Below, piece after piece: positions 1-42,946 of a stretch of 42,946 nucleotides of DNA. This DNA comes from Polyangiales bacterium (lineage in GTDB: Bacteria; Myxococcota_A; Polyangia; Polyangiales; Ga0077539), in assembly GCA_044229975.1 (NCBI GenBank), contig JBGARZ010000031.1, positions 1 to 42,946 on the forward strand, written 5' to 3'. The first letter of the stretch is position 1. Every line of letters begins with the position of its first letter. The notes below the pieces were generated by a model that saw only the letters and a list, made by a program, of their open reading frames with translations, was not told the DNA's origin and made no database searches. Made by a program: the position numbers and the translations under genes.

Positions 1-236
1 CGAACATCAGCGAGAGTTGGTGAGGGTCTTCGACGAGGCCGCCCTCACGCTGAGGGGGCGAACGTTACGCCTGCGCCTGCGCAAAACCCGAGGGATCGGC
101 TGATGCTGGCGGTTTTCGAGGCCCACCACTCAACCCTGCTCAGGGGTTCTTCTGGCGCGACGGGTACCACCGCCGCGCGTCTGCGCTTGGACGAAGAAGG
201 GCCTTTGCGGGGGACGTAGTCACGCGGAGGATTTGG

Positions 237-3092
237 ATGGCTAGACAACAATGGTTTGGGACCCTCGTCGTAGGGGCATCCCTCGGAGTTCTCGGGTGCG
301 GAGACGACCCGACGCCGGGCGCCGATGCAAGCACCGACACCGGCAACGCGATCGACCTGGGCACGGTCGACACCGGCACCGTCGATACGGGAGCCATCGA
401 TACGGGCGCCGTCGATACGGGCGCCGTCGATACGGGCGCCGTCGATACGGGCGCCGTCGATACGGGCGCCGTCGATACGGGCGCCGTCGACACCGGGGTC
501 GTGGACTCTGGCGTGACGGACACGGGCGTCGCGCCCGACACCGGGACGCCCGACGCGGGGACGCCGGACAGCGGCGCTCCGCTCACGGCGCGCACCACGG
601 CGACCAACGGCTCGGCGGTGGTGCTCACCAGCGACGATCTCTTCGCCGTCGCGACCAACCGCACGGCCAACACCATCCGGGTGTTTTCGACGACGGCCAC
701 CGCGGCGACGCCCGTCGGGACGGACATCGCGACGCCCGATGGTGAGCCCTGGGCCGCGGTCATCGGCAACGACGACAACACGGCGTACGTCATCCTGCGG
801 CACACGCAGGAGCTCGTTCGCGTGAGCAACCTCCGCACGGCGCCTGCCATCACCGCGCGCGTCACCGTCGGCTCGGAGCCCACCGGGCTCGCCATCTCCC
901 CCACCGGCCGCCACGTCTACGTCGCCAACTGGGCCAACGGAACGGTCTCCGACGTCGACGTCTCCGGCGCCACCATGACCGTCTCGCGCAGCGTCGACCT
1001 CAACGCCGCCCTCATCGCCGCACCCGGCGCGCCCCTCGGGTCGTCGGTCACCGCCTCGCGGCCCGGCCTCGCGCACCCGCGCGCCATCGTCGTCACCAAC
1101 GACGGCGACACCGACGACGCCGACGAGACCGTGTACGTCACGGAGTTCTTCGCGCAGTACGTTGCGCCGGGCACCACGCTGCCGTCGGGCGAGGCTCGGC
1201 TCGACGTCGAGCGGCGCGGGCTCGTGTACCGCTTCAACGCGGGCACCGGCGTCGCGGGCGACGCCATCAACCTCCAGCCCTTCGCCACCACCAGCGCGGC
1301 GACCGAGGCGGGGTGCTTCCCCAACCAGCTCTACGCCGCCGCCATCAAGGGCGACCGGCTCTTCGTCACCTCGGTGTGCGAGTCCCCGCGCCGCCCGGTC
1401 AACGCGCAGCAGAACCTCTTCGCGGCGGTCTCGCTCATCAACCTGACCACCAACGTGCCGGACACGGCCAACCACGTCCTGCTCACGCGGGCCTTCGCCG
1501 ACCGCTACGCCGCCACCGCCACCGCGGTGCCCGACACCAACGCGCGGCGCTTCCCGCTCATCCCCAACGACATCGCGTTCGTGCGGTCGAGCAACGTGGC
1601 GTACGTCACGTCGTACGGCTCCGACGCGGTCTTCCGCGTGCAGTTCAACGCCGACTTCACGCTCAACCAGGTGGGTCAGGGCACCGCGCAGCACTTCATC
1701 GACCTTGGCGGATTCGCGGCCGCGCCGGGTCGCCTGCCCATCGGCATCGCGATCACCAACGCCGCGACGACGCCGCGCGCCGTCGTCCTCAACGAGAACT
1801 CCCGCAACCTCTCGCTCGTCAGCCTCAACGACCAGGCCGTCGTGGCCGGCGCCGAGGCCGCGCCCGCGCCCGCCGCGGGGCGTGAGACCAACAACAACCT
1901 CGGTCGGAGGTTCTTCGTGACGGGCCTCGGGCGCTGGTCGCTCAACGGCCAGGGCTGGGGTTCGTGCGAGGGCTGCCACCCCGACGGGCTCACCGACAAC
2001 GTGACGTGGACCTTCGCGGCCGGCCCGCGGCAGACCACCTCGCTCGACGGGTCGTTTGACCGCACGGGCACCAACCAGCGCATCTTCAACTGGACCGGCA
2101 TCCTCGATGAGGTGCACGACTTCGAGGCCAACACCCGCGGCACCTCCGGCGGCGTCGGCGCCCTCGTGCACCGCACCTCGACGCCCCTCAGCGCCGAAGA
2201 CCGCATCATCAACGACGGCACCGCGACGACCGGCGCCCAGGTCGCCACCGCGACCCCGCAGGCGGGCCTCAACGGCTCCAACCGCTCCATCACCGCGGGC
2301 ACCGGCGGCGCGCCCTCGGTGCGCTCCATCCTGGAGGACTGGGAGCAGATCGACCTGTACGTGCGCACCATCCGCCCGCCGCGCGCGCCCAACAACCTCG
2401 TCGCCGCGGACGTGATGGCGGGGCGTCAGCTCTTCATCGACCGCAACTGCGGCGCGTGCCACGGCTCGGCCACGGGCACCAACCTGTGGACGGTCTCGCG
2501 GCGCTTCTACGAGCCCAACGAGGCCAACAACGCCGCCGCGGGTCTGCTGCGGGCGCGGACGTACACGGGCTTCCCGACGGCGCTCGCGGCGCTCAACCCG
2601 GCGTCGGCCAACGCGGGTCGGACGGCGGCGTTCCGCATCCTCCCGGCGGACATCACCGCCCAGGGCGCGGGCGGCGGCGACCAGATCAGCTGCGTGCTGC
2701 GCGCGGTCGGAACCATCGGCGGCACCACCACCGCCACCACGGCCGTCGCCCCGTCGGGCGTGACGGTCTTCGAGCTGCGCGCCAACGGCATGGCCTCGCA
2801 GGGCATCACCGGATACAACGTCCCGGCCCTGGTGGGCATGGGGTCGGGCGCGCCGTTCTTCCACGGCGGCAACGCGCGCACGCTGGAGGAGGTCTTCGAC
2901 AACCTCTTCCGCGCGCACCACCAGACCCTCGCGGCGAACTTCCTCGACCTGACGGACACGCAGCGCGCGACGCAGATCCGTCAGCTCGTGGCCTTCCTCG
3001 TGTCCATCGACGACAGCACCGACCCGGTGGCCTTCCCGACCACCATCACGGGCCTGCCCAACGTCGACCTCTGCTCGGGCTTCGCGCCCTGA
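237..3092 (+). CDS. Lipoprotein with DTGAV tether, YVTN/YncE-type beta-propeller and di-heme cytochrome c (CcP/MauG-like) C-terminal region
   Basis: Lipobox (VLGC); blades such as VTVGSEPTGLAISPTGRHVYVAN; two CxxCH motifs (CEGCH, CGACH); VPALVG..APFFHGG..TLEEV tail typical of CcP-like proteins. Confidence 0.8.
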   Translation: MARQQWFGTLVVGASLGVLGCGDDPTPGADASTDTGNAIDLGTVDTGTVDTGAIDTGAVDTGAVDTGAVDTGAVDTGAVDTGAVDTGVVDSGVTDTGVAPDTGTPDAGTPDSGAPLTARTTATNGSAVVLTSDDLFAVATNRTANTIRVFSTTATAATPVGTDIATPDGEPWAAVIGNDDNTAYVILRHTQELVRVSNLRTAPAITARVTVGSEPTGLAISPTGRHVYVANWANGTVSDVDVSGATMTVSRSVDLNAALIAAPGAPLGSSVTASRPGLAHPRAIVVTNDGDTDDADETVYVTEFFAQYVAPGTTLPSGEARLDVERRGLVYRFNAGTGVAGDAINLQPFATTSAATEAGCFPNQLYAAAIKGDRLFVTSVCESPRRPVNAQQNLFAAVSLINLTTNVPDTANHVLLTRAFADRYAATATAVPDTNARRFPLIPNDIAFVRSSNVAYVTSYGSDAVFRVQFNADFTLNQVGQGTAQHFIDLGGFAAAPGRLPIGIAITNAATTPRAVVLNENSRNLSLVSLNDQAVVAGAEAAPAPAAGRETNNNLGRRFFVTGLGRWSLNGQGWGSCEGCHPDGLTDNVTWTFAAGPRQTTSLDGSFDRTGTNQRIFNWTGILDEVHDFEANTRGTSGGVGALVHRTSTPLSAEDRIINDGTATTGAQVATATPQAGLNGSNRSITAGTGGAPSVRSILEDWEQIDLYVRTIRPPRAPNNLVAADVMAGRQLFIDRNCGACHGSATGTNLWTVSRRFYEPNEANNAAAGLLRARTYTGFPTALAALNPASANAGRTAAFRILPADITAQGAGGGDQISCVLRAVGTIGGTTTATTAVAPSGVTVFELRANGMASQGITGYNVPALVGMGSGAPFFHGGNARTLEEVFDNLFRAHHQTLAANFLDLTDTQRATQIRQLVAFLVSIDDSTDPVAFPTTITGLPNVDLCSGFAP
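351..500 (+). repeat. 15-bp tandem repeat (GTCGATACGGGCGCC), about 10 units, 5 perfect (411-485), encoding VDTGA
   Basis: Directly visible, in frame within the lipoprotein linker. Confidence 0.95.
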
Positions 3093-3119
3093 AGTAGGAG
3101 CGACGTCGCGACGGGGTGA

Positions 3120-4421
3120 CTACTCCACCCCGCGCTGCTTCCACAGCATCTCCTCCCACTCCCTCTCCGCATCGCTGTCCCAGACGATCCCGCCGCCGAC
3201 CCCGTAGTGGTCGCCGGCGGAGTCCGTCACCAGCGTGCGAATCGCCACCGTGAGCTCGACGCGTCCGTCCGCGAAGACCACGCCGTAGACGCCCGTGTAG
3301 AGCCCGCGGCGCTCGGCTTCGAGGGCGGCGATGGTCTCCATCGCGGCGAGCTTCGGCGCGCCCGTCACGGAGCCCACCGGGAGCATCGACGAGAGCATCG
3401 CGCGCGCCGAGAGCGGGGGGTCGACCTCGGCGCGAACGGTCGACACGAGGTGATGCACGTAGCGGTGTGCCTCGACGCCGCAGAGCACCGGGACGCTCAC
3501 GCCGCCGACGCGCGCCACGCGGCCGAGGTCGTTGCGATGGACGTCGACCGCCATGGCGTTTTCCGCGCGCTCCTTCTCGTCGGCGGCGAGCGCGGCGGCC
3601 TCGCGGGCGTCGTCGACGGGGTCGGCGCGGCGCGGTCGGGTCCCCTTGATGGGACGCGAGAGGGCGACGCCGGCGCGACGGTCCCAGGAGAGGGCGAGCT
3701 CCATGCTCATGGCGGCGACGCGGACGTCCCCGGTGTGCACGACGAGCGAGCGCGGGGCGTCGGCGCGCAGCACGCGGGCGGCGACCTCCTCGGGCGCGGC
3801 GGGTGGTCGGTGCAGCATGCGGGTGACGTTGACGAGGTACACGTCGCCGTCGCGGATGCTGGCGCGCACGGCGTCGACCATCGCGGCGTGCGCGGGGCGG
3901 TCGGTGGCGGAGGTGAAGGGAGCCGATCTCGCGCTCACGCCCTCGGTAGGCGTCCTTACCCGAAGGGACGCGCCCGCCCACGTCGACGGTTCGCTCGGAA
4001 CGACAACCGTCGGCGTGGGCGGGCGCGCCCCTCCGCTTCGCTCCGGGTAAGGACGGTTACCGAAAGCGTGAGCGGGATCGTCGACCGTCACGCGCGCCAT
4101 CCACACCGACGGGCAGCGGTCGCCCGCCGGGCGGCGATCGACGACCGGGCGCGGCGAGGCGGCGTGCCAGCAGGCGTCGTACGTCGCCCAGAGCAGCGCG
4201 ACCGGAGCGTGCGGGTCACCACCCGGAGGGAGCGCGGCGTGCAGCGCGTCGAGCGCGTCGGCGAGCGCGTCGAGCGCACCATCGGGGCGATCGTACGGGA
4301 CACATACCAACGTCTCCGCGAGCGAGAGCGACCATGTGTGATCGTCGACGCGGAGCAGCGCCGCGCCGGGGGTGCGGGCGGCGTGGGTGAGCGTCGCGAG
4401 GGAGGGGCCGACGGCGGTCAC
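3120..4421 (-). CDS. Chorismate-binding protein, aminodeoxychorismate synthase component I / anthranilate synthase component I family
   Basis: PIKGTRPR, KERAENAMAVDVHRNDLGRV, PVGSVTGAPK, AIRT, GVGGGIVWDS motifs. Confidence 0.85.
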   Translation of the reverse strand: MTAVGPSLATLTHAARTPGAALLRVDDHTWSLSLAETLVCVPYDRPDGALDALADALDALHAALPPGGDPHAPVALLWATYDACWHAASPRPVVDRRPAGDRCPSVWMARVTVDDPAHAFGNRPYPERSGGARPPTPTVVVPSEPSTWAGASLRVRTPTEGVSARSAPFTSATDRPAHAAMVDAVRASIRDGDVYLVNVTRMLHRPPAAPEEVAARVLRADAPRSLVVHTGDVRVAAMSMELALSWDRRAGVALSRPIKGTRPRRADPVDDAREAAALAADEKERAENAMAVDVHRNDLGRVARVGGVSVPVLCGVEAHRYVHHLVSTVRAEVDPPLSARAMLSSMLPVGSVTGAPKLAAMETIAALEAERRGLYTGVYGVVFADGRVELTVAIRTLVTDSAGDHYGVGGGIVWDSDAEREWEEMLWKQRGVE

Positions 4422-4483
4422 GCGCGGAGTCTGCGACAGGTCGAGGGTGGACGTCGCGGGCGTTGTGTTGTTGTCTGCGCGCC

Positions 4484-5863
4484 GTGACGACCCGGTACGT
4501 GGCGATGCTCCTGGCGATGGCGTGGACGGGGGCGGCCTGCACCTCCGAGCAGAGCATGGCGATCCAGGTGTTCACGCCCGACGGCGGTGACCCGTGGGTG
4601 GGCGACGACGCCGCAACGCAGGCCCGGATGCGGGTGGAAGACCGCGAGACGCCGCCGGTGACGGTTCCGGTTGGGCCGGGGGGAACGTTCACGCTCGACG
4701 TGGTGCTGGTGCGGCCCGACCTCGCGACGCGCATCGTGGTGGAGGCCCTGCGCGGCGGTGAGATCATCGGATCGGGCGGGACGCCACTCGCGCAGTGGGG
4801 ATCGTTCGGTCCGACGCTGCTGCCGGTCTGGGTGCAGCTCCGTGACAGCGTGGTGGTCGCGCCGTGGGGAGAAGGTGCGCGACGCACGCGGCCGTTTCTG
4901 TTCGAGCTGCGGAGCCCGTACATGGCGGCCCTCGGCGGGGCGACGTCGGCGACGCGGGTGGACGTCTTCGATGCGCTGGTGATCCGCCACGGCGAAGACG
5001 CGGCGGCCATCGAGGACACCTTCAACCGCGACGCCTCGGCGCTGAAGCTGGCCGACGGCACGGTGCTGCTCGTCCGCGGCTGCGTGTCGACCGTGTGGAA
5101 CCCCAGCACCAGCATGGCGGCCGCGCCGACCAGCCACCCGGCACCGCAAGAGCGCTGCAACATCATCGGCAGCAGCGTGGTGCAGGAGCCCTCGGGCGGC
5201 GGCCTGGTGCTGGGCGGTCACACGGCGGAGGGCCCCGTCGCACGCGTCGACCGGGTGATGCCCGATGGGACGTGGGTGGTGGCCGAGCCGTTGACGACAC
5301 CCCGCGACGCGCCGACGACGCTGCGACTCGGAGAAAACGACGCGCTGGTCGCGGGCGGTCAGGGCGCGACGGCCGACTACCTGGAGCGCTGGGCGCCGAT
5401 GCTGACGGCGGCGCAGCGGACGGTGCACACGGGCGACGACCGGGTGGACCATCGGACTCGGGCGGCGCTGGTGTCCGCGGGCGACGGCGTGGCGCTGGCA
5501 CTGGGCGGCGTGGTGGCGGGGAGCGACGAGTTGGCGGCGGAGGACGTGCTCATCGACACGCGCTGCGTGACGGGCGGGTGCACGCCGTTGCTGGGCGTGA
5601 GGGCGGTGATGTCGACGCGGCGGCGTGATGCGACGGCGGCGCTGGCGGAGGGCGAGCGGGTGCTGGTCGCGTCGGGGACGACGAGCGCGGGCGCGGTGGT
5701 CGACGCGGTGGAGGTCATCGACGTGAGCAGCGCGCGGATGCCGCGGGCGGGCGTGACGGTGGCGTCACTGCCGTACGAGGGGCTGTCGATGCTGCCGCTG
5801 ACGACGGGGAGCGTGTGGATCGTGGGTGGTGGGCGGACGGAGAGCTGGGTCTATCGGCATTGA
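4484..5863 (+). CDS. Hypothetical lipoprotein with kelch-like repeats
   Basis: Signal peptide ending GAAC; repeated R...A..L.DG.VLV.GG kelch-like units; GTG start chosen within ORF 4463..5863. Confidence 0.6.
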   Translation: MTTRYVAMLLAMAWTGAACTSEQSMAIQVFTPDGGDPWVGDDAATQARMRVEDRETPPVTVPVGPGGTFTLDVVLVRPDLATRIVVEALRGGEIIGSGGTPLAQWGSFGPTLLPVWVQLRDSVVVAPWGEGARRTRPFLFELRSPYMAALGGATSATRVDVFDALVIRHGEDAAAIEDTFNRDASALKLADGTVLLVRGCVSTVWNPSTSMAAAPTSHPAPQERCNIIGSSVVQEPSGGGLVLGGHTAEGPVARVDRVMPDGTWVVAEPLTTPRDAPTTLRLGENDALVAGGQGATADYLERWAPMLTAAQRTVHTGDDRVDHRTRAALVSAGDGVALALGGVVAGSDELAAEDVLIDTRCVTGGCTPLLGVRAVMSTRRRDATAALAEGERVLVASGTTSAGAVVDAVEVIDVSSARMPRAGVTVASLPYEGLSMLPLTTGSVWIVGGGRTESWVYRH

Positions 5864-5888
5864 GCGGAGCGGCGACTGCGCGGGCGTC

Positions 5889-6335
5889 TCATTCGCTCGG
5901 CAACAGGATGAGCGTGTAGGCCGAGGCGGGGCGCGACGACGCGAGCATCGGCCGCGAGTGGTGCACGCGGCGCGGGCGCTCGACGGCGCGCGGGGCTTCG
6001 ACGGGGGCGACGGTCGCGGACGCGGCGCGGTCGAGCGTGGGCGCCGGAGCGGGCGCGGCGACCGGGGCACGCGCCGGGGTGACGACGGCGACGGGCGGGA
6101 GCACCGACGCGTCGGGCTCATCGGCGTCGAGGGCGAGGCGACCCGCGAGGACGGCCGTCGCGAGGAGCAGCAGACTGAGCGCGCCGACCGAACGACGCGA
6201 CGCGGGGACAGGGGCGAGCGCCGCGGCGGGGGCGGCCGGCTCGTGGGCGTCGTGGGCGCGGGGGATGACCGACGGGCAGCGCGCGGCGTGGGCGTTGTAG
6301 TCGGTGGCGGAGGGGGTCGCGTCGTTCATGGTCAT
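5889..6335 (-). CDS. Hypothetical single-TM Pro/Ala-rich protein
   Basis: ATG preceded by GAGGAC RBS-like sequence; hydrophobic segment ALSLLLLATAVLAG. Confidence 0.5.
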   Translation of the reverse strand: MTMNDATPSATDYNAHAARCPSVIPRAHDAHEPAAPAAALAPVPASRRSVGALSLLLLATAVLAGRLALDADEPDASVLPPVAVVTPARAPVAAPAPAPTLDRAASATVAPVEAPRAVERPRRVHHSRPMLASSRPASAYTLILLPSE

Positions 6336-6345
6336 ATCGTCCTCG

Positions 6346-6444
6346 ATGGCCATAAAGAACCGATTGAAATGGCCTGTCAATACGATGTCCAATGAACACG
6401 TTGTGGGCCGAGGTGCCTACATGGCGGCCATTACGGACAACGTG
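6346..6444 (-). promoter_or_regulatory. Putative promoter/operator region (TTGACA -35 on minus strand; GGCCAT-N15-ATGGCC palindrome)
   Basis: Locally AT-rich; TGTCAA at 6375-6380; inverted repeats at 6348-6353/6369-6374 and CACGTTGT/ACAACGTG at 6397-6404/6437-6444; -10 element weak. Confidence 0.4.
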
Positions 6445-6481
6445 AGGCCACACGCCGTGGGCGGGTGTGGGACAGCGGGCG

Positions 6482-8140
6482 CTAGCGTGATCCCACGGCC
6501 GCCGCGAGGGCGTCGCACAGCTCGGTGCGCACGCCGTTGCCCGCCCTGGGCGGGGCGTTGAGCTCGATGTGGCTATCCGTCGTGGCCTCGTAGCGCGGCC
6601 ACACCACGGCGCCCGCTCCGTTGGGATCACCCGTCGCAGCGAAGCGGGTCCAATACCCTTGTAGCGATTCGGACACAGCGAGGTCGTCCTCGGTAGGGCG
6701 ATAGCCAGCGAGGTTCAATGAACCAAACACATACAGGAGTTCGAGCGCGTGGTAGGCGCCGTCCCTCGACGCGAGCGGCGCCCGGGTGGGGTCGAGGCCG
6801 CGCGTGAAGAAGTATCGATAGACGGCCTCGGACTGCGCCGCGCGGAAGGTGCGGGCGTAGGAGCGGGCCGGGCAGGTCCACCGGGAGTCGGTGATGAGCT
6901 GGATGAGCGTCGCGCGCGGAGTGGTGAAGCGCGTCGCGGGATAGACGGCGAGCACGGCGTCGACCTGGGCGGCGTTCAAGCCATATTGGGCGAGGTACGC
7001 GCGGGCGGCGGTCTCGTACTGCATGGGCGTCACGATGGTCGCGGGGACCATGCGCGAGGCTTCGTCGGCGTTGGTTCCGATCACCATGGCGACGTGCTGG
7101 TGGGTGCCGGCGGCGACGAGTTCGAGCGGGGCGGCGGGCAGCACGCGGCCGTCGATGGCGGGCCCGAAGTCGTTGGGGCTGATGCCGGTGACGTCGGCCG
7201 GGAGCGCACGCAGGATGGCCTCCGGGGTGAGCGCCCGCAGGCACGCCGTCGCGTCGGAGCGCGAGGCGCAGTTCGCGGCGGTGATGAGGCGAACGCCCGC
7301 GGCGTTGGCCACGGCGCGCGTGGTGGCCGCGCACCCGCCGCTCTCGATGAGCGCGCGGGAGAAGAGCCCGGCGGAGAGCGGTGAGGCCGCGAGCAGGCAG
7401 ACGTTGACGCCGCCCGCCGACTCGCCGAAGAGCATCACCCGCGAGGGGTCGCCGTGGAAGGCGCGCGCGTTGGCCTGCACCCACCGCAGCGCCGCCAGGA
7501 CGTCGAGGAGCGCATAGTTGCCCGACGTCCCACCGGACTCGCCATCGAGCGAGGGGTGACTGAGAAAGCCCAGCGCGCCGAGGCGGTAGTTGAGCGTGAC
7601 GACCACGGCACCGCGCGTGGCGAGCGAGCGCCCGTCGTACACGGCGACGTCGCCCACGGACACGGCGCTGCTCCCCTGGTTGTTGCCGCCACCATGAACG
7701 AACACCATCACCGGCAGCGGCGCGGCGGGCGCGGTCTCCGGGGACCAGACGTTGAGGGTGAGGCAATCCTCCTGGCCGACCGGGTTGCCCGTGGCGTCCA
7801 ACTGCGGACAGATGGCGCCGAAGGCGTTGGCGTCGCGGACGGCGGACCAGCACGCGGCGGATTCCGGGGCGCGCCATCGTCGATCGCCGACGGGTGGTGC
7901 AGCGTAGGGGATTCCCTTGAAGGAGCGAACACCACCCAGGGCGACGCCGCGGACGGGGCCGTGATCGGTGACGACGACGCCGGGCTCGGTCGAGGCAGTG
8001 ACCGGACAGGCGGCCCCGGTGTCATTACCGACATCATTGACGACATCGGTGACGGGCGCACCGGAGTCGGCGGTGGGCGTGACGGTGCTCGGGTCGCAGG
8101 CCGCGAGCGCGAGGACGAGCAAGGTGATGGGCGTGCGCAT
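6482..8140 (-). CDS. Type-B carboxylesterase/lipase lipoprotein (PnbA-like)
   Basis: FKGIPYAAPP, EDCLTLNVW, VFVHGGG, NYRLG, catalytic GESAG, H in AYHALEL; lipobox LAAC. Confidence 0.92.
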   Translation of the reverse strand: MRTPITLLVLALAACDPSTVTPTADSGAPVTDVVNDVGNDTGAACPVTASTEPGVVVTDHGPVRGVALGGVRSFKGIPYAAPPVGDRRWRAPESAACWSAVRDANAFGAICPQLDATGNPVGQEDCLTLNVWSPETAPAAPLPVMVFVHGGGNNQGSSAVSVGDVAVYDGRSLATRGAVVVTLNYRLGALGFLSHPSLDGESGGTSGNYALLDVLAALRWVQANARAFHGDPSRVMLFGESAGGVNVCLLAASPLSAGLFSRALIESGGCAATTRAVANAAGVRLITAANCASRSDATACLRALTPEAILRALPADVTGISPNDFGPAIDGRVLPAAPLELVAAGTHQHVAMVIGTNADEASRMVPATIVTPMQYETAARAYLAQYGLNAAQVDAVLAVYPATRFTTPRATLIQLITDSRWTCPARSYARTFRAAQSEAVYRYFFTRGLDPTRAPLASRDGAYHALELLYVFGSLNLAGYRPTEDDLAVSESLQGYWTRFAATGDPNGAGAVVWPRYEATTDSHIELNAPPRAGNGVRTELCDALAAAVGSR

Positions 8141-8210
8141 GACGGGAGGGTACAGCAAGGGGAGGGCCGAACGCGGTGGTGAGCGTTCGTGCAATTCGCT
8201 GCGAGCAGCC

Positions 8211-9779
8211 CTACGCCGTCGTCACCGCCGACTGTCGACGACGCGCCACGCTGTAGACCGCGAGCAACACCCCCGCGTAGCCGACCCAGTCGCCCGTGTA
8301 GCCGTACACGGTGCGGCCTTGGCGCAAGTGCACCGTCCCGACGACGTTTTCGCGGGTGAAGGTCTGGCTCTCGGCGATGACCCTCCCCGCCCCATCGATG
8401 ATGGAAGAGACCCCCGAGTTGGCGGCGCGCACCAGGTCGCGGCGGTGCTCGACGGCGCGAAACTTCGACAGCGCGTTGTGGATCCACGGCTCGGCCGTGT
8501 GGCCAAACCACGCGTCGTTGAGGATCACCGCGATGAGGTCGGGGCTCACGCGGTTCTGGAAGTCGCGGACAAACCTCGGGAGGATGTCCTCATAACAGAT
8601 GAGCGGGGCGACGGTTCCACCGGGGATGGGGAGCGAGCGGATGGTGCTGCCGCGCGTGAAGTGACCGCTGTGGGGAGAGAGGTCGTAGATCTGCGGGAAG
8701 GTCTCGCCCAGCGGGATGTACTCGCCAAAGGCCAGGAGATAGACCTTGTCGTACGAACCGCGCATCGCCCCCGTCGAGTCGGTCATGAAGGCCGTGTTGT
8801 AGAGGTTGGGGCGCGTGGGCGTGCCGTCGCGCACCGACAACGCACCGAAGAGAACCGGCGTGTGGAGGTCCCACGGCGGAATGTTGTCGCGGATGTTGGT
8901 GAGTCCCTCGGGGATGCGAAAGGCCACCGCGCTCTCGCTCCAGACGATCCATTCGACACCCTGCGCTTCGAGCACGCGCGACGCGGCGAGGTGACGCTCC
9001 AGCGCGATGACGGGGTCGTTGCGCTTCTCCATCAGCCCGAGGTTCTGCTGCACCACGCCGACCCGCAGCGCCCGCGCGTGCGCGTTGCCCGCGTCGAGCT
9101 GGTTGATGCGCCAGTACCCATACGGAATGGCCAAGGCCCAGAACGCCAGCGCGATGGCGAGTGGCTTCGCGCGCTCGACCCACGAGCCGGTGCGCACCCA
9201 CGCCTCGGCGAGCGCAACGTGGCCCAGCACCATCGCGGCGGTGACCAGCAACACGCCGCCGAGGTCGGCCGTTTGATAGAGCACCGGCGCGTTGTGGAGC
9301 GAGTTGGCGAGGTACCAGGGGAAGAGCAGCGGGAAGGTGAGCTCGACCGCGGCGGCGAGCAGCGGGGCGCTGACGAGGCGCGGCAGACCGCGGGTGTCGG
9401 CCTTCGAGACGAGCCACGCGAAGACGCCGTACTGGAGGCCCTGGGCGATCCAGAGCAGCGACGCGAAGAGCACACACAGCGGGGTGGGGAAGCCCGAGAA
9501 GGTCTTGAGCATCCCGACGATCCAACTGAATCCGCCGGCGACGGCGACGGTTCCGGTGACCCAGCCGAGGCGCAGCGCGCGCCATCCCGTGCGGCCGCGG
9601 AGGGCGACGAGCAGCGGCGCGAGGGAGACGAAGGCGAGCGGGTAGATCTCCTTGCCCGCGAAGCCGAGGAAGATGGCGAGGCCGCTGAACACGGCGCACG
9701 CGAGGGCCCAGCGCTCGCGCATCACGGCGCGCACCGTCGGGTGGGGATGGACGGCGGGGACGGAGGTGGGTTCGGTCAT
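8211..9779 (-). CDS. lnt: Apolipoprotein N-acyltransferase
   Basis: Multi-TM N-terminus plus nitrilase domain with E-K-C triad (WSES, YDKVYLLAFGEY, ICYE), NDAWFG, RAANSGVS. Confidence 0.93.
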   Translation of the reverse strand: MTEPTSVPAVHPHPTVRAVMRERWALACAVFSGLAIFLGFAGKEIYPLAFVSLAPLLVALRGRTGWRALRLGWVTGTVAVAGGFSWIVGMLKTFSGFPTPLCVLFASLLWIAQGLQYGVFAWLVSKADTRGLPRLVSAPLLAAAVELTFPLLFPWYLANSLHNAPVLYQTADLGGVLLVTAAMVLGHVALAEAWVRTGSWVERAKPLAIALAFWALAIPYGYWRINQLDAGNAHARALRVGVVQQNLGLMEKRNDPVIALERHLAASRVLEAQGVEWIVWSESAVAFRIPEGLTNIRDNIPPWDLHTPVLFGALSVRDGTPTRPNLYNTAFMTDSTGAMRGSYDKVYLLAFGEYIPLGETFPQIYDLSPHSGHFTRGSTIRSLPIPGGTVAPLICYEDILPRFVRDFQNRVSPDLIAVILNDAWFGHTAEPWIHNALSKFRAVEHRRDLVRAANSGVSSIIDGAGRVIAESQTFTRENVVGTVHLRQGRTVYGYTGDWVGYAGVLLAVYSVARRRQSAVTTA

Positions 9780-9866
9780 CGGAGTGGTGGGGTTGGGTCG
9801 CTGCGAGTGGAAGCCGTTGCGTGCGCCGGGGCGCGCACGGTAGCACCGGAGCCGGACGCCACCCTC

Positions 9867-10475
9867 ATGCACATCACGAAGTACGATCACGCGCCGCGAC
9901 TCCCTGATGGGGAGACGGTTGACCTCGACACGCTGGTCCCGGGCGGAGGCGGAGTGTTTCTGGAGGTGGGTCCCGGGCGCGGTGGCTTCGCGCTGGGGTA
10001 CGCGGCGCTGCACCCGACGACGCGCTTCGTGGCGATGGAGATACGCCGCAAGCTGGCGGCGGTGCTCGACGAGCGCTTGCAGAAGAAGGGCTTCACTCAC
10101 GCGCGCTGCTACGCGGAGGACGCGGGCCTCGCGCTGCCGCGGCTGCGCCCGGACGGGTGCGTGGTCGGCGCGGCGGTGCACTTCCCCGACCCGTGGTGGA
10201 AGAAGCGCCACGCCAAGCGGCTGGTGGTGCAGGACTCCTTCCTGGCCGAGCTCGCGCGGCTGATGGCGCCGGGCGCGCTCCTGCTGGTGCAGACCGACGT
10301 GGAAGACCGCGCGGCGGAGTACTTCGAGCGGCTCGCGGCGTGCGCGGCGCTGGAGAATACCGTGGAGGGTATGTTCGCGGAGGAGAGCCCGTTTGCGCCG
10401 GCGCGGTCGAACCGCGAGGTGCGCGCGATGGAAGACGGGCTGCCCATCTATCGGATGGTGTTTCGGAAGCGATGA
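9867..10475 (+). CDS. trmB: tRNA (guanine-N7)-methyltransferase
   Basis: LEVGPGRG SAM motif, HFPDPWWKKRHAKR, QTD; real start MHITKY inside ORF 7968..10475. Confidence 0.9.
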   Translation: MHITKYDHAPRLPDGETVDLDTLVPGGGGVFLEVGPGRGGFALGYAALHPTTRFVAMEIRRKLAAVLDERLQKKGFTHARCYAEDAGLALPRLRPDGCVVGAAVHFPDPWWKKRHAKRLVVQDSFLAELARLMAPGALLLVQTDVEDRAAEYFERLAACAALENTVEGMFAEESPFAPARSNREVRAMEDGLPIYRMVFRKR

Positions 10476-11500
10476 GGGGTCGCGTGCGGCCCGCCGCGCC
10501 CGGCCGCCGCGGGTTGATACACCGCGACACCTGGGCCGACGGCCCCGCGGGGAGGCTGCGCCTACGGTGGACGCTGCCCGAGGGCGACCGGCCCTTTCCG
10601 TGGGTGATGTACCTCCAGGGCTACGCCGCGGGGACGGTGGCCTTTCTGCCCGATGGGGAGATCGACCCGCTGCGGTGTCTGTTGAGAGAGCTCAACGATG
10701 TCGGTTATGCGACGGTGCGCGCGGAGAAGCGGGGGAAGGGCGGGAGCGGCGGTCCGAAGGCCGACGATGCGGGCTTCGAAGAGGAGCACGACGACTTCCG
10801 CGCGGCGTTGGCCGCGGTGGTCGAGACGGAGTGGGTGCGCGGGGAGCGGGGCGTTCTCTTCGGACACTCGTTGGGGGGATTGCACGCGCCGCGGTTGGCG
10901 GCAGGCGTGGCGGCGGTGCGCGGGGTGGCGCTGTACGGCGTCGGGTGGCTGACCTGGGCGGAGTACACCGTGGCCAGCCGACGGCGGATGCTCGCGATGG
11001 CGGGCGTCGACGCGGCGCAGGCGGAGGCGGCGCTGCGGGTACAACAGCGCTTCGACGCGCGGGTGCTGCAAGAGGGCATCGAGCCCGAAGCGGCGCTCGC
11101 GGGGATGGAAGCGCACCGAGGAGTGCTGGGCGTCGACGCGGCGGGGCGGCTGTACGGGCGCACCGGGCGGTACTGGCGCGAGGTGCAGGCGTGCCCGGTG
11201 GCGGGGCCGCTGTTGGCGATGGAGGTTCCGGCGCTGGTGATGTGGGGCAGCAGCGACTGGCTGGCGCAGCGGGACGAACACGTCGCGATGGCCGAGGCGC
11301 TCAACGGAGCGCGAGCGGGGAGCGCACGGTTCGTGGAGGTGGCGGGCGCCGACCACGAGTGGCGCGCGCACGCGACGGCGGAGGCGTCGAGGGCGGCCAA
11401 CTGGACGGGGGACTACGCGCCGGGCGTGGCCGCGGCGCTGGTGGCGTGGTTGCGGGCGCTCACGACGGACCGCGACGAGAGCGGCGAAGCACCGACGTGA
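10472..11500 (+). CDS. Alpha/beta hydrolase
   Basis: GHSLG nucleophile elbow, EKRGKGGS, D (GSSDW), H (GADH); ATGA overlap with trmB stop. Confidence 0.8.
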   Translation: MRGRVRPAAPGRRGLIHRDTWADGPAGRLRLRWTLPEGDRPFPWVMYLQGYAAGTVAFLPDGEIDPLRCLLRELNDVGYATVRAEKRGKGGSGGPKADDAGFEEEHDDFRAALAAVVETEWVRGERGVLFGHSLGGLHAPRLAAGVAAVRGVALYGVGWLTWAEYTVASRRRMLAMAGVDAAQAEAALRVQQRFDARVLQEGIEPEAALAGMEAHRGVLGVDAAGRLYGRTGRYWREVQACPVAGPLLAMEVPALVMWGSSDWLAQRDEHVAMAEALNGARAGSARFVEVAGADHEWRAHATAEASRAANWTGDYAPGVAAALVAWLRALTTDRDESGEAPT

Positions 11501-13391
11501 GCACGGCGAACAGCTCACCGGGCTCGACCGGCTTGGGCACGTGGCTGTTGAAGCCGGCTTGCAGCGCGCGGGTGCGATCCTCCGAGCGGGCGTAGGCGGT
11601 GAGCGCCACGGCCGGGACATCCGACGCAGGGCCCACCGACGCGCGGATGCGGCGCGCGAGCTCGTAGCCGCTCTCGGCGGGCATCCCGACGTCCGACAGG
11701 ACCAGCTCGGGCGGCGCGGCGGTGAAGAGTCGCCACGCCTCCGCGACGTTGGAGGCCACACGAACCTCCGCTCCCGCGCTCTCCAGCAGCGTGCGGATCA
11801 GCTCGCGCGTGTCGTCGTCATCGTCGACCGCGAGCACGCGAACGCCACGGAGCCCGTCCGGGTCTACCGTCAGTGGTGCTTCGGGCGCGACCTCGCGGAT
11901 GGGCGTCCCGTGGGCCGGGCTGCGACGACGCGTGGCCGCGATCGGGAGCCGCACCGTGAAGGTCGCGCCCTTCCCCTCGCCCTCGCTGAAAGCCTCCGCC
12001 GTGCCGCCGTGCATCTCCACGATCTGGCGCACGATCGAGAGCCCCAGCCCGAGGCCACCCTGCGCGCGCGTCGCCCCGCCGTCCGCCTGGCGGAAGCGCT
12101 CGAACACATGCGGAACGAAGGCCGACTCGATGCCCCGCCCCTGGTCGATGACGCTGAGCTCCACCGACGAGTCATGGCGCTCGATCACGACCCGCACCCT
12201 CGCCCCCTTGGGGCTGAACTTCACGGCGTTGGAGAGGAGGTTCCAGGCGACCTGCTGGAGGCGCTCGGGGTCGCCCATCACGAGGCAGTCCGTGGCGAGC
12301 GTCGCGAGGAGCTGCGTCTCCCGCGCCTCGGCCGCCGGTCGCACGGTCTCCAACGCGGCCTCGACCACCGACCGGAGATCGACGGCCTGAACGTCCAGGC
12401 GGAGCTTGCCCGCGAGGATGCGGCTCACGTCGAGCAGGTCTTCGATGAGCTGCGACTGGGCCCGCGCGTTGCGCTCGATGGTCGCGAGCGCGCGCTCCTG
12501 ACGGTCGGGAGGAAGCGTGCCCGATCGCAGGATCTGCACCCACCCGAGCATCGCCGTGAGCGGCGTACGCAGCTCGTGGCTCACCGTCGCGAGAAACTCG
12601 TCGCGCAGCCGACCCGCGTCCTCCGCCTCGCGGCGCGCGGCGCCTTCGGTGACGAGCAGGCGCTCGCGCTCGGCCTCGGCCGCCTTCTGGCGCGTGACGT
12701 CCTTGAAGACCAGCGCCACCTGCCGCAGCTCGGGCGGCCCGACGCGACTTGCATACACGTCGAACCAACGGCCGCCCATGGCGGGCGCGTGATTCTCGAA
12801 GCGGGTGGTCTCGCCGGTGAGCGCGACGCGCCCGTAGAGCTCGAACCACGACGCGTCGAGGTCGGGAACGAGCTCCCGCGCCGTGCGGCCGAGGGCGTTC
12901 TTGAGGCCGGTGTGAACCTCGAAGGCCGCGTTGGTCTCCAGGAAGCGGTAGTCGATGGGACGGTCGTCCGCGTCGAAGAGGAGCTGCATGAGACAGAAGC
13001 CGTCGTCGATGGACTCGAAGAGCGTTCGGTAGCGCTCCTCGCCGCGGCGCAGCGCCTCGGCGTGCGCGCGCCCAGCGTCGGCGACGGCGGCCATCACGAA
13101 CGCGACGAAGCGCCGGAGTTCGGACGACGGGACCTGCACCTTCTCGCGATCGATGGTCTCGAGCACGTCGTCGAGGAGCGCGCCGTACTCCGAGTCCACA
13201 TGCATCGGAGCACCCACGTCGGATGCCGGGGCGCGGAGGGCGAGCGCGGCAGCCTGGACGAAGCCGCTCATGTGCGCGATGAGCTCGGGGGCGACGTCGG
13301 TTCCGGGCGCGAGGCGCGAGGCCACCGAGGCCCGCCAGCGATCGACGAGGCCGGAGAGGTTGGATTCGAGGAGGCCCGCGAGCACGCTCAC
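11460..13391 (-). CDS. Hybrid PAS sensor histidine kinase / response regulator
   Basis: PAS (YRFLETNAAFE), H-box SHELRTPL, N-box NLLSNAVKF, G-boxes DQGRG/GLGLGL, C-terminal receiver (VDDD, SDVGMP, KP); start approximate. Confidence 0.92.
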   Translation of the reverse strand: MSVLAGLLESNLSGLVDRWRASVASRLAPGTDVAPELIAHMSGFVQAAALALRAPASDVGAPMHVDSEYGALLDDVLETIDREKVQVPSSELRRFVAFVMAAVADAGRAHAEALRRGEERYRTLFESIDDGFCLMQLLFDADDRPIDYRFLETNAAFEVHTGLKNALGRTARELVPDLDASWFELYGRVALTGETTRFENHAPAMGGRWFDVYASRVGPPELRQVALVFKDVTRQKAAEAERERLLVTEGAARREAEDAGRLRDEFLATVSHELRTPLTAMLGWVQILRSGTLPPDRQERALATIERNARAQSQLIEDLLDVSRILAGKLRLDVQAVDLRSVVEAALETVRPAAEARETQLLATLATDCLVMGDPERLQQVAWNLLSNAVKFSPKGARVRVVIERHDSSVELSVIDQGRGIESAFVPHVFERFRQADGGATRAQGGLGLGLSIVRQIVEMHGGTAEAFSEGEGKGATFTVRLPIAATRRRSPAHGTPIREVAPEAPLTVDPDGLRGVRVLAVDDDDDTRELIRTLLESAGAEVRVASNVAEAWRLFTAAPPELVLSDVGMPAESGYELARRIRASVGPASDVPAVALTAYARSEDRTRALQAGFNSHVPKPVEPGELFAVLTSVLRRSRRGPS

Positions 13392-13511
13392 CGGGGCTTC
13401 ATCATGCCAAATGGATGAACCTGCCAGTGGGGGGGTGTTGGCTCGGCGACGGACGAACTCCGCCGCGCGACCTACTCCAAACTCCACGCGCTCGCTTATC
13501 CTCGCCGACCG

Positions 13512-14942
13512 ATGCGCCTCTCCTCGCTCCCGCTGCTGGTGTCCATCGTCGCCCTCGGCTGTTCGCGGCGCGCTCCTCCGCCACCGCCGCGCCCCGTGGT
13601 GCAGCCCGAGCCCGTCGCACCAACGCCCGCCGCGGCGCCCCCGGTCGTCGTCGCGCCGCCCCCGCCCGCCGAGGGACCGATCTCGCTCGCGCTCCCGGGC
13701 GGCGTCGAGCTCCCTGGTCTCGTGGGCCGCATCGACCGCCTCCAGATCGCCGCCCAGGGCGACCGCGCTCGCCTCATCGCCGAGCTCTCGGGGCCCGGCG
13801 CACCGGCGCGCATGTCCACCGTCTCCGTCGACGTCAGCGCCGCGGGCGAACCCGCGCCCCCCGCGACGCTCGCCGTCGGCGCGATGGGCGTGCGGATCAT
13901 CGCCACGGCCGCAGCGGCGCCCGACGGGCTCCGCACCCTCACCTTCGGCGTGCGGCACGTCGGCACGGCGTCGGGAGATTTCGGCAACGCGTTTCGCTTC
14001 GCGTTTGGTGGTGGCGCGACCGCGCCGCTGCGCTCGGAGCAGCACCTCCTCGACGTCGACGAGGTCGTCGTGGCGAGCGACGGCGACCGCTGGATGGCCG
14101 CCACCGCGGGCGGCGTCCTCGACTGCTTCGGCACCAAGTGCATCGGCGAAGACCGGCAGACCGCGGGCCTCGCCTACCACCCGCGATCGGGCCACGAAGT
14201 GAGCGTGGTGCTGCCCATCCACGGAACGATGCTCCACCAGACCCTCGCCACCGTCGCCTGCGCGCTCCCGAGCGGCAGCCCCGACGAGGAGGGTCCGTCG
14301 ATGCTGGTCGACCCGGACGACACGCCCATGGAGCGCTGTGGCCCCGTGCGACGCGAGCGGCCCTACGACGTCGCCATCGCCTTCCGCGGCGCGCACGCCT
14401 TCGTGGCGTACCGCACCGCGGCCTCGGTGATGGGCGTGACCCTGACCGACGAGGGCGTCCCGGTGGGCACGCCGGTGACGCTCGGGTTCGGCGAGGTGGG
14501 CGCCCCCACGGTGGCCTGGCGAGGCGACGCGCTCACCGTCGTGTGGGCCCAGCGGGACAGCGCCCGCGCGCCGTACTCCCTCCGCTACATCGAGTGGACC
14601 CGCACCGCGGCGACGCCGACGCCTCCCGCGCCGCGCGCCCTCGTGACGGGCACGACATCGGCCTTCGCCCCGTCGCTGGTGACGGTGGGCGACCGCCGCG
14701 TGCTGGCCTGGATGGAGGGCGACGACCGCAACGCCGCCGTGCGCGTGTCCTCGACGGCCCTCGGCCCCGAGCACCTCGCCGACCACGCCGTCACCGTGTC
14801 CGCGCCCACCGCCCATGCGCGCGACCCCGAGCTCGCCGTCGCGGGCGACCGCGCGTGGATGGCGTGGAGCGAGTACGCCGCCGGACAGCGTCGCGACCAG
14901 GGCAACGGTCACGTGCGCGTCTCGCCGCTGCGCACGCCGTGA
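13512..14942 (+). CDS. Hypothetical lipoprotein, Pro-rich linker and possible beta-propeller C-terminus
   Basis: Lipobox ALGC; repeated P.LA..G...VAW motifs. Confidence 0.6.
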   Translation: MRLSSLPLLVSIVALGCSRRAPPPPPRPVVQPEPVAPTPAAAPPVVVAPPPPAEGPISLALPGGVELPGLVGRIDRLQIAAQGDRARLIAELSGPGAPARMSTVSVDVSAAGEPAPPATLAVGAMGVRIIATAAAAPDGLRTLTFGVRHVGTASGDFGNAFRFAFGGGATAPLRSEQHLLDVDEVVVASDGDRWMAATAGGVLDCFGTKCIGEDRQTAGLAYHPRSGHEVSVVLPIHGTMLHQTLATVACALPSGSPDEEGPSMLVDPDDTPMERCGPVRRERPYDVAIAFRGAHAFVAYRTAASVMGVTLTDEGVPVGTPVTLGFGEVGAPTVAWRGDALTVVWAQRDSARAPYSLRYIEWTRTAATPTPPAPRALVTGTTSAFAPSLVTVGDRRVLAWMEGDDRNAAVRVSSTALGPEHLADHAVTVSAPTAHARDPELAVAGDRAWMAWSEYAAGQRRDQGNGHVRVSPLRTP

Positions 14943-14946
14943 CGGT

Positions 14947-16050
14947 TTACGGGCTGGTGTAACCGTCGGCCACGCGGGTGCGGTTGCGGGTGACCGCGAC
15001 GCCCTGACGAAGTGCCTGCTCGGTGGGCATCCGCAGGTGGTCGAGGGTCCACCGGACGCGCGCACCGATCGGCAGCGTGAGGGTCACCTCGCGGACCGTG
15101 TCGCCGTGGGGCGGAGGGAGGCGTGAGTCCGCCGACTGATGGCGGCGGCCCGAGCTCGTGGCGCCGTAGCTGCGGGTGAAGCGAGCGACGCGCTGGGTGG
15201 TCTCGTCGCCGTCGATCCAGGCGGTGAGCTCGGCCTGGCGGAAGAGGTCGCCCGTCGGAAACGCGTGGCCGATGTCACCCGGTCGCAACGTCGCGCGCAC
15301 CGTGAGCGCGGTGGCCGTGCGGGTGGCGCGAACATCGACACGAACCGCCCGCCGCAGGAGGTCGGCGTCGAGGCCGGGGAAGGTGTGGGACCGGTAGCGC
15401 TGACCGTGGGCATCCGTGCGCCAGGGCATGTGGCAGTGCTGGCAGGGCTGACCGCGCGCGGCGGCGTCACTGCGCGACCACTCGCCCCAGGTGTCCTGCA
15501 TGGGCTCGCCCGACGGGGTCGCGCCCGCGTGCGGAACGGCGGGGAAATCAAACTGGTGACACCCCGCGCAGAAGGCGCTCGTCGCGAGGTCGGCGCGCAC
15601 TGTCAACGGATGCGGATCGGCCATGGGCGCAGCGTCACCGCGGCCCGCGCCGGTGCCGAGGACGTGACCGTCGCGCACGTGGCAGACCGCGCAGGAGACG
15701 CCTTCGCGGGCGGCGCGGGCGTCGGGTTCGGGCGCTCCAGCGGCCATGAGCGGCGCGTGGCAGTTGCGACAGAAGGCGTCGGGTTCGGTGCGGTAGGAGG
15801 CCTGGAAGACGTCGTCGCGCCAGGAGTGGGCGTGGAGCGAGGCGCGCCACTCGGCGGCGATGGCGGCGTGGCAGGCGGCGCAGTCGTCGGCGTCGAGGCC
15901 GCGCAGGGGCGACGGCGCGGGCCCGGTGACCACCGGAGCGGCGCCGCCGTGGAAGAGCGCGGACGGCAGCGGCGGACGGCGCTGGGCGAAGGCGAGCGAG
16001 AGACCGAGGAGCGTCGCGAGGAGGACGAGGAGGTGGGCGCGACGAAGCAT
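14947..16050 (-). CDS. Exported multiheme c-type cytochrome (5 CxxCH; c554-like N-terminus)
   Basis: CAACH, CRNCH, CAVCH, CAGCH, CQHCH; EW..S.HA motif; GHAFPTG; signal peptide. Confidence 0.88.
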   Translation of the reverse strand: MLRRAHLLVLLATLLGLSLAFAQRRPPLPSALFHGGAAPVVTGPAPSPLRGLDADDCAACHAAIAAEWRASLHAHSWRDDVFQASYRTEPDAFCRNCHAPLMAAGAPEPDARAAREGVSCAVCHVRDGHVLGTGAGRGDAAPMADPHPLTVRADLATSAFCAGCHQFDFPAVPHAGATPSGEPMQDTWGEWSRSDAAARGQPCQHCHMPWRTDAHGQRYRSHTFPGLDADLLRRAVRVDVRATRTATALTVRATLRPGDIGHAFPTGDLFRQAELTAWIDGDETTQRVARFTRSYGATSSGRRHQSADSRLPPPHGDTVREVTLTLPIGARVRWTLDHLRMPTEQALRQGVAVTRNRTRVADGYTSP

Positions 16051-16054
16051 CGGG

Positions 16055-17533
16055 TCAGCGCGCGATGGCGTACACCGGGGCGCCGGTCACGAGCACCTCG
16101 CCCGCGCTTCGCTCGACGGCGGCGCCCATCATGTCGACGAGCTGTGTGGCCTCGGCGGGCGGCGACCATCGCCACGGCGCCGCTTCGTCATCGGCGCGCC
16201 ACGCGGCCCACGCACGATGGCCGCTCGCGTCGGTGAGCGTGAGCACATGCACGTCGTCGGGCGCTCCGTCGACGGCAACGCGCGACGTCACATGGAAGGC
16301 GCCCAACGCAGTGAAGAGCGCACGCAGCGAGAGGGCCGAGCGCTTGGGCTCGGGGTCGACGTCGTCGGCGGTGTTGGGGTCGTAGCGGTAGACGCCGAAG
16401 TAGTCCTCGGGGACGAGGTCGCCGCGGCCGTTGCCGTCACCGAGCTCGTAGATCCACACGCCGTCGACGCCCGACAGCGCCGAGAGCAGCACCGTTCGAA
16501 CGAGGTAGCGCGCCTGCTTCTCCTCGGTGACGACGGCGGTGACGGGCCAGCCGACCTCGGTGATCCAGAGGGGGCGGGCGAGGTCGTAGCCGCTGGCGTG
16601 GAGCATCGCGGCGGTCTCTTCGACCTTGTGCACGAGCGACACCTCGTCGCGCCCCTCGAACTCGGGAGAGACCCGCGGCGGATAGAGCGTGTACGCGTGC
16701 AGGGCGTACGCGCCGAGCGCCGGGGCGAGCGTGGGGTTCGCCTCGAAGGCGCTGCGGGCCCACGGGACGCCGCCGGTGATGAGCTGCGGGAGGAAGACCG
16801 TTCCGCCGAAGGCGACGCGGGCCGACGGGTCGGCGGCGACCGCGGCGGCGCGGGCGGCGGACACGAGGCGACCGAAGGCGGGCGGATCACCGCGCAGCGT
16901 CGGGAGCCAGAAGCGGAAGCCGGCGTTGGGTTCGTTCCAGACCTCCCAGTCGCGGACGCGGTCGCGGTAGCGCGCGACGGTGGCGGCGGTGTAGCGGGCG
17001 AAGGTCGCGGGGTCGTCGGGGGCGTAGAAGTCCGTCGCGCCGGGGGCGGCGGAGGCCCAGCGGTTGCCGTAGGCGAGCACCGCGAGCACGTCGATGTTGG
17101 CGGCGCGGCACTCGTCGAGGACGGCGTCGTAGTCGGTCCACGTGAAGGTGCCCATGGTGGGCTCGACGTCGCGCCAGAACACCTCGCGGCGCACCCGATG
17201 GACACCGATCGAACGCAGGGCGCGCAGGGCCCACGCGCGGCGACCGCGGGCGGAGGGAGAGCTGCCGACAGGGAGGTCACGACCCGGGAGCGAGAAGCCA
17301 ACGAGGTCGGCGAGCGGGCGCGGCGACGGCGGCAACGAGCGCCGCGGCGGAAGCACGGGAGGAACATCGTCGGGCAGCACATCGGGTGCAGGCGCGTCGA
17401 TGACGGGGGCGTCGGGCGCGACGTCGACGGACGGCACGTCCGCGGGCGCAAAGATGGGCGGGCGCGCGGGCGGGGCGGTGCACCCGACGAGGAACAGCAG
17501 CGCGGTGGCGGCAGAGCTGGAGCGTCGAGCCAT
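16055..17533 (-). CDS. Clan GH-A glycoside hydrolase lipoprotein (GH5/GH39-like)
   Basis: WEVWNEPN acid/base and LWITEVGW nucleophile motifs; lipobox LVGC. Confidence 0.82.
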   Translation of the reverse strand: MARRSSSAATALLFLVGCTAPPARPPIFAPADVPSVDVAPDAPVIDAPAPDVLPDDVPPVLPPRRSLPPSPRPLADLVGFSLPGRDLPVGSSPSARGRRAWALRALRSIGVHRVRREVFWRDVEPTMGTFTWTDYDAVLDECRAANIDVLAVLAYGNRWASAAPGATDFYAPDDPATFARYTAATVARYRDRVRDWEVWNEPNAGFRFWLPTLRGDPPAFGRLVSAARAAAVAADPSARVAFGGTVFLPQLITGGVPWARSAFEANPTLAPALGAYALHAYTLYPPRVSPEFEGRDEVSLVHKVEETAAMLHASGYDLARPLWITEVGWPVTAVVTEEKQARYLVRTVLLSALSGVDGVWIYELGDGNGRGDLVPEDYFGVYRYDPNTADDVDPEPKRSALSLRALFTALGAFHVTSRVAVDGAPDDVHVLTLTDASGHRAWAAWRADDEAAPWRWSPPAEATQLVDMMGAAVERSAGEVLVTGAPVYAIAR

Positions 17534-17575
17534 CGTGTGGGTTGTACACGACGGTTCGTGTTACCCCATCGCTCC

Positions 17576-18175
17576 ATGAACGAGCTCCTCCCCGGCATCT
17601 TCACCTGGGCGTGGTTCTCCGAACGCCACGGCTACGACTTCAACGGCTACCTGCTGCGCGCGCCCGGCGGCAACGTGTGCGTCGACCCGGTGGAGATGTC
17701 CGACGCTGTCCTCGACGCCCTCGCGCTCGAAGGCGTCTCGCTCGTCGTGATCACCAACCGCAACCACACCCGCGCCAGCAACCGCGTCCGCGAGCGCACC
17801 GGGGCGACCGTCGTCATCCACTCGGCCGACGCACCGCACGCCCGCGCCCAAGGGGCTGTCATCGACCGCGAGCTCTCCTTCGGCGACCGCGCGGGGCCCT
17901 TCGTCGCGCTCGACGCCCACGGCAAGTCGCCCGGCGAGATCGCCCTCCACTGGCCCGAGCGCAACCTCCTCGTGGTGGGTGATGCGTGCGTGGGCAATCC
18001 ACCGGGCGCGTGCGGGCTGCTGCCCGAGAAGGTCATCGACGACGTCGCGGCCCTCAAGCTGAGCCTCGCGCGACTGGCCACGGTGGACTTCGACACGCTG
18101 CTGCTCGGCGACGGCGTGGCGCTCACCACGGGCGGGCGCGCGGCGCTCTCGGCGCTCGTGGCGACCTTCGGCTGA
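17576..18175 (+). CDS. Metallo-beta-lactamase-fold protein (degenerate metal motif)
   Basis: VDP, ITNRNH, GKSPGE, VVGD, LLGDG pattern; start MNELLPG inside ORF 15860..18175. Confidence 0.7.
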   Translation: MNELLPGIFTWAWFSERHGYDFNGYLLRAPGGNVCVDPVEMSDAVLDALALEGVSLVVITNRNHTRASNRVRERTGATVVIHSADAPHARAQGAVIDRELSFGDRAGPFVALDAHGKSPGEIALHWPERNLLVVGDACVGNPPGACGLLPEKVIDDVAALKLSLARLATVDFDTLLLGDGVALTTGGRAALSALVATFG

Positions 18176-18184
18176 GGCGCACTG

Positions 18185-18859
18185 ATGGCGAAGCCCACGC
18201 TCGCGGCGGCGGTGAAGGCGGTGCAGCGCGACGGGGTGCTGCTGGTGTTCCCGATGGACAACCGGGAGGGCCTGGCCTCGTTGTGGAGTCGGCTGCACCC
18301 GGGCGAGGTGATGCGCTGGACCTGGGACGATGGCGGTGACCAGCGGGTGTTCGACCTGTGGCACCTGCGCGCGAAGCTCATGATGTCGCGCAAGGTCGTG
18401 TACGCGAAGTGGTTTCGCGGGAGGGCGACGGTGTTCGCGGCGGAGGTGTTCGCGGCGATGCTGTGCGCGCTGCGCGACGGGCGCGACCTGCGCGCGGGGC
18501 TGCTGCCCGAGGCGAAGGCCATCATGGAAGCGCTCGACGAGAACTCGCCGGTCTCCACCAAGGAGCTGCGGCGGCTCACCGACCTCCAGGGGAAGTTCCA
18601 CGAGAAGGCGTGGTCGAAGGCGACCGCGCAGCTCTGGTCGCGGCTGTTGATCGTGGGCTACGGCGAGGTGGCGGACGGGGCGTTTCCGTCGCTGGCCATG
18701 GGCTCGACGGAGTCGCTCTTCGACGACCTGTGGGCCGACGCGGGCGCGATGCTCCCGGCCGACGCGCACGCGACGCTGGTCAAGCGGCTCGGGACGGAGT
18801 CGCCGTTCTATCGGCAGTTCGAGAAGACGCGGAAGGAGCTGCGCGCGGAGCGCGGTTGA
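18185..18859 (+). CDS. Hypothetical protein, AlkZ-related/winged-helix-like
   Basis: SLW, VVYAKWFRGRATV, STKELRR..., KA...L...LLIV segments resemble AlkZ-related wHTH proteins; family call tentative. Confidence 0.5.
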   Translation: MAKPTLAAAVKAVQRDGVLLVFPMDNREGLASLWSRLHPGEVMRWTWDDGGDQRVFDLWHLRAKLMMSRKVVYAKWFRGRATVFAAEVFAAMLCALRDGRDLRAGLLPEAKAIMEALDENSPVSTKELRRLTDLQGKFHEKAWSKATAQLWSRLLIVGYGEVADGAFPSLAMGSTESLFDDLWADAGAMLPADAHATLVKRLGTESPFYRQFEKTRKELRAERG

Positions 18860-18870
18860 GCCCGCTGTGC

Positions 18871-19098
18871 GCCGGAGTTCGCGGGACCGCATTGCGAGTG
18901 CGTGCAGTCGCTCACTCCGGGCTATTTCAGGTGGTCACCCCGCTGCGCGAGGTTGCAGCGACTCGCGGTTGGTGATGAACAGATCGCTGGGTTGTTCGTT
19001 GAAATCCGTGCTGCAACCTCGCGCAGCGGGGTGACCACCTGAAATAGCCCGGAGTGAGCGACTGCACGCACTCGCAATGCGGTCCCGCGAACTCCGGC
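18871..19098. repeat. Long perfect inverted repeat (89-bp arms, 50-nt loop), REPIN/MITE-like
   Basis: 18871-18959 is the exact reverse complement of 19010-19098; extends 5 bp further (GCTGT/ACAGC) across a 2-nt bulge. Confidence 0.95.
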
Positions 19099-19107
19099 AC
19101 AGCCCCG

Positions 19108-19869
19108 TCAGTCGATGACCGTGCCGACGTCCTCGCCGCGCAGCACGCGCTCGACGTTGCCGTGCTCGCCCAGCTTGAACACCCGAATGGGCAGCTTGTT
19201 GTCGCGGCACAGCGTCACGGCCGTGGTGTCCATCACGCCGATCTTCTGCGTGATGAACTCATCGAAGCTCAGCCGCGGGAAGAACTTCGCGTCGGCGTTC
19301 TTCTTCGGGTCGCTGTCGTAGACGCCGTCGACCTTGGTGGCCTTGCACAGCGCGTCGGCGTGGATCTCCATCGCCCGCAGCGCCGCCGCCGTGTCCGTCG
19401 AGAAGTACGGGTTGCCCGTGCCCGCCGCGAAGATCACCACCCTCCCCTTCTCCAGGTGACGCACCGCCCGCCGACGGATGTACGGCTCGGCCACCTTGGG
19501 CATCTCGATCGCCGTCTGCACCCGCGTCGGAACGCCCCGCTTCTCCAGCGCGTCTTGCAGCGCGAGGGCGTTCATCACGGTGGCCAGCATGCCCATGGAG
19601 TCGGCGGTGGAGCGGTCCATCCCCGAGGCGCTGCCGCGCAGACCGCGGAAGATGTTGCCGCCGCCGACCACGAGCGCGAGCTGCACGCCGAGGGTGCGCC
19701 ACACATGGGCGAGCTCATCGGCCAGCTCGCCGATCGCCGCGGGGTCGAGGCCGAAGCCTCCCTCCTGCGAGCAGAGCGCCTCGCCCGACATCTTCAGCAG
19801 GATTCGGCGGTACTTCACGCCCGGGGCGGGCGGCGGCGGAGCGATGGTGCGGAGGTCGGTGGGGTTCAT
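19108..19869 (-). CDS. pyrH: UMP kinase
   Basis: [50 protein letters not shown]. Confidence 0.97.
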
Positions 19870-19922
19870 CGGGCCGCACGACTACCGCACGACCCGGTGG
19901 GCTCACAAGCGGGGCGGAGCCT

Positions 19923-20591
19923 TCACCCCGCGCGGACGATTTCCACCCTCCCCGAGAACACCCGCGCGACGAGCTTGTCGTGCGCGCCGAAGGCGGCCAT
20001 CAGCGCCCGCGGAACATGCAACAGCGACGGGTGCTCGTACTCCAGCACCTTCGACGTGGCGCTCTCCACCTCCGACCCGGTGGGCGTCGTGAGCGTGAGC
20101 TTCGCGGGCGACGCCTGACCGACCAGCGCCACCTCTTCCGCGACGATGCCGGCGTTGAGGAGGAGCTGCCGCGCGATGCGAGCGCGGCCGTCGCGACCCA
20201 CGAGCACGGGGGCTTCGGTGGAGTGCGAGCCGACGTTGGCCTCGCCGCTCGCGTCGACGCTGGTGCTCACCGGGGGGATGGAGAGCTGGTTGCGCATCGA
20301 GTCGTCGTAGAGGGCGACCTCGTGCTCGGGCAGGTGATAGAGGTACGCCTGCACGGGCTTGTGGCCGTCGGCGAGGACGTCGATGAGGTCTTGCAGGTAG
20401 TCGCCCATGGCGCCGCGCTCGTAGAGGTCGCGCACGATGGGGGCGACCTCCCGGTGGCGGATGTCGGGGAGCGTTCCCTTCACCGCGTTGGACACGTCGA
20501 GCGCCGTGAAGAGCGCCCCCTGTGCCGTGAACGAATCCATCACCCGCTGCGTCACCGCGCGGAGCACCTTGTCCGTCGTCTTGGCCGTCAT
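19923..20591 (-). CDS. Hypothetical protein, possible N-terminal winged helix plus AbrB-like C-terminal repeats
   Basis: Codon-biased, non-repetitive ORF immediately upstream of pyrH. Confidence 0.7.
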   Translation of the reverse strand: MTAKTTDKVLRAVTQRVMDSFTAQGALFTALDVSNAVKGTLPDIRHREVAPIVRDLYERGAMGDYLQDLIDVLADGHKPVQAYLYHLPEHEVALYDDSMRNQLSIPPVSTSVDASGEANVGSHSTEAPVLVGRDGRARIARQLLLNAGIVAEEVALVGQASPAKLTLTTPTGSEVESATSKVLEYEHPSLLHVPRALMAAFGAHDKLVARVFSGRVEIVRAG

Positions 20592-20709
20592 GGGCACTAG
20601 GAATCGCCCTCCGCGCCGCGACGGTCAAGACCCCTCGGAAATAGCCTGTCACGCTCCGTGCGTCGCCAACCGCCGCGCCCCCGTGCTACGCGGTGCCCCA
20701 ACAAACCCC

Positions 20710-22062
20710 ATGGACGGAACCTCCCGCGCCCCCTCGCACGATCTCCACCACGTGAAGGGCCTCCCTGTGGTCGGGAGCTTCCTGCACTACTTCCGCGACC
20801 CGCTCGGCTTCCTCACCGGTGTGCGTCGGCGCGAAGGCGACCTCGCGACCTTTCGCCTGATGGACATGGACTTCCTGCTGGTAAGCGACCCGGTGCTCGT
20901 CGAGCAGGTGCTGGTGAAGCAGGCCGCGCGCTTCAGCAAGGACTTCTTCGCCCGCGACCTCAAGCGCGTGCTCGGCGAAGGACTGCTCACCAGCGAAGGC
21001 GACTTCTGGAAGCGCCAGCGACGACTCAGCAGCCCAGCCTTCCATCGTGAGCGCCTCACCGACTACGCGACGATCATGGTCGACCGCACCGAGGACACCC
21101 TCGCGACGTGGAAGAGCGGCGAGCGCGACGTCCACGAAGACTTCATGGCCCTCACCCTCGACATCGTGGCGCGCACGCTCTTCAGCGCCGACGTCGAAGG
21201 CGTCGCCAGCGTCGTCGGCCCGGCGCTCGAAGCGGTTCTCGGCTGGTACAACAACCCGCTGCTGGTGGGTAACCCCTGGCTCATCAAGACCCCGCTGCCG
21301 CACGCGAAGCGCTACCGCGACGCGGTGAGCGCCACCCGCGCCATCGTCGACGGCATCATCCGCCAGCGCCGCGCGAAGCCCGACCCCGACAGCCGCGACC
21401 TGCTCTCCATGCTGCTCGCCGCGCAGGACGACGACGGCACCCACATGACTGATGCCCAGGTGCGCGACGAGGTGCTCACGCTCTTCCTCGCGGGCCACGA
21501 GACCACCGCCCTCACCCTGTCGTGGTCGACGGTGCTGCTCTGCCGACACCCCGAGATGATCGCCCGCCTGCGCGCCGAGGTGGAGTCCGTGGCGCCGGGT
21601 CGAAGGCTCACGCTGGATGATGTTCCGAAGCTCACGTTTGCGAGCGGGGTCATCCACGAGTCGATGCGCATCTATCCGCCCGCGTGGGCCATCGGGCGCG
21701 AGTCGCAGGAGGAGTTCGAGCTCGGCGGCCACCGCTTCCCCAAGGGGACCAACATCTTCCTGAGCCCGTGGGCGATGCACCACGACGAGCGCACCTTCGT
21801 CGACCCCGACCGCTTCGACCCCGACCGCTGGAACGACGGTCTCGCCAAACGCCTCCACAAGTTCGCGTACTTCCCCTTTGGTGGTGGTCCGCGCGTGTGC
21901 ATCGGCAACGCCTTCGCGATGATGGAGTCGGTGCTGCTGCTGGCCTCCTTCGCGCGTCGCTTCGACGTGTCGCTCGCGCCCTCCGCGCGCATCGCCACGA
22001 CCTCGTCGGTGACGCTGCGGCCGAAGCACGGCGTTCGCGTCAACCTCCGCTCCGCCCGGTGA
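20710..22062 (+). CDS. Cytochrome P450
   Basis: AGHETT I-helix, ESMR (ExxR), PDRW, FGGGPRVCIG heme ligand. Confidence 0.96.
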   Translation: MDGTSRAPSHDLHHVKGLPVVGSFLHYFRDPLGFLTGVRRREGDLATFRLMDMDFLLVSDPVLVEQVLVKQAARFSKDFFARDLKRVLGEGLLTSEGDFWKRQRRLSSPAFHRERLTDYATIMVDRTEDTLATWKSGERDVHEDFMALTLDIVARTLFSADVEGVASVVGPALEAVLGWYNNPLLVGNPWLIKTPLPHAKRYRDAVSATRAIVDGIIRQRRAKPDPDSRDLLSMLLAAQDDDGTHMTDAQVRDEVLTLFLAGHETTALTLSWSTVLLCRHPEMIARLRAEVESVAPGRRLTLDDVPKLTFASGVIHESMRIYPPAWAIGRESQEEFELGGHRFPKGTNIFLSPWAMHHDERTFVDPDRFDPDRWNDGLAKRLHKFAYFPFGGGPRVCIGNAFAMMESVLLLASFARRFDVSLAPSARIATTSSVTLRPKHGVRVNLRSAR

Positions 22063-23402
22063 CTGCGCTGCGTCTCGGCGACCTGCGCGCCCACTGGCGA
22101 CCGACCTTCGCGCTCGCGTGGCCGGTGGTCATCGGGCAGCTCGGCGTGATGCTGATGGCGCTCGTGGACACGGCCATGGTGGGCGCCCTCGGGCGCAACG
22201 CCGTCGGGGCCGTGGGGCTGTCGTCATCGGTGTTCATGCTGGCCTTCCTCATGGGCATCGGGCTGCTGATGGGACTCGACCACGAGGTGTCCGTCGCCCA
22301 CGGCGCGGGCCGCGAGGAGGACGTCGCGCGCTACGCCGTGCAGGGCCTCTGGCTCGCGCTCGCGGTGTCGCTCCCGCTGATGGGCGTGGTGATGTTCGTG
22401 AGCACGCAGCTCCACCACTTCGGCGCGGCGCCCGAGCTCGTCGCCCCCGCGAGCGCCTGCCTCCGAACGGTCGCCTGGAGTCTCCCCCTCGCCCTGCTCT
22501 TCATCTCGCTGCGACAGACGCTGCAAGCCGTCGGAGCAACGACACCCGGGACGGTGGTGCTGCTCGCCGCCAACGTGGTCAACGCGCTCGGCTGCTACGC
22601 GCTCATCCAGGGGCGCCTCGGCGCGCCCGCGCTCGGCGTGGTCGGGTCGTCGATGGCGACCAACCTCTCGCGGACGTTCATGCTGGTGACGCTGCTGGCG
22701 TGGACGGTGAAGAAGCACCCGGGCTGGTGGCGCTCGCTGCGGCCGCACGCGCCGAGCCTGCGCGCGCTGTGGCGCATCGGGCTGCCCGCGGGGTTGCAGT
22801 TGTTGTTCGAGGGCGGGGTGTTCTCGCTGGCGACGGTGCTGGCGGCGGGCCTCGGAGTCGTGCCCGCGGCGGCGCACCAGGTGGTGCTCCAGGTGGCGAG
22901 CTTCGTGTTCATGGTGCCGATGGGCATCTCGGCGGCGGGGACGGTGCGCGTCGGGCAGAGCCTCGGGCGCGGCGACACGGAGGGCGCGCGGCTCGCCGGC
23001 TGGAGCGCGGTGGCGCTCGGCGTGGCCTTCATGGCGACGTCGGCGGTGACGATGGTGCTGGGGTCGCGGTGGATCCTGGCGATCTTCCAGCTCGACCCGG
23101 AGGTCACGGCGCTGGCGCAGCGGCTGCTGGTGGTGGCCGGGTTCTTCCAGCTCTTCGACGGCGCGCAGGTGACGCTGTCGGGTGTGCTGCGGGGTTGGGG
23201 CGAGACGGTGAGCTCGATGCTGGCCAACCTCGGTGGCCATTGGATGGTGGGGCTGCCCGTGGGGTACGTGCTGGCGTTCCGGATGGGGTGGGGCGCCGTC
23301 GGGCTGTGGGTGGGCCTGGCGACGGGTCTCGCGAGCGTGGCGGGGCTGTTGGTGTGGCGGTGGTCGGTGCTGTCCAGCGGGCGACGACCGGTTCGCCAGT
23401 AG
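22059..23402 (+). CDS. MATE family efflux transporter (NorM-like)
   Basis: VDTAMVG, GLPAGLQLLFE, AAHQVV, FQLFDGAQV..GVLRG; GTGA overlap with P450 stop. Confidence 0.92.
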   Translation: MTALRLGDLRAHWRPTFALAWPVVIGQLGVMLMALVDTAMVGALGRNAVGAVGLSSSVFMLAFLMGIGLLMGLDHEVSVAHGAGREEDVARYAVQGLWLALAVSLPLMGVVMFVSTQLHHFGAAPELVAPASACLRTVAWSLPLALLFISLRQTLQAVGATTPGTVVLLAANVVNALGCYALIQGRLGAPALGVVGSSMATNLSRTFMLVTLLAWTVKKHPGWWRSLRPHAPSLRALWRIGLPAGLQLLFEGGVFSLATVLAAGLGVVPAAAHQVVLQVASFVFMVPMGISAAGTVRVGQSLGRGDTEGARLAGWSAVALGVAFMATSAVTMVLGSRWILAIFQLDPEVTALAQRLLVVAGFFQLFDGAQVTLSGVLRGWGETVSSMLANLGGHWMVGLPVGYVLAFRMGWGAVGLWVGLATGLASVAGLLVWRWSVLSSGRRPVRQ

Positions 23403-23532
23403 CGATTGCGGTGATCGCGCCCACGCCGCGGCGTCAGCGCGGCGCGCACCGATCGCGTCCTTTCATCGGCCAACCTTGATGCGCTCGCGCGGATCGGAGA
23501 CCCTCGGCGCCCTCGTGGGAAAGGAACCTCGC

Positions 23533-23862
23533 ATGAAGCCAGACCTGTTGGTGCGCCTCGCCTCCTGCCTGTTGGTCGCGGGCCTCGGCGCTTGCGCCAC
23601 GTCGAGCTCGACCAACGCCAACCCGCCACCGATGGCGAGCCCCGAGCCCGTTCCCTCCCCGACGACGCCACCGCCCCCTGGCCCGCGCGTCGGCGGCGAC
23701 CGCGACGAGCACGGCTGCATCGGCTCGGCCGGCTACTCCTGGTGCGCCCGCGAGAACCACTGCGTGCGCCCCTGGGAGCTCGCCCGCGAGCACAACATCG
23801 CCATGACCGGCACCCCCGCGGAGAACGCCCGCGCCTTCGCCGCCTACTGCGCCGGCCCATGA
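23533..23862 (+). CDS. Small lipoprotein with GGDRDEHGC-x8-C-x5-C-x2-PWE motif
   Basis: RBS AAGGA; lipobox LGAC; four Cys in mature part. Confidence 0.8.
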   Translation: MKPDLLVRLASCLLVAGLGACATSSSTNANPPPMASPEPVPSPTTPPPPGPRVGGDRDEHGCIGSAGYSWCARENHCVRPWELAREHNIAMTGTPAENARAFAAYCAGP

Positions 23863-24122
23863 GCGCGCGCTGGCTCCTGCTCGTCTCGGTCGCTCTCGGC
23901 TGCGCCCGATCGAGCGCACCCTTGCAACCCGTACCGGTCGAGCAGGGTCCGGCCCCCGGTGGCGACCGCGACCAGCACGGGTGCATTCCCTCCACCGGGC
24001 TCGTCTGGTGCGCCCGCGAGAGCCGCTGCGCGATCCCGTGGGAGATCTCGCGCGCCCACGGGGCGCTGCCCGACGGCGGCGTCGACCCCACCGCCTTCAA
24101 CCGCTACTGCAACGGGCGCTGA
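23859..24122 (+). CDS. Small lipoprotein, paralog of the preceding gene
   Basis: ATGA overlap; lipobox ALGC; GGDRDQHGCIPSTGLVWCARESRCAIPWE. Confidence 0.78.
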   Translation: MSARWLLLVSVALGCARSSAPLQPVPVEQGPAPGGDRDQHGCIPSTGLVWCARESRCAIPWEISRAHGALPDGGVDPTAFNRYCNGR

Positions 24123-24129
24123 TCCAGCC

Positions 24130-24555
24130 CTACGCCTTCTTCAGCGCCGCGTAGCCGCGCGCCGCATCGGGACCCGACGCGCTCGGCAACCCCGCGCCCG
24201 ACCAGCCTGGCTCCGTGAGCCGACCGAACTGATCCTTCGCGCCGCCCCAGCCCGCGCGCTGATCGACGAGGTTGGTGAAGCCCGCCGACTCCAGCGCCGC
24301 GACCGCCTTCGCGCTCCGACCGCCCGCGAGGCACCCGACCACCAGCTTCGCGTCCTTCGGAAACGCCTTCCCCATCACCGCCACGAAGTCCGCGTTGGGA
24401 ACCATCCCCGCCGGCCCGACGTCCAGCAGCGGCACGTTGTACGAGCCCTCCGGGTGCCCGCCCTCGAACTCCTGCACCGACCGTACGTCCACGTACGAGT
24501 AGCCCTGCTGCGTGATGAGCTCCTGGGCTTCCTGGGGAGAGATTCGCTTCGCCAT
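24130..24555 (-). CDS. Single-domain rhodanese
   Basis: YVDVRS..EF..GHP, active loop CLAGGRS; RBS AAGGAG. Confidence 0.9.
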   Translation of the reverse strand: MAKRISPQEAQELITQQGYSYVDVRSVQEFEGGHPEGSYNVPLLDVGPAGMVPNADFVAVMGKAFPKDAKLVVGCLAGGRSAKAVAALESAGFTNLVDQRAGWGGAKDQFGRLTEPGWSGAGLPSASGPDAARGYAALKKA

Positions 24556-24578
24556 GGTGTCCGTCTCCTTCGTTGTCT

Positions 24579-25604
24579 TCAGCGGCCCTGATGCCACCGC
24601 GCCGTGCGCACTATGGCCTCGTCGAGCCCAACCGTCACCGCCAGCCCGAGCTCGTCTCGCGCCCGCGCCACGCTCGGAACATACCGATGCCGCGCCGCCG
24701 TCGGATCGGCCTTCCCGCGCACCTCCACCGGGACGCCCAGCAGCGCGCCCACCCGCCGCGCCACCTCGCCCAGCGGCCGGTCGTCGTCGCTCCCGAGGTT
24801 GTATGGCCTCGAACCAACGCCCCGCGCGAGCATCACCCACAGCCACGCCGCGAGGTCGCTGCCGTAGAGGTACGAGCGCATCGGGCTGCCATCGCTCGAC
24901 ACGACGATGGTGCGTCCCGCGAGCGCGTCGCCGATGAAGTTCCCGATGGCGAAATGAACATCCAACGGCAGGTGCGGCCCCACGAAGGCAAACCCCCGCG
25001 CGATCACTGCTTCGGTTCCGCGGGCCTGTGCACAGAGCTGCTCGGCGAGGCGCTTGGCGTGACCGTACGCGCTGCGAACGTCCATGGTGTCGGGGGCGTT
25101 GGTGCAGTCTTCTGGGATGTGGGTCATCCCGTCGGGCTGCCTCCCGTACACCGCGCCAGAGCTGGTGAAGAGCAGCCGGGGAACGTTCGCCTCGCGAACG
25201 AAATCGAGCACACGACGGGTGCCGTCGACGACAACGTGGATGGCCTCGTGCGGGTCTTCCTTTCCGCCCGGTCCGAAGCTCGTCGAGGTCGCGGCGTGGA
25301 CGACGTGCGTGAAGCTCCCGTCGGGCGCGCTGAAGTCCCGAACGTCCCCGCGGTGGAAGCGCAACCACGGGTGAGCCGCGAGGTGCGGGAGGCGCGCGAC
25401 GAAGCGCTCGGGGTCACGCGAGAGCACGACAGCTTCGACGTCGAGGCCAAGCGAGCGGCGGGCGTGGGCGAGCGTCTCCAGCAGCCACACGCCGTAGAAG
25501 CCGGTGGCGCCGGTGAGGAAGATGCGCGCCCCGCGGAGGGTGATGAAGGCATCGCGCGCGAGGGCGAGCGCGCCATCGAGGTCGTTGGGGTCGAGGGGAC
25601 GCAT
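24579..25604 (-). CDS. NAD-dependent epimerase/dehydratase (dTDP-glucose 4,6-dehydratase-like SDR)
   Basis: TGATGFYG, TSSGAVYG, YGHAK (YxxxK), RSYLY. Confidence 0.9.
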   Translation of the reverse strand: MRPLDPNDLDGALALARDAFITLRGARIFLTGATGFYGVWLLETLAHARRSLGLDVEAVVLSRDPERFVARLPHLAAHPWLRFHRGDVRDFSAPDGSFTHVVHAATSTSFGPGGKEDPHEAIHVVVDGTRRVLDFVREANVPRLLFTSSGAVYGRQPDGMTHIPEDCTNAPDTMDVRSAYGHAKRLAEQLCAQARGTEAVIARGFAFVGPHLPLDVHFAIGNFIGDALAGRTIVVSSDGSPMRSYLYGSDLAAWLWVMLARGVGSRPYNLGSDDDRPLGEVARRVGALLGVPVEVRGKADPTAARHRYVPSVARARDELGLAVTVGLDEAIVRTARWHQGR

Positions 25605-25649
25605 CGCGTGGACGATACCCCGGCGCGAGGGCACACTGCGCGCCCCGCA

Positions 25650-26219
25650 ATGAAGCTCGTCGTCGGCCTCGGCAACCCCGGAAACCAGTACCGCTTCCAC
25701 CGTCACAACGTCGGCTTCATGGCGCTCGACGCGCTGCACTCGCGGCAGCTCGGGAGCGAGTGGCGGGAGAAGTACGTGGGGTTCCTGGCGCGCGCGATGA
25801 TCGCCGGGCACGACGTGTCGCTGCTCAAGCCGCAGACCTTCATGAACCTCTCTGGGCGCGCGGTGGTGAAGGCCGTGCAGGCGATGGGGCTCAAGCCCGC
25901 GGACATCCTGGTGGTGCACGACGAGCTGGAGCTTCCCTTCGGCGAGCTGCGCGCCAAGCTGGGCGGCGGCCACGCCGGGCACAACGGCCTGCGCGACCTC
26001 AACGCCACCATTGGCGCGGACTACGCCCGGCTGCGCATCGGCATCGGCCGACCCGCGGCGGGCCCGGTCGACGCGTACGTGCTGAGCGCGTTTGCGAAGG
26101 ACGAGGCCGCGACGTTGGAAGCGACGCTCGCGCGGGCGGTCGAGCTCATCGAGCTCGCAGTGGGACAGGGCATCCAGGCGGCCATCGACCTCACGACGAA
26201 GCCGCAGAAGAAGAAGTAG
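25650..26219 (+). CDS. pth: Peptidyl-tRNA hydrolase
   Basis: MKLVVGLGNPG, RHNVGF, KPQTFMNLSG, HDEL, GGHAGHNGL, RLRIGIGRP. Confidence 0.97.
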   Translation: MKLVVGLGNPGNQYRFHRHNVGFMALDALHSRQLGSEWREKYVGFLARAMIAGHDVSLLKPQTFMNLSGRAVVKAVQAMGLKPADILVVHDELELPFGELRAKLGGGHAGHNGLRDLNATIGADYARLRIGIGRPAAGPVDAYVLSAFAKDEAATLEATLARAVELIELAVGQGIQAAIDLTTKPQKKK

Positions 26220-26260
26220 CCGACCGCGGGTCAGTGCCTCGCCACAGCGGACCCGAGATG

Positions 26261-26540
26261 TTGGCGAACATTCGCTCACGTCGGCCCAACGCCCCTCACC
26301 GTCGCGAAGCGACGGGCGACGGTGGTCGAAGAAGGGCCGCAAGGGCGCCAGGATCGCAAGGGAGCAATCGGGCGGGTGGTCCGGCGCGCCCGCCGTCACC
26401 ATCCTGCAAACGTGGATGCGTCGTTGCCGACCTTCACTCCTTGCGATCCTGGCGCCCTTGCGGCCCTTCTCCGACCACCCGTCGCCCGTCGCTTCGCGAC
26501 GGTGAGGGGCGTTGGGCTAACGTGAGCGAATACGCGCCAA
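26261..26540. repeat. Long imperfect inverted repeat (about 104-bp arms, about 72-nt loop), REP-doublet/MITE-like
   Basis: 26261-26364 pairs with 26437-26540 with a few mismatches/indels; each arm carries the CCGTCGC-GAA-GCGACGG hairpin (reverse-complemented in the right arm). Confidence 0.9.
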
Positions 26541-26588
26541 CCCTTCTGGTCGCCGGAGGGCCGGTACTACGATGCGACGCGGTGGCCC

Positions 26589-27752
26589 ATGGCGACGACT
26601 CGGTGGATCGGTGTGATGATGATCGGCGCGGGGTGTGCGTCGACCGTGAGCGGTGGTGCCAACGACGCCTCGGTAGTCGATGCATCAGCCACCGACGCCG
26701 CGACCACTGACACGGCGACCGATGCTCCACCCGCAGCCGACAGCGAGCCCCTGCGCTGCCTCCCCCCATCCGACGGGCCGTTGCGAACGCTCCCCACCGG
26801 CCCTGATGCGGTGATCGACGTCGCCGAGGACCTCTCCTTCGGCTGCGTCCTGCGCGGCGACGGTCACATCCGCTGTCGTGGCCAGGGATTCCTCAACGGC
26901 GCCTTCGCGGATGGCGCTCGTGAGTCCTCGGGAGAGCTGCGCGCGATCACGCTGCCGATCGACGACGTGCGCTCCTTCGGCCTGAGCCTGCACCTCGGGT
27001 GCGCCGTCCGCGGCGACGGTTCGCTCTGGTGCTGGGGGAACAACACCGACGGCGGCGTGCACGCCGACCTGCCGCGCCGGATGCTGACGCCCACGCGGGT
27101 GCCCGACGTCGAGGGCGCTCGGCGCGTGTTCGTGGCGCTCAACCTGCGACGCACCTGCGTCCTCCTCGAAGGCGGACGCGTCATCTGCTGGCAGGGATCG
27201 TTCGCTCCGCCGTCGGTGTTCGTGGAGAGCGGAGCGACGGACGTCGCGGTCGGCCTCGGTCACGTCTGCGCACGCTTCGCAGACGCCAGCGCCCGCTGCG
27301 TGCTCTACCCGGGCGACAACGCGACCGAGATCCCCATCGGACCGGGCAACGCCGAGACCATCGCCGCCGGATCGAGCACCATCTGCGCGACCGACCGCGT
27401 GGGGACGGTGACCTGCTGGGGAGCGCGCTACCCGGCCAGCGACATCACCCGCGGCGCTTTCGACGACGGCGTGCGCTGCGCCACCAACGTGGCGTTGGGC
27501 TTCTACTACCTCTGCGCGGCGACCACCGAGGGTGCAGTGACGTGCTGGGGCGGCGCGTCGTTCGGACAGACACGCACCGACATCAGCCCGATGCGGGTGC
27601 CCGGGGTCGATCGGGTCGTTCGGGTGCTGAAGGGGATGGTCAGCGCCTGCGCGCTCCGCGACGACGGGAGCCTCTGGTGTTGGGGCGACGGCTACCTCGC
27701 CAGCGACCGGCGAGCGCTCGGCGACACACTGCCGCACCCGATCGACTGGTAG
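26589..27752 (+). CDS. RCC1/BLIP-II repeat lipoprotein
   Basis: Repeated C A/V ..DG.L/V.CWG units; GAGC lipobox; Asp/Thr-rich linker. Confidence 0.85.
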   Translation: MATTRWIGVMMIGAGCASTVSGGANDASVVDASATDAATTDTATDAPPAADSEPLRCLPPSDGPLRTLPTGPDAVIDVAEDLSFGCVLRGDGHIRCRGQGFLNGAFADGARESSGELRAITLPIDDVRSFGLSLHLGCAVRGDGSLWCWGNNTDGGVHADLPRRMLTPTRVPDVEGARRVFVALNLRRTCVLLEGGRVICWQGSFAPPSVFVESGATDVAVGLGHVCARFADASARCVLYPGDNATEIPIGPGNAETIAAGSSTICATDRVGTVTCWGARYPASDITRGAFDDGVRCATNVALGFYYLCAATTEGAVTCWGGASFGQTRTDISPMRVPGVDRVVRVLKGMVSACALRDDGSLWCWGDGYLASDRRALGDTLPHPIDW

Positions 27753-27849
27753 CACCCGGCGATTCTCATCAGCCCGCGAAACCTCCGTCCCGCCCCACCC
27801 CGATACGCGCCCCGGTGGGCACCTCGACGCCCGCCCGGAGGTGCTCCCC

Positions 27850-29457
27850 ATGCTGCGTGTCCACATCGCCCACGGAACGTCCCACTCCCTCTCTCGTCGC
27901 GTCGACGGCCCCCTCTGCATCCCCATCTCCCACGGCCCCTCCGACCTCCCCGAGCGCTTCTCCCTCCCGTGGTTCGTCGTCCCCGATGAGGACGGCGACG
28001 CGGTGCTCCTCCACGGCGAGCACCACCAGCCCCTCGCCCGCCTCGAACCCGGCGACGTCTTCCAACACGGCGAGCTCACTGTTCGCCTCGACGCCGACTC
28101 CGACGACGCCCGCACCGACCCGCTCTTTACGCTCAACAGTATTCCCCGACTCGCGCTGTGCTTCCCCGACGGGCGCCGCGTGCCGCTCTGCGCGCGACCG
28201 CTCCTCCTCGGCTCGGGCGCCGGCAGCGACGTGGTGCTCGCCGACGCCGCGGTGAGCTCCCGCCACGGGCAGGTGCACCGCGTCGGCCCCGGCTGGATGC
28301 TCACCGACCTCGGCAGCACCAACGGAACCTGGATCGGCGGCGCCCGCGTCTCCTCCGCCGTGCTCGGCCCCGGCGTCACCTTCACCATCGGCCGCACCCG
28401 CGTCGAGTGCGTTCCCGAGACCCACGTCCCCGATCCCGTCGTCGCCCCCAGCCTCGTCGGAACCTCCCCCGCCATGGACCGCGTCCGCGCCGCCATCGCG
28501 CGCTTCGCCCCCGCGCCGTACCCCGTGCTCGTCGAGGGCGAGAGCGGCGTCGGCAAGGAGCTCGTCGCCCGCGAGATCCACCGCCTCGGCCCCTTCCGTG
28601 ATGGCCCATTGGTCACCGTGAACTGCGCGGCCATCGCGCCCGACGTCATCGAGAGCGAGCTCTTCGGCCACGAGCGCGGGGCCTTCACCGGCGCCGTCGG
28701 CCGCCGCCGCGGCCTCTTCGAAGAGGCCCACCAGGGAACGCTCTTCCTCGACGAGATCGGCGACCTCCCGCTCTCCCTCCAGGTGAAGCTCCTGCGCGTT
28801 CTGGAAACCGGCGAGCTGCGGCGGGTGGGCGGCGAGCAGGTGATCCGCGCACGGCCGCGGGTGGTGAGCGCCACGCTGCGCAACCTCCAGTCGATGGTGG
28901 CCGCCGAGCGCTTCCGCGAAGACCTCTACTTCCGGCTCGCGGATTTTCGGGTGACGGTTCCACCGCTGCGCGAGCGGCAGGGGGACATCCCCGCGCTGGT
29001 GGACGCGCTGCTCCAGCGCATCGGCGCCGAGACGGGCCGCCATTGCCGCATCGAGGAGCGGGCCGTCGGGCGCATGGTGACGCACCCGTGGTCGGGCAAC
29101 GTGCGCGAGCTGCTGGCGGTGCTGAAGCGCGCAGTGTTCATGTGCGACGGTGAGGTCATCGGGCTGCGCGAGCTGCGCTTCGAGAGCACCGCGCGCTCGG
29201 TGGCGCTGCGGCTGAAGAGCACTCCCCCGCCGATGCCTCCCCCGACGACGGGGCAGTGGCCCGAGGAGGTGGCGCCGGGTGACCTCCCCGCGCTGCACCG
29301 CTGGTGCGAGGGCAATCTCACGCGCATGGCGGCCATCACGGGCATGGCGCGATCGACGCTGCGAGAGCGCATCCGGCGCAGCGGCGCCTACGCCGAAGCC
29401 GCCGAGGAGTCGCGGTTGACCAGCGCGAGGGGCGTACCAAGAATGCCCGACCGATGA
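27850..29457 (+). CDS. FHA-domain sigma54-dependent enhancer-binding protein
   Basis: FHA (VSSRH, DLGSTNGT), Walker A GESGVGKE, GAFTGA, Walker B LFLDEIG, C-terminal Fis-type HTH. Confidence 0.93.
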   Translation: MLRVHIAHGTSHSLSRRVDGPLCIPISHGPSDLPERFSLPWFVVPDEDGDAVLLHGEHHQPLARLEPGDVFQHGELTVRLDADSDDARTDPLFTLNSIPRLALCFPDGRRVPLCARPLLLGSGAGSDVVLADAAVSSRHGQVHRVGPGWMLTDLGSTNGTWIGGARVSSAVLGPGVTFTIGRTRVECVPETHVPDPVVAPSLVGTSPAMDRVRAAIARFAPAPYPVLVEGESGVGKELVAREIHRLGPFRDGPLVTVNCAAIAPDVIESELFGHERGAFTGAVGRRRGLFEEAHQGTLFLDEIGDLPLSLQVKLLRVLETGELRRVGGEQVIRARPRVVSATLRNLQSMVAAERFREDLYFRLADFRVTVPPLRERQGDIPALVDALLQRIGAETGRHCRIEERAVGRMVTHPWSGNVRELLAVLKRAVFMCDGEVIGLRELRFESTARSVALRLKSTPPPMPPPTTGQWPEEVAPGDLPALHRWCEGNLTRMAAITGMARSTLRERIRRSGAYAEAAEESRLTSARGVPRMPDR

Positions 29458-30167
29458 TCCCCATCCGAGACCTCAACCCCACACGCAACACCCCGTTTGT
29501 CACCTGGACGCTGCTGCTCCTGTGCGGGCTGGTGTTCGCGTGGCAGTCGATGCTGCCCGCCGGGGCCGACCGCGAGTTCATCTACGCCTTCGGGCTCATC
29601 CCGCGACGGCTGCTCTTCTCGCAAGACCCGGCGGCCATCGTCACCCTGTTCACGTCGATGTTCATGCACGGCGGCGTGATGCACGTGCTCGGCAACCTGT
29701 GGTTTCTGCGCATCTTCGGGGACAACGTCGAGGACAACATGGGCGCCGGTCGCTTCGCGCTCTTCTATGTGCTGTGCGGCCTCGCGGCGGCGGGCGCGCA
29801 GGTGGCGATGTCCCCGACCTCGGTGGTTCCGATGGTGGGCGCGTCGGGCGCCATCGCCGGAGTGCTCGCCGCCTACCTGGTGCTGTATCCGCGTGCGCGC
29901 GTCGTATCGCTGGTGCCGATCTTCATCTTCATCCAGTTCATGGAGATTCCGGCGTTCGTGTTCATCGCGCTGTGGTTCGGGTTGCAGTTCTTCTCGGGCC
30001 TCGGGTCCATCGGGGGATCGGGCGCCGGCGTCGCCTACTGGGCGCACATCGGCGGGTTCGTCGCGGGCCTCGCGCTGGTGTTCGTGTTCCGCACGCCGAA
30101 GCCGATGCCGCTGCGGGTGGCCTTCGAGCGACCGCAGATGCCGTGGCGGCAGCGCAACGACTGGTAG
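29454..30167 (+). CDS. Rhomboid family intramembrane serine protease
   Basis: MFMHGG..H..GN, catalytic GASG, AHIGG; ATGA overlap. Confidence 0.93.
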   Translation: MIPIRDLNPTRNTPFVTWTLLLLCGLVFAWQSMLPAGADREFIYAFGLIPRRLLFSQDPAAIVTLFTSMFMHGGVMHVLGNLWFLRIFGDNVEDNMGAGRFALFYVLCGLAAAGAQVAMSPTSVVPMVGASGAIAGVLAAYLVLYPRARVVSLVPIFIFIQFMEIPAFVFIALWFGLQFFSGLGSIGGSGAGVAYWAHIGGFVAGLALVFVFRTPKPMPLRVAFERPQMPWRQRNDW

Positions 30168-30224
30168 ACGAGGCCCATTCAACGCGCCTCCTCGCTCGGC
30201 TCCGCGGCCTGAAGGCCGCGGACC

Positions 30225-31136
30225 TCAGTACTGCCAGGGGAACTTCTTGAAGTCCTGCGGCCGCTTCTCCAGGAAGGCGTCGCGTCCCTCCTTCGCCTCT
30301 TCGCTGCCGTACGCCAGGCGCGTCGCCTCGCCCGCGAAGAGCTGCTGACCCACCATCCCGTCGTCCGTCAGGTTGAACGCGTACTTCAACATCCGCTGCG
30401 CCGTCGGGCTCTTCGCGCAGATCTCGCGCGCCCACTGCAACGCCTCGTCCTCCAGCTCGGCGTGCGCGACGCTCGCGTTGACCGCGCCCATCGCCACCAT
30501 GTCGTCAGCCGTGTACTCGCGCCCCAGGAAGAAGATCTCCCGCGCCCGCTTCTGACCCACCATCTTCGCGAGGTAGGCCGACCCATACCCACCATCGAAG
30601 CTCGCCACGTCGGCGTCGGTCTGCTTGAAGCGCGCGTGCTCTTTACTCGCCAGCGTCAGATCGGCCACCACGTGCAGGCTGTGCCCGCCACCCGCCGCCC
30701 ACCCGGGCACCACCGCGATCACCACCTTCGGCATGAACCGGATCAGCCGCTGCACCTCCAGGATGTGCAGCCGACCGAGCTTCGCCGGATCCACACCCCC
30801 CTCGACGCCCTCGTACTTGTACCCGTCCTTGCCGCGAATCCGCTGGTCGCCCCCTGAGCAGAACGCCCACCCGCCGTCCTTCGGCGACGGCCCGTTGCCG
30901 GTGAGCAGCACGCACCCGACGTCGCTCCACTGCCGCGCGTGGTCGAGCGCCGTGTAGAGCTCGTCGACCGTGCGCGGACGGAAGGCGTTGCGCACCTCCG
31001 GCCGGTTGAACGCCACCCGCACGCAGCCCACCTCCAGCGCGCGGTGATAGGTGATGTCCTCGAAGGCGAAGCCCTCCACCGGACGCCACTGGGACTCATC
31101 GAAGATCGCTGACACCGTCGTCATGGTGTCGGTCAT
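30225..31136 (-). CDS. menB: 1,4-dihydroxy-2-naphthoyl-CoA synthase
   Basis: NRPEVRNAFRP, FCSGGDQ, GGGHSLHV, SFDGGYG, GQKRAREIFF. Confidence 0.96.
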   Translation of the reverse strand: MTDTMTTVSAIFDESQWRPVEGFAFEDITYHRALEVGCVRVAFNRPEVRNAFRPRTVDELYTALDHARQWSDVGCVLLTGNGPSPKDGGWAFCSGGDQRIRGKDGYKYEGVEGGVDPAKLGRLHILEVQRLIRFMPKVVIAVVPGWAAGGGHSLHVVADLTLASKEHARFKQTDADVASFDGGYGSAYLAKMVGQKRAREIFFLGREYTADDMVAMGAVNASVAHAELEDEALQWAREICAKSPTAQRMLKYAFNLTDDGMVGQQLFAGEATRLAYGSEEAKEGRDAFLEKRPQDFKKFPWQY

Positions 31137-31308
31137 AGTGCCAACGAACCCCGCGGGGGAAGCGCCGCTGTTACACCACCGCCCCGCGTGTGGCGTGAAC
31201 GTAGCTCCACAGCCCGCCGCCCCGCCTCGACGCTTCCGCGACGAAGTGCCACGCGCACGCCATCTGCAAGGGCGACCCATCGACCTCCACAACAGCGATG
31301 GTGATGCC

Positions 31309-31809
31309 ATGAAGAAGCAAGTCCTGATGGGCGCGGCGGCGGCGGTAGTGGCGATGGCGGTGGCGGCGCTTCCGTCGACCGCGGAGGCGCAGGTGCGGGC
31401 GACGGGCCTCGTCGGCGTCGACTGGTACAACCGCGCGCCGACGGCGCTCTCGCTGCGCGCCGAGGGCACCTTCTCGCTCATCCCGTGGTTTCACCTCGGC
31501 GTGTACGGCGCGGCCCTGAGCGCGCTCGACGACTCCACCACCGGCTACTCCGTGGGCGGCATCCTCGCGCTGCGCCCCGGCATCCCCGGCACCAGCGTCG
31601 ACCCCATGGGCTTCGCCAGCCTCGGCTACCAGCGGACGCCCGGCGACATCTGGGACTCCGGCGCGGTGCTGCAACTCGGTGGTGGGCTCGTCATCCACAC
31701 GCTGCCCTTCCTCGACCTGGAGCTGCGCGCGGCCTACGTGCAGATGGTCGCCTCCAACGATGACTCGTCGGGCTTCACCGCCGCCGCGGGCATCTCGCTG
31801 CACCCGTGA
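31309..31809 (+). CDS. Exported small outer-membrane beta-barrel-like protein
   Basis: Signal peptide (AEA|Q); alternating amphipathic strands. Confidence 0.6.
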   Translation: MKKQVLMGAAAAVVAMAVAALPSTAEAQVRATGLVGVDWYNRAPTALSLRAEGTFSLIPWFHLGVYGAALSALDDSTTGYSVGGILALRPGIPGTSVDPMGFASLGYQRTPGDIWDSGAVLQLGGGLVIHTLPFLDLELRAAYVQMVASNDDSSGFTAAAGISLHP

Positions 31810-31848
31810 CGGTTGCCGTCGCGCGCCGCGGCTGACATCGTCCGCGCC

Positions 31849-32457
31849 GTGCGCGCCCCATCCCTCTTCCTTGCGACCGTTGCCCTCTTCGGGTGCGGCG
31901 AGTCGACCCCCACCACCTCCGACGCGTCGACCGACGTCATCACCCAACCGCTCCCGTGGATGCCGCTCGGCGACGGGACGTGCGGTGCTCGCGCGCGGAG
32001 GGTTCCGACGCTGCCGGGCGTTCACGTGGGGCCGGCGGATGGGCCCATCGCGTGGCTCACCAACCCGCCGTCCTCGGGCAACCACTACGGCGCCTGGGCG
32101 CGCTGGGGCGCGTGGCGCGACCTCCCCCGCGGCAACTGGGTGCACAACCTCGAACACGGCGGCGTCGCCCTGCTCTACCAGTGCCCGAGCGGAACCTGCG
32201 ACGACACCCGCAACGCCCTCGTGCAGGCGGTGACGACCTTCCCGGGTGACCCGGCGTGCGGGCCCGTGGATGCGTCCACGGCGCGGGTGCGGGTGATCGT
32301 CACCAACGACCGCGAGATCACCACGCCCATCGCCGCCGCGGCGTGGGGCGCGGTGTACGAGGCGACGTGCGTGGATGCGCGGTCGCTGCGGGAGTTCTAC
32401 GCGATGTTCGCGGGGCACGCGCCGGAGGACTTCTGCACCGACGGCAGCGTGCCGTAG
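31849..32457 (+). CDS. DUF3105-family lipoprotein
   Basis: NPPSSGNHY, VHNLEHG, AAWG, PE motifs; lipobox LFGC. Confidence 0.8.
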   Translation: MRAPSLFLATVALFGCGESTPTTSDASTDVITQPLPWMPLGDGTCGARARRVPTLPGVHVGPADGPIAWLTNPPSSGNHYGAWARWGAWRDLPRGNWVHNLEHGGVALLYQCPSGTCDDTRNALVQAVTTFPGDPACGPVDASTARVRVIVTNDREITTPIAAAAWGAVYEATCVDARSLREFYAMFAGHAPEDFCTDGSVP

Positions 32458-32507
32458 CGGACACGTCTCTCACGCCAGGCGGTCGGCGGATGGTACCGTC
32501 GGACGTG

Positions 32508-33284
32508 ATGGGCCGATCGAGCGCGCGAACGATGGAGCTGGTGGTTCCGGTACCTGCGAGCGACGACCGCTGGGTATTGGAGGAGGAGAACATGCCGGAG
32601 ACGCCGCTCCATCAGCGGATCATCGACCTGCTGGTGCTGGTGTTCTCGGCGTGGATCGTTCGGTCGGGTCGCAACGCGATGACGGGCAGCAACATCGCGC
32701 TGCGATGGGACCGCTCGAAGCCCTCGACCGGCGTCGACCCGGACGTGTACGTGGTGGAGCCCGCGCCGCCGAGGGGTGAAGCCGAGACGAGCCTGTGTCT
32801 GTGGAAGGACGGGCACCACGCGCCGCGCGTCGCGATCGAGGTCGTGAGCGCGGAGACAGCCGAGAAGGACTACCGCGATGGTCCCGCTCGCTACGCGGCG
32901 AGCGGCGTGCGTGAGCTGTGGGTGTTCGACCCGCTGCGACTCGGGCCGTCCATCGAAGGAGGACCGTGGGTGCTCCAGGTGTGGCGGCGGGTGAAGGGGC
33001 GGCAGTTCGTTCGGGTGCATGCGGGTGAGGCGTCGGCCTTCTCGCGCGAGCTCGGGGCGTGGATCGTGGCGACCGATGACGGCATGCGGCTGCGGGTCGC
33101 GGACGACGCCGCGGGGACGAAGCTCTGGCCGACGGCCGACGAGCAGATGCGCAGCGCCAAGGAGGCCGCCGAGCGTGTGGCCGACGATGAGCGCCGCGCA
33201 AAGGAAGCCGCCGAGCGGGAGGTCGCCCGCCTTCAGGCCGAGCTCAAGCGCCTTCAGGCGAAGCGCCCATCCCGCAAGACGTAG
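32508..33284 (+). CDS. Uma2 (DUF820) PD-(D/E)xK endonuclease-like protein with C-terminal coiled coil
   Basis: E...H, PDVYV, AIEVVS, YA..GVRELWVFDP. Confidence 0.88.
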   Translation: MGRSSARTMELVVPVPASDDRWVLEEENMPETPLHQRIIDLLVLVFSAWIVRSGRNAMTGSNIALRWDRSKPSTGVDPDVYVVEPAPPRGEAETSLCLWKDGHHAPRVAIEVVSAETAEKDYRDGPARYAASGVRELWVFDPLRLGPSIEGGPWVLQVWRRVKGRQFVRVHAGEASAFSRELGAWIVATDDGMRLRVADDAAGTKLWPTADEQMRSAKEAAERVADDERRAKEAAEREVARLQAELKRLQAKRPSRKT

Positions 33285-33290
33285 CCCCCG

Positions 33291-34379
33291 TTACAACCCG
33301 ATCCCTTCGAGCATCATCGGGTCGAGCCCCAGCATCGCGAGGTACGACACCGCGAGCACCGCCATCGCCGTCACCACTGCCCTCGCTGCCCTCGCCCCAC
33401 CGCCCGCGCCGCCCACCACGTTGAGCGCCACCGCCACGAGGTACACCGCGAGCGCGCCGCCACCCAGCACCGCGAACGGCGACACGTCGTGCTCGTCGGC
33501 CACCTTCGCCATCGCCCCACCACCCACCGTCAGCACCGCCAACTGAACCAACGGCATCGGTCGCCGCCACCGCCGCCACACCTCGCTCACCTGACCGCGC
33601 CGCCAGGCCATCGCCATCGCCGCGAGGCCCGCCGCCGCGACCAATGCCAGCACCGCGATGGCCGACCGCCGCAGCCGCACCCGCCGCGCCAGCAGCGTCG
33701 CCTCGGCCCGCACCTCCTCCGGAACCGCCACCCCCGCCAGCTCACTCTCAGCCCGCGTCGACTCGCCCAGCGCCGACCGCGCCTCGACCAGCCGCGTCGC
33801 CGCCAGCTCGCGCAGCGCCGCCGGTGACCCCGTATCCCCCGCCAGCCGCAGGAACACCTCCGCCGCCTCTCGCGGCCTGCGCATACGCCCCGCGTATGCC
33901 TCGCCCACGAGCATCCACGCCTCGGCCCGCACCCGCCCATCGGGCCACGCGCGGGAGTCCCGATCGAGCGCCTCCAACACCCGCGGGTCGTCGCTCAATG
34001 CAGGCGACCGACGCACCCGCTCCAGCGCCACCAGCGGCGCAAAGCCGCCCTCTCCGTGCGCCGAGAGATCGTCGATGCGCGCGAGGGCCCGCGACGCAAA
34101 CCGCGACCCCGGATCGCGCGCCACGAAGCGCCGATAGCCCGCCAGCGCCGCGGGGAAGTCGAGCGCCTCGTCGTCCATCTGCGCGAGGTAGTACTCGCCC
34201 AGCGCCGCCTCGGCCGCGTCGCCCTGTCGCAGCGCCGCCGTAAACGCCGCCCGCGCCCGCGCCACGTCACCCGCCTCGACGGCCGCCCGGCCCGCCTCGA
34301 TGCGCGCCGGCGACTGCGCCCACGCCGTCGTTCCCGTCAGCCAGAGCGCGACCGCCAGCGCCGTCGCCCTCGCGCGCAT
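33291..34379 (-). CDS. Hypothetical exported TPR-like protein with C-terminal TM helices
   Basis: Signal peptide AWA|Q, helical TPR-like repeats, several hydrophobic segments; starts 1 nt after the glpB-like stop. Confidence 0.6.
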   Translation of the reverse strand: MRARATALAVALWLTGTTAWAQSPARIEAGRAAVEAGDVARARAAFTAALRQGDAAEAALGEYYLAQMDDEALDFPAALAGYRRFVARDPGSRFASRALARIDDLSAHGEGGFAPLVALERVRRSPALSDDPRVLEALDRDSRAWPDGRVRAEAWMLVGEAYAGRMRRPREAAEVFLRLAGDTGSPAALRELAATRLVEARSALGESTRAESELAGVAVPEEVRAEATLLARRVRLRRSAIAVLALVAAAGLAAMAMAWRRGQVSEVWRRWRRPMPLVQLAVLTVGGGAMAKVADEHDVSPFAVLGGGALAVYLVAVALNVVGGAGGGARAARAVVTAMAVLAVSYLAMLGLDPMMLEGIGL

Positions 34380-34380
34380 C

Positions 34381-35496
34381 TCAGCCCCGACGCCCCACTG
34401 CCAGCGCCGCCGATCGACCCACCCGCGCGCCTTCGCTCAACGCGTCGGCGACGCCCTCACCACCGCGGCCGGTGCTCACCTCACCCGCCGCGTAGAGCCA
34501 CTCGCCCATCGGCGTCTCGCCGTCGGCGTCGAGCACCCGGCCCTCCGCGTTGACCCGCAGCCCCGCGCCCCGCGCCCGCCCGGTGTGCTCGTCGAACCAC
34601 TCCGCCGGATCAGCCCCGCGCGCCGCGCCGCCCGCCACCAGCACCCGCTTGCGATCGCGCGTCCACACGGGCGCGTCCGCCGTCGCCTCGCGCAGGCTCC
34701 CCTCGAAGACCAGGCCCCCGCCCGACAGCCCGCCCGTCGCCAGCACCACCGCCCGCGCGTGCACCAGGCGCCCGCTGCGGAACACCAGACCCGGTAGGCG
34801 TCCGGGCTTCACCGTCGCCCGATCGGTGAGCACCTCCACCCCCGCGGGCAACCACTGCCGCAGCGCGCGCGACGCCCGCATCCCCGGCGGATCACCCGGC
34901 GCCCCCGCCGCCTCGCCCACGGCGATGCCCAGCACCGCGCTCATGCGCGCCGCCACGTCGAGCCGCGAGAGCCCCAGCACGGGCGGCAGCAACAAGCCCG
35001 ACAGCCCCTCGCAGCGCCCCTTGAGCGACTGCGCCAGCGCCTCGGCCGCGCCCTCTCGATCGAGCGCGGCGGCCACCTCGCGGAAGCTCGCTCCCGTCGG
35101 CGCGTCGTCTGGCGCCGCCACCACGCGCGCGCCTAGCGTCTGCGCCACCAGCTTCGCCGACCACGACGGGTGCGTCGCCAGGTCGAGCACCCCGGGCGTC
35201 CCCTCCGACCGCAGGGCCGACACGTCGAGCAGCGAGCGCAGCGCCCCCGCGGCGCCCTCCACCAGGAAGCCCGCGATGGTCACGTAGCGACCGCCCACGC
35301 GCCACGCGTCACCCGTCGCCCACGCCGTGAAGGTCTCTCGCGACGCGCCCCACACCACGCCCGATCCGAGCGTCGTCGCGCCGCCACCGTCGGCCACCAC
35401 CAGCACCGTCGCGCCCGCTTCGTGCGCCGCGCGCGCCGCCGCCACGCCCGCCGCCCCACCACCGATCACCAACACGTCCGCCCGTAGCTCGCTCAT
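34381..35496 (-). CDS. FAD-binding protein, anaerobic glycerol-3-phosphate dehydrogenase subunit B-like
   Basis: DVLVIGGGAAG, LPPVLG, PPGMR, VVLATGG..GGGL, LYAAG; coupled to glpA-like gene. Confidence 0.7.
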   Translation of the reverse strand: MSELRADVLVIGGGAAGVAAARAAHEAGATVLVVADGGGATTLGSGVVWGASRETFTAWATGDAWRVGGRYVTIAGFLVEGAAGALRSLLDVSALRSEGTPGVLDLATHPSWSAKLVAQTLGARVVAAPDDAPTGASFREVAAALDREGAAEALAQSLKGRCEGLSGLLLPPVLGLSRLDVAARMSAVLGIAVGEAAGAPGDPPGMRASRALRQWLPAGVEVLTDRATVKPGRLPGLVFRSGRLVHARAVVLATGGLSGGGLVFEGSLREATADAPVWTRDRKRVLVAGGAARGADPAEWFDEHTGRARGAGLRVNAEGRVLDADGETPMGEWLYAAGEVSTGRGGEGVADALSEGARVGRSAALAVGRRG

Positions 35497-37151
35497 GGCT
35501 GCGCTGCTCTCCCCAGCGACCGCAGCGCCGCCATCGTCAGCGCCTCGGCCCGCGCCTGCTTGTCCCCGATCGCGGGCAAGCGTGACCTCTGCCGCGCCCT
35601 CAAGAGATCAGCCGCCTGCGCCCGCACCTCCGCCGGACTCCAGCCCAGCACCTCGCCCGCGATCACTGCTCCAGCGAGCGCGCAGTCGTTGCCGCCGCAG
35701 GCGCCATAGCCCAGGTGTGTTCGGCGGGCGATGTCCTGCAACGTCCTCGCGTACTCGTGCTTCGCTGCCCAGCGCACCTCGCAGGCCAGCACCGGCTCGT
35801 GGGCGCACACCACCATCCGTCCGCGGCGGTCGCTGTCGGCGAGCATCGTCTCGGCGCGCGATCCGTGACGACGAACGAGTCGCTCGACGGCGAAGCGCGT
35901 GAGCTCGAAGCGCGCCGCGAGCTGATCGACGTCCATCACCTTGTCGCCGCCCGGCAGCGGGGCCTTGTGGGTGGTGCAGGGCGTTCGGTTGCCGAGGCGC
36001 GGCGCGATGAGGTCGGCCGCCTCCTGCGCGAAGACCCGGTAGCTCGCGAGCTTGCCGCCGATGAGCGAGTAGAGCCCTTCGACGTTGTGCGCCGCGTGGT
36101 CGACCACCTCGTGCTCGCGCGAGAGGGCGTCCTCCATCTTGCCCCACGCATACAGCGAGGGGCGGGCGCCGACGGTGGTGCCGACGATGCGCGCATCACG
36201 GACACGCGGCAGCACCCGCTCGACGCCCTCGACGAGGTAGCGCACTTCATCGGTGCTCACCGGGAGCGAGTCGAGGTCGGCGTAGGTGTCGTCATCGGTG
36301 GTTCCGATGACGGAGGTGTTGCCCCAGGGCTCGATGAAGATCTGCCGCCCATCGATGGCCTCGCTCATCACCCCGACGTCGGTCACAGGTCGGTCGAGCA
36401 CCAGATGAACGCCCTTCCCCGGTCGCACCCTCAGGTGCTTCTCGACCCCCGCGGTGGCGGCGGTGATGGGGCCCCACGCGCCGGTGCAGTTGACCACCGC
36501 GCGCGCGCTGAACTCGTACGCCCGCCCATCGATCTGGTCGCGGGCGACGACGCCGGTGGCGCGGCCCTCCTCGACCACGATGCGCTCGACGGTGGTGTGC
36601 ACGTAGACCCGGCCGCCGTGCTCGACGGCGTCGACGGCGTTGGCGACGCAGAGGCGGTTGCCGTAGATGCCCCACTCGTCGAAGGTGATGGCGCTGTAGA
36701 GGTCGTCACCGCGCAGGCCCGGGACGAGCGACAGCGCCTCGTCGGGCGTGAGGCGCGTGTGGGGCTTGCCGCGCTTGAGCGGCTGGTACTCGTCGTAGAC
36801 GGAGAAGAACGCGTCGTAGGCGTCGAAGCGAACCTTCGCGGTGATGCCGTGCCCGTACACCGGCCACACGAAGGGGATGCGGAAGATCATGTGCGGGGCG
36901 ATCTGCTGGATGTACCCGGAGTCCTCGCACGACGAGCGCGTCACCTCGGGGTGCGAGGTGAGGTAGCGCGGCCCTCCATGGATCATCCCCGACGAGTTGC
37001 CGCTCGCCCCGAAGGCGAGGTCGTTGCGTTCGAGGAGGACGACCTTGAGGCCGCGGAGGGAGAGGTCGCGCGCGAGGCCGGTGCCGTTCACGCCGCCGCC
37101 GATGATGAGCACGTCGCAGTCGGGGCGACGATGGGCGATGTCTGTGGTCAT
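35493..37151 (-). CDS. FAD-dependent glycerol-3-phosphate dehydrogenase (GlpA/GlpD family) with BFD-like C-terminus
   Basis: IIGGGVNG, SSGMIHGGPRYL, KGVHLV, IGTTD, GGKLASYR; C-terminal C..EPV and RRTHLGYGACGGNDC. Confidence 0.88.
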   Translation of the reverse strand: MTTDIAHRRPDCDVLIIGGGVNGTGLARDLSLRGLKVVLLERNDLAFGASGNSSGMIHGGPRYLTSHPEVTRSSCEDSGYIQQIAPHMIFRIPFVWPVYGHGITAKVRFDAYDAFFSVYDEYQPLKRGKPHTRLTPDEALSLVPGLRGDDLYSAITFDEWGIYGNRLCVANAVDAVEHGGRVYVHTTVERIVVEEGRATGVVARDQIDGRAYEFSARAVVNCTGAWGPITAATAGVEKHLRVRPGKGVHLVLDRPVTDVGVMSEAIDGRQIFIEPWGNTSVIGTTDDDTYADLDSLPVSTDEVRYLVEGVERVLPRVRDARIVGTTVGARPSLYAWGKMEDALSREHEVVDHAAHNVEGLYSLIGGKLASYRVFAQEAADLIAPRLGNRTPCTTHKAPLPGGDKVMDVDQLAARFELTRFAVERLVRRHGSRAETMLADSDRRGRMVVCAHEPVLACEVRWAAKHEYARTLQDIARRTHLGYGACGGNDCALAGAVIAGEVLGWSPAEVRAQAADLLRARQRSRLPAIGDKQARAEALTMAALRSLGRAAQP

Positions 37152-37238
37152 GGGTTGTAGGGGGGTTCTCGTGGACGGCGCGGAAGGTACCCCAAGGCGC
37201 CGTCGTCGGCCCATAGCGACGATTCCCTGGGGAAACCA

Positions 37239-39353
37239 TTGACCAGCGCGCCCGCGCTCGCGCTCACTCGCCGCGTGACCGACGCCCGCACGCGACGCCT
37301 CCTCACCCTCGCCGTCGGCGCCGTGGGTGCGCTGTCGGCGCTCAAGCCCCTGCGCGAGTCCGACCTCTTCTGGCACCTCTCCCTCGGCCGCGCCGTGCTG
37401 CGCGCGGGCGGTCGCGTCGTCCCAGAGCCCACCGCCCTCGCCGCCCTCGGCTCGACCCGCGCCGTGCCCGAGTGGCTCTGGGACGTCATCTCGTACGCCC
37501 TCTGGACCCGCGGCGGCGCCGTCGCCCTCACCCTCCTGATCGCCGCGTTGGGCGCGCTCATCGCCTCGCTCGGCTGGCGCGTCCTGCGCGGCCACGATGC
37601 GTCGCGCCCGCTCGCTCCCGCCGCGCTCTGCCTCGCCCTCGCGCTGCCGTCCCTGCTCGGTCGTGTGCGCGAGCGCCCCGAGGTCGTCGCCCTCGCCCTG
37701 CTGCTCGCGTCGCTGCTCCTGCTCCGTCGCTGGGCCTCTGCGCCCGATCGCCGCGTCGTCACGGGCGCCGCGCTCACCGCGGTCGGCGTCGTGTGGGCCC
37801 AGTGCCATGGGACGGCCCCGCTGCTCGCCGCGATGGTCTTCGTCGCCGTCGCCCCGTCGCTCGTCGACGCGCTCCGACGCCGTTCCGTCGACCGCGCGTC
37901 GCTCGCGCTGCTGCTCGCCGCGACGGTGGGGTGCCTCAGCGGGGCGCAGGGTCCGGGTGCGCTGCTCGCGCTGCGGGCGCACTCGCGCGGCGACGCGGTG
38001 GCCCACCTCGGGGACATGCACCGGCCGACGTGGGAGTCGCTCGATCCGACGGTCGCGGTGATGGGGCCGGCGTTCGTGGCGCTGCTGGTGGTGGGCCTCG
38101 GGGGGATGTTGCTCGCGGGGCGCTGCTGGCCACGTCGACTCGGTTGGGCCGCGCTGGGGTGCGCCATCGCGGCGACGGCGGTGCGTGGGTTTGCACCGGG
38201 GGGGCTGTTGCTGCTGCCGCTCGCGTCGGCGGGGGCGTCGTCGCTGTGGGACGCGGCGCGCTCGCGCTGGGGCGGTCGCGCGGAGCTGGTGACGGCGCTG
38301 GCGGTGCTGGCGGTGCTGGCGCGAGGCGCGGTGTGGTTCGAGGCGCGGCAGGGGCCCATCGGGGAGATCGGGGTCGCGCCGTTGTCGCAGCCCATGGGGG
38401 CAGTCGCGACGCTACGAACGCTGCCGCGGGGGAGCGCGGTGTACGCCTCCGTCGACGCGGCGGCGGCGCTGGGTTTTGCGCTGGATGGACACGCTCGAAC
38501 GCTGGCCGACACGCGCATCCCGATGCACTTCGACGACCTGGAGTTTGCGGTGAGCCGCGACGTTCAGCGGGGGACCGGACCGGCGGCGGCGCTGGTGCGC
38601 TACGACGTGCGGGCGGCGGTGGTGGAGCGCGAGTCGGGGGTGTGCGCGTGGTTCGCGGGAGACCCGCGGTGGCGGGCGGTGCAGCTCGCGGGGGCGTGGA
38701 CGGTGTTCGTGCGGGCGGACGTCGCGGAGGGCGGAGTGAGGGTGGTGGGGTGGTCGCCGTGCGGCGCGCGGTGGGCGTTGCCGCGCGGGTGCTCGCCGGA
38801 TGATGTGGTGGAGGCGAACGCGCTGATGTCTCGGCTGCCACGCGACGAGGCGCTGGCGTTGGGCACGGAGGTCGACCTGGCGTGTGGAGGCCCTGTACGA
38901 CCGGGCGCGGCGGAGATGCTCGCGGGAGCGAGTCCGACGGGCCCGACGAGCGGGTGGACGCGGACGCTGCGGGCGCGGTTGGCGGTGCGGCAGGGGCGGA
39001 TGGACGACGCGCTGGCGGACGCGATGGCGCTGTGCGCGGAGGGCAGACTGGACGCGCTGTCGGCGGTGGCGCCCGCGCTGCAACGGGCGGGGCGCACGGC
39101 GGACCTGCGCGCGTTGCTGGAGGCCGCAGTGGCGGTGATGGACGACGGGGCGCCAGGGGACCTGCGGGCGGATCTGGCGAGCGTGCTCGCGACGCTAGGC
39201 GACGCCGAGGGGGCGCGGTTTCATGCGACGCGGGCAGCGGCGCTGGGGAGCGCGCGGGCGGCGCCGGTGCTGCGCTGGGTGGCGCGGCGACACCCGGACG
39301 CGAGGGCGAGGGCGGACGCGGCGGCGTGGGAGCGGGCGCTCAGGGCGGAGTAG
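37239..39353 (+). CDS. Hypothetical polytopic membrane protein (possible GT-C fold) with helical C-terminus
   Basis: DLFWHL.LG, EWLW, RP, W..HG motifs and many TM segments; start uncertain (TTG 37239 or GTG 37275). Confidence 0.6.
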   Translation: MTSAPALALTRRVTDARTRRLLTLAVGAVGALSALKPLRESDLFWHLSLGRAVLRAGGRVVPEPTALAALGSTRAVPEWLWDVISYALWTRGGAVALTLLIAALGALIASLGWRVLRGHDASRPLAPAALCLALALPSLLGRVRERPEVVALALLLASLLLLRRWASAPDRRVVTGAALTAVGVVWAQCHGTAPLLAAMVFVAVAPSLVDALRRRSVDRASLALLLAATVGCLSGAQGPGALLALRAHSRGDAVAHLGDMHRPTWESLDPTVAVMGPAFVALLVVGLGGMLLAGRCWPRRLGWAALGCAIAATAVRGFAPGGLLLLPLASAGASSLWDAARSRWGGRAELVTALAVLAVLARGAVWFEARQGPIGEIGVAPLSQPMGAVATLRTLPRGSAVYASVDAAAALGFALDGHARTLADTRIPMHFDDLEFAVSRDVQRGTGPAAALVRYDVRAAVVERESGVCAWFAGDPRWRAVQLAGAWTVFVRADVAEGGVRVVGWSPCGARWALPRGCSPDDVVEANALMSRLPRDEALALGTEVDLACGGPVRPGAAEMLAGASPTGPTSGWTRTLRARLAVRQGRMDDALADAMALCAEGRLDALSAVAPALQRAGRTADLRALLEAAVAVMDDGAPGDLRADLASVLATLGDAEGARFHATRAAALGSARAAPVLRWVARRHPDARARADAAAWERALRAE

Positions 39354-39354
39354 A

Positions 39355-39393
39355 GGGTGGGGACAACGTGAAAAGCTGAAACCGTCCCCACCC
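39355..39393. terminator. Stem-loop between convergent genes
   Basis: GGGTGGGGAC / GTCCCCACCC 10-bp stem, 19-nt loop; no U-tract. Confidence 0.45.
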
Positions 39394-39428
39394 CGTCGCT
39401 GCGTCTGTCCCCGCCCCCGCCGCTGCGC

Positions 39429-40610
39429 CTACTGCCCCGTCGCCCAGACGTTGAGCCGGTAGGACTCCTGGTCGGTGTCGTCGACGGCGTAGGTCGCGAC
39501 GCCGGTCGCCGGGCACGAGACGTCGGTGGCGACGTTGCCCTGCGTGGCGAGGGCCGACCCGATGTCCGAGTCGCTGTCGTCGTAGCGGTAGACGCGCGCC
39601 CCGTGGCCGACCACCAGCCGCGTGAAGGTAAGCCGCACGCACGACGCGCCGAGCCTCCCGCGGTCGACCACCGCGATCACGCGGCGGAAGCGATTGCGCG
39701 CCACCTCGATCACCGGGTCATGCAGCGGCGGCGGATCGGCCCCGTGCAGCACACCCGCGATCACCTCCCGCGCGTTGACCGGCAGCCCGAGTCCCCACCG
39801 GTCGCCCGGCGGAACAAACGGGTCCACCTTCGGATTCACCGGCTCCTCCAGGCGCCCGCGCACGGCTTCGTACAGTCGTCGGTAGGTCGTCGCGTTGGCC
39901 GGAACCAACCGCGCCCCCGCGAGCGTGATGTCGATGGGCGCCCCGAGCGAGCGCGCGTTGGCCGCCATCGCAGCTCCGCCAAGCACGGCCGGCTCCGGAC
40001 CCAGGTCCGCGAGCCCGCGCGCCGACAGCTCGCCGCGGGTGAGCGCCGTCGGCCCGCCCACGCGCGTCCATGGTCCTCGATACACCGCGTAGTGCAGCAC
40101 CGCGTCGCGAAACACCGAGTCGGACACCGGGTCGAGCGACCGCGTCTCGGCGACGGCGATGGCCGACCCTGGCGTCCAATTGCACCACTGGGTCTGTGCA
40201 GCGAGGCCCTCGTTGCCCTGATGAACCGACAGCGGCCGGGTCGGGTACAGCGTGATGCGCGACGAGTCGGCCGCCGGGTTCTGCAAGGCCACCGCGCGCG
40301 GAGCCTGGTAGCCGCGCACCGACACGATCACCGCGACGCACTCCTGCGCCCCGAGCGCGATCGGCCGACGCCACACCCCGAGGCCGCTGACGGCCGTGAC
40401 GGGCGCCTCTCCCTCCTCGGCGAGCGTCATCCCGAGCTGCGTGGCCGCGGTGCGCTCGACGTCGAAGGCCGCCGCTGCCTCGGCCGCGGTGATCGCACGC
40501 AGCGGCGGCGGGGGCAGGCGCTCCCGCATCCCGAAGGCCACCGCCATCGACGCGAACATCGCCCCCACCAGCGACACGGCCAGACCCAGCACTCGCAGCA
40601 CGGAGCTCAT
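39429..40610 (-). CDS. Hypothetical protein with N-terminal membrane anchor
   Basis: Long codon-biased ORF with hydrophobic N-terminus. Confidence 0.65.
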   Translation of the reverse strand: MSSVLRVLGLAVSLVGAMFASMAVAFGMRERLPPPPLRAITAAEAAAAFDVERTAATQLGMTLAEEGEAPVTAVSGLGVWRRPIALGAQECVAVIVSVRGYQAPRAVALQNPAADSSRITLYPTRPLSVHQGNEGLAAQTQWCNWTPGSAIAVAETRSLDPVSDSVFRDAVLHYAVYRGPWTRVGGPTALTRGELSARGLADLGPEPAVLGGAAMAANARSLGAPIDITLAGARLVPANATTYRRLYEAVRGRLEEPVNPKVDPFVPPGDRWGLGLPVNAREVIAGVLHGADPPPLHDPVIEVARNRFRRVIAVVDRGRLGASCVRLTFTRLVVGHGARVYRYDDSDSDIGSALATQGNVATDVSCPATGVATYAVDDTDQESYRLNVWATGQ

Positions 40611-40683
40611 GGCAACCCGCCGAATCTCTCACACGCGCCGGGCGCCGCGACAGGGCGGACTTCGGGGTATCGTCGCGGGCGCC

Positions 40684-41898
40684 ATGAAGCGACGCTCTCG
40701 TTGGATCGCGCTCGGTTTCCTGCTTCAGGCCCACGCCGCGTGGTCGCAGCAGACGGGCGGTCGCTTCGGTGGCTCCAACTGGGGCGCCCCGCCGCCCAGC
40801 GCCCCGCCACCGTCGGCCCCCTCGCTCGCGCCGATGCCACCGCCGATGCCACCGCCGATGCCACCGTCGCCGTCGATGCCCTCGATGCCCTCGATGCCGC
40901 CGTCACCGGCCCCGACCGTCGCTGCGCCGTCGATGCCCGCGCCGCCGCCACCGCCAGAGGCGCCGCCCATGCACGCGACCAGCTACCGACGCCCCGCGCC
41001 CGTCGACCTCGCGCCGACCGAGCGCCCGGGCACCCACCCCGTCGACGACGCCGAGTTCCGCATCGCCCACCCGTCGAGGGATTACAACCAGCGGTATGGC
41101 CCGACGCGCACGCTCGCGGGCCTCGCCACGGGCGGTGTCGTCTTCGGCCTCGGCGCCGCGCTCACCCTCTGGCTCACCCGCTCCGGGGGAGCCTCGCGCC
41201 CGACGCACCGCGCCCCCGCGGCCTACCGCGCGCCCGTCGCCGCCGGCCATCCGGGCGTCGAGGTGCGCCGCATCTCCGTCGCCTTCGACTGGAGCGTCCG
41301 CGGGTACATCCAGCAGACCCTCGACGGCGTGGCGGGCTCCGTCGACATGAGCTCCCCGCAGGGCCTCCACGCCGCTGCCAGGGCCGCGTGCGACGCCATG
41401 GCCGGCGCCCACAAGGGGGCGCGCTACGCCTCATTTCAGGGCTGGTCACTCGACCCGGCGCGGGGGCAGCAGGTGTTCGGTCAGCTCGCCGACGCGCTGC
41501 GCGGTCGGTACACGGCGGAGTCCGTCGACAACGCCCGGCGGGTGGCGGCGCCGAAGCTGACCGCACGCGTCGAGGAGGGCGCCGGGCTCGTGGTGGTGAC
41601 GCTGCTGGTGGCGGTGAAGGGCCCGCTGCCGCCACTGCCCCAGGTGCTCAACCTCCCGTCGCTGCTGTCCGCGCTCGACGGGCTCGTCCCGCTGCGCGCC
41701 GACCTGCTGGCGGCGCTGGAGGTGGTGTGGTCGCCGGCCGCCTCCGACGACCGCATGTCCTCGGCCGAGCTCGAAGTGCTCTACCCCGAGCTGCTTCGCC
41801 TGGACGACTCCGCCGCGCTGGGCCGTCGGGTCTGCGGCTCGTGCCACGCGGTGTACGCCGGTGAGCTCGGCCGCTGCCCCGCCTGCGGCGCGGTGTAG
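40684..41898 (+). CDS. DUF1517-family protein with Pro-rich linker and C-terminal zinc ribbon
   Basis: GGRFGGS, VVVTLLVA, ALEVVWSP...DRMS..EL...YPEL; CGSC..CPAC. Confidence 0.78.
   Translation: MKRRSRWIALGFLLQAHAAWSQQTGGRFGGSNWGAPPPSAPPPSAPSLAPMPPPMPPPMPPSPSMPSMPSMPPSPAPTVAAPSMPAPPPPPEAPPMHATSYRRPAPVDLAPTERPGTHPVDDAEFRIAHPSRDYNQRYGPTRTLAGLATGGVVFGLGAALTLWLTRSGGASRPTHRAPAAYRAPVAAGHPGVEVRRISVAFDWSVRGYIQQTLDGVAGSVDMSSPQGLHAAARAACDAMAGAHKGARYASFQGWSLDPARGQQVFGQLADALRGRYTAESVDNARRVAAPKLTARVEEGAGLVVVTLLVAVKGPLPPLPQVLNLPSLLSALDGLVPLRADLLAALEVVWSPAASDDRMSSAELEVLYPELLRLDDSAALGRRVCGSCHAVYAGELGRCPACGAV
40831..40899 (+). repeat. Short in-frame tandem repeats (CCGATGCCACCG x3; TCGATGCCS x3)
   Basis: Directly visible; encode PMPP and SMP. 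Confidence 0.85.
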
Positions 41899-41975
41899 CA
41901 AAGCCTCCATCGACCTTTTCATTGAGGACAACGACCGCCGTCACCCGACGGCGACCTTTCCTCATGCGATTTTTC

Positions 41976-42010
41976 TTGCCACATCTTCTTCAGGGTGTAT
42001 AAAGGGCGCG
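41976..42010 (+). promoter_or_regulatory. Sigma70-type promoter for the tRNA cluster
   Basis: TTGCCA (41976-41981), 16 nt, TATAAA (41998-42003), then GC-rich discriminator GGGCGCG, in an AT-rich patch. Confidence 0.6.
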
Positions 42011-42171
42011 AATCGAGTCCTCACCATGCACCCCGTCCACACCACCCATGACGTCACCGACACCCGGGCAAGCGGCCCGGTGGTTGTGCGTTCGTGCGCA
42101 GTGGCGACGGCGGCGCACATCGGCCATCGGCGCTGGCGAAGCACCGACGCCTCCAAGAATGTCTCCCGTGA

Positions 42172-42243
42172 AGGGGGAGTCCTGGTGGACGGTGCGGTCT
42201 CCAAAACCGCGCGGCTCGATGGGTTCGATCCCCACGCTCCCTG
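42172..42243 (+). tRNA. Atypical tRNA-Trp(CCA)-like gene or pseudo-tRNA
   Basis: GCGGT-CTCCAAA-ACCGC anticodon arm, TTCGATC T-loop, A1-U72/G73; truncated D region; no encoded CCA. Confidence 0.65.
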
Positions 42244-42355
42244 CTCGTCCGCGAGCGCTCACCGTCGACAGCAACGCGATCGACAGCAGCGGCTGCAACG
42301 CCAACGTGGCGCCGTCACTGCTCGATTTACCGCGTCCGCGTAGTCAGTCTGACGC

Positions 42356-42429
42356 GCGGGGGTAGCTCAGTCGGTAGAGCGCCGGATTGAAAATCCGGAG
42401 GTCAGGGGTTCAAGTCCCCTTCGCCCGCA
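42356..42429 (+). tRNA. tRNA-Phe(GAA), one extra base on the 3' side of the acceptor stem
   Basis: TAGCTCAGTCGGTAGAGC D-arm, CCGGA-TTGAAAA-TCCGG, AGGGG-TTCAAGT-CCCCT. Confidence 0.9.
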
Positions 42430-42484
42430 CTCGCGACCTGACGGCGGACATCGATCACAGTGGCGGCCTCGCGGGGAAGTCTCC

Positions 42485-42558
42485 TCCGGCGTCGTCCAAC
42501 AGGCATAGGACGCGGTTCTTTGGAAGCCGTCATCCTGGTTCGAATCCAGGCGCCGGAA
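42485..42558 (+). tRNA. tRNA-Gln(UUG)
   Basis: TCCGGCG/CGCCGGA acceptor, CGGTT-CTTTGGA-AGCCG, CCTGG-TTCGAAT-CCAGG. Confidence 0.9.
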
Positions 42559-42624
42559 CCGCCTTGTCGATTGGGGACTTATCCTCCATCGAAAGGGATC
42601 GTTGTGCCTTGTGATCGTCCGTCT

Positions 42625-42698
42625 TCGGGGTTCGTTCAATGGTAGGACGCGGGCTTCTGGCGCCCGCTATGGGGGTTCGATTCCCTCACCCCGAACCA
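42625..42698 (+). tRNA. tRNA-Gln(CUG) with encoded CCA
   Basis: TCGGGGT/ACCCCGA acceptor, CGGGC-TTCTGGC-GCCCG, GGGGG-TTCGATT-CCCTC, ACCA. Confidence 0.93.
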
Positions 42699-42769
42699 CC
42701 ACACCCATTGGTTGCACGTTGGCGGGCCTCACGCCCATCCCTCTCAAAGTCACCAAGTCCGCTTGCAGA

Positions 42770-42807
42770 CCGGGGTTGGTCGCGTCTCGCGCCTGCACCC
42801 CGGGCCA
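42770..42807 (+). ncRNA. Candidate CCA-ended mini-hairpin RNA (acceptor-stem mimic) 1
   Basis: 7-bp CCGGGGT/ACCCCGG followed by unpaired G-CCA; inner GG(T)CGCG/CGCGCC helix. Confidence 0.35.
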
Positions 42808-42818
42808 GCGATCGGCAT

Positions 42819-42857
42819 AGGGGCGGCCCCTCCGTGAGGAGGAGCCGACCCCTGCCA
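42819..42857 (+). ncRNA. Candidate CCA-ended mini-hairpin RNA (acceptor-stem mimic) 2
   Basis: AGGGG/CCCCT + CGGC/GCCG + CCTCC-GTGA-GGAGG, followed by G-CCA. Confidence 0.35.
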
Positions 42858-42946
42858 CACCACCGGACAAGCGGGTCCGCATCCGGCGGTTCGGACGGTT
42901 GAGGTCACCTCCGTAGCCTCCACAACCCGAGGCTGTCGAACCAACT

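Follow-up and report, generated by a model that had tools for sequence, protein, structure and literature searches.

The described systems closest to the locus studied here are leader-peptide attenuators and cryptic tRNA arrays, the latter of which are widespread. In trpL, hisL and the multivalent ilv and thr leaders, a ribosome slowed on cognate codons is the presumed signal. The E. coli pheL-pheA system is described as a leader-peptide attenuator (PMC3082878). L-arrays, including the trn operon of Anabaena PCC 7120, have redundant isodecoders, a patchy distribution and presumed induction by stress (PMC8421152, PMC10272220), and control of the Anabaena operon is attributed to TrcR, a global repressor acting on promoter repeats (PMC8421152). 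Irregular cloverleaves occur in polycistronic tRNAs and allo-tRNAs (Mukai et al., PMC5389517). The word "leader" has 0 occurrences in the main texts of PMC8421152 and PMC10272220, as do "Trp" and "leader" in the accessible text of PMC5389517. A search mainly of the open literature, at the level of titles and the beginnings of abstracts, returned no description of leader-peptide or attenuation control of tRNA genes.

The tRNA unit described here shares features with each of these systems. Like the leader-peptide attenuators, it begins with a short ORF whose codons match its products, and a slowed ribosome is the presumed signal. Unlike them, its products are tRNA genes rather than enzymes, the ORF crosses a tRNA gene, and several amino acids would be sensed serially, each ahead of the tRNA that it matches. 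A scan for intrinsic terminators gave 0 terminator-like sites in 41800-42946. The unit resembles a multivalent leader-peptide attenuator, but with no terminator found it is kept apart from the classical members. As in L-arrays and the Anabaena operon, the isodecoders are redundant, their distribution is patchy, stress induction is presumed, and HNH and RNA-repair genes adjoin related units; the difference is that the genome distributes its set over 11 small units, and the one studied here has four genes. TrcR-type direct repeats, searched with the partial published pattern and up to 2 mismatches, gave 0 matches at its promoter. The unit also has irregular cloverleaves in a polycistron, but those of Mukai et al. 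have 8/4 or 9/3 acceptor branches, as far as described in PMC5389517, whereas tRNA-Trp in this unit combines a short D arm with a long anticodon stem.

The window (the whole stretch of 42,946 nt that was analyzed) is contig C16 of a 10.0 Mb Polyangiales genome with ~71% GC. The original prediction of four plus-strand tRNA genes for Trp, Phe, Gln and Gln is borne out by ARAGORN, which calls all of them: tRNA-Trp(CCA) at 42171-42244, tRNA-Phe(GAA) at 42356-42430, tRNA-Gln(UUG) at 42485-42560 and tRNA-Gln(CUG) at 42625-42698. The last three are also found by Rfam, with scores above the cut-off (66.4, 51.0 and 56.8 bits, respectively). The Trp gene does not reach an Rfam gathering score and fits the tRNA-Sec model best (36.6 bits). 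The promoter-like element noted before is present at 41976-42003 on the same strand as a predicted sigma70-like site (TTGCCA-16 nt-TATAAA). A strict consensus scan misses it because the final T is absent, and similar sites precede the other accessory units. The gene upstream of the tRNA unit is a DUF1517 gene.

Two of the four tRNAs are irregular, as had been noted. The Trp gene, here placed at 42172-42243, has a short D arm, a 7-bp anticodon stem, A1-U72 and G73, and the Phe gene has an extra base in the acceptor arm. The CCA end is encoded in Gln(CUG) alone, also as predicted. Since only 11 of the 45 housekeeping tRNA genes in the same genome encode CCA, its absence is no mark of a mimic. 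At 87% identity to the C20 housekeeping gene for Gln(UUG), the accessory Gln(CUG) gene looks like a duplicate whose anticodon has changed.

The unit is a real, probably inducible accessory unit of four tRNA genes; it is not the start of a long array, and the idea of a mimic cluster finds no support. For every one of the four anticodons, the genome has a separate housekeeping gene elsewhere, which is the check that the original prediction had proposed; the twins of Phe, Gln(UUG) and Gln(CUG) are on C8, C20 and C24. ARAGORN calls sorted by inspection gave 28 accessory genes in 11 scattered units, of which this unit is one, together with 45 housekeeping genes and 12 false calls in coding DNA. Genome-wide, 27 of the 28 accessory tRNAs have a housekeeping twin. 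The same-genus genomes G001 and G004 have only 44 and 49 tRNA matches, small accessory units are present in G004, G005 and G010, and other genera of the family have long arrays of the same tRNA types instead of small units. Supernumerary isodecoders and patchy spread among relatives, two marks of L-arrays, are found here, but a long contiguous array is not. Trp and Gln(UUG) have anticodon loops that differ from those of their housekeeping twins. Since the loops of Phe and Gln(CUG) match their twins, evasion of nucleases through loop changes could be at most partial. Elsewhere in the genome (G000), three accessory tRNA-Leu genes at C19:132218-132612 have no long variable arm, and a conserved tRNA at C20:281741, also in G005, has a UAU anticodon and is called Ile.

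The informative feature of the locus, overlooked in the original prediction, is a 105-codon leader ORF at 42026-42343 on the plus strand. It starts at the first ATG after the promoter (42026), runs in frame through the tRNA-Trp gene and ends with TAG at 42341-42343, 12 nt before tRNA-Phe. Its sole Trp codon, W37 (TGG, 42134-42136), is located 36 nt before the Trp gene. The leader then has a Gln run at codons 82-93 (42269-42304), with six Gln in 12 codons (three CAG and three CAA), and an Ala-Arg-Phe end at 42320-42341 in which F101 is TTT at 42326. The order is thus Trp codon, Trp gene in frame, Gln run, Phe codon, and then the Phe, Gln and Gln genes. The Gln run is a strong signal (about 4e-5 region-wide). 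Trp and Phe are represented by one codon each, and over the whole ORF Trp, Phe and Gln together are only weakly enriched, at 9 of 104 codons (p 0.062). Two metatranscriptome contigs are identical to 42079-42267 and 42119-42269 at a depth of 2.6-2.7. They are only a weak hint of transcription because DNA carry-over is possible and both studies may belong to a single campaign.

A protein search returned seven homologous ORFs among 30 candidates, with 39-95% identity. This set is biased since the protein database holds only open-frame versions. In the eight-row alignment M1, R36, W37, S39, G56, F67, A99, R100 and F101 are invariant. W37 is conserved in all eight sequences and is in each the first Trp, and the Gln run is likewise found in 8 of 8. 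The aligned ORFs have 2-7 Gln in the short tail that follows the tRNA-derived part versus 0-2 ahead of that part, and the Trp-Gln-Phe order is kept in eight homologous ORFs. The part before W37 is 10 to 60 residues long. A profile run against 1.84 billion representatives matched nine, five of them already known, and added a full homolog (P0009) and a partial one with the Trp part and no Gln run (P0012); P0010 and P0011 look spurious and were dropped. The leader profile matched none of 30 other genomes of the family, and no match was found in the viral contigs, plasmids and phages searched. The leader has no match in NCBIfam, and the seven homologs have no precomputed Pfam domain, yet the ORF is called as a gene in several assemblies. 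Judging from their peptides, the leaders P0006, P0007 and P0009 seem to include another in-frame tRNA gene, of Ile(GAU)-like type, ahead of the Trp codon, and 42094-42118 of the window may be a remnant of the acceptor stem of such a gene.

Contigs from related strains were not picked for an open frame; they are single contigs with a depth of 2.7-6.8. All three have no stop in the leader frame and an unchanged W37. One has a net deletion of 18 nt in the leader, and the one contig that spans the Gln run to the stop has no change in that part. Inside the Trp gene, 6 of 7 changed codons are synonymous in the contig that spans the Gln run to the stop (X7 record 7) and 0 of 2 in another, and pairing is kept in 5 of 6 changes in the Trp gene stems. 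Selection on the leader frame is indicated by these patterns, on few sequences. A second frame in the window, starting at ATG 42048, is also open for 105 codons. It was rejected as the leader, as its ATG is lost in one related-strain contig and a stop is gained in another.

The other accessory units in the genome follow the same design. A short ORF begins ~10-35 nt after the promoter -10 box in 9 of the 11 accessory units, and a comparable short upstream ORF is seen for 5 of the 45 housekeeping tRNA genes. The leader is rich in Glu, Arg and Asp before Glu-Arg-Asp tRNAs and in His and Tyr before Tyr-His, and the Asn/Lys/Arg, Gly, Cys/Ser and Leu leaders likewise match their own tRNAs. When paralogous units are merged into seven types, the actual pairing of leaders with tRNAs ranks 1 of 5040 permutations, with or without Arg. 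The leaders were picked with the tRNAs known, but under a single rule, and the C21 and C2-Arg units were excluded from this test as their leaders are longer and further upstream. The match often extends to the codon: AGG occurs three times only before Arg(CCU), AAG three times before Lys(CUU), CTG, CTT and TTG before Leu(CAG), Leu(GAG) and Leu(CAA), and CAG and CAA in the window unit. An exception is the Arg(UCU) gene on C19, where the first leader has no AGA codon. Nine leaders from G004, G005, G010 and the metagenome locus L222 all score best against their own tRNA sets (9/9), although these are kin and not independent trials. Cognate codons in a short upstream ORF, by which attenuators are recognized, are thus present, and the signal is strong for the Gln run and across units. 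In 301 genomes, the His-Tyr leader pattern has exact matches in G000, G004 and G005 only. The candidate operator TGTCGATTG has 4 of its 23 sites in or beside tRNA units.

Taken at the level of sequence, the leader is probably a tRNA-specific gauge which is read by the ribosome and induces back-up tRNAs when the cognate codons are decoded slowly. Because cognate codons lie just ahead of the matching tRNA genes, a slowed ribosome likely induces the matching back-up tRNA. The route from the stall to tRNA output is less certain than the tRNA-specific sensing by the ribosome. With a normal tRNA supply, the ribosome would pass W37 and run through the Trp gene, preventing its folding and processing, and would then clear the leader end, which may allow pairing with the 5' half of tRNA-Phe or the end of transcription. 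Stalling at W37 would leave tRNA-Trp intact, a ribosome halted at F101 would mask the anti-Phe segment, and arrest within the Gln run would favor the downstream Gln genes. Rho-dependent termination is a possible output step. The trigger would likely be a loss of charged tRNA, for example by cleavage by toxins or anti-phage nucleases; starvation is a less favored alternative. For Trp, we infer that translation through the gene, blocking its folding, is the simpler account.

The broader reading has an even chance of being right: the genome would carry a second tRNA set in small operons, each with a ribosome test track in its own codons, and where the test track crosses a tRNA gene translation would destroy or release the tRNA. 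If true, this would be a codon-resolved feedback on tRNA supply that replaces tRNA removed by a toxin, a phage or an anti-phage nuclease. With codon-matched leaders, the cell could sense when a single tRNA species is lost and restore that one alone. What supernumerary tRNAs are for would then be directly testable by simple codon swaps. Conservation of a frame across a tRNA gene also amounts to a dual coding and structural constraint, which annotation pipelines miss, and would offer natural tRNA-specific biosensors.

Predicted folds give mixed support for the output step. Pairing is predicted between the Ala-Arg-Phe end of the leader and the tRNA-Phe 5' half, in the acceptor and D arm. The same anti-Phe register is seen in three other Phe units, although two of the four Phe units came from a pattern requiring part of that feature. 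In six units the His/Tyr codons are predicted to pair with the Tyr acceptor. When leader ends were compared with the 5' strand of their own tRNA, the Tyr units ranked 4 of 720 (1 of 24 for four distinct units) and the Phe units 4 and 2 of 24. The 28 accessory genes show no stronger upstream complementarity to the 5' half of their tRNA than the 45 housekeeping genes do (p 0.69), modeled folding is disrupted by upstream DNA in 14/45 housekeeping versus 6/28 accessory genes, and 76 of 100 shuffled upstream sequences also disrupt the fold. A genome-wide "anti-tRNA" rule is not supported by these accessory versus housekeeping controls. The anti-Phe hairpin is no more stable than its shuffles (z -0.78). 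With a ribosome at F101, Phe acceptor pairing is 0.81 if all upstream RNA is blocked and 0.07 if the RNA behind the ribosome is free, and in the blocked-upstream fold tRNA-Phe is freed at any ribosome position from R100 to the stop. A ribosome at W37 leaves a local anti-Trp hairpin uncovered. In ribosome-walk folds, 4 of 10 units switch on.

Release of tRNA-Phe over the whole stretch from R100 to the stop would also suit a general sensor of translation stress, in which any stall induces the whole unit and the cognate codons merely tune the response. The Anabaena operon is reported to respond to many ribosome-targeting drugs (PMC8421152), and the leaders of the C21 Thr and C2 Arg units are longer and less specific, with strong hairpins at their ends. 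Such a general sensor is nevertheless unlikely, since the leaders follow their own tRNA sets, often to the exact anticodon, and a generic sensor needs neither. The unit could alternatively be a decaying fragment of a horizontally acquired long array, with the frame and the Gln run as by-products of GC-rich DNA and RNA structure. The tRNA remnants in other units, the long arrays of the same tRNA types in other genera of the family, the 0 of 30 family genomes matched by the leader profile and the second open frame of 105 codons are all consistent with this. Decay does not account for frame-specific conservation, synonymous changes within the Trp gene, in-frame indels, the pairing kept in 5 of 6 Trp stem changes or the permutation rank of 1 of 5040, and is considered very unlikely.

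The irregular Trp and Phe genes raise the question of whether they are uncharged mimics or nuclease decoys released under leader control, as the original prediction proposed in part. The short-D Trp design is conserved across phyla, recurring in arrays of several, and keeps the intact anticodon arm as well as A1-U72 and G73, which we take to be identity elements of tRNA-Trp. Its pattern matches at least 75 loci in genome contigs, mostly housekeeping Trp genes or long arrays among the matches listed, and an anticodon stem of at least 7 bp is found in 7 of 16 short-D Trp genes versus 1 of 43 normal ones. A mimic would have no functional anticodon arm and lie next to Ro/TROVE; all four genes have anticodon arms, and no Y RNA family match was found in Rfam for the tRNA region of the window. 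The additional "hairpins" counted toward such a cluster are the intron and the repeat described below. In Anabaena, 23 of 26 array tRNAs are reported as aminoacylated, and the same source raises a sponge role speculatively (PMC8421152). The Trp score below the Rfam tRNA cut-off, and the report that some irregular polycistronic tRNAs are inactive in translation (PMC5389517), would fit mimics or decoys, which on balance seem a shade more improbable than decay. It is least credible that the leader encodes a small trans-acting protein. Its 105 codons and its calling as a gene in several assemblies would fit a protein, but neither an NCBIfam match nor, on the seven homologs, a precomputed Pfam domain is found, the stretch N-terminal to W37 ranges in length between 10 and 60 residues, and the tRNA gene sets the sequence of the middle part.

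The array had been predicted to run off the window with further CCA-ended hairpins and tRNA-like genes. These are actually one arm of a repeat and the end of an intron. Because both come after Gln(CUG), the unit consists of four tRNA genes and ends here. The left arm of a dispersed palindromic repeat, which is the intron target and is outside of the tRNA unit, is located at ~42722-42810. It is followed at 42811-42946, on the minus strand, by the 3' end (domains V-VI) of a multicopy group II intron, inside which the contig breaks. This segment scores 30.5 bits against Rfam RF00029, below the 40-bit cut-off, and is near-identical to seven other places in the genome, for eight copies of the intron 3' end. 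The RT of another, full copy matches TIGR04416 at 417.9 bits, above the cut-off. Domain V/VI and an RT/maturase, by which group II introns are recognized, are both found when the full copies elsewhere in the genome are counted. From its motifs and stem-loop, the intron is presumably of class IIC. In this class the 5' splice site follows a stem-loop (PMC7161350), and the arm hairpin observed here as well as the RT/maturase family match agree with it. The target differs in being a long palindromic repeat, with 7 of 8 intron 3' ends joined to the same repeat position. The repeat is ~250-300 nt long with conserved arms and a variable core, and the intron is at one position. The arm has 25 counted matches in the genome, and copies without the intron exist. 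Repeat and intron sites are seen at 42722-42946 of the window and on G000 C4, C14, C26, C32, C34 and C36. Public contigs span the Gln-repeat and repeat-intron junctions. The best-matching continuation of C16 is the start of C4, with an arm match of 113 bits versus 76 and 65 for the other two candidates. After the repeat arm, C4 encodes an ECF sigma factor and then thioredoxin, and ARAGORN finds no tRNA on it before position 11660.

The RNA-repair genes proposed as neighbors are absent from the window unit: no rtcB lies beside it, as the three rtcB copies are all on other contigs, and TROVE and HNH genes are missing. The latter part of the proposal stands for other accessory units, which do have Rsr/TROVE-like and HNH-type genes beside them. 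Accessory Arg(GCG) at G000 C2:10385 (L133) precedes an Rsr/TROVE-like gene with a match below the cut-off. Accessory Thr at G000 C21:32540 (L132) comes after a gene which we take to be of the HNH type from its motif. Both of these units have longer leaders, strong hairpins and tRNA remnants.

Several related loci have features of their own. The Tyr-His units (G000 C4:11660 and C34:314473; L193 and L203) are followed by what is presumably a release-factor-like gene, which has a CTT-TRA slippery site resembling the prfB frameshift. In Micromonospora, L066, L067, L109 and L112 are long arrays headed by Trp. The leader of each ends in two Trp codons, with a terminator-like hairpin after them. The long array L030 (G026:C469) has several tRNA genes that are split at the T arm by one repeated insert of ~60 nt.
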